Positions 1-47,099 of a DNA stretch of 47,099 nt are shown here, piece after piece (the stretch's first letter is position 1; the number at the start of each line of letters is the position of its first letter). The DNA is taken from assembly GCA_021812945.1 (NCBI GenBank), contig JAKAMI010000004.1, positions 1-47,099 of the forward strand, in the 5' to 3' direction. The notes under the pieces are model-generated. The model had not been told where the DNA came from and ran no database searches. It saw only the letters and a list, made by a program, of their open reading frames with translations. Source of the DNA: a bacterium. Its GTDB lineage: Bacteria; Patescibacteriota; UBA1384; XYA2-FULL-43-10; JAKAMI01. Position numbers and translations under genes: made by a program.

Positions 1-299
1 GCTCCCGGGATGACTACTCCGTAGGTGGTAGCACCACCAATTCTATCTTTCATGGACACCTCTTTCCTAGGAGGTCATCTTAGCATTTTAGACGACCAAG
101 TGTCCACGATGTATCTGGACCTACACAGGTTTGATCACTAAGAAAACCACCAGATACATTTTTCCCTTGGAAAAAGAACCCTGTGTGTCGAGACAAGAAC
201 CCAGAATTTTAGATAAACGTCAAAATTTCTCCCGTTCAATAAAACTTGTATAAGTAGAGTCTTTTTGGTAAAACATGGATAAATAATCAAGGGGTTTAC

Positions 300-917
300 A
301 TGAAAAGTTTACTTATTACTGGCGCCCCTGGGACTGGCAAGACGACCCTGGCTCGACTTCTGTCACAACAACTGCCTGACTACCAGTGTTTGGGTACTGA
401 TATCATTCGTGAAATTGTGAGACTTTATTATCCGAAACTCAAATATCCTTGGTTTCACCTTTCCTCCGTTCAGGGCTATAAATTTGCCCCCAAGGGTTTA
501 GACCCGGTGGTCTGGGGTTATGAGAGCCAATCGAAGTTATTAGCTCCTTGTATTGATGCGATTTTACAAAGATTTGAGAAGGAAAGGGGAAACGTGATTT
601 TGGAAGGGGCGGCCCTCGTTTCAAAATTATCCAGTCAAATTTCAAATGCCAGCTTACAACAAGTTGTGATAAGCGTCCTGGACGAAAAACAACATTTAGA
701 ACAGTTGAGGCGGCAGGGTGAAACCAGATCAGTATATAAAATTGAAAATTTTCCCCAGATTAGGCATTTTCAAGAGTACCTTATTTCTCTAGCAGAACAA
801 AAAAACATCCCGGTTATTGATAACAAAGATCGACACGAGACCGTAAATAAAGTATTAGAACTGATATCTGACAAAACGCCTGACTGTCTGATATCGTTTG
901 GGTCAAAAAAACGGTGA
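300..917 (+). CDS. P-loop kinase, 2-phosphoglycerate kinase-like
   Basis: Walker A GAPGTGKTT, TDIIREIVR, ILEG, and C-terminal NFPQIRHFQEYLISLAEQKNIPVIDN typical of 2-PG kinase-like proteins. Confidence 0.7.
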   Translation: MKSLLITGAPGTGKTTLARLLSQQLPDYQCLGTDIIREIVRLYYPKLKYPWFHLSSVQGYKFAPKGLDPVVWGYESQSKLLAPCIDAILQRFEKERGNVILEGAALVSKLSSQISNASLQQVVISVLDEKQHLEQLRRQGETRSVYKIENFPQIRHFQEYLISLAEQKNIPVIDNKDRHETVNKVLELISDKTPDCLISFGSKKR

Positions 918-918
918 T

Positions 919-1584
919 TCAAGATGTCTTCAACCTGCTAAAAACGGTTAAGTCTACCTGTTTGAGAGAATCGAGGATAATATCGGCTTGGCACAGGTTT
1001 TGCGGCGGAGTGTTGGAGTTTTTGACGGCGATACAGAAACAACCAGCAGCTTTAGCGGAAAGGATACCATTGGTAGCGTCTTCGAGAACCACGCACTCCT
1101 TGGGTTTCAGACCGAGCCGTTTTGCGGCTAAAAGGTAAGGTTCGGGGTGGGGTTTGCCGTTTTTGACATGATCGGATGAAACAATCTCATCAAAATATTT
1201 GTGAAGTTTGAACTTACCTAGAATCGTCTCGATCCAGTGACTGGTTCCTGAGGAGGCGATCGCGACTTTTAGTCCTTTTTTTCTAAAAAACTTGAGTGAT
1301 TTTTTAAGACCGGGCATCAGCTCCAAGCCCTGTTCAACTAGCTCGTAAAGAATCTGATGGCGTTCTTTCCAAGCCTGATCGTAGGACATTTCCAGCGAAA
1401 AAATTTCGATCATTCGGGGTACAATTTCCGAAATTCGTTTGCCAATAAAACTAGAATGGATTTCTTCAGTGAACAAGTCGAAATCTCCACCATGCCGTTC
1501 AACTAAAACCCGCCAGCTTTCCTGGTGAAGCGGTTCAGAGTTGATCATAAGATCATCTAGATCATAAATCGCGGCTTTGATCAT
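919..1584 (-). CDS. HAD-family phosphatase (beta-PGM/CbbY-like)
   Basis: MIKAAIYDLDDLMINSE (motif I), IASS, KPHPEPY, LEDATNGI; start moved to 1584, where ATGA overlaps the stop of the upstream small ORF. Confidence 0.9.
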   Translation of the reverse strand: MIKAAIYDLDDLMINSEPLHQESWRVLVERHGGDFDLFTEEIHSSFIGKRISEIVPRMIEIFSLEMSYDQAWKERHQILYELVEQGLELMPGLKKSLKFFRKKGLKVAIASSGTSHWIETILGKFKLHKYFDEIVSSDHVKNGKPHPEPYLLAAKRLGLKPKECVVLEDATNGILSAKAAGCFCIAVKNSNTPPQNLCQADIILDSLKQVDLTVFSRLKTS

Positions 1585-1736
1585 TCGACCTTGGAATTTT
1601 CGATCAGTTTTTTGATACTCTCGGGCATTTCGCGGCAGGCGCAGTTTTTGGCATGAGTGACATGCCATTTTATGCGCTCATCAATACTCGGATTTTTGGG
1701 CATCCTATTTTTCAAATGCCAGTCTTTGTTGATCAT
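1581..1736 (-). CDS. 51-aa small His/Cys protein (MINKDWHLKNRMPKNPSIDERIKWHVTHAKNCACREMPESIKKLIENSKVE)
   Basis: Manually translated; stop overlaps the HAD start (ATGA); WH..H..C.CR pattern; absent from the ORF track. Confidence 0.7.
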   Translation of the reverse strand: MINKDWHLKNRMPKNPSIDERIKWHVTHAKNCACREMPESIKKLIENSKVE

Positions 1737-1791
1737 AATTTCTGCTTGTCAAAATGTTTGTTTGGCCATATCATCCTTGTACTATCTGGTT

Positions 1792-2004
1792 TTATCGAAA
1801 ATCACTCTCTTTGAGACCAGACTGAAGTAGAATAGATTGAAATGTGCCGTGAGGGATTTCCTTTTTGCTCATTTTAATAATCACTGTTCGCACCACTTTT
1901 CCGGTTTTTCGAAATTTACCATGCGAGCCCCTCTGGGAAACAAAAAAGAAGCCCTTATCTGTAAGGACTTTGATGACCAGTCTAAGCTGGATAGGTTTAG
2001 GCAT
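1792..2004 (-). CDS. hicA: HicA-family mRNA interferase toxin
   Basis: GFFFVSQRGSHGKF motif and EIPHGTFQSILLQSGL C-terminus. Confidence 0.88.
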   Translation of the reverse strand: MPKPIQLRLVIKVLTDKGFFFVSQRGSHGKFRKTGKVVRTVIIKMSKKEIPHGTFQSILLQSGLKESDFR

Positions 2005-2218
2005 GTTTGAAAACAAGTGGAACGATATCCAACCTTTCCACCTTTGTTATTTTGGAAACGGGTGTATCTTCAAAATACAACTCCAGGGCTTCCAAAAGGC
2101 ATGCTATCGCTTCATCTTTTGTACTGCCAAAACTAGATATTCCGGTGTTCAGATTCCATGATATATAGCTTTTGCCGTCTTTCCAAACCACGTTTTTTAG
2201 ATCGATTTTACGCATCAT
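1997..2218 (-). CDS. hicB: HicB-family antitoxin (short, no DNA-binding domain)
   Basis: ISSFGSTKDEAIACLLEALELYFED motif; overlaps hicA. Confidence 0.85.
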   Translation of the reverse strand: MMRKIDLKNVVWKDGKSYISWNLNTGISSFGSTKDEAIACLLEALELYFEDTPVSKITKVERLDIVPLVFKHA

Positions 2219-2442
2219 TTATCCATCTTTTGACTTCCTTGATCTTATCATATAGATTAGGATCAAATTAGTCAAATCAATAAATTTCTAACGGGCTAAA
2301 ATATAACTTTTTCTTTGGCTTTGATCATAATTCCTGCTTGACTTTATAACGACCTCATTATAGCACAGCCGGTCCGGATCTGAAGATTGCAAGTAATTCG
2401 AAGGGTAGACATGAACCGGTAAATTCTGGTAAACTTAGACTC

Positions 2443-2913
2443 ATGGATTCCATTATCGTATATAGTGCCAAATATTTACTATTTCTCTCGCTTGTAGTTG
2501 CCGGCATTGCTTTTTTGTATACCGACAGGACTACGAAAATAAAAACTATCTGGCTCGGTCTGATAGCCTCGCCGATAGCCCTTATCATTACCGAAATATT
2601 CGGAAGATTGGTCTATGATCCCAGACCGTTTGTTGTCGACAATATCCAACCGCTTTTCGAACATGCCGCCGACAACGGATTTCCTTCCGACCACGCGCTC
2701 GCAGCCGCGCTTGTGGCTTTCGTGGTGTTTTCGTTCAATAAAAAAGTCGGTTTTGTTCTGATAGTATTCACTATTTTGATCGGAGTAGCGAGAATCCTGG
2801 CTCGGGTCCATCATCTGCTCGACATCGTCGGAGGCATATCGATTGCGCTGGTTTCGGTAGTGTCGGCATACTATATCTTAAAAGCCTACTATCCGGCGAG
2901 ACGTTCGAGTTAA
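2443..2913 (+). CDS. PAP2-family phosphatase (BcrC-like undecaprenyl-diphosphatase)
   Basis: PRPF, GFPSDHA and ARILARVHHLLDIVGG motifs; hydrophobic helices. Confidence 0.88.
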   Translation: MDSIIVYSAKYLLFLSLVVAGIAFLYTDRTTKIKTIWLGLIASPIALIITEIFGRLVYDPRPFVVDNIQPLFEHAADNGFPSDHALAAALVAFVVFSFNKKVGFVLIVFTILIGVARILARVHHLLDIVGGISIALVSVVSAYYILKAYYPARRSS

Positions 2914-2944
2914 AAATCTCGGATTGACGGCAGGCGACAGTGGT

Positions 2945-3265
2945 TTACTTCTTTTCTTCTTTCAATTGCGGTTTGCAGACCATGGCTCCGCCCCGAACCG
3001 GACAGATGAGATGGCAGGAACAATCGCCAAGGCAGTTTTCGGGATGAACGGCAACCGATACTTTTTTACCATTTCGCTCTTGCAGTTCATAACAGTGACC
3101 GGTACAAACCTTTAGGCACATCCCGCAACCGGTGCATTTTTCCGGATCGACGTATTCCAAAAACGTCGGAATCCACGCCTTACCATTTTTTCGAACATTT
3201 GTCGTCCAACTCTGTCCCGTATCTAAATGATCTCCCAGAATTGAACAGCACTCTTTTTCAGTCAT
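2945..3265 (-). CDS. 2x[4Fe-4S] ferredoxin
   Basis: CTGCGMCLKVC and CLGDCSCHLICP; AGGAG RBS before ATG 3265. Confidence 0.88.
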   Translation of the reverse strand: MTEKECCSILGDHLDTGQSWTTNVRKNGKAWIPTFLEYVDPEKCTGCGMCLKVCTGHCYELQERNGKKVSVAVHPENCLGDCSCHLICPVRGGAMVCKPQLKEEKK

Positions 3266-3303
3266 AATTTTTCTCCTTTTAGTTAGATTCAATTGTCTAC
3301 GAC

Positions 3304-4002
3304 CTAGTTAAATTTTCTCAAAATTTCTTCCACGGAGGCGTCGGCGAAGATTTTCATAGTATCAAATATTTTGAGAGTGGGGTGTTTGGGGATTAGAAGC
3401 TGTAAGTCGGTGCAGGCGAGAACCACACAGTCAACATTTTTATTCTCAAAATCGTTAATAATACGGATCAACTCTTCCCGATCGTGGTTGTTTTGTCGTC
3501 CGTTGACCAGATTCAAAATAAACTTTCCCATTTTGGCTTGTTCGAAATCGTTGGGTTTTTCAAACTCGAGACCATTTTTTTCGAAGGCGTTTTCATAGAG
3601 TTTGTTCTCGATGGTTGCGGAAGTCGAAACGATGCCGACCTTTTTTAAATTATTTTTCTTCAGAAACTTAACCGTTTCCTCGACGATACTTAAAACCGGG
3701 ACGGAAACGGCATTTCTAATCTCGTCTATGAAGACATGCAAAGAGTTGCACGGCATGACGATGAAGTCGGCTCCGGCTTTTTCCAATCTCTCGGCTTCTG
3801 CGACTAAGTAGGGAATATATCTCTTTGAACCGACATTTTTAGTTATCAGATCTTCCTCAATCCGGTAGGGCAGCGGCACGCTGGCGATGATGACGCCGGG
3901 TCTGGCGATTTTGGATCTTTTTTGGCACGAAAAAACCAGGTCGAGGTAAAACTCCGACGTGGTTTCCGGTCCAAGACCTCCGATGATGCCGATAGTTTTC
4001 AT
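3304..4002 (-). CDS. Aspartate/glutamate racemase family protein
   Basis: MKTIGIIGGLGPE start; catalytic Cys motifs PCNSLH and LACTDL; the ORF-track extension to 4464 runs through a tRNA and is spurious. Confidence 0.9.
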   Translation of the reverse strand: MKTIGIIGGLGPETTSEFYLDLVFSCQKRSKIARPGVIIASVPLPYRIEEDLITKNVGSKRYIPYLVAEAERLEKAGADFIVMPCNSLHVFIDEIRNAVSVPVLSIVEETVKFLKKNNLKKVGIVSTSATIENKLYENAFEKNGLEFEKPNDFEQAKMGKFILNLVNGRQNNHDREELIRIINDFENKNVDCVVLACTDLQLLIPKHPTLKIFDTMKIFADASVEEILRKFN

Positions 4003-4050
4003 TTTAAATTGGTTAAAATCTTTTCTATATCTTCTACATCGTCGAGATGC

Positions 4051-4139
4051 TGGCGGAAGGAGAGGGATTCGAACCCTCGATACCTTGCGGTATACACGCT
4101 TTCCAAGCGTGCGCACTAGACCAACTATGCGATCCTTCC
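4051..4139 (-). tRNA. tRNA-Ser(GGA)
   Basis: Acceptor stem GGAAGGA/TCCTTCC-GCCA; anticodon arm CACGC-TTGGAAA-GCGTG; long variable arm; GGTTCGAATCC T-loop. Confidence 0.96.
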
Positions 4140-4194
4140 GTGACTTTAATTTAGCAGAAAGAGGCTGATTTTTAAAGACCGAAATCAAGAATGT

Positions 4195-4430
4195 AAGAAA
4201 AGAAAGAGCCTGTGGCACACGAAGTCCACAGGCTTGCGAGTCGGCTGCCGGCCGGGTACATCCCGATTTGTCGGCTAACCGTACGGCTAGTGGAGGACAC
4301 TCAGGGGAGGACGTCAACCAGCGCAGTCGCCATTCCGGCGGTATACCGGACGGGGTCAAACCGGTATCTGCGAGGCTACTCGGGAAGATGTCGCATCTCT
4401 TCCTTTTCGCGATTGACGCGCCTACCCTTA
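4195..4430 (-). ncRNA. Candidate structured non-coding RNA (unassigned)
   Basis: TTGACT-17-TATTAC promoter (4464-4436), several GC-rich stems, hairpin plus U-tract terminator at 4234-4195, no credible ORF. Confidence 0.4.
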
Positions 4431-4520
4431 CCGCAGTAATACCAATACCGCTAAGAGAAGTCAACGGGGTGGAAAATAGCTCCTGTTTACAAGCGGGCTG
4501 GTTATGTTATGTTTAAAACT

Positions 4521-6302
4521 ATGAACGATGAAGTTGAGGAGATCAAGCGCAAGATCGACATCGTGGAGTTTATCGGCTCCTATGTCACCTTGAAAAAAGC
4601 CGGAACCAATTACAAAGGTCTCTGTCCTTTTCACAACGAAAAAACACCGTCGATGATGGTCTCGCCGGAGAAGCAGATTTTCAAGTGCTTTGGTTGCTCG
4701 GAGGGTGGCGACGTATTTTCTTTCTTAATGAAAATAGAGGCGCTGGGTTTTGGCGATGCTCTAAAAACCCTGGCGGTCAAAGCCGGCGTAACCCTGAAAC
4801 CCAGGTATTTCGAAAAGCTTACTTCGGGGGAGCAGCCGGGGCAAAAAAGCCGACTTTTAGAGTTAAATGAACTGGCGGGCAGAGTTTATCACAAAGTCTT
4901 GGTTGATCACCCCAAAGCGGTTAAAGCCCGTGAGTACCTAGATGGGAGAGGTATCACTCAAAAAACTATCGAGGAGTTCAACTTTGGCTATGCGCCAGAC
5001 TCCTGGGACTTTCTGATCCGTTTCTGCGAGAAGCACGGCTACACCGAAAAGGAGCTCATACTCTCGGGTTTGGCCGTTCGCAAGAATCAGATCGAGAATA
5101 GCTCAAACAACCGCCAAAGTTACGATCGTTTCCGCGGTCGGATAATGTTCCCGATTTGCAACATCCTCGGCTCCACTGTCGCTTTTACCGGACGAGACTT
5201 GGTGGACAGGGAAAACTCTCCCAAATATTTGAATTCTTCGGAGTCGCCGATCTACCACAAAAGTCTGATTATCTACGGTTTGGACAAGGCCAAGATCGAG
5301 ATCAAAAAGACCGACCGAGTTATTATTGTCGAAGGACAGATGGATGTAGTCGCTTGCCACCAAGCGGGTTTTAGAAATGTCGTTGCCACTTCTGGCACCT
5401 CGTTGACCAAAGAGATGTTGGAAACTCTGAGTCGATACACCTTCAACATTTACTTCTGCTTCGATAGCGATAATGCCGGCCAGCTGGCTCTAAAGCGGGC
5501 CATTGGTCTGGCAGGGGAACTGGATCTCGGGACTAAGGTTGTCACTCTTCCTAAAGAATTCAAGGATCCGGACGAAGCCATTCAAAAAGATCCGAAAAAC
5601 TGGCCGGAGGCGGTGGAGAGAGCCAAGCCCGGGCTTGAGCATCTCGTAGACATTTACACCTCCAACCTGAACGATATTAACGATAAGCGAGCGGCGCAGA
5701 AAGAGTTGCTGCCGCTGATAAAAATTCTAAAGAGTGAGACGGAAAAGGAGTACTATATTAAGTATTTAGCCAAGAAGTTACTGGTCACCGAACAAACGTT
5801 AATAGAGGAGATGAGGCGACTTAAAGTCCAAGAGTCCAAAAGTCCGGAAGTCCAAAAGGAAGAAGAAACCGGAAGTGAATTATCGGATCAGGAAAAGCTG
5901 TTGGCGGTGTTGTTGGAGAAGCCGGCAGTACTGAAAGATCAACTTGGAAAAGCTGTTCAGTTACTGCGGCCGATGGGGGAGTTTGAGCGATTGATCATCA
6001 AAATAAAGCAGCTTGATCCGGTCGATGAAAAAACTGTTAGCGATATTTTAAAACAAACGGTCAAGAAAGACCGCCTCAAAGAGATTTGGCTGGGGTTAAT
6101 GTCGGAGTTGGACGATCCCGAGGCAGGAATTAACGACCTAGCCGAGGATCTACTAAAAGGACTAAAAAAGGCGAGTCTGGAGGACAGAAAAAACATCATT
6201 TTGAAACAAATCTCCGAAGCCGACTCAAAGGGCGACAAGAAGCTTTGCCTCAAATTGCTAAAGGAGCTCAATTCTGTTATAATCAACGGTAGTAAGGAGT
6301 AG
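4521..6302 (+). CDS. dnaG: DNA primase
   Basis: CHC2 zinc finger CPFHNEKTPS...CFGC, DRFRGRIMFPI, KYLNS, TOPRIM EGQMDV and FDSDNAG. Confidence 0.97.
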   Translation: MNDEVEEIKRKIDIVEFIGSYVTLKKAGTNYKGLCPFHNEKTPSMMVSPEKQIFKCFGCSEGGDVFSFLMKIEALGFGDALKTLAVKAGVTLKPRYFEKLTSGEQPGQKSRLLELNELAGRVYHKVLVDHPKAVKAREYLDGRGITQKTIEEFNFGYAPDSWDFLIRFCEKHGYTEKELILSGLAVRKNQIENSSNNRQSYDRFRGRIMFPICNILGSTVAFTGRDLVDRENSPKYLNSSESPIYHKSLIIYGLDKAKIEIKKTDRVIIVEGQMDVVACHQAGFRNVVATSGTSLTKEMLETLSRYTFNIYFCFDSDNAGQLALKRAIGLAGELDLGTKVVTLPKEFKDPDEAIQKDPKNWPEAVERAKPGLEHLVDIYTSNLNDINDKRAAQKELLPLIKILKSETEKEYYIKYLAKKLLVTEQTLIEEMRRLKVQESKSPEVQKEEETGSELSDQEKLLAVLLEKPAVLKDQLGKAVQLLRPMGEFERLIIKIKQLDPVDEKTVSDILKQTVKKDRLKEIWLGLMSELDDPEAGINDLAEDLLKGLKKASLEDRKNIILKQISEADSKGDKKLCLKLLKELNSVIINGSKE

Positions 6303-6435
6303 ACTCTCGCGGATCTCATGGACGAACATTTTAAAGTTTAGCAAACTTGTGAGTGATAACAGTCTTTTTAGATCAGCAAAGACTGTCATCATCAGCTGAG
6401 ATGATTTGTGTATTAATTACATTGTTATAAAAAAA

Positions 6436-7581
6436 ATGGCGAAGAAAGCAATCTATTTAAATAAAGAAGAAGAACTACCGTTTCCGCCGCAGGTGGTGGA
6501 GCTTTTGCATCGCGGGCGCGATCACGGCTTTATTTCTCTCAAGGAGCTAGTCCAAGCGTATCCGGAGGCCGAAGACCAGCTCAAAGAGGTCGATGCGGTT
6601 TTTGATTACCTGCTGGAGAAAGGCGTCGATATCATGGATGCGCCGGGCGGGAATCTGTTCGAGAAAGTGCGTCAGGAGACGGCGGACATCATCGCCGCCG
6701 GCGATGAGATCCGGCCGGAGGACTTGGAGATCAAGGAATCGGACATTGTCGAGGTTTCCGACGACTCGGTGCGGATGTATCTGCGGGAGATCGGCCGGAT
6801 ACCGCTTTTAACCACCGAGGAAGAGATCAAACTAGCCAAGCGAATGGAAGCCGGCGACAAACTGGCCAAAAAACGGTTGGCTGAAGCCAACCTGCGTTTG
6901 GTGGTTTCCATTGCCAAGAAATACATCGGCCGCGGCCTTTCCCTATTGGATTTAATTCAAGAAGGCAACACCGGACTGATGCGGGCGGTGGAAAAGTTTG
7001 ATTACAAAAAAGGCTATAAATTTTCAACCTATGCCACCTGGTGGATTCGCCAGGCGATCACTCGGGCCATCGCCGACCAGGCCAGAACCATCCGGATTCC
7101 GGTGCATATGATTGAGATCATCAACAAACTGATCCGGGTGCAAAGACAGCTGGTGCAGGAGCTGGGACGCGAACCTAAGCCGGAGGAGATCGCCGATGTT
7201 TTGGGTATCGATGTTCAAAAAGTCGAACATATTATCAAAATATCTCAGGAAACAGTCTCGCTGGAGGCGCCGGTAGGGGAGGAGGAAGATTCCAAGCTCG
7301 GGGACTTTATCGAGGACGACAAGAATCTCTCGCCGGAGGAGTCGGCTATCAGTCAATTACTCAAAGGGCATATTGACGAATTTCTAGGTTATCTCTCCCC
7401 TCGCGAACAAAAGATCCTGAAAATGCGTTTCGGCTTGGCCGGCGAGCGTACTCACACCCTCGAAGAAGTCGGTCAGGAGTTCGGCGTGACCCGAGAACGT
7501 ATCCGCCAGATCGAAGCCAAGGCCCTCCAGAAACTCAAAAAACACGAGCGCTCAACGGAGCTGGAAGACTACCTTAAATAA
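6436..7581 (+). CDS. rpoD: RNA polymerase primary sigma factor
   Basis: [52 protein letters not shown]. Confidence 0.98.
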
Positions 7582-7620
7582 ATTACAAAGTCCAAAATCC
7601 AAATTTCAAAACGTATAAAT

Positions 7621-7654
7621 CTAAAATCACCCGAAAATACGCGGGTGATTTTAG
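7621..7654. terminator. Hairpin terminator between convergent genes
   Basis: CTAAAATCACCCG...CGGGTGATTTTAG inverted repeat after rpoD. Confidence 0.7.
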
Positions 7655-7696
7655 TTAAGCAAACTAGAAAATCGTTGATATTGCCAGAACAATTTG

Positions 7697-8074
7697 TCAC
7701 GAAGCCAGCTTGAGATGCTTTTCGATAGTTTTGATTTTGGCTTCCAAGCGGTCTTGCCGGACGACACCGAAATATCTTTCTTGATCTAATTTTTGTAAGA
7801 TGCCGGTTTGTTTTTCCAGAATATCATGCACCCAAACGTTGTCTTTTCCGAGTTTATTCAAGCGTTTTTCTATTTCTTCAAACCGACCATCAACCCGAGT
7901 GAACTCGCCCGATATCTCTTTTCGAAACCCCATAAACTCGTCCGACACCTCTTTTCGAAAATCCGTGAACTCGCCGGATACTTCTTTTCGGAATCTAATA
8001 AATTCGTCGGCAACCATTTGCCGAAAATCGTTAATTATTTCAACAATTTCTTCATTTTCAATTTTTTTCTTCAT
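7697..8074 (-). CDS. Coiled-coil protein with 11-aa repeats
   Basis: EFxxFRKEVSG repeats encoded by 33-nt tandem units at about 7901-8010. Confidence 0.75.
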   Translation of the reverse strand: MKKKIENEEIVEIINDFRQMVADEFIRFRKEVSGEFTDFRKEVSDEFMGFRKEISGEFTRVDGRFEEIEKRLNKLGKDNVWVHDILEKQTGILQKLDQERYFGVVRQDRLEAKIKTIEKHLKLAS

Positions 8075-8112
8075 GTTTTTTTAATTCTACTCCCGGTAAA
8101 AATAATGTCAAA

Positions 8113-9900
8113 TCAACTTTTGTTTATGGTCACACTCGTCTCGGCAGAGTTGCCGGCGGCGTCATAAGCCTTGGCTTTCAGAGTATAGCTGCCGTTGGGA
8201 GTACCGTGACTCTGCCAGGTCCGAGAAATGGAGCTTGAGTTCTCGGTAGCCACCAAGGTGTTGTTAATATAAAACTCCATTTTTACCACCCCGACATTGT
8301 CACTGCCGATAGCAGTGATGTTCAGGTTGCCGCTGTCCCAACTGTAAGGACTGGTCGAAGGCGAAGCGATCTGAACCGTCGGGATCTCAGTGTCACCGCC
8401 TGTCTGATTGCCTATAATAATAGTGATCTCTTTGGTAGTGGTGTTGAGACCGTCGCTGGCGACTACTTTGAGCTGGTGATTTCCGTTGGGATAACTTAAG
8501 GTGTTTATGGCGACCGCAAAGGGGGCGATCGTTTTGGTATCCAGAAGAGCGCTATCAAGATAAAAATTGGCGTTGTCAACCTTTACATCGTCCGTGATAT
8601 CGGCACTGAAATTGATTGTGCCGCTAACGGTTTGCCCGTTGGTCGGCGAGGTTATATTCACCGCCGGCGGAGTCGAATCGACGGCCTGGTTGTTTATCGA
8701 AATATTCTCGGCGGCATCTTGGCAATTGTTGCTTTGGTCGCAGGCTGTCGCTTTCAAACTGTAAGCGCCGTTTTGCTTGCTTTTAGAATTGAAACTAAGT
8801 TGCCAGAAATCTCCGGACTTGGCAGCGAGTCCAAGTGAGTCGCTGTTCAAAAAGTATTCGACTTTGGAAACCGCCACGTTGTCGGTAGCGGCGGCCGCCA
8901 AGCTGATCGTACCAGTTAGCACGGCATTGGCCGCCGGACTCAGGATCGAGATGGTTGGGGCGACGGTATCGGAAGCTCCGCTAGCCCGACCGAAACTCAA
9001 AAACCAATTGCGAGTCCCGGGGTCGGAAGGGTAGCCGTAAGTAGCGGCCATCTGCTGATTTTTGAACGGGGAAAAAAGATATTTGTAATCTTCGGCCACA
9101 ATTTCCGCATCGCAATTGGCCCAGCCTTTGGAGTAATCAGGCGCGGTAGTAGTCATGGAGAGCGGGCGGGCTTGGTAGTAACTATCGGGAAATCTGGCGC
9201 TATATGGGATCTGATAGGTCAGCCATTTATTATAAAGAGAAAAATGGTGACCGTATTCGTGAGCCAGAGTCATCTCCAGATACTCTAAAATGTAGGGCGA
9301 GCTGGCATAATAGTAAACATTTAAATCGATGTAGGCATAAACTGAAGTGATGCGGGTACCATCGGTAGAATAGGCTCCGTTGTACATCCCGCTCCAGCCG
9401 GAGGCGCCGGCATCGACGAAGCGGATTTCGTGGAGCGAGGGCAACTCTTGTTTGGTCCAGAGAAGCGAGGTCGCCATATAACTTTTGAGCGAGTTGATCA
9501 AATAACCGTATTTGCCGGTGGTATCGATCACGTTCAGGTCATAAGGAGTACCGGCGGTTGGGGTTTGGCTGGCGAAACCGTTGAGTTTGCTGACAGTCTC
9601 GGAGCCGATCGATCCCTCGGAGACTATGGTGGTTTTGCCGACGGTTTTAGTCGAAAGGTCGGTATTTTGATGAACTGGAGGATTTTTATCAAGGGCGTTT
9701 AAGGCGTCTTTGGAGACGTCAACATTTCCAGCAGTTGTGTTTCCCGAATGGTTTAGAGTTACCGAAATCTGCTTGTTCCGTGGGACCAAATAGCTAAAAA
9801 TAAGATAACCACAGAAAGCCAAAAACAAGACCAGGAAAATCCCCGGCACAAGGTAATCGTGAAACTTATGAGGTTTTTTAGGGATGAAGTCTGGATCCAT
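8113..9900 (-). CDS. Membrane-anchored zinc metallopeptidase-like protein with three bacterial Ig-like domains
   Basis: N-terminal TM helix; HEYGHH plus downstream AEIVAEDY; three DTxAP/PP-type Ig repeats ending A.A.D..GN. Confidence 0.8.
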   Translation of the reverse strand: MDPDFIPKKPHKFHDYLVPGIFLVLFLAFCGYLIFSYLVPRNKQISVTLNHSGNTTAGNVDVSKDALNALDKNPPVHQNTDLSTKTVGKTTIVSEGSIGSETVSKLNGFASQTPTAGTPYDLNVIDTTGKYGYLINSLKSYMATSLLWTKQELPSLHEIRFVDAGASGWSGMYNGAYSTDGTRITSVYAYIDLNVYYYASSPYILEYLEMTLAHEYGHHFSLYNKWLTYQIPYSARFPDSYYQARPLSMTTTAPDYSKGWANCDAEIVAEDYKYLFSPFKNQQMAATYGYPSDPGTRNWFLSFGRASGASDTVAPTISILSPAANAVLTGTISLAAAATDNVAVSKVEYFLNSDSLGLAAKSGDFWQLSFNSKSKQNGAYSLKATACDQSNNCQDAAENISINNQAVDSTPPAVNITSPTNGQTVSGTINFSADITDDVKVDNANFYLDSALLDTKTIAPFAVAINTLSYPNGNHQLKVVASDGLNTTTKEITIIIGNQTGGDTEIPTVQIASPSTSPYSWDSGNLNITAIGSDNVGVVKMEFYINNTLVATENSSSISRTWQSHGTPNGSYTLKAKAYDAAGNSAETSVTINKS

Positions 9901-10009
9901 GCTAGTTTTATTCTAGCAAAAATTAAAAAAAGTTGGTATCCTAGGGATAGTGACAGTTATCAGTGGTCGGTTTTCCGCCGAAGTTATAATAAAATAGTTA
10001 TTACAAGTT

Positions 10010-10462
10010 ATGAAAAAGAATGTACGCTACAAAAACGAGTATCAAAACAAAGGGCATGAGTGTAAAAATCTGGTGATTCGCTGTATGGACTTTCGGTTTA
10101 CGCCATACATAAAAGGGCTGCTGGACCAAATGTATGCCGATGAGGGCGGGTTTGAGAGTTACGATTCGCCCGGTGTCGGCGCCGGAGCTTCAAAAGCGAT
10201 CATTGACCAAGGTTCGCGGCCAGTGGTCTTTTCTTCTATCGACATTGCCGTTCAAAAACATCAGGCCAAAAGGGTCGTAGTGATCGATCACATAGATTGC
10301 GGCGCCTACGGGGGTAGCAGCCAATTCGAAAGTCCTGAAAAAGAGGAGGAGTTTCACATTATCAAACTGAAAGAGGCCGGAGAGATTCTGAAAGATAAAT
10401 ATCCGGAGCTTGAAGTAGTCTTGCTTTATCAAGACTGGGACATGCTAACGCTTATAAAATGA
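10010..10462 (+). CDS. Beta-carbonic anhydrase-like protein
   Basis: Zinc-ligand motifs CMDFR and HIDCGAYG. Confidence 0.78.
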   Translation: MKKNVRYKNEYQNKGHECKNLVIRCMDFRFTPYIKGLLDQMYADEGGFESYDSPGVGAGASKAIIDQGSRPVVFSSIDIAVQKHQAKRVVVIDHIDCGAYGGSSQFESPEKEEEFHIIKLKEAGEILKDKYPELEVVLLYQDWDMLTLIK

Positions 10463-10562
10463 AGCAGTGACCGCCACAGATCTACGCCACAGATTGGGAC
10501 CGATCGGCCTTGAATCAGTGGAGTTCATCAGTGGAGGTTGCTCAACAATAAATATTGGAGGG

Positions 10563-11384
10563 ATGATGGCAGCGGATCCGATTCAAAATAACCAATCTGC
10601 AACTAATGCGCCGGTGATGAGCAACGATCTAAACACTAAGGCAACTTCTGTCAAAGAGGAGGAACTTCCAAACCCGCTAGACGATGCGACTAAAGCGAAT
10701 TTACCGGACTTCTCTCAGGTCAGCGACAAGAATCAACTTGATCAAGATGTAGTGGCTAAGGAGCCCGATTTGACGACGGAGGAAAAACTACCGGAGGAGC
10801 TGAAACTTTCTTCGGAGAACGAGGCGGGACAACCCCAAGGCTCTGAGATGATGCAGCCTACGGTTTCGCCACCGACCACGACCGAGCCGGCGGTTTCCGA
10901 TCAAACACAACCGGATCAACCGGTTGCCGCCTCGGCGAATCCACAAATCAACCAGTCCATGAGTCAGCCAATCCCCAATCCAGACTTGGCAAATGCTTTC
11001 GGTGTCGGCCAGCCGCAAACTGCGGCACTATCCTCTCAAATACCGGATGAGATTAAAGGCTGGAACTGGGGGGCATTTTTCCTAAGTTGGATCTGGGCTA
11101 TCGGCAACCAAGTTTGGATCGGGCTTTTAGCCATCCTCGGCCCTCTATGGCTACCGATGATAATTATTTTAGGGGTAAAGGGCAACGAGTGGGCTTGGCA
11201 GGCTCGCAAGTTCGCCTCGGTCGAGGATTTTAGAAAGACTCAATCAGCCTGGGTTAAATGGGGTATAGTATTGTTCGCTCTGCAAGTCATTATTATCATC
11301 TTGGTCGTTTCAGCCGTAGTCAGCGCCTACCGTTCCAACTCCACCACCACAACCTCCACTCCGACTTACCAGTATCAATATTAG
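10563..11384 (+). CDS. Membrane protein with disordered N-terminus and conserved WNWGAF domain
   Basis: GGAGGG RBS before ATG 10563; PDEIKGWNWGAFFLSWIWAIGN...GNEWAW motif; TM helices. Confidence 0.75.
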   Translation: MMAADPIQNNQSATNAPVMSNDLNTKATSVKEEELPNPLDDATKANLPDFSQVSDKNQLDQDVVAKEPDLTTEEKLPEELKLSSENEAGQPQGSEMMQPTVSPPTTTEPAVSDQTQPDQPVAASANPQINQSMSQPIPNPDLANAFGVGQPQTAALSSQIPDEIKGWNWGAFFLSWIWAIGNQVWIGLLAILGPLWLPMIIILGVKGNEWAWQARKFASVEDFRKTQSAWVKWGIVLFALQVIIIILVVSAVVSAYRSNSTTTTSTPTYQYQY

Positions 11385-11412
11385 TTGGATATCAGCGATC
11401 TATAAAGCGATA

Positions 11413-11436
11413 ACGGCCCCCGCGAGGGAGGCCGTT
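11413..11436. terminator. Hairpin terminator
   Basis: AACGGCC...GGCCGTT inverted repeat between convergent genes. Confidence 0.55.
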
Positions 11437-11474
11437 ATCGGTCAGAACGTGCGGAGTTGTTGAGAGCTCGACCT

Positions 11475-11570
11475 CTACGGAGTATATCGCGCGAGCACAA
11501 TTTCTGCGGCGATGAGAGTGAAAAAGACCCCCCAAAGCCACCAAGGACACTCCTTGAGCGCATCTCGCAT
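11475..11570 (-). CDS. 31-aa single-TM peptide (MRDALKECPWWLWGVFFTLIAAEIVLARYTP)
   Basis: GGAGG RBS shortly upstream of ATG; hydrophobic core; absent from the ORF track. Confidence 0.55.
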   Translation of the reverse strand: MRDALKECPWWLWGVFFTLIAAEIVLARYTP

Positions 11571-11635
11571 TTCTGCCTCCCTTCACAACGGATCGCTGGC
11601 TGACTCTAGTGGTTCATTCTCAATTGTGTATTGGC

Positions 11636-11746
11636 TTAGCCGAAAAAGAGGATGGTCAGGACGAAGACGACGACCAAAAGACCGAAGCAGGTGTCGCCGC
11701 TATAGCAGGCCGTGCCGTAGCTGGAAGATTGCTTGTTGTCTGCCAT
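11636..11746 (-). CDS. 36-aa single-TM peptide (MADNKQSSSYGTACYSGDTCFGLLVVVFVLTILFFG)
   Basis: Manual translation; the FGLLVVVFVLTILFFG C-terminus resembles YjcZ/SscA-type small peptides. Confidence 0.5.
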   Translation of the reverse strand: MADNKQSSSYGTACYSGDTCFGLLVVVFVLTILFFG

Positions 11747-11960
11747 GAGAAATTTATCAATGCTAATGGCTTCATATTAGCAAAAAATCGAAGCGTCGAA
11801 AATACTTCTCCTACTGAAGTACTAATTTCACGAATGTGCGGATATCATTGTTTGCGTCATCCTGGACTAGCATAACGATGAAAGATTCCATAATAAAATG
11901 GTACAGACCGTGGAATTGTTTGTCGACGATTCCTCAGAATAACGTACTAAATCAGACTCC

Positions 11961-12638
11961 TTAGGATGATGTAGATACCAGCTTGCCGTCGCGAAGACGG
12001 AAGGTTTGTTTTGCGTCCTTGGAGATTGATTCATCGTGGGTTACGGCAACGATGGTAGTATTTTCAGTTTTAGCCAAGTTTTCAAGCAATTTAACGATTA
12101 CCTTACCAGTGGCGGAATCAAGATTGCCGGTCGGTTCATCGGCCAGTATTAGGCTTGGTTTGTTGGATAGCGCTCTGGCTATAGCGACTCTTTGCTGTTC
12201 GCCACCGGAGAGTCTGGTAGGTTTTCGGTTAAATTTTTCTTCGGTAATACCAACCTCTTTTAGAAGCCTGGCGGCTCTTTTTTTACGCTCGGTTTTTTTG
12301 AGGCCGGCAAATTCCATTGGCAGCATAACATTTTCAATCGCCGTCAAATTTGGCACCAGATTGTAACCCTGAAAGACGAAACCGATTTTGTTCCGACGAT
12401 AATCAATCAGTTTGCGATCGCCCAGCCGGCAGATATCCCTGTCGTCGACCAGAATCTGGCCGCTGGTTGGGCGATCAAGCGCTCCCAAAAGTGAAAGCAG
12501 AGTAGTTTTACCGCTGCCGCTCTTGCCGACAATGGCGGCAAAAGTTCCGTCCGCCACTTCAAGCGAGATGTTATCAACAGCATTGACGAAGCTGTCGCCG
12601 GATTTGAATTTTTTACTGACAGACATGATCTTAAGCAT
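11961..12638 (-). CDS. ABC transporter ATP-binding protein (LolD/MacB type)
   Basis: GKSGSGKTT, LSGGEQQRVAIARAL, ILADEPTGNLD, VTHD. Confidence 0.95.
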   Translation of the reverse strand: MLKIMSVSKKFKSGDSFVNAVDNISLEVADGTFAAIVGKSGSGKTTLLSLLGALDRPTSGQILVDDRDICRLGDRKLIDYRRNKIGFVFQGYNLVPNLTAIENVMLPMEFAGLKKTERKKRAARLLKEVGITEEKFNRKPTRLSGGEQQRVAIARALSNKPSLILADEPTGNLDSATGKVIVKLLENLAKTENTTIVAVTHDESISKDAKQTFRLRDGKLVSTSS

Positions 12639-12707
12639 ATCTACCTCGAATTTTTAATTTTCAATGAATTTTAAATTCGAAAATGTTAAAAATTATAAAA
12701 TTATAAA

Positions 12708-14099
12708 TTATTCGGAACGAAGGACTTCCGCCGGACGGATTTTAGAAATAATGAAGGCGGGAATGGCGCTACCCAATATTGCGACTAGTACAGCTGCCCC
12801 GAGACCGTATAAAATAATCTCAGCCCCAACATTTGTATGAAGATTGCGTAGGGCATTTCCCGCACTGTTGCCAAAGCCGGCTCCCAATCTTAACAATTGT
12901 CGTCCGGTGCCGCCACCGGCTGTTGTTTGGTTCGAAGATACGGCATTATTAACCAAAACACTGAGAATAGGATTGCTCAGAGCCAGACCCAGGATCATGC
13001 CGACTACGCTGCTGATCAGGGTTAACACCAACGATTCAACGGTAAATTGAGTGGCGATTATAAAGTTGGAAGCGCCTATAGCTTTTAACACTCCGATTTC
13101 GCGCCGGCGTTCACGAACGATCATTACCATGGTTAGAAAGATGATTATTGATCCGGCCACCAACGCGCCCACCAGGCTATAAAACGAAATGTTTTTAATA
13201 TTTTGCAGGGGAGCGATGGCCTGATTGGAGGCGTCTTGTTGAGAAGAAACGTCTACGGTGCTGCCGAGTTTATCTTTGATTGCCGTTTGGACAGCTGAGA
13301 CATTATCAATAGAGTTGACCTCAACAATCACAGTGTTGATAGCACCGGCTTGGCCGGAAAGATTTTGCACGGTTTTTATCGGCATTACTATGGTGGCATT
13401 GGCGAACTCGCTGCCGGCATCAAAAATTCCAGTCACGGTAATTGTCTGCCCGTAAGCTAGAAAAGTTGAACCGACCGACAGGTTATTTTTGGCCGCCAGG
13501 GCGGTGCCGATCATTGCCAGATTATCTGAAGAATTACTGTCAATCTTGTTACCGCTTAAGATGTCGAATTTGCTTATACCAAGAGAACTAAGACCGGTCA
13601 CAGAACTTAAATCGCTAACTCCAGTTAACATAATCGGCACAGAAAAAGTACCCAAAGAGGTAGAGCCGCCGTTTTCGTTCGCCCGCTGGCGGTTGCCAAA
13701 AGAGCCCGGCGAAATGGAAGAATCCAGATTGGTGGTATTATTGGCGATTGTATTGTTTTGTGATTGCGGGCCGCCTGTCGGAATAGTGGAACCGTTTTTT
13801 CTTAATCTATCAGATAGGGTTTTGGTAACCGAAGCGACATTCGGAATCGCGGAAATGTCGGAGGCTTTCTGATCGGTCAGTAGTTCGCCGCCACCCTCAA
13901 AACCACGGACTCCGGCGGGGGAGACTGTAACGATATTGCCGATAGAGCTTTTAACATTATCAATCTTTGCCTGAACGGTTTTTAGAGACATTAGCATCAC
14001 AAGCGCCATGCTGATTGAGACTGCTAAAATAAAAACGATCGAAATAGTACGAATACTGTTTCTGAAAGCATTCAAAAAACCGCGTTTGATTGTGCCCAC
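12708..14099 (-). CDS. ABC permease, FtsX/MacB family
   Basis: N-terminal TM, large extracytoplasmic domain, ERRREIGVLKAIGA motif, C-terminal PAEVLR. Confidence 0.92.
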   Translation of the reverse strand: MGTIKRGFLNAFRNSIRTISIVFILAVSISMALVMLMSLKTVQAKIDNVKSSIGNIVTVSPAGVRGFEGGGELLTDQKASDISAIPNVASVTKTLSDRLRKNGSTIPTGGPQSQNNTIANNTTNLDSSISPGSFGNRQRANENGGSTSLGTFSVPIMLTGVSDLSSVTGLSSLGISKFDILSGNKIDSNSSDNLAMIGTALAAKNNLSVGSTFLAYGQTITVTGIFDAGSEFANATIVMPIKTVQNLSGQAGAINTVIVEVNSIDNVSAVQTAIKDKLGSTVDVSSQQDASNQAIAPLQNIKNISFYSLVGALVAGSIIIFLTMVMIVRERRREIGVLKAIGASNFIIATQFTVESLVLTLISSVVGMILGLALSNPILSVLVNNAVSSNQTTAGGGTGRQLLRLGAGFGNSAGNALRNLHTNVGAEIILYGLGAAVLVAILGSAIPAFIISKIRPAEVLRSE

Positions 14100-14154
14100 T
14101 TAGACCTCCGTGAATAGCCAATAGTTGATAATTATTATGAATAAAGATCGCAAC

Positions 14155-14193
14155 AAAAACGGCCGGCGCAGGGAGGGGACACCGGCCGTTTTT
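14155..14193. terminator. Hairpin/terminator within operon
   Basis: AAAAACGGCCGG...CCGGCCGTTTTT. Confidence 0.55.
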
Positions 14194-14202
14194 GCTATTA
14201 TC

Positions 14203-14673
14203 CTAGCGGATAACGATTGAAGTCGCTTGAACGACGCCGTTGCTGTCTGACGCGCCGGAAACGACGATATTGTTGCCAACAATCAAGTCTAAGAGTTTGG
14301 CAATCTGGCTGTTTTTGCTAAACGAAGTGGTAGATTGGACATTAACCGCGATATCTTTAGTTCCGTTATTGATCGTCAAAGTATTGCCGTCAATCTTTGT
14401 TACGTCGCCGCTAACGCCTCGGTTAAGAAAACGCCGACCGATGGTTCCGCGACCCGCCATCCCGCGTCCGAGAAAGGCATTTTTTCCGATATTTACTTTG
14501 TTTTCAAATCTCGCGTGCCTGTTAGTGAATCTTGCCGCAGCCATCGCTCCGCCCAGAACAATTAAAACACCCACGACAACAAGCACTATTTTAGTTCCGT
14601 AATGATGATAACGTCCATCTTTCAGCTTGCTGTCATCTTGATTTTTAATTTCCTCAATCTTGTTCTCGTTCAT
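14203..14673 (-). CDS. Membrane-anchored OB-fold (DUF5666-like) protein
   Basis: TM helix followed by VSGDVTKIDGNTLTI...LIVGNNIVVSG...ATSIVI. Confidence 0.7.
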   Translation of the reverse strand: MNENKIEEIKNQDDSKLKDGRYHHYGTKIVLVVVGVLIVLGGAMAAARFTNRHARFENKVNIGKNAFLGRGMAGRGTIGRRFLNRGVSGDVTKIDGNTLTINNGTKDIAVNVQSTTSFSKNSQIAKLLDLIVGNNIVVSGASDSNGVVQATSIVIR

Positions 14674-14878
14674 ATACTCCTTCCTAAACTACACAGATTT
14701 TTACACGGATTGACACCGATATGGTTGATTGATTATATCACGCCGATAACCATCACCGTGAGAGGTAATGGTTATCGCCGATAGTTCTTAATCTAACCCG
14801 GGCAATTCATTGTAATCCTCCAAACATTTACTTTTACTCTCTAGCCGTTTTCGACCGCCTCAATCATAAAACAGCTAT

Positions 14879-14896
14879 CTGAGAAAAAGCTTAAGA
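14879..14896 (-). promoter_or_regulatory. Putative response-regulator box upstream of the DUF5666/ABC operon
   Basis: CTGAGAAAAAGCTTAAGA; near-copy at 16872-16889; about 10 nt upstream of a minus-strand TATGAT. Confidence 0.5.
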
Positions 14897-14925
14897 TAAT
14901 AGCACTATCGTCCCCGCGGTGACGA

Positions 14926-15951
14926 CTAGATAGGCAACTTGACGGTAAACTCGGAGCCGTGGTCATGAGAGGAGGCAACGTAAATATCTCCATGGTGGAT
15001 CTCGGTGATACGTTTGGCTATTGATAGCCCCAGACCGTAACCGTCGCATTTTTCTTTGCAACGCGATTGGTCGGCGCGGTAAAAGCGGTTGAAGATGTGG
15101 GGCAGATCGCCGGCTTTAATGCCCATGCCTTGATCCTTGACCCTGATTACCGCATATTTTTTGTCTTCACGGATATCAATCGAAATCATGGTCTTTTCAG
15201 GACTGTATTTGACGGCGTTGTCCAACAAAATTACAAACAATTCGATCAAACTAGCTTTATCACCCAGAACCTTTGTGCGAAGAGATCCTGAATCAAGTTC
15301 AGGATGACAATTAATGGTAATTAATTTCTTTTCTGCCAAGCCGGCGACTCTCTCGTAAGCCTCAGTGATCATCTCGGACAATACTACTTCCCTAAAATCA
15401 TGCCTATCATCACTATCGTACTTAGCCAGCTTGAGCAAGGCATTGGATAAAGATTCTAATTTGCCGATTTCTTCCAAATTGCTCTGAAGAAGTTTTTTGG
15501 CCTCATCACCGGAGAGTTTTTTATCACGCAAATTAACCTCAATTTCGCTGCGCATAGCTGTCAAGGGAGTTTTTAGTTCGTGGCTGGCGTCGGCCGTAAA
15601 GCGATTTTGGGCTTCGACTATTTCCTCAATAGGTTTCAAAGTCCGCCGCGCGAAAAAATAACCGCCGGCTGAGGAAAGGATCAAGATCAAAATATTCAGA
15701 TAGATTAAATTGGTCTCGATATGACCATTGCTCTCGTCGATTTGCTGTCGTCTGGCGTTTTCTATCTCATCAAACGGGAACGGCAGCCGATTATTACCGG
15801 GAAGATTGCGAATGATAGATGTTTGCCTGTCCAGGCCCCGACCGATCTCGGCCGAAGAGATTTGATATAAAACAACCGAAAAAGCTATGCTGATGATCAT
15901 GACAACCAGCACGTAGAAAACTGTTAATCTGAGATAAGCGGAGTGGAACAC
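14926..15951 (-). CDS. Sensor histidine kinase
   Basis: Two TM helices; H-box DASHELKTPL; N-box LLDNAVKY; G-boxes DQGMGI and GYGLGLSI. Confidence 0.95.
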   Translation of the reverse strand: MFHSAYLRLTVFYVLVVMIISIAFSVVLYQISSAEIGRGLDRQTSIIRNLPGNNRLPFPFDEIENARRQQIDESNGHIETNLIYLNILILILSSAGGYFFARRTLKPIEEIVEAQNRFTADASHELKTPLTAMRSEIEVNLRDKKLSGDEAKKLLQSNLEEIGKLESLSNALLKLAKYDSDDRHDFREVVLSEMITEAYERVAGLAEKKLITINCHPELDSGSLRTKVLGDKASLIELFVILLDNAVKYSPEKTMISIDIREDKKYAVIRVKDQGMGIKAGDLPHIFNRFYRADQSRCKEKCDGYGLGLSIAKRITEIHHGDIYVASSHDHGSEFTVKLPI

Positions 15952-16055
15952 TTAATAATTTTTAATTTTCAACTTACAATTTTCAATAAAATCGCAATTC
16001 TTAAATGTTTAAGCGTTGAGCCTTGAAAATTCAATGAAAATTGCAAAATTGAAAA

Positions 16056-16730
16056 CTAGGCTTGGATTTTGTACCCAAAGCCTCTCACCGTTTGAATCAG
16101 ATCCGGTTTTTTGGGGAAAGGTTTGTCGATTTTATTTCTTAAATATCCAATATAAACTTCGACAGTGTTGGGTAAAATGTCAGCGTCGTAGTCCCAAACG
16201 TGGGAGATAATATTGTCTTTAGTTAATATCCTGCCGCTGTTTCTCATTAGATATTCAAGTAGGGCAAATTCTTTGCTTGAAAGCTCGATATTTTTGTTAC
16301 CGCGATTGACCCGAAAAGTGACCGGATTAAGCTCTAAGTCATCAGTCTTTATGATGTTGTCCTCAACCTTTTGTGGACGTCTAAGGAGGGCTCGGACGCG
16401 AGCCAGAAGTTCCTCAAAAGCGAAAGGTTTGACCAAGTAATCGTCGGCGCCGGCATTTAGGCCTTCGACCCGGTCTTCTACGCGATCCTTGGCGGTTAAA
16501 ATCAAGATTGGCGTATTGTTTTTCTTCTGACGCAGCAGCTTACAAATTTCAATGCCGTCGATCTCCGGAAGCATCCTATCAAGTATGATGAGATCATACT
16601 CTATGGTCCGGGCCTGCCCTAAACCGTCTTTGCCGTCATACGAAACATCAACAGCAAAATGTTCCTGTTCTAAGCCTTTCTTGATAGCGTTTGCGATCTT
16701 GTGATCGTCCTCAACAATTAGTATTCTCAT
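16056..16730 (-). CDS. OmpR/PhoB-family response regulator
   Basis: MRILIVEDD, LDRMLP, GADDYLVKPF, NTVEVYIGYLRNKID, TVRGFGY. Confidence 0.96.
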   Translation of the reverse strand: MRILIVEDDHKIANAIKKGLEQEHFAVDVSYDGKDGLGQARTIEYDLIILDRMLPEIDGIEICKLLRQKKNNTPILILTAKDRVEDRVEGLNAGADDYLVKPFAFEELLARVRALLRRPQKVEDNIIKTDDLELNPVTFRVNRGNKNIELSSKEFALLEYLMRNSGRILTKDNIISHVWDYDADILPNTVEVYIGYLRNKIDKPFPKKPDLIQTVRGFGYKIQA

Positions 16731-16871
16731 AAACCTTCGGTTTATCCCTCACGGATCTACAAATCAAGCGAAAGTACAAATAGCACGCGAAGCCCATTTG
16801 TATTTTTGTCAAATTTGTATATTCGCGAAGGGTTTAGGTAACTCTGTTACCAAACAGAGTATAGCAGGAAA

Positions 16872-16889
16872 CTGAGAAAAAGTTGAGAA
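16872..16889 (-). promoter_or_regulatory. Putative autoregulatory response-regulator box
   Basis: TGAGAA-N5-TGAGAA direct repeat 8 nt upstream of a minus-strand TGcTATACT -10. Confidence 0.55.
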
Positions 16890-16900
16890 CGAAGCAGCCC

Positions 16901-16930
16901 TTGACAAGAGATAGTTAAGGTACTAAACTA
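16901..16930 (+). promoter_or_regulatory. Sigma70 promoter with overlapping MarR-type operator
   Basis: TTGACA-17-TAAACT; imperfect palindrome TAGTTAAGGTACTAAACTA at 16912-16930. Confidence 0.6.
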
Positions 16931-17050
16931 AGTTGGTGGACTAGCCACTGTTGAGACAATAGGAAGACATAGTTAAGACGTTGTTAGAAATTGTAACGGC
17001 AATGTCTAACTACCGTCTCGCTATTTCTATCAACTTCTAACTGTGCTTAA

Positions 17051-18817
17051 ATGCTTAAACTTTTGCGTTTGTTCAAACCCTACCTCTTTCATTTCTTGGC
17101 GCTTTTAGCGCTGGTTTTTTTGACGGTTTATACTTCGCTGCAATTGCCGGACTACATGGCCAAGATAGTCAACGAGGGGATAGTGCTTAAAGATAACGGC
17201 CTGATATTGCGAACCGGCGGGACCATGCTCCTGATAGCCTTGGCCGGAGCCGTCGCTACGATCGGAGTAGGCTTCCTGGCTTCGAAAATCGCCACTGGCG
17301 TGTCCATGGATGCCCGAGCCAAACTGTTTGCCAGAGTCGAAAGTTTCTCTTTAACCGAGTTCAACAAATTTTCTACCGCCTCCCTGATCACCCGCTCCAC
17401 CAACGACGTTCAACAGATCCAGATGGTTTTAGTGATTCTACTTCGCATGGTTCTACAAGCGCCCCTAACCGGCGGCTGGGCCATCGTCAAAGCTTATGAT
17501 ATTGCTCCCTCAATGAGTTGGATTATGTATCTGGCCGTGGCTGTTTTGATCGGCATCATCATCGTTTTATTCTCGGTGGCTTTACCCAAATTTCAGCTGC
17601 TGCAAAAATTGGTCGACAAACTAAACTTAGTCACTCGTCAGAATCTAACGGGGCTTCGGGTCATTCGTGCCTTTAACAACGAAAAGATTGAGCAGGAAAA
17701 ATTTGAAAAAGCCAATGTCGATCTGACCAACACCAACTTATTTGTCAATCGGATCATGGTGGTAATGCAGCCGGTGATGATGTTGATGTTCAATCTGACG
17801 GCCATTACTATAGTCTGGGTCGGAGCTCATCTGATCGGCGACGGCAACCTGCTGATCGGTAACATGATCGCCTTTATGCAGTACTCGATGCAGGTGATTA
17901 TGGCTTTTCTCATGGTCTCAATCATTTTTATCATGATCCCTCGCGCTTCGGTTTCGGCCAAACGGGTGATGGAGGTTATCGAGACCGAACCGGCCATCAC
18001 GGATCCCAAAGAACCGAAACAATTTACAAACGGCGGAGGCCTGGTCGAGTTTAAAGATGTAACTTTTGCTTACCCGGGCGCCGATGATCCGGTACTTTGC
18101 AATATCAATTTCGAGGCCTGCCCGGGCCAAACTACCGCCATCATCGGCAGCACCGGCAGTGGCAAGTCAACTTTAATAAATCTGATCCCCCGTTTTTACG
18201 ATGTCTCCGGCGGCCAGGTGCTGGTTGACGGGATCGATGTTCGCGAGCTGAAACTCGAAGATCTTTACGCCAAGATCGGTTACGTGCCCCAGCGCGGCGT
18301 ACTTTTTTCAGGTACGGTTGAGAGCAATATCAAATACGGAGCGCCCGAAGCGTCCATAGACGAAACCCGAAAAGCGGCAAAAATTGCTCAAGCCGATGAA
18401 TTTATCACCCACCTGGAGGGAAAGTTTGAAGCCGGCATCGCCCAAGGCGGGGCCAATGTTTCCGGAGGCCAAAAACAGCGCCTGTCGATTGCCAGAGCCA
18501 TAGCCAGGAATCCGGAGATTTATATTTTTGACGATAGCTTCTCGGCTCTGGATTTCAAAACCGACGCCAACTTGCGCCGAGCCTTGTTATCCGAGACTAA
18601 AAATAAAACGGTCCTAATCGTAGCTCAGCGCATTTCCACTATCTTAAACGCCGACAAAATCGTCGTGCTTGATGAAGGCAGGATTGAAAGCATTGGTACC
18701 CATCAGGAATTAATGCGGTCATCCAAGGTCTATCAGGAAATTGCTTACTCCCAGCTTTCCGAAGAAGAATTAAAAGGTTATCAGATTAATTTGGATAAGG
18801 CGGATGCCAGTGCATAA
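17051..18817 (+). CDS. Heterodimeric ABC exporter, subunit A
   Basis: TM domain plus GSTGSGKST, VSGGQKQR, degenerate IFDDSFSALD and IVAQR. Confidence 0.94.
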   Translation: MLKLLRLFKPYLFHFLALLALVFLTVYTSLQLPDYMAKIVNEGIVLKDNGLILRTGGTMLLIALAGAVATIGVGFLASKIATGVSMDARAKLFARVESFSLTEFNKFSTASLITRSTNDVQQIQMVLVILLRMVLQAPLTGGWAIVKAYDIAPSMSWIMYLAVAVLIGIIIVLFSVALPKFQLLQKLVDKLNLVTRQNLTGLRVIRAFNNEKIEQEKFEKANVDLTNTNLFVNRIMVVMQPVMMLMFNLTAITIVWVGAHLIGDGNLLIGNMIAFMQYSMQVIMAFLMVSIIFIMIPRASVSAKRVMEVIETEPAITDPKEPKQFTNGGGLVEFKDVTFAYPGADDPVLCNINFEACPGQTTAIIGSTGSGKSTLINLIPRFYDVSGGQVLVDGIDVRELKLEDLYAKIGYVPQRGVLFSGTVESNIKYGAPEASIDETRKAAKIAQADEFITHLEGKFEAGIAQGGANVSGGQKQRLSIARAIARNPEIYIFDDSFSALDFKTDANLRRALLSETKNKTVLIVAQRISTILNADKIVVLDEGRIESIGTHQELMRSSKVYQEIAYSQLSEEELKGYQINLDKADASA

Positions 18818-18838
18818 CGTCATTTCCACCTCTCATAC

Positions 18839-18984
18839 TGTCATCCCCGCGAAGGCGGGGATCCACTAATAATTAATCGGGTAGATTCCCGCCTTCGCGA
18901 GAATGACGAAAAAAAGCGAGGGGATTCCGTGGCTAATAGGACGGACAACGGGATCCTTCGTTCGATGACTCGCTCAGGATGACA
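18839..18984. repeat. REP/RPE-like palindromic elements (GTCATYCY...RGRATGAC family)
   Basis: TGTCATCCCCGCGAAGGCGGGGATCC...GATTCCCGCCTTCGCGAGAATGAC, plus a half element at 18951-18984. Confidence 0.8.
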
Positions 18985-18993
18985 TATAATAAT

Positions 18994-21015
18994 ATGACTG
19001 AACAAGATAAACCACAAGTAAAAACGCCACCTCGCCAGGGCTCGATGGGCGGCGCCGGCCCAATGGGCGGGGGAGCCGTTCGCGGTTTGGTCGAGAAGCC
19101 AAAAAACTTCAAGGCGACCATGCGCGACCTTTTGAAATACATCGGTCGCTTCAAAAGATCGATTCTTTTGGTGCTGATATTTGCGGTTGCAAGTACGGTT
19201 TTTGCCATCCTCTCTCCGAGAATGCTGGGCAACATGACCAACCAGGTAGTCTCCGACTACATAAATATGAAGGCTTACGACGGCATCATCGGCAGTTTAC
19301 CCAAGGGAGTAACCCTGCCGCCCGGGACAACCGGCAAAGATCTGATCAACAAACTTCCGGCCGCCCAGGCGGCGCAAATACCGGCCGATAAACTAGACCA
19401 AATTAAAAATCTTGATTTGTCGCACCGGCCCAGCATTGATTTTGTCAAAATTCGCAACATCGCTTTCTGGCTTCTCGGACTGTATCTTCTAAGCGCTCTT
19501 TTTAGCTATATTCAAGGCTGGATCATGACCGGCGTGTCGCAGAAGATCACCTACCAGTTTCGCCGCGACATCTCCGAGAAAATCAACCGGATGCCGCTGG
19601 GCTACTTTGACAAAAGAACTTTCGGCGAAGTTCTAAGCCGCGTGACCAACGACGTCGATACGGTCAGCCAAACCCTAAACCAAGGATTGTCTCAAATCGT
19701 TACCTCGGTTACGATGATCCTGGGAATCCTCATCATGATGTTTACTATCAGCTGGAACTTGACGCTGGTGGCCGTTATCACCGTGCCGCTAAGCTTCATC
19801 CTCATCGCCCTAATCATCCGGAAGTCACAGCATTACTTCAAGGAACAGCAGGATACTCTGGGCCACATTAACGGCCACATCGAAGAAATGTATGCCGGCC
19901 ACAATGTGATGCGGGTAATGGGCGGAGAGAAACGCTCGGTTGCCAAATTTAAAAAAATCAACCGCCAACTTTACGGAAGCGCCTGGAAATCGCAGTTTTT
20001 GTCCGGCCTGATGATGCCGATAATGACCTTTATCGGCAACCTGGGATTTGTCGGAGTCACGGTTTTGGGTGGCTGGTTGGCCCTAAACGGTAAAATCCAG
20101 ATCGGCGATATCCAGGCCTTTATCCAATATGTCAACCAGTTCAATCAGCCGATAATGCAAACCGCCAACATTGCCAATGTGATGCAATCGACAGCCGCGG
20201 CGGCCGAAAGAGTCTTCGAGTTTCTATCGGAAGAAGAGGAGGAGCCGGATATAGCCGATGCCGCCAAAATCGAAGAGGTTAAAGGCGGAGTTGAGTTTGA
20301 AAATGTGGTTTTTGGCTACAACCCCGACCAAACCATTATCAAGGGTTTTAGCGCTCACATTCAGCCGGGTCAGAAAATTGCCATAGTCGGACCAACCGGC
20401 GCTGGTAAGACAACTATCGTTAATTTGTTAATGCGCTTTTACGATGTCAATTCCGGCGGCATCAAAATCGATGGTGTCGATACTCGGAAAATGAAGCGTG
20501 CCGACGTCCGAAAACTCTTCGGCATGGTATTGCAAGATACCTGGTTGTTCAATGGCACGGTGAGGGAAAACATCGGCTACGGCAAACTCGGGGCCAGCGA
20601 TGAGGAGATAATCGAGGCAGCCAAAGCGGCGCATGCCGATCACTTCATCCACGCCCACCCGATGGGTTATAAAATGGAATTAAACGAAGAGGCCGATAAT
20701 ATTTCACAGGGTGAAAAACAGCTTTTGACCATCGCCCGAGCCATGCTGGCTCAGACCCCTATGTTAATCTTAGATGAGGCCACCAGCTCGGTTGATACCC
20801 GCACCGAAATTTTGATTCAAAAAGCCATGGAAAATTTAATGAAAGGCAAAACCAGCTTTGTTATCGCCCACCGTCTCTCAACCATACGCGGAGCGGATCT
20901 GATTCTGGCGATGCGCGACGGCAACATTGTCGAGCAGGGAACCCACTTAGAGCTTATGGCTAAGCAGGGTTTCTACGCCTCGCTCTACAACAGCCAATTT
21001 GCCGCCCGAACATAA
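18994..21015 (+). CDS. Heterodimeric ABC exporter, subunit B
   Basis: GPTGAGKTT, ISQGEKQL, ILDEATSSVD, IAHRLST. Confidence 0.94.
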   Translation: MTEQDKPQVKTPPRQGSMGGAGPMGGGAVRGLVEKPKNFKATMRDLLKYIGRFKRSILLVLIFAVASTVFAILSPRMLGNMTNQVVSDYINMKAYDGIIGSLPKGVTLPPGTTGKDLINKLPAAQAAQIPADKLDQIKNLDLSHRPSIDFVKIRNIAFWLLGLYLLSALFSYIQGWIMTGVSQKITYQFRRDISEKINRMPLGYFDKRTFGEVLSRVTNDVDTVSQTLNQGLSQIVTSVTMILGILIMMFTISWNLTLVAVITVPLSFILIALIIRKSQHYFKEQQDTLGHINGHIEEMYAGHNVMRVMGGEKRSVAKFKKINRQLYGSAWKSQFLSGLMMPIMTFIGNLGFVGVTVLGGWLALNGKIQIGDIQAFIQYVNQFNQPIMQTANIANVMQSTAAAAERVFEFLSEEEEEPDIADAAKIEEVKGGVEFENVVFGYNPDQTIIKGFSAHIQPGQKIAIVGPTGAGKTTIVNLLMRFYDVNSGGIKIDGVDTRKMKRADVRKLFGMVLQDTWLFNGTVRENIGYGKLGASDEEIIEAAKAAHADHFIHAHPMGYKMELNEEADNISQGEKQLLTIARAMLAQTPMLILDEATSSVDTRTEILIQKAMENLMKGKTSFVIAHRLSTIRGADLILAMRDGNIVEQGTHLELMAKQGFYASLYNSQFAART

Positions 21016-21129
21016 AAAGGAAGCAGTGACCCCCACCCCACTTCGCTCTAAAGAGCTACGAGGGGGCAAGCTGATCTGCCGGCCGGCCGTAGCCTTGGCG
21101 AAGGCTGGTGGTGGTCACCCATCAATATT

Positions 21130-21567
21130 ATGACCCGCAACGATAAAATTGAAGAATTGACCCGCAATTTCGAATCGATCAAACGTCGGTTGGCTTCTGG
21201 ATTTTTACCTTTGATGGGCAAGATGGACATTACTCCGGCCCAGGGCCAACTTTTGCATATTATTAAGCATCACAAAAATTGCGGCGTGACTGAGATAGCC
21301 CAGTTTTTAAATATTTCCAAGAGCGCAGCCACCCAATTGGTTGAACCGTTGGTTGGGAGAGGGTATCTGGTGCGTCAAGTGGATGAATCTGACCGCCGGG
21401 CCTCAAAAATCAAAATCTCTACCAAAAGCCGCCTGAAAATGGAGCTTGTAAAGAAGCGTATAATGAAACGAGTGAGCAAGATATTCGAAGTTTTAAATAA
21501 TAATGATCTTGGAAAATTGGTCGAACTGAGCAGAAAATTGCTAGAAAATCCTGAGTCTAAGGACTAG
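21130..21567 (+). CDS. MarR-family transcriptional regulator
   Basis: ITPAQ, ISKSAATQLVEPLVGRGYLVR, DESDRR wing motif. Confidence 0.9.
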   Translation: MTRNDKIEELTRNFESIKRRLASGFLPLMGKMDITPAQGQLLHIIKHHKNCGVTEIAQFLNISKSAATQLVEPLVGRGYLVRQVDESDRRASKIKISTKSRLKMELVKKRIMKRVSKIFEVLNNNDLGKLVELSRKLLENPESKD

Positions 21568-21618
21568 TTGCATCTATCCAAACTGACAAGCCCCCCGACT
21601 TGTCGGAGGGCACGGCTG

Positions 21619-21780
21619 TCACTCGGCTTGGAAGTCGGAATCACTGTCGACCCCATGGGATCGAGCCGGTCCGCGTCTTCTTGCCTCCTGTTCTCTCAGG
21701 CGCTTGTCTCTGCACTCATCACACTCGATTACGACGAGATCGGTATCAGCCCAGACGCACTTCTGGCATCGTGGTGGCAT
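21619..21780 (-). CDS. 53-aa CxxC-CxxC small protein (MPPRCQKCVWADTDLVVIECDECRDKRLREQEARRRGPARSHGVDSDSDFQAE)
   Basis: AAGGAG RBS, TTGACA-16-TATAGT promoter, downstream hairpin at about 21590-21611; absent from the ORF track. Confidence 0.6.
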   Translation of the reverse strand: MPPRCQKCVWADTDLVVIECDECRDKRLREQEARRRGPARSHGVDSDSDFQAE

Positions 21781-21904
21781 CGGAAGCTCCTTTGTTGTGA
21801 GTGGTCGTTAGCGAAAACTAATTAAAACTATACTATCAAGTTTTTTCATGTCAAGTTCGTGTAGATCCGACACACAAAAAGATCAACAATGATATAATAA
21901 AGCT

Positions 21905-22795
21905 ATGGAAACGTGGTCGGTCAAGAATAAAGTGGCTATGGTAACCGGAGGGACCTCCGGTATGGGTCTGGAGACTTGTAGGGCGCTGGCCAAAGCTGGT
22001 GCGGATCTTATAATAGTAGGACGCAACCAGCAGAAGTGCCGAAAAACTATTGATGATCTTAGGGTTGAAACCGGAAACCAGAAAATAAACTATCTAATTG
22101 CCGACTTATCTGAGATGGAATCCGTCCGGAAGATGGCCAAAGAGTTTCATACTAAGTATGACAAACTCCAGTTGCTGGTAAACAACGCTGGCGGGTTTTT
22201 CTTGAAGCGCGAGCTGACAACCGAAGGTTTGGAAAAGACTTTTGCCCTCAACCATCTTGGGCATTTTTTGTTGACCAATTTACTGCTCGACATCATTGAA
22301 AAGAGCACTCCGGTCCGCATTATCAACGTCTCGTCCTGGGAGCATTTCCGCGCCAGATACGACAGAGAGAATCTCCAAGGCGAGAAAGATTATGCCGGTT
22401 GGGATGCCTACAATCGATCCAAATTATACAATATTCTCTTTACCTACGAATTGGCTCGGCGTCTCAAAGATCCGAAGATTACCGTCAACACCGTTCACCC
22501 GGGCTGGGTCAAGACCTCCATCGGCAAGAATAACGGGATCCTAGCCAAAACTGTTTTGCCCTTGATGCAACTTAAGGCAATCCCTGTTGATGAGGGAGCT
22601 AAACCTTGTATTTATTTATGCACTTCGCCCGATGTTGCGGGCGTCTCGGGCAAATATTTCGATAAAATGGTCTGTTCGCCCTCCTCCGATGAATCTTGCA
22701 ACGCCGAAAATGCTCGCGATCTCTGGCAAATCAGCGAAAAATTATGCAAATTACAACCGGCGATGTCACCTCGTAGGTGGCAGTATGCCGGTTAA
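21905..22795 (+). CDS. Short-chain dehydrogenase/reductase (retinol-DH/WWOX-like)
   Basis: TGGTSGMG, NNAG, NHLGHFLLT, YNRSK, HPGWVKT. Confidence 0.92.
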   Translation: METWSVKNKVAMVTGGTSGMGLETCRALAKAGADLIIVGRNQQKCRKTIDDLRVETGNQKINYLIADLSEMESVRKMAKEFHTKYDKLQLLVNNAGGFFLKRELTTEGLEKTFALNHLGHFLLTNLLLDIIEKSTPVRIINVSSWEHFRARYDRENLQGEKDYAGWDAYNRSKLYNILFTYELARRLKDPKITVNTVHPGWVKTSIGKNNGILAKTVLPLMQLKAIPVDEGAKPCIYLCTSPDVAGVSGKYFDKMVCSPSSDESCNAENARDLWQISEKLCKLQPAMSPRRWQYAG

Positions 22796-22849
22796 TCTAT
22801 TCTGATTTTTGTTTCATTTTTAGCCCTAAGCCACCATATTTGACTGGTT

Positions 22850-24049
22850 ATGAACGAATTACTTACCAATATCGGCAAACCAACCTCGATCTGGCTGGAT
22901 ACCACGCCGGAAACCGATTATCCGGAGCTGGCTGCTGATCTTGAAGTTGACATCGCAATTGTCGGCGGGGGAATCGCCGGGCTGCTTACCGCGTATTACC
23001 TGCAAAAATCAAGCCACAAAGTTGCAATCTTGGAAGCGGATCGGATAGTCAAGGGCACGACCGGTTTTACCACGGCCAAGATCACCTCCGGTCACGGACT
23101 GAAATATCAGACATTAGTAAAAAAACTGGGGCAAGGCAAAGCGCAAATCTATGCTTTAGCCAACCAGCAGGCGGTCGAGGGCTGGGCTGCTCTCGTCGAA
23201 GAGTTAAAAATCGATTGCGACTTTGTACGCCAGCCCGCTTACTCTTATGCCGCCGGTAAAGATTGGACCGATATTGTCAAGAAAGAAGTTGAGGCGGCCA
23301 AGAGCCTAGGTCTACCGGTCGGTTTTGTCGAAAGAGCCCCGGTATCATTTAAAAATTACGGTGCGATAAAATACGAAAATCAGGCGCAGTTTCACCCGCG
23401 AAAGTTTCTTTTGGCTTTATCAAAAATTATGATCGACCGAGGTGGATTAATCTTTGAAAACTCAGCGGTCGGCGAGGTTTTAGAGAATCAGAAAAGATTG
23501 GTGACGAAGAACGGAAGTATTAAGGCGAAAAAAATCATTATTGCCACCAATTATCCCATTTTTGATCCCGCAGATATTTTTAAAGAATTAAAGGCTCATC
23601 AATCCTACACTTTGGGGGTCACTATCGGCGGAAAAATGGCCGAGGGGATGTTCATTGGTTTTGAAGAAAAAAACTTTCACTCTTTCCGTTCCCAAGCTTG
23701 GAGAAAGGGGAAAGAAATCTTGCTGGTCGGCGGTGAAGCGGTCTTGGACGACGATCTATTATCAACGGATGAGCATTACGCGAGACTGGCAAAGTGGGCC
23801 AGAGAACATTTCGATATTAAGTCAATAGAATATCACTGGACCACCAGCGACTCGGAAACTCCGGACGAAGTGCCGGTGATCGGCCGGTTGATCCCCGAGA
23901 GCGACGACTTTTTCGTTGTCACCGGCTTTGTCGGCTGGGGGATGACCCATTCCTGGGTCGCGGCTCAAATATTAAACAGTGAAATATTGGGCCGGCCGCA
24001 TCCTTGGAGCCGGCTTTACTCGGCGGAGAGAATCAAAAAGCATGACTAA
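22850..24049 (+). CDS. FAD-dependent oxidoreductase (DAO family, YhfW N-terminal-like)
   Basis: VGGGIAG, GTTGFTTAKIT, QAQFHP, TGFVGWGMT. Confidence 0.88.
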   Translation: MNELLTNIGKPTSIWLDTTPETDYPELAADLEVDIAIVGGGIAGLLTAYYLQKSSHKVAILEADRIVKGTTGFTTAKITSGHGLKYQTLVKKLGQGKAQIYALANQQAVEGWAALVEELKIDCDFVRQPAYSYAAGKDWTDIVKKEVEAAKSLGLPVGFVERAPVSFKNYGAIKYENQAQFHPRKFLLALSKIMIDRGGLIFENSAVGEVLENQKRLVTKNGSIKAKKIIIATNYPIFDPADIFKELKAHQSYTLGVTIGGKMAEGMFIGFEEKNFHSFRSQAWRKGKEILLVGGEAVLDDDLLSTDEHYARLAKWAREHFDIKSIEYHWTTSDSETPDEVPVIGRLIPESDDFFVVTGFVGWGMTHSWVAAQILNSEILGRPHPWSRLYSAERIKKHD

Positions 24050-24060
24050 TATTATTATCA

Positions 24061-24129
24061 TGTCATCCTGAACATGGTTCAGGATCCTACTCTTCGAAAT
24101 AGAGATCCCGAAACGAGTTCGGGATGACA
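24061..24129. repeat. REP/RPE-like palindromic element
   Basis: TGTCATCCTGAAC..GTTCAGGATCC...GATCCCGAAACGAGTTCGGGATGACA. Confidence 0.8.
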
Positions 24130-24185
24130 AGAAGAATAGGCGAATGATAAAAAGGGGCTAAATATTTTATTAAGAGGAGATCAAA

Positions 24186-24455
24186 ATGTCAGAGATTGAA
24201 CCATGGAAAAACGGCCAAGCCGGAGTTGTCATCATCGACCACAAAAAAACCGCCGTGTATAAGGACGAGGCGGGACAGGTTCATGCCGTTTCAGCCATCT
24301 GTACGCACATGGGCTGCACCATCGGCTGGAACGCAGACGAGCGAACTTGGGATTGCCCCTGCCACGGGTCCCGTTATAGCATCGAGGGCAAGGTGCTTCG
24401 CGGCCCGGCCAAAAAAGACCTGGAACGGGTCGAGATTGATTATCTTAAAAAATAG
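24186..24455 (+). CDS. Rieske [2Fe-2S] domain protein (YhfW C-terminal-like)
   Basis: CTHMGC and WDCPCHGSRY; GAGGAG RBS. Confidence 0.92.
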   Translation: MSEIEPWKNGQAGVVIIDHKKTAVYKDEAGQVHAVSAICTHMGCTIGWNADERTWDCPCHGSRYSIEGKVLRGPAKKDLERVEIDYLKK

Positions 24456-24649
24456 AGCTCAAAGCCGTAAAATCCGTGGATCAATACCACTATCAAAAGA
24501 GCGATCCAAACAACCCTGGTGTGAACCCAAAAAGGCAATTTTAGGATGCGGGTTCCGATACTGATCTGAAGAAGCAACAAAAAAAGCGCCAGAAATCCGA
24601 GCCAGATGTTGAGTGGCTTATTGAAAATTATCGGGTCTGGCAGAATCAT
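24440..24649 (-). CDS. Small two-TM membrane protein with His residues
   Basis: Two hydrophobic helices, VHTR and IHGFYG; directly downstream of the cupredoxin gene. Confidence 0.65.
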   Translation of the reverse strand: MILPDPIIFNKPLNIWLGFLALFLLLLQISIGTRILKLPFWVHTRVVWIALLIVVLIHGFYGFELYFLR

Positions 24650-24669
24650 ATTATTGGTTTGGATTAAGA

Positions 24670-25044
24670 CTATCGGATGGTTATGGTGCCCTTCATGCTG
24701 GGATGGATTCTACAGTGATAGCTGTATGTCCCGGGTTCGGTGATTGTGATGGTGGCGGTTTGTCCGGCGCTGACGGCTTGGTCGAACTTGCCGTTGTCCG
24801 CAGTCACGGTGTGGTTCGCGCCATCGTTGTTAGTGAAGGTGATGGGAGTGCCCGCATTGATCGCAATATTGTTCGGATTGAAAGCAAAGTTGCTGATGGT
24901 CACGGAATTGGTCTCTGCCGGAGCTTGAGTCGAGCTTTTGGAATTACCGGACGAATTACTCGAACCGCCATAACCGCCTTTGATCAGAAAATAACCGGCT
25001 ACGGCCAACACGGCCACTATCACGACAATTATTATAGTTTTCAT
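24670..25044 (-). CDS. Cupredoxin / plastocyanin-like protein
   Basis: N-terminal anchor, FAFNP, NHTVT, YHCRIHPSMKG (His/Cys/His/Met type-1 Cu ligands). Confidence 0.9.
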   Translation of the reverse strand: MKTIIIVVIVAVLAVAGYFLIKGGYGGSSNSSGNSKSSTQAPAETNSVTISNFAFNPNNIAINAGTPITFTNNDGANHTVTADNGKFDQAVSAGQTATITITEPGTYSYHCRIHPSMKGTITIR

Positions 25045-25108
25045 CTTCGCACCTATTTAATGATTACTACAACCATAGCAGAAAAGGCGATTAAGCAAAA
25101 ATTAGGAT

Positions 25109-25624
25109 TTATATTTCGATCCAATAACGTTTTTTGTTAGGCAGATTATTGCTCTGGACAAAAATATTTTCCAAGACGCCGCCGTTTTTTTCAATGATTT
25201 TGGCCGAGCCGATGTTTTCTTCATCGCAAGTAATCAAAACCCGGCTGAGTCCAAGTTTTTTAGCTTCTATGAGCGCCAACTTCAGGATCAAGGTTCCATA
25301 GCCCTTACGACGCTCGCTTGGTCTGATATGGTAACCGATGTGCCCGCCAACATCTAGAAGGTTTTGATTTAAGCGATGGCGGATATTGGTGGTGCCGAGA
25401 TATTTGTCTTTCTCAACCAGCCAAAAATCACTGGCAGGGACAAAGCCTTCGGGTAAGTTTCGACCAAGTTCATGGTCGGTACGCTCGTTTAAATAGGCCT
25501 CGAAACCAGCTGCATCCACTTCGGGAAGATGCTGGTATTTGTAAGTCTTATCGTCTATAAATTCACGACGCGCTTCAAGAAAAGATTCTTTATACTTAGC
25601 TGAGGGTTTAGCTAGTTGCGGCAA
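25109..25624 (-). CDS. GNAT-family acetyltransferase
   Basis: GHIGYHIRPSERRKGYG, TCDEENIGSAKIIEKNGG. Confidence 0.9.
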   Translation of the reverse strand: MPQLAKPSAKYKESFLEARREFIDDKTYKYQHLPEVDAAGFEAYLNERTDHELGRNLPEGFVPASDFWLVEKDKYLGTTNIRHRLNQNLLDVGGHIGYHIRPSERRKGYGTLILKLALIEAKKLGLSRVLITCDEENIGSAKIIEKNGGVLENIFVQSNNLPNKKRYWIEI

Positions 25625-25674
25625 GAAATTTCCTTTGGAGGTAAATAATTAATAATAATGAAACCGAAGGGCGG

Positions 25675-25995
25675 TCAGCCGTCTTTTCTGTCGTCTAAAA
25701 AGTTGACCGCAGCCTCGATAAAATACGCCAGAAAAGCATAAACTATCAGGGCAAAAATGGCCGAGAATTCGACGACAAAGTAACCGTCGAGGACCGGAGC
25801 CGGAAAGATGCCGGCAAACGGGGAAAGCAGGGGCTTGGTGGTTTCGTAAACCCAAGTGACAAACGAAGCTTGAGTGCTGGCACCAAAGAGTTTCAAAATG
25901 ATCCGGAGTCCGATGAGTGTCTCGACAAAACCCAAGGCGAGGTTAGTGATGAATAGTAAATACTGAGCGATGCTTGGCAGTTTAAGACTTTTCAT
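25675..25995 (-). CDS. YggT-family membrane protein
   Basis: LRIILKLFGA...YETTKPLLSPFAGIF. Confidence 0.8.
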   Translation of the reverse strand: MKSLKLPSIAQYLLFITNLALGFVETLIGLRIILKLFGASTQASFVTWVYETTKPLLSPFAGIFPAPVLDGYFVVEFSAIFALIVYAFLAYFIEAAVNFLDDRKDG

Positions 25996-26130
25996 AATAT
26001 TCCTTTCATCCTAAACTTAACATTTTTTTCGATTGTGTCAAGTAGTGCAGGCTCGGAAAGCGGGAACCGGACCGAACCGCTACCCCTTTGTATTTTAACG
26101 GTTTCGGTCCGGATTTTCTCATCGTTTCGG

Positions 26131-26328
26131 TTAGATTCCGGCCCGGTGGAGAAGATTGAGGAAAAGGCCGATGGAAAGCAGGGTGAGCGCAAACCAGATA
26201 GCGAGTCCTACCGGTGAGCCCCATTCATCCCATCTATGCCTTCGCGGTTTCCACCAGACGTCCGGAGTTTCCAAGAGCTTCTTTTGCGTGGCTTCGTCAA
26301 AAGCCTCTTTGAACTCTTTTTTGTCCAT
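26131..26328 (-). CDS. Small hypothetical membrane protein
   Basis: 65-aa ORF with C-terminal TM; WGSPVGL motif. Confidence 0.55.
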   Translation of the reverse strand: MDKKEFKEAFDEATQKKLLETPDVWWKPRRHRWDEWGSPVGLAIWFALTLLSIGLFLNLLHRAGI

Positions 26329-26532
26329 AGTTATTCCGTGAAGTTAGGTTAATAAAACCATCCAATTCGACTCCGCCATCCGGCGGATTGGACAGTTTGG
26401 GGCCCTTGATTTTCGGTTGGACTCTTGTATTTGTCCCAAGGGTAGGACAAGAGTGTCTAAACCAACAATTTAAAATATAATGGATTTTTTCCCAAGTGTA
26501 AATGGTTTTTCGACCAAAGTCTTTTTGAACGT

Positions 26533-27120
26533 CTATAACAACTTTTTATAAACATAAACGGAGGCTAACCAGACTATTGGCGTAGCGACAAAAATGCCGA
26601 CACCCAGACAAATCACGCCCAAAATAAATACTCCAAAAGAAACGATCCCGAAGCCCAAAAGAGCCATTTTTACTCCGGAAGTCATCTTGGCGCTTTGTCT
26701 CATTGCTTCCATAACGCCCATATCCTTATCGACAATCAAGTTGATCGTCATACTGTACTTCAGCGCCCAGTAGATTCCGGGGATTATTAGTAAAATAAAA
26801 CCGGCAGCAACGATCAGACCTACCAAAATTGACCCGCCGGCTATCGACCAAATGTATTTGGACTGGCTAAAAAGTTTTCTAAGCGGCAATTTCTTCTCGT
26901 CATGGTCGTAGTAGTTAAATAAAATTTTTAGGTATCCGGCAATCAGCCAGGCCGAGACGAATATTCCAACCAGCCCTAGCGCCGGATTGATCTCGCTGCT
27001 GAAGATACTTTTTATTCCGATCACTAAAATGGCCAAAACCACAAAGTACCAGAAATTTTTCTTGATCCCTTGCCAGCCGTAGCCAAACGCCTTCCCGATC
27101 TCCACTCTTTTTGTTGCCAT
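26533..27120 (-). CDS. Integral membrane protein (DUF975-like)
   Basis: GFILLIIPGIYW, MEAMRQSAKMTSG; AAGGAG RBS. Confidence 0.75.
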   Translation of the reverse strand: MATKRVEIGKAFGYGWQGIKKNFWYFVVLAILVIGIKSIFSSEINPALGLVGIFVSAWLIAGYLKILFNYYDHDEKKLPLRKLFSQSKYIWSIAGGSILVGLIVAAGFILLIIPGIYWALKYSMTINLIVDKDMGVMEAMRQSAKMTSGVKMALLGFGIVSFGVFILGVICLGVGIFVATPIVWLASVYVYKKLL

Positions 27121-27249
27121 TTTTTGCTCCTTTGATTAGTTATTTGTTGAATCTAAATCAAACTCTCGACAAATTCAGGGATTATTGCAGTTCCATCGAT
27201 AATTGTTACTTTCATATTCATAATACTCCTTTAACATACCCAATCCATC

Positions 27250-27336
27250 TTGACAAGGACGTGGAATATCTATATATTTAGTGTTGAATTAATCTCCGGC
27301 CCGAGGTTTATATACCTCACTTGCGGGAGATTTTTT
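27250..27336 (+). ncRNA. Candidate ~50-nt small RNA with its own promoter, convergent with the 27336-27743 ORF
   Basis: TTGACA(27250)-17-TATATT, then AATCTCC..GAGGT-TTATAT-ACCTC..GGAGATT followed by a T-tract. Confidence 0.45.
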
Positions 27337-27743
27337 CATTCCTCCGGGAAAACCGAAATAAAATCTTTTCGTCCTTTGCCGTTTTCTTTTATCTGAACGT
27401 AGAACAGCTCTCCATTCTTGGTTACTCCCCCGAAGCGGTGAACAATATTCTTTTTATTATTGGGATCGGGTTTTGAGATAGGTCTGTAGTGAGAATTTTG
27501 AATGAGTTCAAACGCACAGGAAAGTAATTTCAATCTTCGTAGGCGATCGCGTGAAGTTTTTTGGTTAAGGTGCTCCCAAAACAAATTAATAAAAATCTTA
27601 TCTTTTTTGAAGTAGGGAGATCTCAAATAATTAGTCCTTTTTGACCTCTTTTCGATTTCATGAAAAGCTTTGCGAGCCTTTTTTATAATCTCTTTGTAAC
27701 TCGTGCCTGTCAATTTGCTAGTTTTGGTTTTGTAGAGGACCAT
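27336..27743 (-). CDS. Basic hypothetical protein, possibly RNase-like
   Basis: 135-aa Lys/Arg-rich ORF with FWEHL, RDRLRRLK, HRFGG..ELFYVQIKE..DFISVF. Confidence 0.7.
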   Translation of the reverse strand: MVLYKTKTSKLTGTSYKEIIKKARKAFHEIEKRSKRTNYLRSPYFKKDKIFINLFWEHLNQKTSRDRLRRLKLLSCAFELIQNSHYRPISKPDPNNKKNIVHRFGGVTKNGELFYVQIKENGKGRKDFISVFPEE

Positions 27744-27780
27744 CTTTTAAAAATTTATCGCAAGAATCTGTTTTACGTGT

Positions 27781-28491
27781 TTATTTCTTCCCCGTTGTGA
27801 TCTTTCTCATCGTCTCGCGGTAGGCGATGGCCGGGAGGGAAGCTATATTATCCTCTAAATATTGTAGCACTTCCTTAGGGTTTCGCCTTGAAAGCGAGCG
27901 CAGAAGCCATGAAATAGCTTTGGTTATAAGTACCTTTTTTTCACTTTTTCGCTTGTCGATAGTTCGGTAGGCCAGTTTTCGAAGTTTAGGATCACTCGAT
28001 GTCGAACCGGGCTTCACTTGCAGAACCAGGCTGGCGCGGCGAAGCTGGATGTTTTGGTCGTTTGAAAATTTGATTATGGTTTTTTGCCACTCGTCTAAGC
28101 GGTCTAAAACCTCGTTTTCCCGAAAAAGCGACTGGCAGATCCCGTCGCACTCGGCCCAGCCGGAGGTAGGGCGGAGCCACCGCTCCAACATTTCAAAATC
28201 GATGTTTTCTCTTGTCTTAGCCGAGATAGCCAAAAGTTTGCCGGCGAAATTGACAAACTCGAAAGTATCGGACATTAAAAGTTCGTTCAGCGTTTCGACT
28301 ATCTGCTTGGAGGGAAGCGACTTGATATCTCTTAATGTCTGCCACAAGACCCTGTCGCGATCCGCTGACTTCACATTCAGAAACTTTCTTCTTGTCCCCA
28401 AATATTTCTTTACAAATTCCCGCTCTTTTTCCGTGCATGGCCGAGAGACTTTGGCGAGTTCGTTTTTAATACTGTTAGCGAGTTTGTGCAT
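27781..28491 (-). CDS. DNA alkylation repair protein (AlkD-like)
   Basis: WAECD, LRRASLV, ITKAISWLLR; helical-repeat pattern. Confidence 0.8.
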   Translation of the reverse strand: MHKLANSIKNELAKVSRPCTEKEREFVKKYLGTRRKFLNVKSADRDRVLWQTLRDIKSLPSKQIVETLNELLMSDTFEFVNFAGKLLAISAKTRENIDFEMLERWLRPTSGWAECDGICQSLFRENEVLDRLDEWQKTIIKFSNDQNIQLRRASLVLQVKPGSTSSDPKLRKLAYRTIDKRKSEKKVLITKAISWLLRSLSRRNPKEVLQYLEDNIASLPAIAYRETMRKITTGKK

Positions 28492-28506
28492 TAGGATTAA
28501 GAATTT

Positions 28507-29481
28507 TCACACTCTGCCGGTTATTAAGGCAAGTTCGGCAGCCCGGGTCCAAATACCATTGGCGGCTTGTCTAAATATGGCCAGAGGTTTGTATTTTTCC
28601 GGTTCGATTCGTAACTCATCGACCCGTGGTAGGGGATGGAGAATGGTGATCCGGTCTTTCTCGGCTCGTTGTTTGTTCGCATACTCGATCAAGTTCATAT
28701 CGACAAAGTAGGGCTCTCTTTCAGCCGCTCGTTGTTCTTCTTTGGTCATATATTCTTTCTGGACTCTGGTGCAGTAGAGTACGTCGCAGTTCTGGATTAT
28801 CTTGCGAACATCTGAGGTTTCGATCATCCTGACCTGACTTCGGTACTTCGCCAAAATCTCTTTGGGCATGCGCAAACCCTCTGGCGAGACTAAGTAGACG
28901 GTATTATTTGGCCATTTGGAGATCAGCGGCAAAAGAGAATGGACCGTCCGGCCGTTTTTTAGATCACCCATAAAACAAAAAGACAGGTTTTGTATTCGTC
29001 TCCGTTCATCTATTATCGTTTTTCCATCGAGAATGGCTTGGGTCGGATGCTGATCGGTACCCTGGCCTCCGGAAATGACCGGAGCAAGCGAGCCGCGAGC
29101 CAATTCGTCGACACTTTTCGGAATGGCGCTTCGACAAACTATGACATCGGCCAGGCCGGCGGAATCAGCCGTGCCCCCGACAACCCTACCCGTATCCAAA
29201 AAGGATTCGCCCTTGGCCAGACTACTGGTTTGACTGTCTGCGATAGAAATTACCTGTCCCCCAAGCCGGAGCATAGCCGATTCGAACGAAAGCCGAGTCC
29301 GGGTGGAGGGCTGGGCGAAGACCGTAGCTAGAACGAGTCCTTTCATAACCTGAAGGAGTGGCAAGCGGTCAGTCTTATAAAGTCGTTCGTATTCGGCCGC
29401 CTGATTCCAGATCTGTGTAATCTCTGTTTTAGATAGCTTCTCAATCCGCAGAATGTCTTTTCCGATCAATCGATTTTTCAT
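28507..29481 (-). CDS. pyrB: Aspartate carbamoyltransferase
   Basis: PSTRTRLSF, KGES, HPTQAILD, GDLKNGRTVHSL, TRVQKE, HPLPR. Confidence 0.95.
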   Translation of the reverse strand: MKNRLIGKDILRIEKLSKTEITQIWNQAAEYERLYKTDRLPLLQVMKGLVLATVFAQPSTRTRLSFESAMLRLGGQVISIADSQTSSLAKGESFLDTGRVVGGTADSAGLADVIVCRSAIPKSVDELARGSLAPVISGGQGTDQHPTQAILDGKTIIDERRRIQNLSFCFMGDLKNGRTVHSLLPLISKWPNNTVYLVSPEGLRMPKEILAKYRSQVRMIETSDVRKIIQNCDVLYCTRVQKEYMTKEEQRAAEREPYFVDMNLIEYANKQRAEKDRITILHPLPRVDELRIEPEKYKPLAIFRQAANGIWTRAAELALITGRV

Positions 29482-29683
29482 TTAGCTCGCTTTGGTTTCA
29501 TGTTTCTTTTGCTCATTTTAACACAAATCGATCTTGGAGAATAATTAAGGCGCTTTGATTTTATGACAGAAGTTTATCGTTCCTGAAAAATTGACGGCGA
29601 CTGGGACAAATGAAGATTCATTTGATATAATCAAAAAAAGATCGGATTATTTGTGCTAAGGGTTGAGATAACACGGAGGGATT

Positions 29684-31639
29684 ATGAGAAAGTGGCAGCT
29701 GGTTATACCAGTTTGCGTCGGTCTGGTTCTGCTCGGCGCCGGAGGGTATTTTGCTTACCAGAAATTTTTTAAGAAACACCCCGCGCCAGCGGTCGGGGAG
29801 ATCAAACCGGTAAATCCGACTTTTGATATGATTCACGGCAAGACCATACGCGCCACTGCCGCTTCCGGCGGCAGCGTTTCCATTTACGATGCGAACAAAG
29901 TCGGGACGCTGGTGGAAATCCCGGCGGGGGCTTTGGAGAAAGATGCCGAGATCAAAATCATCCCCATTAAAAAGACCGGAGGTGATATTTCCGGAGTAGC
30001 TATTTTTCCCGAAAACACCCGGTTCAAAAAACCGGTCGGTCTGACCTTTGACTATTCCTTAAGTTCATTCAAAAATGATAAAGCTCCGGAAAACGCCATG
30101 GGCACCGATATCAGGACCAGCGGCAGCTCTCATATCTATCGTTACAATACCGTCTCAACCAGCTTTGTGCCGCAACTGGTGAATCGCAGTACTGAAACCA
30201 AAAGGATGATTACCGCCGAGGTGATGTCGGGAGGGATTTACAACTATGTTCTAGACGATAAAAAGGAGGTTGACCGAGCGAATTATGCTTTGAGTTTTAA
30301 AGACCAGACGGTGCAAACTACGCTCGAAGCCGCCAACTCCTTGTTTGCCAATCACAAAACGGTCACGGGAGATGCAAAAAACCTTTTGAAGAGCGCCATC
30401 GTCCGCGTCAAAGCTAACAAAACCCCGGATATCCTGGAACTTAGCGCGGCTTTAGCGGCCGATAAATCTTTATCCAAACAGAGGTCTTTCCTAATCGAAC
30501 GCGCCCACGCGGATGCTTATGCCGGATATTTGGAGACCATCTGCAAGGATCCGTCAGTCGGTTTGGACCAGGTTCTTTCAGCCTGGAAAACCGCCCAGAT
30601 GGCAGGTTACAATTCAGCTTCGGAGAATTGCAAAACTCGCGTTCAAAACGATGTGGCCAAAAGAGTCAATGCGCTGCTGGACCAGCCGGACCCGAGCTAT
30701 GTCGATCTTCTGAAGGCCAGCCAAGACGTCGAACTGGTCGGTCTGGACGATAAATTTGATGCGGCCATTGCCAAAAAACGCCACGACAAAGCGGTTCGTG
30801 AAGCCCAAGAGCTTCTGAAAGACCCGAGCGTCGACCCCAGAATTATCGCGATAGCCCTGCAAAATATGCAACTTTTTGTTGATGACAAACCGGACCTGAC
30901 GCAAGCCTTGCAAGACAGGATGAATCAGGGGCTGAACACCGATGTGCAGAGAGTCTTAAGTGATCCAAACGCCACCAAACAAGATATCGAACGCGCTCTA
31001 GCTAAAAACGATTTTACCGGTGGCAACGAAGAAACCAAAAAGAAACTGGAAGACAAACTCAAAAACGCCAAAGACGGTCCGGACGCCAAAGTCGATGAAA
31101 CCGCCAACCAACAAGTCGAGGAAGAGATGCCGGCCTTTGACTGGGCTACCATTGGTGTGGCTTTTCTTAAAATGATGGGGGTCGAGGATTTTTCGGAGGC
31201 GGGGCTCAAGTCTTGGGCCGATCAAAAAGCGGCTGAGTTCGAAGAGTTGAAGGCTTATGTATTGGGGGTTTGTGCGTTCGACCAGGCCATGGGCGCCTCA
31301 ATAGATTGTGCCGGATATGAAAGCCAGCTAGATTCCGCTATTGACCAATTCAAAGACGGCATTGACGAGCAAGCCGAGAAGGTTGGCGCCATTCAAGCTC
31401 TTCCCGAAGATCAAGTGGATAACAGCTACGACGGCAACAACAACGAGAGCCTAACCGTGAGCTGTATTTCCAAAGAGGAGGCGGCCCAGATCGATCCGCA
31501 AGGTAAGCTTGGCTACACCGTCTGCCCGGATGAAACCGGCGCCAACGGAAGTCCGGCTGAGCCGGATTCCGGAGCAACTGACAACTCTTCTTCCGCTGAG
31601 TCCGCTTCCGGCGGCGCCTCGACAAACGAGGCTCCCTAG
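29684..31639 (+). CDS. Membrane-anchored extracellular hypothetical protein with a ZU5-like N-terminal beta domain
   Basis: N-terminal TM; VEIPAGAL...PENTRFKKPVGLTFDY; helical middle; Ser/Gly-rich tail. Confidence 0.7.
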   Translation: MRKWQLVIPVCVGLVLLGAGGYFAYQKFFKKHPAPAVGEIKPVNPTFDMIHGKTIRATAASGGSVSIYDANKVGTLVEIPAGALEKDAEIKIIPIKKTGGDISGVAIFPENTRFKKPVGLTFDYSLSSFKNDKAPENAMGTDIRTSGSSHIYRYNTVSTSFVPQLVNRSTETKRMITAEVMSGGIYNYVLDDKKEVDRANYALSFKDQTVQTTLEAANSLFANHKTVTGDAKNLLKSAIVRVKANKTPDILELSAALAADKSLSKQRSFLIERAHADAYAGYLETICKDPSVGLDQVLSAWKTAQMAGYNSASENCKTRVQNDVAKRVNALLDQPDPSYVDLLKASQDVELVGLDDKFDAAIAKKRHDKAVREAQELLKDPSVDPRIIAIALQNMQLFVDDKPDLTQALQDRMNQGLNTDVQRVLSDPNATKQDIERALAKNDFTGGNEETKKKLEDKLKNAKDGPDAKVDETANQQVEEEMPAFDWATIGVAFLKMMGVEDFSEAGLKSWADQKAAEFEELKAYVLGVCAFDQAMGASIDCAGYESQLDSAIDQFKDGIDEQAEKVGAIQALPEDQVDNSYDGNNNESLTVSCISKEEAAQIDPQGKLGYTVCPDETGANGSPAEPDSGATDNSSSAESASGGASTNEAP

Positions 31640-31668
31640 CTCGATTTTGTCATCCTTAAGCTAATTTC

Positions 31669-31778
31669 TGTCATCCTGAGCCTGCGAAGGATCTTATCCC
31701 ATACTTTAGAGATTCTTCACTGCGTTCAGAATGACAGTCAAAAGGTAAAGATTCTTCGCTTTAAGGCTTAAGAATGAC
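31669..31778. repeat. REP/RPE-like palindromic elements
   Basis: TGTCATCCTGAGCCTGCGAAGGATCT...AGATTCTTCACTGCGTTCAGAATGACA, plus a second half element. Confidence 0.78.
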
Positions 31779-31909
31779 AGAACAAGCTACATTTCGCTGC
31801 AAACTAAAAGTAGAATAAAAGCCGCTGCCTATGATGATAACTTATTGCGCATTGATCAGGTTACTTCATAATTTGGTATGAGGATACTTTATTCTCAAAA
31901 GGAGAAATA

Positions 31910-32773
31910 ATGAAAAATGGATTTTCGACCGTTGCAATTATCTTACTGGTGGCTGCCGGCCTGCTTGGAGGCGGGGTAATCGGTTACGAATTTCGCGAGC
32001 CAATAAGGAGAGCTGCTGTTAATGTGGGCTCTTCGCTGGGCATTGCTGATACTACAACTTCCAACAATACAAGTTCAAGTATAGCCTCAACTTCAGCAGT
32101 CCAATTCGAAATTGAGGGGACAACAGCCGAGGTAAATGTATCTTCGGGCACCGTAGTGGTAAATGTTAAAAGCTCGACCGACAATGTCAAAGAGCTGCGT
32201 CTTTCACAGGTTCCGGTGTTGGTTACCGGTTCAACCGGTATAACGTTTGGTGATAACAAGAATCTAAAACTCGCCGATATTCCGCTCAACTCAAAGATCC
32301 ATATTCACGGCTCATTAGTCAGCGGGATTTTTGCCGCCAGTAAAATTGAAATCCAGAAAGAGGACTCTTCGACCGAAGCGGCAACCGACCAATCAACAGA
32401 ATTTGAAATCCAAGGGACGGTGCAAAGTGTTGCTTCAGACGGGGTTACCCTGGCTGTGACCGCGGCTAACAAGGCGGTTAAAAATCAAATCGGGGCTACG
32501 GTTACTTTGAAGGTGACTTCGGTGACTTCAATAGAGAAGAATGACAGTCATATAGCCGTTACCGGTCTGGTTGTTGGGGACAAGCTCAAAGCGGAGGGTA
32601 AAATCATCTCCGGTTTTTACACCGTTTCCAGCATCGAGGTTAAAGTTACCGAAAAGGCCGATACGATTTCCGAGTCGACAAACCAGACCGAGGCCGACAA
32701 ACAGGCTGCTGAAAAAGCGGCTGAAGCAGCCAAAAAGGCCGCCGAAGCTGCCGCCGAGGCACAAAGCAACTAG
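31910..32773 (+). CDS. Secreted or anchored protein with two DUF5666-like OB domains
   Basis: FEIEGT and FEIQGTV repeats each ending ASKIEI or VSSIEV; Ala/Glu/Lys tail. Confidence 0.72.
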   Translation: MKNGFSTVAIILLVAAGLLGGGVIGYEFREPIRRAAVNVGSSLGIADTTTSNNTSSSIASTSAVQFEIEGTTAEVNVSSGTVVVNVKSSTDNVKELRLSQVPVLVTGSTGITFGDNKNLKLADIPLNSKIHIHGSLVSGIFAASKIEIQKEDSSTEAATDQSTEFEIQGTVQSVASDGVTLAVTAANKAVKNQIGATVTLKVTSVTSIEKNDSHIAVTGLVVGDKLKAEGKIISGFYTVSSIEVKVTEKADTISESTNQTEADKQAAEKAAEAAKKAAEAAAEAQSN

Positions 32774-32792
32774 ATTTTGGCGGTGTATTTGC

Positions 32793-32828
32793 TATGAAAA
32801 AAGGCCCTTTTTGGGGCCTTTTTTCATA
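32793..32828. terminator. Bidirectional intrinsic terminator
   Basis: TATGAAAAAAGGCCC-TTTT-GGGGCCTTTTTTCATA. Confidence 0.85.
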
Positions 32829-32885
32829 GTCTTAGTACGCTACCTTCAAGCTCAAAGGTTTGAGATAAAAGGGGCGAGCGAAAGA

Positions 32886-33194
32886 CTACTCGCCTTCCGC
32901 CGGAGAGCACTGACCACCTTGGCCGTGCTGATCTGTCGAGGAATCACGCGGGGCAACGACCCACTCTCCGGTGGCGAGCCGGACGCAGGGGAGGTTTCGG
33001 GAACGCCGTGGTATCGGAGGAGCGCTCAGATCGGGGACCATTTCTCCGCTTGGGAGCCTCTTGCAGGGGTATATGGGCACATCGAGAGGCAGCGTGTAGG
33101 CTGCGCAGACGTCTTCGGGCGGCGGGGCGCCGGTGTTGCCGAAGAGATGACGGCGGGAATCATCAAGTTGCTTCTGGAATTTGGTATTATACAT
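32886..33194 (-). CDS. Pro-rich hypothetical protein with an internal repeat
   Basis: GAAGGAGG RBS; TTGACA-17-TAAACT promoter; PCKRLPSGEMV / PCVRLATGEWV repeat. Confidence 0.6.
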   Translation of the reverse strand: MYNTKFQKQLDDSRRHLFGNTGAPPPEDVCAAYTLPLDVPIYPCKRLPSGEMVPDLSAPPIPRRSRNLPCVRLATGEWVVAPRDSSTDQHGQGGQCSPAEGE

Positions 33195-33354
33195 GACAAC
33201 CCTCCTTCACTATAAGTTTAACAATAATTTGAGACTTGTCAAAAAGGGATATTTTTAGTATTGTCGTAGTGTCGTTCCCGAGTAGCCCCGATGTTTCGAT
33301 CGGGATCCCGACAAGCAAAGCTTCGTCGGGACTCAATGGGATCAAAAATGTTAT

Positions 33355-33658
33355 TCCCGAGTAGCTCAATGGCAGAGCAAACGGCTGTAGACCTATTGCA
33401 GCTCTTACAGGAAACTGTAAGATGAACTTTTTGGGATAACGGTGAAGGCTAAATTTTGTGTCATTCCCGCGAAGGCGGGAATCCACTCAACATGCTAATA
33501 CCGTGGGAACCCCGAGGAATCGGGGAGCGCCGTAGAGACTAGATACCAAAACACCTAAAATCGAAAGATCATGGTGAAGATATAGTCCACGCCATTATGA
33601 AAATAGTGGATAAAGTGTAACCGTTAGGTTGTCGGTTCGAGTCCGACCTCGGGAGCCA
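33355..33658 (+). tRNA. tRNA-Asn(GTT) interrupted by an intron (exons 33355-33388 and 33618-33658)
   Basis: Joined exons give TCCCGAG/CTCGGGA acceptor stem plus GCCA, GCTC/GAGC D-stem, AACGG-CTGT^TAA-CCGTT anticodon arm, GTCGG-TTCGAGT-CCGAC T-arm. Confidence 0.93.
33389..33617 (+). ncRNA. Group I self-splicing intron (229 nt)
   Basis: 5' exon ends in U, which pairs with G in P1 (GCUGU|A...UGCAGC); intron ends in G; R/S core GTAGAGACTAG and AAGATATAGTCC. Confidence 0.88.
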
Positions 33659-33662
33659 TAAT

Positions 33663-33690
33663 AAAATGATCACCTTTGAGTGGTCATTTT
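33663..33690 (+). terminator. Hairpin terminator after tRNA-Asn
   Basis: AAAATGATCAC...GTGGTCATTTT. Confidence 0.65.
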
Positions 33691-33754
33691 GTTATTCAGG
33701 CTTGAGAGAAGTTGGGAAAATTGATATGATCAGACTAGGATTAATGAAAAACTT

Positions 33755-34177
33755 ATGGATGAGCACAAAATTCGTATCTCGGCCAAGTGTTTTTGTTTCG
33801 ACAGCCAAGGCAAGGTTTTGCTAGTCAAAAGCAACCAAGGTGATTTCTGGTCTACCCCGGGCGGGGGAGTCGAGGAAAATGAAAGCTTGACCGCGGCGGC
33901 AAAAAGAGAGGTCATGGAGGAAACCGGCTACACCGTTAAGGTTGATCGGTTTGTCTTTATTCAAGATTATCAGACTAAGACATATAAAATACGCAATATA
34001 GAAGTCTTCTTTGTCGGCAAGATCGATGAGTCAATACCCCAGGCCACCGAGTACGACCACGAGTTTCGGTTTTTCACCGAAGAAGAATTCCTTAAATTGG
34101 TTTTTCGGCCGGAGGGAGTAAACCCGTTCAAACTGAGAGAAGTGGAAGGGGTGGAGTATGGCACATACCTTCGGTAA
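33755..34177 (+). CDS. NUDIX hydrolase
   Basis: Nudix box GGGVEENESLTAAAKREVMEETG. Confidence 0.92.
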   Translation: MDEHKIRISAKCFCFDSQGKVLLVKSNQGDFWSTPGGGVEENESLTAAAKREVMEETGYTVKVDRFVFIQDYQTKTYKIRNIEVFFVGKIDESIPQATEYDHEFRFFTEEEFLKLVFRPEGVNPFKLREVEGVEYGTYLR

Positions 34178-34191
34178 ATATCAATGTTGAA

Positions 34192-34323
34192 AAACTCTAA
34201 ACCCCAAACTCTAAACTCTAAAGAAATTCAAAAGTTAAAAATTACAAATCCAAAAATTTTTTAAGTTTTTTTGATTTTATTATTTTGAGTTTTTTTAGGA
34301 TTTAGAATTTAGAGTTTAGGATT
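34192..34323. repeat. Inverted arrays of AT-rich ~7-mers (AACTCTA / TAGAGTT) with no gene between them
   Basis: Left AAACTCTAAACCCCAAACTCTAAACTCTAAA; right TTTAGGATTTAGAATTTAGAGTTTAGG. Confidence 0.65.
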
Positions 34324-34338
34324 TCCCGAAGGGATAAT

Positions 34339-35055
34339 ATGGCGATAATTGTTGCTTTCTTCACAATTTGCTTCACGCTTTTAGGCGGTTTGTTTGCCCT
34401 AAGGCTCAAAGATAAACTCCACCTAATTTTAGGTTTCTCGGCCGGAGCGGTTTTGGGCGTGGCTTTGTTTGATCTGATCCCGGAGTCAATAAATCTAGCC
34501 CAAAGCGGGTTCAATATGGAGACGGTGACTTTGTTTATCGCCGGCGGTTTCGCCTTTTATATGGTCCTGGACAGATTATTTTCTCTGCATCTCCACGGCG
34601 AGGATGAGTGTTGTAAGGAAAGCCATCGAGGGACATTGGGCGCCTTGACGCTCTGTTTTCACAGCTTTTTGGACGGCTTGGGTATCGGTTTGGCCTTCAA
34701 AGTCTCACCGGCCATCGGCTGGGTAGTAGCAGCGGCGGTCCTTAGTCACGATTTTTCCGACGGCATCAACACCGTAAACATGATTTTGAAAAATAAAGGT
34801 GGGGTCAAGCAGGCTTTCCGCTGGCTGGTCTTCGATGCTTTGGCTCCGGCGTTTGGCGTTTTGGCGGCCTTCTCATTTACCCTCAAAGAATCGACGCTCG
34901 GTCTCTTGCTGGCAATCTTTGCCGGTTTCTTTCTCTATATCGGCGCCGGCGAGCTGACCCCCGAGAGTCACCACCGGCATCCGACTTTCCTGACCACTCT
35001 GATGACGATCTTCGGCATTGTAGTCATCGGCTTGGCCATCCACTTTGCGGGGTAA
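34339..35055 (+). CDS. ZIP-family metal transporter
   Basis: GFSAGAVL, HSFLDG, HDFSDG, His-rich loop, PESHH. Confidence 0.9.
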   Translation: MAIIVAFFTICFTLLGGLFALRLKDKLHLILGFSAGAVLGVALFDLIPESINLAQSGFNMETVTLFIAGGFAFYMVLDRLFSLHLHGEDECCKESHRGTLGALTLCFHSFLDGLGIGLAFKVSPAIGWVVAAAVLSHDFSDGINTVNMILKNKGGVKQAFRWLVFDALAPAFGVLAAFSFTLKESTLGLLLAIFAGFFLYIGAGELTPESHHRHPTFLTTLMTIFGIVVIGLAIHFAG

Positions 35056-35058
35056 TTT

Positions 35059-35103
35059 GGAGCCCACGCTTTAGCGTGTTAACAGCCTAAAGGCTGGACT
35101 CAA
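35059..35103. repeat. REP-like element (GAGTCC..CTTTAG / CTAAAG..GGACTC family)
   Basis: GGAGCCCACGCTTTAGCGTG..CAGCCTAAAGGCTGGACTC; related copies at 39019-39174. Confidence 0.6.
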
Positions 35104-35191
35104 AAGAATCGATAAGGGTTTATCTGGATTAAGATATTTGCTACTATAAAAGTAAGCGGAGGAGAGTATCAAAAAAAGATCAAAATTCTAT

Positions 35192-35806
35192 TTGTATGGT
35201 ACGCTGGTCATCGTTTTTGCTGCGCTTTTGTCTGGTTATTTTTATTTGCCAAGTATTTTGGGCGACACGGTTTATCCTTTGCAGTACACCGATTCTATTA
35301 TCAAATGGTCGGCGGCTCACAAGGTCTCGCCAGACTTGACCGCCGGCATCATTTACCAGGAAAGTCATTTTAACCCCCAAGCCGTATCGGGGCCGGGGGC
35401 ACGGGGCTTGATGCAGATTATGCCCACAACCGGAGCCGGTATCAACAAAGCTTTCAACGTTCCGGGTTACAACGCGGATAAGCTCTACGATCCCGACATC
35501 AGTATAATGTTCGGTACTTGGTATATCAGCACCTTGATCCAGCGATATGACGGCAATACCGCGGCCGCCTTGACGGCTTACAATGCCGGCAGCGGGGCGG
35601 TTGACCACTGGTTTTCACTCGGGTTGTTTAGCGGCGGCAACAGCTACTCCAAGAGAGTTTTGGAGTATCAAACCATTTACCGCAATTACTACGGCCGCGA
35701 ACTTTTCGGAGTCAATTTCAAAGAACAAGCCATCGAAAAACCAAAACCGAGCTTTCTCTGGAGCCGGATGATCCAGGACTTGGTGGGACTGAGGTACGGG
35801 ACGTAG
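35192..35806 (+). CDS. Lytic transglycosylase (SLT domain)
   Basis: IIYQESHF, GARGLMQIMPTT, AYNAGSG; N-terminal TM; start uncertain. Confidence 0.9.
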   Translation: MYGTLVIVFAALLSGYFYLPSILGDTVYPLQYTDSIIKWSAAHKVSPDLTAGIIYQESHFNPQAVSGPGARGLMQIMPTTGAGINKAFNVPGYNADKLYDPDISIMFGTWYISTLIQRYDGNTAAALTAYNAGSGAVDHWFSLGLFSGGNSYSKRVLEYQTIYRNYYGRELFGVNFKEQAIEKPKPSFLWSRMIQDLVGLRYGT

Positions 35807-35838
35807 GAGTCCGAGAGTCCTGGAGTCCAGAAGTCTAA
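35807..35838 (+). repeat. Left tandem 8-mer array (GAGTCCNN x4)
   Basis: GAGTCCGA GAGTCCTG GAGTCCAG AAGTCTAA. Confidence 0.75.
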
Positions 35839-35849
35839 ATTAAGAACAA

Positions 35850-36203
35850 ATGTCAAACGGATTTAAAGATTTAATTGTCTGGCAAAAATCGATAGATTTA
35901 TGTATTAGAATATATAGATTAACCGCAAAGTTTCCTTCTTCAGAGCAATATTCGATTATATCTCAGTTAAGAAAAGCAGGATCATCTGTGCCCGCCAATA
36001 TCGCTGAGGGCTGTGCTAGATTTTCAAAAAAAGAATTTACTCACTTTCTCTGGATCGCATACGGATCTTTAGCTGAGGTTGATACTTTCTTGATAATTTC
36101 TCAAAAATTGGGATTTGTTAAAGAAGCTGACTTAGTCGATATTAATGAGCTAAAAGAAGAGATTCGGAAAATGATTAAAACATTGATTAAGATTCAAAAT
36201 TGA
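35850..36203 (+). CDS. Four-helix-bundle protein (23S rRNA IVS protein / bAvd-like family)
   Basis: FKDLIVWQKS, FP..E.Y..SQLRKAGSSVPANIAEG, IAYGSLAE. Confidence 0.92.
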   Translation: MSNGFKDLIVWQKSIDLCIRIYRLTAKFPSSEQYSIISQLRKAGSSVPANIAEGCARFSKKEFTHFLWIAYGSLAEVDTFLIISQKLGFVKEADLVDINELKEEIRKMIKTLIKIQN

Positions 36204-36212
36204 CCTTATTTT

Positions 36213-36248
36213 CTTTCGGACTTTCGGACTTTTAGACTCTAGGACTTT
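36213..36248 (-). repeat. Right tandem 8-mer array, inverted relative to the left
   Basis: TTCGGACT TTCGGACT TTTAGACT CTAGGACT. Confidence 0.75.
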
Positions 36249-36253
36249 ACGCT

Positions 36254-38041
36254 ATGACTTCACAAGAGTTAAGAAATAAATTTTTGAATTTTTTTGAACA
36301 GCGGGGGCACAAGATTATGCCTTCTTTTTCTCTAGTGCCCGACGAAACCGACCCGTCGGTGCTTTTTACCACCGCCGGCATGCATCCCTTCAAGCGATAT
36401 TATGCCAAACCTGATCTGGCTCCAGCCCCTGCTATTGTTACGATCCAAAAATGTATCCGAACCGGCGACATAGAGGAAGTCGGCGATGCCACTCACCTGA
36501 CATTTTTTGAAATGCTGGGGAATTTCTCTTTCGGCTACCCGAAAAAAGAAGGCTCCTATTTCAAAAAAGAGGCGATTGCGTATGCTTGGGAGTTTTTGAC
36601 CAAAGAACTGAACATCGAAATATCCAGGCTCTCAGCCACTTATTTCAAAGGGGAAGGTGGGATACCCGAGGACAAAGAATCATACGATATCATACGGAAT
36701 ATTACCAAATTACCGGAAGGCAAAATTGTTGGTACCGGTAAGTCCGAAACCTTTTGGTCGCTCGGGACCGAGAACTCCCCGGGCGGGCCAACCGTGGAGT
36801 TCTACATTGATAATATTGAAATCTGGAATCTAGTCTTTAATGAGTATATTTTACGAAATGAAAAATACGAACCGTCAGAGTACAAAGGCGTCGATACCGG
36901 CATGGGGTTCGAGCGTCTGCTGGCGGTTTTAAATCAGGCGGAAAATGTTTATCATACAGATATCTTTGAGGAATCTCACCGAAAATTGCACCAGCTTTTC
37001 AAAACTGAAAACCCGGTTGCGGAAAGGATTATCCTCGATCATTTGCGGGCGGCGGTTTTTATCATGGCTGACGGAGTCAGGCCTTCAAACAAGGGAGCCG
37101 GTTATGTCTTACGCCGCTTGATCCGTCGAGCTATCGTCAAGGCCAAAACCTTGGGGATTGAGGAGAATTTTTGTGCACGAGTGGCTACAACAATAGGTCA
37201 TTCTGAAGCCGATCCGAATCGGCTGCAGAATCCCACGAATGTTGGGATCCTTCGTTACTCTCAGGATGACGTGTTTAATGAGTTTGAAAAAGAAGAAACC
37301 AAGTTTCGAAAAACTTTGGCCCAGGGCCTTCGAATAATCAAGTCTCAAAAAGAATTTAGTGGTAAAGTGTTATTCGATCTGTACCAGACATACGGCATAC
37401 CGGTAGAAATTACTATTGAGGAAGCCGAACGACTTGGTAATGATATTAGCAATGAGACAATGAAACAGTTTAACAATGAGCTTTTGGCTCATCAAGAGCT
37501 TTCGCGGACGGCTTCGGCGGGGATGTTCAAGGGAGGGCTGGCCGATGCCGGCGAGGAAACGACTCGGCTTCATACCGCGGCACATCTGATGTTGGCAGCC
37601 TTGCGTCAGGTTTTAGGAGAGGAAGTGACTCAAAAAGGTTCGAACATTACTGCTGAGAGATTAAGATTTGATTTCAATTATCCGGAAAAGCTGACTTCGG
37701 AGCAGATCAAATCGGTGGAAGATATTGTAAACGAAAAAATTAAGGAGGATCTGCCCGTCACGATGGAGGAGATGGGCATTGACGACGCCAAAAAGTCCGG
37801 CGCCATGGGGGTATTCGATGACAGGTACGGGGACAAGGTGAAGGTTTACACAATCGGTAGGACCCATTCGACTCTTCTTCGCCAAGCCCAGGATCGCTCA
37901 GGGCCAATCGAGAAGCCGTTCTCGATTGAGATTTGCGGCGGCCCGCATGTCAAAAGAACCGGCGAACTCGGCCGCTTCAAAATCATCAAAGAAGAGTCCT
38001 CCTCCGCCGGTGTCCGGAGGATCAAAGCAATATTGGAATAG
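36254..38041 (+). CDS. alaS: Alanine--tRNA ligase (short form without C-Ala domain)
   Basis: LFTTAGM, HLTFFEMLGNFSFG, DTGMGFER, GYVLRRLIRRA, editing motifs HTAAH and CGGPH; ends GVRRIKAILE. Confidence 0.97.
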   Translation: MTSQELRNKFLNFFEQRGHKIMPSFSLVPDETDPSVLFTTAGMHPFKRYYAKPDLAPAPAIVTIQKCIRTGDIEEVGDATHLTFFEMLGNFSFGYPKKEGSYFKKEAIAYAWEFLTKELNIEISRLSATYFKGEGGIPEDKESYDIIRNITKLPEGKIVGTGKSETFWSLGTENSPGGPTVEFYIDNIEIWNLVFNEYILRNEKYEPSEYKGVDTGMGFERLLAVLNQAENVYHTDIFEESHRKLHQLFKTENPVAERIILDHLRAAVFIMADGVRPSNKGAGYVLRRLIRRAIVKAKTLGIEENFCARVATTIGHSEADPNRLQNPTNVGILRYSQDDVFNEFEKEETKFRKTLAQGLRIIKSQKEFSGKVLFDLYQTYGIPVEITIEEAERLGNDISNETMKQFNNELLAHQELSRTASAGMFKGGLADAGEETTRLHTAAHLMLAALRQVLGEEVTQKGSNITAERLRFDFNYPEKLTSEQIKSVEDIVNEKIKEDLPVTMEEMGIDDAKKSGAMGVFDDRYGDKVKVYTIGRTHSTLLRQAQDRSGPIEKPFSIEICGGPHVKRTGELGRFKIIKEESSSAGVRRIKAILE

Positions 38042-38053
38042 GAAAGGAGAACT

Positions 38054-38353
38054 ATGGTTTATGGCGAAGGTAAATCAAACGTAGGGTTAGATAGAAACAA
38101 TGAACCGAATATTTCTCTCGCCGTAGGTCTCAACAATCTTATCGACGAAGTTGAGGAAGAAGGAGGGGTAGTTGAAAGAATAGTTCCTAGAGAATTGTTA
38201 AGTCGAATAGATAGTATTTTAGAAAAAGCGCAGCAAAGCGGTATTTCTATTAAAGGGTCTACACTAGCGGAATTAAACGGGTTGCAAAAAGCAGAAAAAA
38301 GAATGTTGTCAGATTGGCTAAGTTCTCATAAATCAAAAGAAGGGTCTATTTAG
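38054..38353 (+). CDS. Hypothetical protein
   Basis: AAGGAG RBS directly after alaS; 99-aa AT-rich ORF. Confidence 0.55.
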   Translation: MVYGEGKSNVGLDRNNEPNISLAVGLNNLIDEVEEEGGVVERIVPRELLSRIDSILEKAQQSGISIKGSTLAELNGLQKAEKRMLSDWLSSHKSKEGSI

Positions 38354-38506
38354 CCACATAGTTCTAAAACGCGTTGAGGCTCGCCTAAACAGTCCATGCG
38401 GGACTGATTCGGACGAGCCTCTTCGGTATTATGCGATCGGGGCACGCGGTGGTTTTCTCTCCTTCATGTCGACCTTGCGCGCCATTGGTCACGCCTCCCT
38501 AGCAGA

Positions 38507-38938
38507 CTAGCAGAACGCCTCGCGGAACGCCTCGATGATCTGGCGGTCTGTCTCGTCGAAGCTCGGCATTGCACTCTGGTAGCCGTCGGGGTCCAGAATC
38601 GACTCACGAACCCACTCGGCCAACGCTAACATGTGCTTGGTCGTCGACAGCGGGTCCTCGCCCGGATCGGCCATGGCCTCGCGGAGGTGCTGCGCGAGAT
38701 AGACCAGCTCGACAGGATCGTGGAGGAGTCTCTCGCGATACCCCTTGGCCTTCTCGGCGTAGACCTCCGCCAACTCGAGGCAAGAGGCGTCTCCGAGGCA
38801 GAAGATCTCATCTCGGACAAACCCCAGAACTTCGTTCGGGCCCATTGCCCTGACCTTCCCGAGACAGTCGTCCAGCCAGCCGAGCTGAAGAGAACTCAGA
38901 CCGACCTGCTGAAGTGTGACAACATCGGTAACCATCAT
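38507..38938 (-). CDS. Hypothetical helical protein (GC-rich gene)
   Basis: GGGAGG RBS before ATG 38938; TTGACA-17-TATTTT promoter upstream. Confidence 0.6.
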   Translation of the reverse strand: MMVTDVVTLQQVGLSSLQLGWLDDCLGKVRAMGPNEVLGFVRDEIFCLGDASCLELAEVYAEKAKGYRERLLHDPVELVYLAQHLREAMADPGEDPLSTTKHMLALAEWVRESILDPDGYQSAMPSFDETDRQIIEAFREAFC

Positions 38939-39018
38939 GGCGCCTCCCTTGATCGGATGTCGGCAATGGCTTAAAAATAGCAGAATTATTGAGTTTGTCA
39001 AACAGAATTTTGTTTTTA

Positions 39019-39174
39019 AGTCCAGCCTTCAGGCTGTGACACCGTAAACGGTGGGCTCAAGACGATTTGAGACCAAGCTTTAGCTTGTTTCCAAAGCACC
39101 CTAAAGGCTGGTCTCAAAAATATTGGAGTCCGAGCTTCAGCCGGTTATTTGAGCACGCTCAAGCGTGGACTACA
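39019..39174. repeat. Cluster of REP-like palindromes
   Basis: AGTCCAGCCTTCAGGCTG; GAGACCAAGCTTTAGCTTG..CTAAAGGCTGGTCTC; GAGTCCGAGCTTCAGC..CTCAAGCGTGGACTAC. Confidence 0.65.
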
Positions 39175-39212
39175 ATTTCGCAATTATTTTGATATTTGTT
39201 ACAATGTAAACA

Positions 39213-40469
39213 ATGGTTTTCGGATTCAAGGGTCTCCGCAAAGGAGGCAAAAAACATTTCGCCTTGGCGCTGGACATTGGAACCGAATTTGTCAAGGCGC
39301 TGATCTACCGCATCGAGGGCAATCGAGGCGTAGTTGTTGGGGTTGGCAAACAGAGGCAAAGATTGTCCGATATGCAGGGCGGTAAGGTAACCGATATCGC
39401 CGGGGTCATCGCCAACTGCGAGGAAGCCTTACAACACGCGGCGGAGATGGCTCACGAAGCGCCCCGCCAGTGCGTCATCGGCATCGCCGGCGAGCTGGTC
39501 AAAGGCACAACCACTACGGTGCACTATGAGCGCGACCATCCCCTGACGAAAATAACAGTCTCAGAGCTAAAAAACATCATTGCAAAGGTTCAAAACAGAG
39601 CTTTCGACAAGACCCGCCAGACTTTGGCTTGGGAGACCGGTTACCGCGAGATCGATGTCCGACTGGTCAACTCTGCGGTGGTTGACGTCCGAATTGACGG
39701 CTACCGTGTCACTAACCCGGTCGGTTTTCAAGGCCGCGATATCTCCATCGGCGTTTTCAACGCCTTCGCGCCGATAGTTCACCTCGGTGCTTTGCAAACC
39801 ATATCGGAGGGGTTAGGATTGGACTTGCTGGCGGTAGCCGCCGAGCCCTACGCCGTGGCCCGTTGCATGGGGCTTGAGGAATCGACCGACTTTTCCGCTA
39901 TTTTTATCGACATCGGGGGCGGCACCACCGACATTGCCGTAGTGCGAAATGGCGGGGTTGAGGGGACGCGGATGTTTGCCATCGGCGGGCGGGTTTTCAC
40001 CAAACGGGTGGCGCAGGAGCTTGATTTATCATTTGGTGAAGCCGAGAAGAAGAAACTGGAATATTCCGAAGGGAAATTGTCTGAGGAGGAGGCGGAAAGG
40101 GTCAAGAAGGGCATCGATGCCGATTGCCAAGTTTGGCTTTCCGGAGTAGAATTAGCGTTAGGGGAGTTTGGCGGCTCCGATCTTTTGCCGTCCAAAATTT
40201 TACTCTGCGGCGGCGGTTCCCTACTTCCGGAGATCCAGGAGTTCTTGGAATCCCGCGAATGGGTCAAACGTTTGCCTTTCGCCCGCCAGCCCAAGGTGGA
40301 GTTTATCCATCCTTCCGACGTCGCCAATATCTCCGACGAAACCGGCGAACTGGTGGGCGCACAGGACATTACCCCCATGGCTCTGGCCAATCTCGGCATC
40401 GACCTCTCCGGAGAATCAGGCGTGGTTGAGGGGATACTGGATCGGGTGGTTGAGTCGATTAAAGAGTAA
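39213..40469 (+). CDS. FtsA-like actin-fold ATPase
   Basis: ALDIGTEFVK, AEPYA, IDIGGGTTDIA, GGRVFT, AEKKK, LCGGGS. Confidence 0.85.
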   Translation: MVFGFKGLRKGGKKHFALALDIGTEFVKALIYRIEGNRGVVVGVGKQRQRLSDMQGGKVTDIAGVIANCEEALQHAAEMAHEAPRQCVIGIAGELVKGTTTTVHYERDHPLTKITVSELKNIIAKVQNRAFDKTRQTLAWETGYREIDVRLVNSAVVDVRIDGYRVTNPVGFQGRDISIGVFNAFAPIVHLGALQTISEGLGLDLLAVAAEPYAVARCMGLEESTDFSAIFIDIGGGTTDIAVVRNGGVEGTRMFAIGGRVFTKRVAQELDLSFGEAEKKKLEYSEGKLSEEEAERVKKGIDADCQVWLSGVELALGEFGGSDLLPSKILLCGGGSLLPEIQEFLESREWVKRLPFARQPKVEFIHPSDVANISDETGELVGAQDITPMALANLGIDLSGESGVVEGILDRVVESIKE

Positions 40470-40597
40470 ATAGTGATAGACGTGGCTAGACATAGTGAGA
40501 AATAGTTAGACATGGTAAGACAAAGCAAGACATTGACAAACAATTTCTCTCTATCGTCTCACTATTTCTCTCTACTTCTAACGGCATTCGAAAACGC

Positions 40598-42655
40598 ATG
40601 GAAGATAAGTTGATATATCTCGAATCGGATGAGGAAATCACCTCGGTTATCGACAAGATCAGTAAAGCTACCAGTGTCGATGTCGCCCTGGTGATACCTC
40701 GAGGGGGAAACCTTGCGCAGAGCATCGTTAATTTGAAATTGCTGAAAAAGCGTGCTTCTGATTTGGGTAAAGATGTCTCTTTGGTTACCGCCGACAAGAT
40801 CAGCCGTAACCTGGCTTCGCAGGTGGGGATCTCGGTCTATTCACGAGTGGATGAAGTCGGCCGCAGATCCGTGCCGCCGGCACCGCTTATGGCTGAAAGA
40901 CCAGTCGCTATAGCCGAGGAGGTTATTAAATCCGACGTTCCCGCGCCGGCACCGGCCAAACCGGCCGAGGAGTTGCCGGAGATGCCCGGGATCAAGATAC
41001 ATCGGTACTATGATGAACGAAGTCAATCACCGGTGATCAGTAATCAGTTATCAGGGGAAAGTAATACAAAGTCAGAACCGAATTTGAAAACTGACAACCG
41101 AAAACTGACAACCGAAAACAAATCTTTAGAGCCATCGAAGGACGAGGTAGTTGAGGAAAGTGTTCAAAAAGACGTTGAGAAACCAATTCCTGCCGAGGTC
41201 ATCGAGCTTCCAGAGCATCCGGTAATCGTGGAGTCCGAAAATCCCGGAGTTCGAAAGTCCGAAGAAAATCCAGAAATAAGGGAAGAAAAACTCCCGGAAG
41301 AAAGCGGTTTCAAACGCAAGAAAATCAGTGTCAGAGACGCTATTAAAAATAGTCGGGAGTCACAAGATAGTCCAGAGTCCCAAGCCATGCCTGCCGGCAG
41401 GCAGGTCCAAAGTCACGAGGAAGAATATTCAAAATCAAGAATTAATAATTCTGACGAATCGAAACCCAAACTTCCGGGTCGGCGATTCAAGCCGATGAAA
41501 AAACGCCGGGCGTTGTTTGTGCTGATCGCTCTAGCCCTTGCTGTCATCTTAGCTTTCGGTTATCTGATACTGCCGCAAGCCAAGGCCACCGTCACCTTCA
41601 AGGCGGAAAATTTCGATCAGAGTTCCGAGGCCGCCATCAGTACCGCCCAAAAGGGAACAGACGCGGATAACGTCATTATTACCGCTACTCAGAACAGCGT
41701 AGACAAAGAGATTTCAGACAAATTTTCTGCTACCGGACAAAGAAATATTGGTGCCAAAGCAACCGGTAAAGTCACTCTTTTTAATGCCGGTTCATCTGCC
41801 CCGCAGAAAATAAATTCCGGACAGGTTCTAAGCTACGACAGTAAAAATTTTACTATCAACGCCGCTGTAACCATTCCGGGAGCCTCGGTTTCGGGAGGCA
41901 ACATTGTCCCTGGGCAAGTCTCGGCCGACGTCACCGCTACCGACTCGGGCGAAGTCTATAATTTGGCTCTGGTTAAATCTCCCAATAAATTCGTGCTGAA
42001 CAGTTTTCCCTCGACCCAGACTTGGGCCGAATCGGCCGCGGCCTTTGCCGGCGGCTCGACCCAAAATGTCAAAGTAATCCAACAGAGTGACATCAATTCG
42101 GCTCAAGAAGCTATTAAAACCAAGCTTTCGGCCCAGGCCAAAGAGGAGGTTTTGAAGAAAGTTCCCACAACCGAAAAATACCTTGACGGGACCATTTCCG
42201 AAAACATTAGCGCTCTTTCATCTTCGGCTCTGGCAGGGGCGCAAGCCGACGACTTTACTTTTTCCGGGAAAATCAGCACCGGCATTTTATCCTTTAACGA
42301 GAATACTCTCAGGGATTTGTTAATATCAAAATATGAAGCCAAACTGGACCGAAACCGCGTCTTGGTGCAAAAGGATAAGATAGTGCTGGACTATCTTATC
42401 AAATCGTTGGACATGGCTTCGGGCAAGGCCGTTTACACTATCAAAATGTCCGGAAAAATCAGCAGTCGGGTTGACACCGAGAGACTGAAGGAACAGCTCA
42501 GCGGCAAGCCGCTGGATGAAGCGAAGCGGGTATTGTCTGCCATCGACTTAGTCAAATCGGTAGACCTTCGGATGTCTCCCAATCTTTCCGTTTACAAAAC
42601 TATGCCGCTGTTTAAGAACAGTATAAAAATTGAAACATTATACGAAACGGAATAA
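40598..42655 (+). CDS. Bitopic membrane protein with globular N-terminal domain, long disordered linker and baseplate-J-like extracellular domain
   Basis: IYLESDEEITSVIDKI..VIP..NLKLLKK; TM at about aa 305-325; ATGKVTLFN, VTIPGA, ATDSGEVYN, FAGG. Confidence 0.75.
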   Translation: MEDKLIYLESDEEITSVIDKISKATSVDVALVIPRGGNLAQSIVNLKLLKKRASDLGKDVSLVTADKISRNLASQVGISVYSRVDEVGRRSVPPAPLMAERPVAIAEEVIKSDVPAPAPAKPAEELPEMPGIKIHRYYDERSQSPVISNQLSGESNTKSEPNLKTDNRKLTTENKSLEPSKDEVVEESVQKDVEKPIPAEVIELPEHPVIVESENPGVRKSEENPEIREEKLPEESGFKRKKISVRDAIKNSRESQDSPESQAMPAGRQVQSHEEEYSKSRINNSDESKPKLPGRRFKPMKKRRALFVLIALALAVILAFGYLILPQAKATVTFKAENFDQSSEAAISTAQKGTDADNVIITATQNSVDKEISDKFSATGQRNIGAKATGKVTLFNAGSSAPQKINSGQVLSYDSKNFTINAAVTIPGASVSGGNIVPGQVSADVTATDSGEVYNLALVKSPNKFVLNSFPSTQTWAESAAAFAGGSTQNVKVIQQSDINSAQEAIKTKLSAQAKEEVLKKVPTTEKYLDGTISENISALSSSALAGAQADDFTFSGKISTGILSFNENTLRDLLISKYEAKLDRNRVLVQKDKIVLDYLIKSLDMASGKAVYTIKMSGKISSRVDTERLKEQLSGKPLDEAKRVLSAIDLVKSVDLRMSPNLSVYKTMPLFKNSIKIETLYETE

Positions 42656-42729
42656 AAATTCAAAAGTGCAATTAATAATTATCTAATTTTAACTTTCAAT
42701 TTTGACTTTTGAATTATGACTTATTAATT

Positions 42730-43143
42730 ATGTATCTAGGCATCGACTACGGGAAAAAGAAAGTTGGAATAGCGGTCGGGGAGAGCATTGCTTTTTCCCG
42801 CGGTTTTTATAATAACAATCAGGAGCTGTTTGGTAAAATTGTCGAGTTGATCAAGGGCGAGGAGATCTCAGTGGTGGTTCTGGGCCTGCCGGTCAAAGAT
42901 TCCGGCCAAGAGGGAGAGTTAGCCGAGGAGATCCGGCGGTTCGGCCAGAAACTAGCTGCCAACACTTCGGCGGAGATAGTTTATGAAAACGAGTCAGACA
43001 CCAGCTTTGCTTCTCATCAAGAGTTGAAAAACGCCGGCATCGACATCCGCTCGGCAAAAACAGAAGTCGATGGACTGGCTGCCGAGAAAATCCTGCAACA
43101 ATATATAGATAGTTCAAAATTCAGATCTCAAATCTCAAAATAA
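42730..43143 (+). CDS. ruvX: YqgF/RuvX-family nuclease
   Basis: YLGIDYGKKKVGIA, VVLGLP, NESDTS, VDGLAAEKILQQY. Confidence 0.9.
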   Translation: MYLGIDYGKKKVGIAVGESIAFSRGFYNNNQELFGKIVELIKGEEISVVVLGLPVKDSGQEGELAEEIRRFGQKLAANTSAEIVYENESDTSFASHQELKNAGIDIRSAKTEVDGLAAEKILQQYIDSSKFRSQISK

Positions 43144-43201
43144 ATGAATAATTTTGAATTGATAACTACACTTTGAGATTTGAATTTTGAGGTCTGAGAT
43201 T

Positions 43202-44161
43202 ATGAACAAAAAAATACTCTTAATTATTTTGGGTTTGGCGGTAATTGGGGCAGTTTCACTGCCTTTTTATGTGGTGCGGGAGCTTAACCATTCGGTTTCT
43301 TCCAACCACCGGCTGACGGATTTTGTGGTTTCCGACGGTGAGACAACCTCGGCCATCGGCAGTCGTCTGGTGGAGCAGAAATTGATTAATAGTAAGCTGA
43401 GTTTTTTGGTTTACGTTTATTCTAGAAACAAGAAAATCCAGTCCGGGAACTATGAACTTTCGGCCGATATGAGCGAGAAGAACCTTATCGATACCATCAG
43501 CGTCGGTCAGACCAAAACCATCCGGGTGACTATTCCCGAGGGCTGGAGATTAGAGCAAATAGCGGCCCGACTGGAAGCCAAAAAAGTGGTAAAGTATGAC
43601 GACTTCATACAAGCCGCCAAGGGCAGCGAAGGCTACCTTTTCCCCGACACCTACGATTTTAGAACCGACTTGACGGCCGCGGCGGTGGCGCGGATGATGA
43701 CGGCGAACTTTGACAAGAGAACCATCGGGTCAAATCTAGCCAAGAATGATATTATTTTAGCCTCAATAATTGAAAGAGAAGCGGAGAACGACGCCGACCG
43801 GGCGGGGATTGCCGGGGTTTTTGCTAATCGACTTAAGATCAATATGAAACTCCAATCCGATGTGACTGTGATCTACCAAAGGGATAACAATAACTATCGA
43901 ACCGGCGATCAAAGTTTTCAATTCTGGCAGAAACTGGCTTCAGGCGATATTACTCGAGTTACGGGGAGTTATAGTACTTATCAAAACGCCGGCCTTCCCC
44001 CGGGACCAATCTGCAACCCGGGGCTAAAAAGCCTCGAAGCGGCCCAAAATCCGGCCGAACATGGCTACTTGTATTTTCTTTACGGGCCAAAAGGCGACAT
44101 CCACTACGCCTCTTCCCAAGCCCAGCAAGATCAAAACGCTCAGAAATATCTGGGGTACTGA
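43202..44161 (+). CDS. mltG: Endolytic transglycosylase
   Basis: VTIPEG, EGYLFPDTY, LASIIERE, NRL..MKLQSD, GLPPGPICNPG, YLYF. Confidence 0.95.
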   Translation: MNKKILLIILGLAVIGAVSLPFYVVRELNHSVSSNHRLTDFVVSDGETTSAIGSRLVEQKLINSKLSFLVYVYSRNKKIQSGNYELSADMSEKNLIDTISVGQTKTIRVTIPEGWRLEQIAARLEAKKVVKYDDFIQAAKGSEGYLFPDTYDFRTDLTAAAVARMMTANFDKRTIGSNLAKNDIILASIIEREAENDADRAGIAGVFANRLKINMKLQSDVTVIYQRDNNNYRTGDQSFQFWQKLASGDITRVTGSYSTYQNAGLPPGPICNPGLKSLEAAQNPAEHGYLYFLYGPKGDIHYASSQAQQDQNAQKYLGY

Positions 44162-44183
44162 ACATTGATCTAACTAATGTATT

Positions 44184-44334
44184 CACCCCGAGGGTAGGCT
44201 CTGATTCCCTCGGGGTGGGATGATTTCTATAAAGACAGTCTTCGCTGGTTTCGAAGACTGTCTTTATCCGCGACTGTCGACTGATTAAAATATTTTTTCC
44301 TCTGACACTTTAGTCACGATCGTGACTAAAGTGT
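44184..44334. repeat. Three strong inverted repeats, including a perfect 30-bp palindrome
   Basis: Hairpins at 44184-44217 and 44229-44267; ACACTTTAGTCACGA|TCGTGACTAAAGTGT at 44305-44334. Confidence 0.8.
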
Positions 44335-44542
44335 GACTGATAAATGAGTAATGGACAAAGCTGAATAAACTACACTACAAAAGACGGTCATTAGTTCAAA
44401 TATTATTATTGCCAAGCATTGACTTTTTGGTTCGTATCGACTATTTTCTAAATAGCCAACCTAACTCGGTTACACCCATCAAAGTGGCCGGTCTAGGCTT
44501 CTTTGAGGTTTGGCATACTGCTGTTACGGAGGTGTTGTAAAG

Positions 44543-45583
44543 TTGAGAGAATATGCGCCGGAGAGCTTTGTGGCCCGGTACGACAAACGGGCCAGGGAGA
44601 AGAGGTCGGTCCTCTGTGTGGGGATTGACCCCACAGCGAAGCACATCCCGCCGAAGTTCGGGTTCGGGAGTGCATCGAATCTTGCCAACTGGTGGGCGTA
44701 TCTGAAGCTGGTGATTGAGCTGGCGGCGCAGTACGCTGCCCAGGTCAAACCCCAGTCGGCGTTCTACGAAGCGGTAATGCGCCTCGGTGGCATGGAGCTG
44801 TTGTACAAGGTGGTTTGCTACGCCCATGAGCTTGGGCTGCTGGCTACCATCGATGCCAAGCGTCAGGATATCGGCAACACTGACGAGCACTACGCTCTCT
44901 GGATCTTCGGTGACTGCGATGGTGACGGTGACAACTGGATGGTCACAGGACTCGATGGCTACAACGGTTTCGAGTTTGACGCCTGCACGCGCAACATCTA
45001 CCTCGGCCCGACCTTCTGGCCAAACGACAAGGAGCAGAACTGGTGGCCTTACATGCAGAAGGGCAAGATGCCCATCCTCATGTGTCGGACGAGCAACGGG
45101 GAGGCACCCTGGCTCCAGGACCTATCACTGAGCCGCAACCAGCCGGATGGTAGGATCGTCGACCCCAATTTCTCGCTGGTCTACCAGTGGGTGGCCGGCG
45201 AGATCCAGCGTCTCGATGCGGAAGCGGCAGAGAGGAGTGGCGGGGTTGCCTGCATCGGCGCGGTCGTAGGCGCGACCTACCCTCAGGAGGCGATGATCTG
45301 CCGCCAGCTTGCGCCGGACGTATTTTTCCTCATTCCAGGGTATGGCGCGCAGGGTGGCGGAGCGGCTGGTGCAGTCGCTGGCTTCCCCAACGATGGGCGC
45401 CTCCTCGGCACGGTCAACTCCAGCCGTGGTATCACCACTGCATGGGCGGACAAGAACGGCGACCCGAAGCCCGGCGATCCATTGATGCACGTCGAGGCGG
45501 CGATCGTCGATGCCAACAACGAGTTGAACGAGGCCCTCGAGGCAAAGCTCGGCCTGGACCCGTACGGCGCCCTCGCCGCGTAG
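44543..45583 (+). CDS. pyrF: Orotidine-5'-phosphate decarboxylase
   Basis: LCVGIDP, KPQSAFYE, DAKRQDIGNT, RTSN, GAVVGAT, LIPGYGAQGG, NSSRGI; probable TTG start after GGAGGT. Confidence 0.93.
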   Translation: MREYAPESFVARYDKRAREKRSVLCVGIDPTAKHIPPKFGFGSASNLANWWAYLKLVIELAAQYAAQVKPQSAFYEAVMRLGGMELLYKVVCYAHELGLLATIDAKRQDIGNTDEHYALWIFGDCDGDGDNWMVTGLDGYNGFEFDACTRNIYLGPTFWPNDKEQNWWPYMQKGKMPILMCRTSNGEAPWLQDLSLSRNQPDGRIVDPNFSLVYQWVAGEIQRLDAEAAERSGGVACIGAVVGATYPQEAMICRQLAPDVFFLIPGYGAQGGGAAGAVAGFPNDGRLLGTVNSSRGITTAWADKNGDPKPGDPLMHVEAAIVDANNELNEALEAKLGLDPYGALAA

Positions 45584-45643
45584 GTGCGGCGGCACGACGG
45601 AGTCGTTCCAACCCACTCCCAAAACGGGAGGAGGTGAAACAGA

Positions 45644-46381
45644 ATGGGAATCGTCGAAGTGATGTCGCTCCCTAACCTACGCGGATCGCTTAGGCAGATG
45701 TTCGAGGATCGCTTGCCTCGGATCCTCGATCGGCCCGAGATGATGCGGATGCTAGAGCTGTGCAGTGCTCTCTGGGCGTACGACCCCGAGTTTGAGCCGA
45801 GGATGCCCCACCCGATTCTGCGAAGCGGTGCCCACAGTGACTTCTTCGTGAACTGCATGGATGCCCTGAAAGAAAGCACGGTGCTCAACGCGCTGGCCCA
45901 TCAGATTGTAATCCGATGCAGCGACATGGTGTGTCAGATGACTGAGGACGACTGGGTTATCGGTGCCGAACGCGCAGGTGCGCCGATCAGTCAGGAGGTC
46001 GCTCGGTTGGTGGGATGTCGCCATGCCACAGTCGAGAAGGACAGTGATGGCAACCCGACGGTCTTCAACCGGTTCGACATCACGGCTAGGGAGAAGGTGC
46101 TTCTGGTCAACGATCTGCTCAGTCACCCAGACGGTAGCACCTATATGTCTAAGGTGGCTGTGCAGCAGGCGTGTCCAGAGGCAGAGATCCTTCCCGCCGC
46201 GATGCATGTCGTTAATCGGTCGAACGCCGAGAGGCTGATCGACGACACACCGGTGCGGGCGCTCTTGCCGTTATCTCCCCGTGAGTATCCGGCAGACAAC
46301 TGCCCCCTGTGTCAGGAGGGCTCAGAGGCGCTGAAGTTCAAGGCGAACAAAGCGCTGTTCTACGCCTATCTGAGAAGCTAA
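45644..46381 (+). CDS. pyrE: Orotate phosphoribosyltransferase-like protein
   Basis: LRSGAHSDFFVN, VLLVNDLL..GS PRPP loop, C-terminal CPLC..GS; follows pyrF; GGAGG RBS. Confidence 0.75.
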   Translation: MGIVEVMSLPNLRGSLRQMFEDRLPRILDRPEMMRMLELCSALWAYDPEFEPRMPHPILRSGAHSDFFVNCMDALKESTVLNALAHQIVIRCSDMVCQMTEDDWVIGAERAGAPISQEVARLVGCRHATVEKDSDGNPTVFNRFDITAREKVLLVNDLLSHPDGSTYMSKVAVQQACPEAEILPAAMHVVNRSNAERLIDDTPVRALLPLSPREYPADNCPLCQEGSEALKFKANKALFYAYLRS

Positions 46382-46500
46382 GCCAAGACCGAGCGGGGAA
46401 CTCGGTTGCGATAAGTGAGAACTGGAATGTGAGTGAACTGGGAAGGCCGGCCGCCGCAATGCCGGCCTTCAGTGGTTTAAAAGCAAGATCAAATGTAAAT

Positions 46501-46657
46501 AGATTCCCGCCTACGCGGGAATGACACAAGGAGAGGCGGAAATATCTGGATCCTGAAACAAGTTCAGGATGACAATATAATTATTCGCTTCGCTAGATCC
46601 TTCCCACTTCGCTAATGCTTCGCGGGACAAGTCACTCGCTGACTCGTTCAGGATGAC
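46501..46657. repeat. Cluster of REP/RPE-like half elements
   Basis: AGATTCCCGCCTACGCGGGAATGACA; GGATCCTGAAACAAGTTCAGGATGACA; ..GTTCAGGATGAC. Confidence 0.78.
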
Positions 46658-46847
46658 CAAAAGGGGTACTTTTGTGACGGGGAGAGCGCACCGTCGGGTT
46701 GCAATTTTTGGGGAGTTGAGATAAGTTGGTAATGTGGCAAAGCCACAAACCAATGGTCAATGGCCAAGGGTCGGTTTTCAATTAAGATTCAATATTCAAT
46801 ACTCAAGATAATTATAAATTGATAGTTGAAAATTAATTGGTCATTGA

Positions 46848-47099
<252 letters not shown>

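Follow-up and report, generated by a model that had tools for sequence, protein, structure and literature searches.

The window analysed here, a contig of 47,099 nt (JAKAMI010000004.1) from a Patescibacteriota assembly of 912,456 bp in 42 contigs (95.9% complete), encodes a tRNA-Asn(GUU) gene in two exons separated by an insert inside the anticodon (Table 1). When the exons were joined by script, ARAGORN folded them into a tRNA-Asn(gtt) cloverleaf of 75 nt whose acceptor and anticodon stems are perfect (7/7 and 5/5 pairs); run on the unspliced DNA in a mode that permits introns, it reported tRNA-Asn (gtt) i(35,229). Both outputs agree with the initial annotation, which had joined the same two segments into a complete tRNA-Asn and had placed a 229-nt insert ending in G directly after U35. 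The 5′ exon is collinear with the intronless tRNA-Asn genes of four relatives; the joined tRNA is identical to these genes at 62–68 of 75 positions and has in common with this set U1, G73, a UCC... start and a ...GGAGCCA end. Compared with the Thr, Asp and Lys tRNAs of its own genome, 47–58 of 75–77 positions are identical, the values for the three tRNA-Thr genes, in which the discriminator base differs, being 50–58 of 76. In its default mode ARAGORN called a single tRNA in the window, a tRNA-Ser at 4051–4139. The split tRNA-Asn gene was missed by this default search and by the Rfam tRNA model at its gathering threshold, as had been anticipated for standard tRNA finders.

The gene has ordinary neighbours, which encode a NUDIX hydrolase, a ZIP transporter, an SLT transglycosylase and proteins of no assigned family. 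The inverted repeat that follows the encoded CCA may be a terminator, and was not called by a consensus terminator scan; the only match of that scan in the region was the intron’s own P2 hairpin, which was not taken as a terminator. About 80 nt upstream of the gene lies a “ghost” copy of its 5′ flank and first bases, broken by a 45-nt insert of two hairpins that is unique in the genome, and this region folds at −31.7 kcal/mol. One DNA run has no contig over 33296–33339.

Table 1 Features of the split tRNA-Asn locus, in window coordinates.
Feature	Position	Strand	Description
“Ghost” partial copy of tRNA gene 5′ flank and first bases	33270–33339	+	17 nt, 88% identical, then TCAATGG
5′ exon, tRNA-Asn(GUU)	33355–33388	+	34 nt, ends ...GGCTGT; ARAGORN, spliced and unspliced; acceptor 5′ strand, D arm, anticodon stem 5′ strand, C32, U33, G34, U35
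Group I intron	33389–33617	+	229 nt, ORF-less; starts with A directly after U35, ends with omega G33617
P1	33384–33388 with 33398–33402	+	Exon GCUGU with internal guide GCAGC; U35 (33388)·G33398 wobble at the 5′ splice site
P2	33404–33421	+	7-bp hairpin, GAAA loop; changes on both sides in 7/7 pairs
P3	33429–33434 with 33546–33551	+	Covarying pairs 4/6 (10 sequences) and 5/6 (85 sequences; 99.8% of cells paired)
P4	33439–33444 with 33499–33504	+	Encloses P5
P5	33448–33449 with 33494–33495	+	Extended loop
Dispersed palindromic hairpin repeat	33460–33486	+	27 nt, in the P5 terminal loop; 29-column insertion in alignment A2, window genome only
P6	33505–33506 with 33530–33531	+	
P6a	33510–33525	+	Hairpin, GGAA loop
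P7, 5′ strand	33535–33541	+	Element GAGACTAG (33535–33542); bulged A33536; pairs with 33583–33588
P8	33552–33576	+	GAAA loop; CCUAA...AUGG motif; outer 4 pairs 100% paired, 3 covary (85 sequences)
P7, 3′ strand	33583–33588	+	Within element GATATAGTCC (33580–33589)
P9.0	33589–33590 with 33615–33616	+	A33589-U33616 and C33590-G33615; encloses P9; G33617 follows
P9	33592–33609	+	Hairpin, GAAA loop; covaries in both alignments
3′ exon, tRNA-Asn(GUU)	33618–33658	+	41 nt, starts TAACCG, ends with encoded CCA; U36, A37, A38, anticodon stem 3′ strand, variable loop, T arm, acceptor 3′ strand, G73, encoded CCA
Inverted repeat	33658–33695	+	Directly after CCA; 16-nt arms, 88% complementary; then a T-rich run

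The group I identity first given to the insert was recovered with the Rfam covariance model Intron_gpI (RF00028), which matches positions 33379–33609 on the plus strand over model positions 1–253 with a score of 51.9 bits (E = 2e-10), just 1.9 bits above the gathering cut-off of 50 bits. The match recurred in a search of the whole genome, and our own covariance model, R1, scores the intron at 203.4 bits. Helices were placed manually, with the Rfam alignment and an alignment (A2) of ten short homologues as guides; A2 is MAFFT-based, draws on genomes from several families of one class and is free of the bias that comes from fitting to R1. The U·G pair that the initial annotation had seen at the splice site of P1 is U·G in 10/10 of these homologues and in 73/85 members of a wider family, where a further 8/85 have C-G. 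The two P7 elements singled out at first are both present and are predicted to pair with each other; all six P7 pairs are standard and invariant in the ten sequences, and the helix crosses P3 as a pseudoknot. By sequence geometry the G33537-C33587 pair of P7 adjoins the bulged A33536, and by analogy to the Tetrahymena intron it is the putative guanosine-binding pair. GAAA loops close P2 and P9, and receptor-like motifs are found in P8 (CCUAA...AUGG) and P5 (GCUAA...AUGC), the former presumably resembling a tetraloop receptor. Pairing of a P10 with the 3′ exon appeared weak or absent by eye.

Comparative analysis supports this predicted fold. In alignment A2, standard pairs fill 96.7% of 509 cells and changes on both sides occur in 22/51 pairs; neither value was reached in any of 500 shuffles, and sliding the 3′ partners by 1–3 columns left 33–44% of cells paired. 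Covariation in A2 falls mostly in P2, P3, P6a, P8 and P9, with P5 also covarying, while P4, P6, P7, P9.0 and most of P1 are invariant bar one one-sided change in P4; A2 is therefore neutral on pairing in P4, P6, P7, P9.0 and most of P1. When 85 family members were aligned to R1, a model that does not include P7 and to which the alignment is fitted and hence tilted towards the modelled structure, 94.0% of cells were paired and 35/45 pairs showed changes on both sides. The covariation score of this set was 0.531 vs 0.173 after shuffling (0/500 shuffles reached the observed score), its modelled core helices were 89.5–100% paired, and P9.0 was 99.4% paired, with covariation at its C-G pair (CG 54, UA 18, UG 5). 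The unconstrained minimum free energy fold of the intron gave z = −4.3, with 0/200 shuffles folding as well, and recovered P1, P2 and P4–P9. In each of the 24 intron-bearing rows of the class junction test described below, drawn from 15 distinct genomes, base −1 is U and the omega base is G. The P3–P8 core that the initial annotation had expected to be foldable, with its predicted P3/P7 pseudoknot, is conserved, and its fold is supported by covariation. From the sequence, we read the locus as a functional tRNA-Asn(GUU) gene whose anticodon is split, between U35 and U36, by a group I intron that is compact, has no ORF and is IC3-like in architecture, a reading to which we assign a probability of roughly 0.88.

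Removal of the intron would follow the standard group I pathway. Nucleotides G31–U35 of the precursor would pair with the guide GCAGC to form P1 and set the U35·G pair at the 5′ splice site, and a free guanosine held at the G33537-C33587 pair of P7 would attack after U35. G33617, positioned by the two-pair P9.0, would then take the vacated guanosine site, and the 3′-OH of U35 would attack after G33617, joining U35 to U36 and restoring the CUGUUAA anticodon loop. From its conservation we infer that the tRNA-Asn intron is spliced; it is presumably catalytic and self-sufficient in splicing, and its removal presumably essential. The 8 sequencing runs listed as containing the stretch, from 2 studies, include no RNA run; the DNA runs found are mine-drainage metagenomes.

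Alternatively, the intron may have the group I fold and yet need a protein helper in vivo, in which case its removal would not be true self-splicing. Many natural group I introns depend on proteins in vivo, the P10 is weak here, and the P5 loop carries a foreign hairpin of 27 nt that could slow folding. Against such a dependence stand the complete and conserved core and the two GAAA tetraloops with their receptor-like motifs, a combination that usually gives compact tRNA introns autonomous folding, as well as a genome in which neither an intron-encoded protein nor an HNH homologue was found. We consider the need for a helper unlikely, and prefer the reading in which the intron splices on its own.

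How far the cell would depend on this splicing was judged from the tRNA complement of the genome. Whole-genome ARAGORN found 43 tRNA genes and a tmRNA, with no tRNA-Asn among the 43, and a BLAST search of the genome with a relative’s intronless tRNA-Asn matched the two exons only, plus 20-nt pieces of two tRNA-Lys genes. As the assembly, which is 95.9% complete, offers no source of tRNA-Asn other than the split gene, splicing should be essential, as the initial annotation had argued for the case of a sole copy. An asnS gene was not found in the genome (best score 108.7 bits vs a cut-off of 342.6) and gatB is present (396.9 bits vs a cut-off of 314.8); therefore, tRNA-Asn is probably charged by the indirect route from Asp-tRNA(Asn) to Asn-tRNA(Asn). 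No other intron-split tRNA was found in the genome by RF00028 or R1. Two further group I matches both lie in the 23S rRNA gene on a separate contig, and the genome’s own tRNA-Asp and tRNA-Tyr genes are uninterrupted.

The sole-copy argument would fail if the split gene were a dead copy and a working tRNA-Asn lay in the roughly 4% of the genome that is unassembled. The fragmentation and incompleteness of the assembly leave room for this, and tRNA-Ile(GAU) and tRNA-Ala(UGC) were also not found by whole-genome ARAGORN, so some tRNA genes are probably missing from the assembly. The gene itself, however, has no private changes at the columns that are invariant in the nine other homologues, which argues against decay, and both of its exons form perfect stems. 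In a closed, one-contig relative with the same intron (G184), a tRNA-Asn BLAST search matches just the 3′ exon beside the intron, so that the split gene is the sole tRNA-Asn-like match even in a closed genome, and 15 genomes of the class retain this organisation. A dead copy is distinctly improbable on this evidence, and the locus is better read as the working tRNA-Asn gene.

A splice register two bases upstream, with cleavage after U33 and a 3′ site two bases before 33617, would instead yield a tRNA-Thr(UGU), and ARAGORN does name many homologues “tRNA-Thr(tgt) i(33,...)”. These labels arise because all copies end in GUG, which leaves a G at the alternative 3′ site as well. In the Thr register, however, the splice-site U33 would form a Watson-Crick U-A pair in P1, whereas U35 forms the U·G wobble in every one of the ten homologues, and the covarying P9.0 already accounts for the conserved GU that precedes the final G. 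The tRNA body and discriminator base match Asn and not Thr, the tRNA set of the genome includes a tRNA-Thr(UGU) but no other tRNA-Asn, and the intronless tRNA-Asn genes of relatives read CUGUUAA at the site. The Thr register is scarcely credible beside the Asn register, in which U35 is joined to U36.

None of the nine other short homologues has the hairpin that sits in the P5 terminal loop. This hairpin belongs to a repeat with 29 copies in the genome, often in inverted pairs about 38 nt apart, and with many more copies in relatives within the order. In community runs the word depth over the hairpin is about 1400–1900 vs about 9 in the flanks. A different hairpin lies in the P8 loop of one homologue (G054).

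An assembly chimera joined through this abundant repeat was considered, as word depth there exceeds that of the flanks more than 100-fold and the public contigs of four DNA runs end inside it, none spanning the intron. Such a chimera is very unlikely, since the contig pieces from the two sides (32900–33483 and 33460–34200) share a 24-nt overlap without differences, since the two sides are complementary in five helices and two tRNA stems, with the acceptor stem (7/7), the anticodon stem (5/5), P3, P4 and P5 all pairing across the junction, and since the whole element apart from the insert is collinear with the nine homologues. Contig joints seen in the runs, one from 33380 to 33617 with 7 other letters between and one from 33388 to 33527, and loose contig ends that read TAACCGG... 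after 33388, were considered as traces of an intron-less allele of the window organism. This interpretation was rejected, as the joints and ends fit other community members in which tRNA-Asn is uninterrupted or differently interrupted.

Just two ORFs of at least 40 aa overlap the intron, one of 44 aa on the plus strand and one of 99 aa on the minus strand, and the 99-aa ORF has no Pfam match. In line with the first reading of the sequence, no credible homing endonuclease ORF was found within the 229 nt of the intron, and none was found among the neighbours of the tRNA gene. Introns of 509–594 nt in relatives carry a 103–105-aa Cys/His-rich ORF, which is situated in the P1 loop, downstream of the 5′ splice site and ahead of the 3′ strand of P1. 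One copy of this ORF scored 19.4 bits against the Pfam HNH model (cut-off 21.4) and the second copy tested gave no match; with this query, no homologue of the HNH-like ORF was found in the window genome. Since the window copy has a minimal P1 loop without an ORF and no homologue was found in the genome, this copy of the intron is probably immobile.

The same insertion is widespread among related genomes. A BLAST search of the class with the gene of one homologue matched 19/162 genomes at E ≤ 1e-8, the window genome included, and a strict junction test (an exon with CUGU at its end, an intron whose last base is G, then UAA and a complementary stem) applied to 53 class loci identified a split tRNA-Asn in 15 distinct genomes and an uninterrupted one in 2. 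In a sample of the phylum, 60/151 genomes match R1 at E ≤ 0.001. Among the best 30 R1 loci of this sample, 15 pass the Asn junction test, placing the U35/U36 insertion in at least 15 of the 151 genomes; ARAGORN put 4 more loci of the sample in the Asn or the ambiguous Thr register, and the remaining loci belonged to other tRNAs or gave no clear call. A core motif of 18 nt, searched as an exact match, was found in at least 119 stretches in species genomes, and 20 of the 80 core-motif loci examined passed the strict Asn test. Among the matches listed, core-motif records are mostly from Saccharibacteria, Parcubacteria/Paceibacterota and other CPR groups, and a few carry the label Gammaproteobacteria, Bdellovibrio or Bacteroidetes. 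These record names, together with the small genome and its rRNA introns, point to Patescibacteria/CPR for the window genome as well.

The junctions of the 85 matches aligned to R1 point to more than one host tRNA. CUGU...G/UAA, the Asn junction of the window intron, is found in 22, CUGU...G/CAC (Asp) in 28 and CUGU...G/AAA (Tyr) in 13, while 8 junctions are of another kind or cut off. A further 14 matches have G/UAA and first columns other than CUGU; their host is probably tRNA-Asn, and they are probably copies that bear an ORF, with the true 5′ exon further upstream. A loose junction expression yielded many false long introns, and only its rows with an intron of about 185–260 nt were used, alongside the tally from the R1 alignment. 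The sister introns in tRNA-Asp(GUC) (CUGU/C) and tRNA-Tyr(GUA) (CUGU/A), which come from CPR-labelled genomes, have the 18-nt P7/P3 core, the fold, the GCAG guide and the post-U35 site of the window intron, and differ from it in the host tRNA. The initial annotation had cautiously mentioned 35/36 insertions in Asn and Asp tRNAs of Patescibacteria; they are seen in both hosts, and in tRNA-Tyr as well. Judged by core, guide and site, one intron family occupies the post-U35 position in three tRNAs with GUN anticodons. This occupancy of three hosts fits pairing of the GCAG guide with the CUGU that is common to those anticodon loops. Asn, Asp and Tyr tRNAs are among the queuosine-family tRNAs.

One may speculate that a family recognising CUGU used its GCAG guide to move between the non-homologous Asn, Asp and Tyr tRNA genes, through either reverse splicing or HNH-driven homing, and was kept as sole copy in streamlined CPR genomes because tRNA maturation became coupled to the intron, for example with tRNA-Asn supply and indirect Asn-tRNA synthesis tied to the guanosine nucleotide pool. 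If true, the intron would be more than a tolerated parasite, although we give this scenario little credence. The practical meaning of the locus is more immediate. Default tRNA finders make the genome seem to be without tRNA-Asn, wrongly suggesting incompleteness or an odd genetic code, and recognition of the split gene corrects this apparent absence. The gene would also be a further case of a very small genome that depends on an RNA-catalysed step for an essential tRNA. That the P5 loop of an intron can take in a dispersed hairpin repeat, and that one family occupies the same anticodon position of three tRNAs, could interest research on intron mobility; neither alters current understanding.

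Introns of subgroup IC3 are compact, are without P2.1 or P5abc and make L2–P8 and L9–P5 tetraloop-receptor contacts, and for the classical tRNA introns the structural model is that of Azoarcus tRNA-Ile. Like the window intron, the classical bacterial tRNA introns are compact (about 200 nt), lie in the anticodon loop, form P1 from anticodon-loop bases with a U·G wobble and are without P2.1 or P5abc; in both, GAAA loops cap P2 and P9, and P8 and P5 hold receptor-like motifs. The classical sites, all of subgroup IC3, are tRNA-Leu(UAA) at 34/35, tRNA-fMet at 33/34, and tRNA-Arg(CCU) and tRNA-Ile(CAU) at 36/37, as given in the text portion of Williams 2020 drawn on here (doi 10.1101/2020.01.27.920355). 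The window intron differs from these in its host, tRNA-Asn, and in its site at 35/36 inside the anticodon, and its likeness to IC3 is one of size, helix set and motifs.

In the same portion of text, Williams 2020 raised the settings of bacterial tRNAs split by group I introns from 4 to 21 and reported 0.49 split tRNA genes per genome for metagenomic assemblies of unnamed phyla (doi 10.1101/2020.01.27.920355). Lui et al. 2021 (PMC8172020), as far as the excerpt drawn on here extends, describe some CPR tRNAs with group I introns that hinder their detection. Titles and abstract beginnings in the wider literature named no bacterial tRNA-Asn group I intron and dealt mostly with organelle genomes. 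The portion of Williams 2020 drawn on here does not include the window genome, the hairpin repeat in the P5 loop or a single site common to Asn, Asp and Tyr tRNAs. The introns described in it nevertheless resemble that of the window in their place in the anticodon loop, in having U as base −1 and in having G as the omega base, and they were found by the same means, Rfam Intron_gpI and ARAGORN with introns allowed. Under its naming rule (CUU/...g/AAAA = Leu.3Ug) the window intron becomes “Asn.4Ug”, a name that was not found in the full-text literature. The U35/U36 insertion is widespread in genomes labelled CPR or Patescibacteria and intron-split tRNAs are covered by published surveys; the find is therefore not new, which bears out the caution voiced in the initial annotation. 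The tRNA-Asn intron is real and well preserved, but of a common, already catalogued kind.

The intron core that splits tRNA-Asn(GUU) is shared with other tRNA genes. Among the 85 family members aligned to the covariance model, the same core splits tRNA-Asp(GUC) after U35 in 28 cases and tRNA-Tyr(GUA), again after U35, in 13. Across the public loci carrying this core (L091-L170), an 18-nt P7/P3 segment is identical between the Asn, Asp, and Tyr introns. Among the matches listed, a few records holding this core bear a Gammaproteobacteria, Bdellovibrio, or Bacteroidetes label instead of a CPR one, which could reflect either mis-binning or real spread.

The loop of P5 in the tRNA-Asn intron holds one copy of a palindromic hairpin repeat, whose unit of approximately 27 nt comprises an 8-bp G+C-rich stem, a 4-nt loop, and conserved flanks. 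Altogether 29 copies are scattered through the 0.9-Mb source genome, often arranged as inverted pairs with a spacing of ~38 nt, and near-identical copies are present in many genomes from other families of the order. Word depth over the repeat is very high in community sequencing runs. In its features, this dispersed hairpin resembles REP or MITE elements. Separately, the P8 loop of the tRNA-Asn intron at locus L009 (genome G054) contains a different hairpin insert of ~30 nt (columns ~206-235 of the alignment of ten short intron homologues). Peripheral loops in this intron family thus acquire such hairpin elements repeatedly. Longer forms of the same tRNA-Asn intron in two related genomes hold a Cys/His-rich ORF of 103-105 aa in the P1 loop, with an only borderline match to the Pfam HNH domain.

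Features of the tRNA-Asn locus, its relatives, and the source genome (G000; C, contig; L, locus).
Feature	Location	Strand	Remark
Palindromic hairpin repeat copy	window 33460-33486		
Further hairpin repeat copy	window 46504 region		
Hairpin repeat copies, example	G000 C6:15399/15437		
Hairpin repeat copies, example	G000 C7:5202/5239		
Hairpin repeat copies, example	G000 C27:7865/7903		
Hairpin repeat copies, example	G000 C40:2185/2222		
"Ghost" partial copy of tRNA-Asn 5′ flank and first bases	window 33270-33339		~80 nt upstream of real gene
ORF in longer tRNA-Asn intron	L007:1146-1463 (genome G013)		
ORF in longer tRNA-Asn intron	L020:1704-2015 (genome G048)	minus	
Group I intron L001	G000 C9:30361-30586	minus	61.1 bits to RF00028; within 23S rRNA gene
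Group I intron L002	G000 C9:31231-31437	minus	69.1 bits to RF00028; within 23S rRNA gene

The ghost copy is itself interrupted: a 45-nt insert, folding into two hairpins and found nowhere else in the genome, splits it; ghost exons near split tRNAs are sometimes called by ARAGORN (Williams 2020, doi 10.1101/2020.01.27.920355). An ARAGORN search of the whole source assembly (95.9% complete) found neither tRNA-Ile(GAU) nor tRNA-Ala(UGC). Two further calls were returned (C2:570-644 and C40:2720-2794). One is a tRNA whose anticodon is left undetermined and given as two bases, "(aa)"; the other is a "tRNA-Ser(aga)" of 75 nt, a small size for serine tRNAs.

The same genome carries two further group I introns, L001 and L002, and according to published papers, introns of this group in 23S rRNA are typical of CPR bacteria.

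Follow-up and report, generated by a model that had tools for sequence, protein, structure and literature searches.

A four-helix-bundle gene between inverted tandem arrays

The 47,099-nt window (the whole stretch of DNA analyzed here) carries on its plus strand a gene for an SLT-domain lytic transglycosylase (35192..35806; PF01464, E = 3.1e-31) and, downstream, alaS (36254..38041; 595 aa; PF01411, E = 1.3e-103, and also PF07973). These two host genes are separated by a cassette of 442 nt. Its left arm (35807..35838, plus strand) abuts the SLT stop codon, TAG at 35804-35806, and consists of four tandem 8-mers with an AGTCY core, GAGTCCGA GAGTCCTG GAGTCCAG AAGTCTAA; the unit type is GAGTCCNN and the fourth unit is degenerate. 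The right arm (36213..36248, plus strand) is the inverse of the left, with ~4.5 tandem 8-mers of consensus CTTTCGGA that read TTCGGACT TTCGGACT TTTAGACT CTAGGACT; its final GGACTT runs up to 36247, with the alaS ATG following at 36254. An earlier reading made from the DNA letters (the sequence-only reading) had described four units directly after the SLT stop and an inverted array just before the alaS start codon, and both arrays are present as described, the second having ~4.5 units and ending 5-6 nt upstream of the ATG.

Both arrays have a period of 8 according to Tandem Repeats Finder, with 2.8 copies detected at 35807-35828 and 4.5 copies at 36213-36248. In a repeat search, the 28-nt arms 35808-35835 and 36219-36246 are complementary at 75% of positions, rising to 85% in a 20-nt sub-arm. 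The two-unit pattern AGTCCNNNAGTCC occurs six times in the window against an expectation of 0.06, a count that was reached in none of 100 shuffles. The last right-arm unit also contains the tetranucleotide AGGA (36241..36244, plus strand), 9 nt 5' of the alaS ATG as read from the sequence and paired in the minimum free energy (MFE) fold described below; this could be a Shine-Dalgarno site, which the stem would sequester.

Between the arms lies a gene of 117 codons (35850..36203, plus strand) whose product belongs to the four-helix-bundle S23p, or 23S rRNA intervening sequence (IVS), protein family, with a full-length match to PF05635 (E = 9.6e-38) and a match to TIGR02436 (E = 1.4e-36). The GC content is 0.34 at 35800-36199 compared with 0.52 directly upstream and ~0.5 in the neighboring genes, so that the proposal of an enclosed, AT-rich four-helix-bundle gene holds for both family and composition. 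The closest solved relative of the protein is Xcc0516 (PDB 2gsc; E = 9.6e-21), deposited with five chains, and the motif Q..R...S...NIAEG, whose positions are invariant columns in our alignment A1, is present. No recognizable enzymatic domain was found: PF05635 is the sole family match, PADLOC returned nothing for the protein, and it has neither a transposase, integrase or nuclease domain nor a match to an HUH/Y1 nuclease. Homologues more than 55% identical to it were absent from both the genome and the metagenome contig collections.

Rfam has no match at 35600-36400, promoter consensus sites at the locus do not exceed those in shuffles, and the terminator consensus sites that were found fall inside alaS, are no more frequent than in shuffles, and do not qualify as intrinsic terminators. 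The sequence-only reading had noted that the window lacks a transposase and a reverse transcriptase; this agrees with a scan of 40 window ORFs, none of which matches a transposase family at E <= 1e-5, and with a search for PF00078, which has matches in this genome only on contigs C8 and C26 and none on the cassette contig. Reading the junctions by eye, we saw no target-site duplication.

The cassette is an insertion relative to sampled relatives

The 40 relatives considered all belong to other families of the same order, with SLT identity of at most 53%, and 29 of their SLT loci were examined. In 28 of these 29 loci (L038 is the exception) alaS adjoins the SLT gene, and a four-helix-bundle gene was detected at none of the 29 (tblastn, E <= 1e-3). 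Thirteen of the loci have an SLT-alaS gap of at most 17 nt or an overlap. Because the two genes are adjacent, free of the four-helix-bundle gene and often no more than 17 nt apart in relatives, the tight junction is likely the older state, and the cassette is an insertion relative to the sampled relatives. SLT-alaS pairs without the cassette, which the sequence-only reading had proposed looking for, are thus readily found, and the vertical conservation that it had named as counting against a mobile cassette is not seen among the 29 loci.

The junction has also received other material. Gene-less tandem-array hairpins, with units different from those of the cassette, are located between SLT and alaS in five relatives (L014, L015, L018, L019 and L020), with folding z-scores of -3.0 to -5.8, and none of 60 shuffles reached their stability. 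The hairpin in L030 is of another, GC-rich kind, and L023, L024 and L034 have one-armed arrays, read by eye. The ungapped self-complement scores of the relatives' AT-rich spacers are barely above, or not separable from, those of shuffles. Repeat hairpins, with or without a gene, are best described as additions to the SLT-alaS junction. We also note that the spacer of L023 contains three CACAGAT motifs, whose heptamer core is also that of the GACAGAT repeats in the Coxiella IVS and at locus L057, and that the tblastn alignments of alaS from L021, L022 and L037 break by ~100-450 nt near query residues 198-238, which suggests, from the alignments, a putative insertion inside alaS itself.

Contigs assembled from four DNA runs of one study carry the cassette with three substitutions. 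None of these contigs, which cannot show rare forms, contains a cassette-less joint.

Predicted pairing of the arms and constraint on their sequence

When the segment 35800-36256 is folded as RNA, the MFE is -115 kcal/mol (z = -2.77), and positions 3-37 pair with ~418-452 around the ORF. The duplex between the arms has a predicted energy of -50.8 kcal/mol compared with -29.0 +- 4.6 for shuffles (z = -4.8), and -40.6 for the antisense strand. The idea that the arrays pair around the gene in the mRNA is therefore upheld at the level of prediction, by both the MFE fold and the duplex z-score. Among 41 cassettes, the arm duplex has a z-score below -3 in 23, and the sense strand is the more stable one in only 24, so there is no general bias of sense over antisense stability.

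Within the array units, four or five positions are nearly invariant and two or three are freely variable. The best arm-to-arm alignments comprise 822 matches, with mismatches that include 38 top-strand G-U, 30 bottom-strand G-U and 107 transversions; these are near random proportions, and there is no G-U wobble bias between arms across the cassettes. Spacer covariation between arms was likewise not detected (0.690 observed versus 0.677 in the null, with none of 29 cassettes at p <= 0.05), in a comparison whose power is low at n = 29. Because both signals are absent, the arms are described as sharing a repeated core in opposite orientation rather than as forming a fully compensated helix. Stem formation is nonetheless feasible, with small internal loops between the core helices. 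Pairing alone does not explain tandem units with a conserved core, a pattern that resembles repeated binding sites.

Most paralogues in the genome are enclosed by arrays of their own

The genome (912 kb in 42 contigs) contains 12 PF05635 matches, and a profile built here adds a thirteenth, weak four-helix-bundle match beside the reverse transcriptase on C26. Most of the paralogues not linked to a reverse transcriptase are bracketed by inverted short-period tandem arrays whose unit is specific to each, including ACAGCTNG, AGACATAGTA, TAAAGYTG, AAGTCAAAAG, TTAGAAYT, ATCAAG-type and TAAAYYC units. The inverted-flank score exceeds that of all 20 shuffles in 9 of the 12 genome matches. Against a background of 884 ORFs in a rough gene set, and with a threshold inverted-flank score of at least 10, the design marks 9 of 10 scored four-helix-bundle genes and only 45 of 845 other ORFs. 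Five ORFs outside the four-helix-bundle family also have very strong inverted flanks (ungapped scores of 26-45), at C25:15873-16565, C30:37502-38071, C19:23521-23904, C39:33357-34028 and C31:21299-22588; these may be other mobile elements.

The two reverse transcriptases of the genome (C8:4166-5421 and C26:5001-6148) each adjoin a weak four-helix-bundle match, and the copy linked to the C8 enzyme has no arrays (inverted score 5). Both linked copies look like accessory (Avd-type) genes of diversity-generating retroelements (DGRs), which makes the two loci candidate DGRs. Searching the six-frame genome with an HMM revealed no decayed four-helix-bundle genes inside mid-sized gene-less array pairs.

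The same design surrounds most members of the protein family

We scored flanking sequences in three further collections. When 29 genomes of the order were sampled at one locus apiece, and flanks were counted as positive if more complementary than all 20 shuffles, 21 of 29 loci were positive, two of the failing loci having a mis-set start codon. Among named genomes from a range of phyla, including Planctomycetota, Chloroflexota, Bacteroidota, Acidobacteriota, several Proteobacteria, Nitrospirota and Firmicutes, the best 80 loci yielded 55 that beat all shuffles (in this set L076 duplicates L046), and metagenomes yielded 42 of 76 usable loci. Enrichment for inverted arrays around homologues is therefore strong in the genome, order, multi-phylum and metagenome sets alike, and the lack of enrichment that the sequence-only reading had said would speak against it is not what we see.

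Across 120 cassettes, a tandem array was found on both flanks in 48, on one flank in 59 and on neither in 13, so that 107 of 120 have an array on at least one side compared with 16 of 229 control windows in the same loci. A period of 7 dominates (66 of 84 upstream and 59 of 71 downstream arrays), which makes the 8-mer of the present cassette a minority form. The number of units per arm has a median of 4.3-4.4 and a mode of 4; the dominant period and the unit number were replicated in the metagenome set. Most of the loop is taken up by the ORF, whose start codon lies a median of 19.5 nt after the upstream array and whose stop codon precedes the downstream array by a median of 6 nt. The same gene-in-array-hairpin design thus surrounds most members of the protein family. 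One core, TCAGC, lies upstream in 15 of 19 cassettes, a polarity that may simply be inherited.

Gene-less arrays and the link between array core and protein

Short-period repeats are abundant in this genome, where our census recorded 838 merged arrays. Pairs of arrays within 1.5 kb of each other and with an inverted score of at least 10 number 77, compared with 17 for random pairs. Gene-less hairpins with loops of at most 130 nt were found at 42 loci, mostly between genes. The assignment of hairpins to families was partly read by eye, as automatic k-mer assignment lumped AT-rich families together. By this reading, which k-mers support in part, the hairpin units belong to the families of the cassettes. 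About 18 hairpins, 110-150 nt long, have outer TAAAYYC and inner AAATTCAAAA arrays like the cassette on C25, and smaller groups match the cassettes on C6, C39, C16, C27 and C22; for the ATCTCAAA hairpin group, no gene-bearing copy was found in the genome.

Two of these hairpins are in the window. A 133-nt palindromic one (34192..34324) made of TAAAYYC/TTTAGRR 7-mers, with inner repeats of the AAATTCAAAA type, occupies the gap between the NUDIX and ZIP genes; it is one of the ~18 gene-less copies of the family whose sole gene-bearing copy is on C25. The other (40488..40579) is formed by inverted 10-mers (AGACATAGTA) directly 3' of an ftsA-like gene and has the core of the four-helix-bundle cassette on C22. 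Non-cognate arrays in the same genome include (TAAACTC)4 and (TAAAGTTN)4 types.

The core of the present cassette is itself widely dispersed. Arrays of at least three AGTCY units occur 46 times in the genome and not once in any of 20 shuffles; 14 are intergenic and 32 lie inside approximate ORFs, several as inverted pairs. The only AGTCY pair that encloses a gene is 35808/36219, and the 44 further arrays are gene-less. One of them, a one-armed AGTCC array (5825..5852, plus strand), is inside the dnaG ORF, after the DnaB-binding domain. AGTCC-type arrays at 41230-41384 are read through in a 685-aa ORF (40598-42655) that has no Pfam match.

For the resident cassette cores, the numbers of further arrays in the genome are 2, 33, -1, 1, 49, 4, 1, 4 and 25, the value of -1 arising where the search pattern missed one or more arms of the C22 10-mer cassette. 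Cores taken from foreign cassettes have no arrays in this genome in 30 of 51 and 26 of 41 cases, and the few with counts of at least 5 include AAAGT and GAGTC, which match resident families. Resident cores therefore recur in the genome and foreign ones mostly do not, a contrast that base composition may partly inflate.

The array core also tracks the protein. Where the proteins of two cassettes are at least 60% identical, a repeated 5-mer is common to both in 61% of 252 pairs and in 8 of 8 pairs, versus 2-9% otherwise, and the Mantel correlation between core and protein (r = 0.225) was matched by none of 500 permutations. Across phyla, as assigned from record titles, and with cassette pairs that are not phylogenetically independent, 68 of 120 pairs at or above 60% identity have a repeated 5-mer in common, compared with 153 of 3440 less similar pairs (4-6%). 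One protein clade, for instance, has the TCAGC core in Planctomycetota, Chloroflexota, Proteobacteria, Nitrospirota and Ignavibacteria alike. These observations support, short of proof, that the array core follows the protein clade, and tracking of this kind across phyla argues against a bare gene that adopts whatever hairpin is locally available.

Comparison with known systems

The closest counterpart is the IVS in helix 45 of the Coxiella burnetii 23S rRNA gene, described in the portions of PMC4990558 used here as an element of 428-444 nt with a 28-bp terminal-inverted-repeat stem and two or three tandem GACAGAT heptamers just before the S23p ATG. RNase III cuts this IVS in vitro, and RACE-mapped ends are located at the first repeat (PMC4990558). 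The present cassette shares with it an S23p/PF05635 protein whose ORF sits in the loop of a terminal-inverted-repeat stem, a similar size (442 nt versus 428-444 nt), and tandem repeats before the start codon (GAGTCCNN x4 versus GACAGAT x2-3). It differs in its location between protein genes rather than in a 23S rRNA gene (at helix 25 or 45), in its 8-mer units and different core, and in that cutting by RNase III, demonstrated for Coxiella according to that source, would here be a prediction. An RNase III gene is encoded in the genome that carries the cassette. Leptospira is cited in the same portions of PMC4990558 as another case of an ORF-bearing rRNA IVS.

PF05635 genes have also been reported wedged within operons, as between cmr3 and cmr2 (PMC3936711, in part), and in insertions in the 16S and 23S rRNA genes of CPR bacteria (PMC11270868, in part). 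Those cases resemble ours in family and in a position between or inside other genes, and the conserved motif reported for them, GxxRxxxSxxxNxxE, is present here; unlike the description given above, the portions of PMC3936711 and PMC11270868 that concern PF05635 genes do not mention flanking arrays. Searching the main texts of the literature, we found no paper that links PF05635 to flanking tandem arrays beyond the heptamers of the Coxiella IVS.

The arrangement of the repeats invites a second comparison. In REP/RAYT systems (REPtrons), inverted copies of a short repeat flank a single gene, and further copies, some of them inside ORFs, are dispersed through the genome in gene-less form. The present gene is similarly flanked by inverted copies of a genome-dispersed repeat, two of the 46 AGTCY arrays being its flanks. 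However, it encodes a 117-aa helical bundle rather than an HUH/Y1 transposase, and the repeats are tandem 7-8-mers rather than a single palindrome. The locus is also unlike transposons of the IS or MITE type, as it has no transposase gene and no target duplication seen by eye. Finally, PF05635 is reported to resemble the DGR accessory protein Avd (PDB 4DWL, as cited in the relevant portion of PMC10053308). The likeness extends to a related four-helix-bundle fold, and the closest solved relatives form pentameric rings; unlike an Avd gene, the one in the cassette has no adjacent reverse transcriptase and no template or variable repeats.

A model for the cassette and its alternatives

On balance we consider it probable that the locus carries an IVS-type cassette, acquired by insertion, and that its arms pair with each other once the operon is transcribed, probably as a target for RNase III cutting. 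The sequence-only reading had likewise compared the cassette to an IVS in a protein-coding operon, a view now supported by the insertion relative to relatives, the family-wide enrichment of arrays, the predicted pairing and the likeness to Coxiella. According to this model, the cassette would have been inserted into a short SLT-alaS gap, with the PF05635 gene filling the hairpin loop. It would be co-transcribed with SLT and alaS, as no promoter or terminator signal stands out above chance. The arms would pair in the transcript as a beaded stem, its 5-6-bp core helices alternating with mismatched spacers, and RNase III may cut this stem as in the rRNA IVSs of Coxiella and Leptospira; by analogy with these, serving as an RNase III substrate in the SLT-alaS transcript is the most likely function of the arms. 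The cut would release a small mRNA and might in this way make the insertion tolerable to the host operon. The last right-arm unit would supply AGGA to alaS, and the stem would mask it. The processing or excision of the RNA, the mobility of the cassette and any role of its protein are inferred. Several findings speak against the model: the arms are complementary at only 75% of positions, neither a G-U bias nor spacer covariation connects them, the sense strand has no general advantage in stability, the contigs of the four DNA runs show no cassette-less form, no homologue exceeds 55% identity, and the protein lacks a recognizable enzymatic domain.

A further and speculative step is that the protein, as a ring, recognizes the core repeated in its cognate array family and also works in trans, on gene-less copies. 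Three features suggest action of the protein on its own repeats: the conserved core with free spacers, the modal four to five units per arm alongside solved relatives with five chains, and the occurrence of one gene-bearing and many gene-less copies per array family. In its specific form, in which PF05635 rings bind four to five tandem units of 7-8 nt in a sequence-specific manner, one for each protomer of a pentamer, and each clade spreads or maintains its own arrays and hairpins across a genome, we regard this proposal as tentative and rather doubtful. If true, it would amount to a REP/RAYT-like partnership driven by a non-enzymatic four-helix bundle, and would explain ORF-bearing rRNA IVSs together with many of the short tandem arrays between and inside bacterial genes.

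Several alternatives deserve consideration. The arrays might be ordinary host hairpins that act as terminators, insulators or determinants of mRNA stability, the gene being a passenger that lands by chance, or is tolerated solely, in their loops and has no functional link to them. That the 42 gene-less array hairpins of this genome are mainly intergenic, that gene-less hairpins occupy the SLT-alaS junction in five relatives, and that the C25 cassette looks like one copy of an 18-member hairpin family with an ORF at its apex are all consistent with such a view. We nevertheless judge it unlikely, as the core tracks the protein clade from phylum to phylum (68 of 120 pairs versus 4-6%), almost every non-DGR paralogue is enclosed compared with ~5% of other ORFs, and the same design is found inside rRNA genes, to judge from the relevant portions of PMC4990558 and PMC11270868. 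Moreover, the cassette locus has no terminator-like signal above chance, and the many AGTCY arrays inside ORFs would be ill-suited to a terminator. A unit that moves as DNA, in the manner of a transposon, is a little harder to credit and we consider it quite improbable. Here, the tandem units would be inverted subterminal binding sites such as those at the ends of Tn7, Mu and Ac, bound by the four-helix-bundle protein or by a host recombinase, and the gene-less hairpins would be MITE-like derivatives. The conserved core with free spacers, the lack of RNA-type covariation between arms, the many gene-less copies alongside one gene-bearing copy per family, and the variable presence at orthologous junctions among relatives would all fit. 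Against this stand the absence of a transposase, integrase or nuclease domain from protein and window, the lack of a target-site duplication when the junctions are read by eye, the fact that family copies share a core rather than long identical sequence, and population contigs that contain neither an empty site nor an excised form.

Two other explanations carry far less weight. The resemblance of PF05635 to Avd (noted in part of PMC10053308) and the two reverse transcriptases that adjoin weak four-helix-bundle matches on C8 and C26 could indicate that the gene is a stray DGR accessory gene amid unrelated low-complexity DNA. This is very unlikely: neither reverse transcriptase is on the cassette contig, the copy linked to the C8 enzyme is array-less (inverted score 5), and the cassette protein matches IVS-type models strongly and is flanked by arrays like at least 100 of its homologues. 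That inverted arrays arose here by chance from intergenic DNA of low complexity is scarcely credible. A genome with 838 merged short-period arrays, and AT-rich spacers whose ungapped self-complement scores barely exceed those of shuffles, might be thought to produce such features, but the AGTCCNNNAGTCC pattern occurs 6 times versus 0.06 expected, the arm duplex has a z-score of -4.8, 46 AGTCY arrays compare with none in 20 shuffles, and the design recurs around homologues in three independent collections. We therefore reject a chance origin on the strength of the array counts, the duplex z-score and the recurrence in three collections.

The function of the S23p family and the origin of ORF-bearing rRNA IVSs have been open questions since the 1990s; in the portions of PMC4990558 that address them, the Coxiella IVS is regarded as selfish and only hypotheses are listed for its function and origin. 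The present locus and its relatives show that inverted tandem arrays accompany the gene in rRNA and in ordinary operons alike. They also show array cores moving together with the protein clade, and gene-less arrays in a genome that bear the cores of its resident genes. With this, the vague idea of a "selfish element" becomes directly testable. This view may also explain a substantial fraction of the short tandem repeats found in the small genomes of CPR bacteria, among them arrays that are read through within essential genes.

Two features elsewhere in the window are recorded for completeness. A 33/66-nt tandem repeat of 2-2.7 copies with 76-80% matches (7899-8029) overlaps small ORFs without Pfam matches. 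Directly beyond alaS, the region 38400-39000, which contains a 164-aa minus-strand ORF without a Pfam match, has a GC content of 0.59-0.63 compared with ~0.45 around it.
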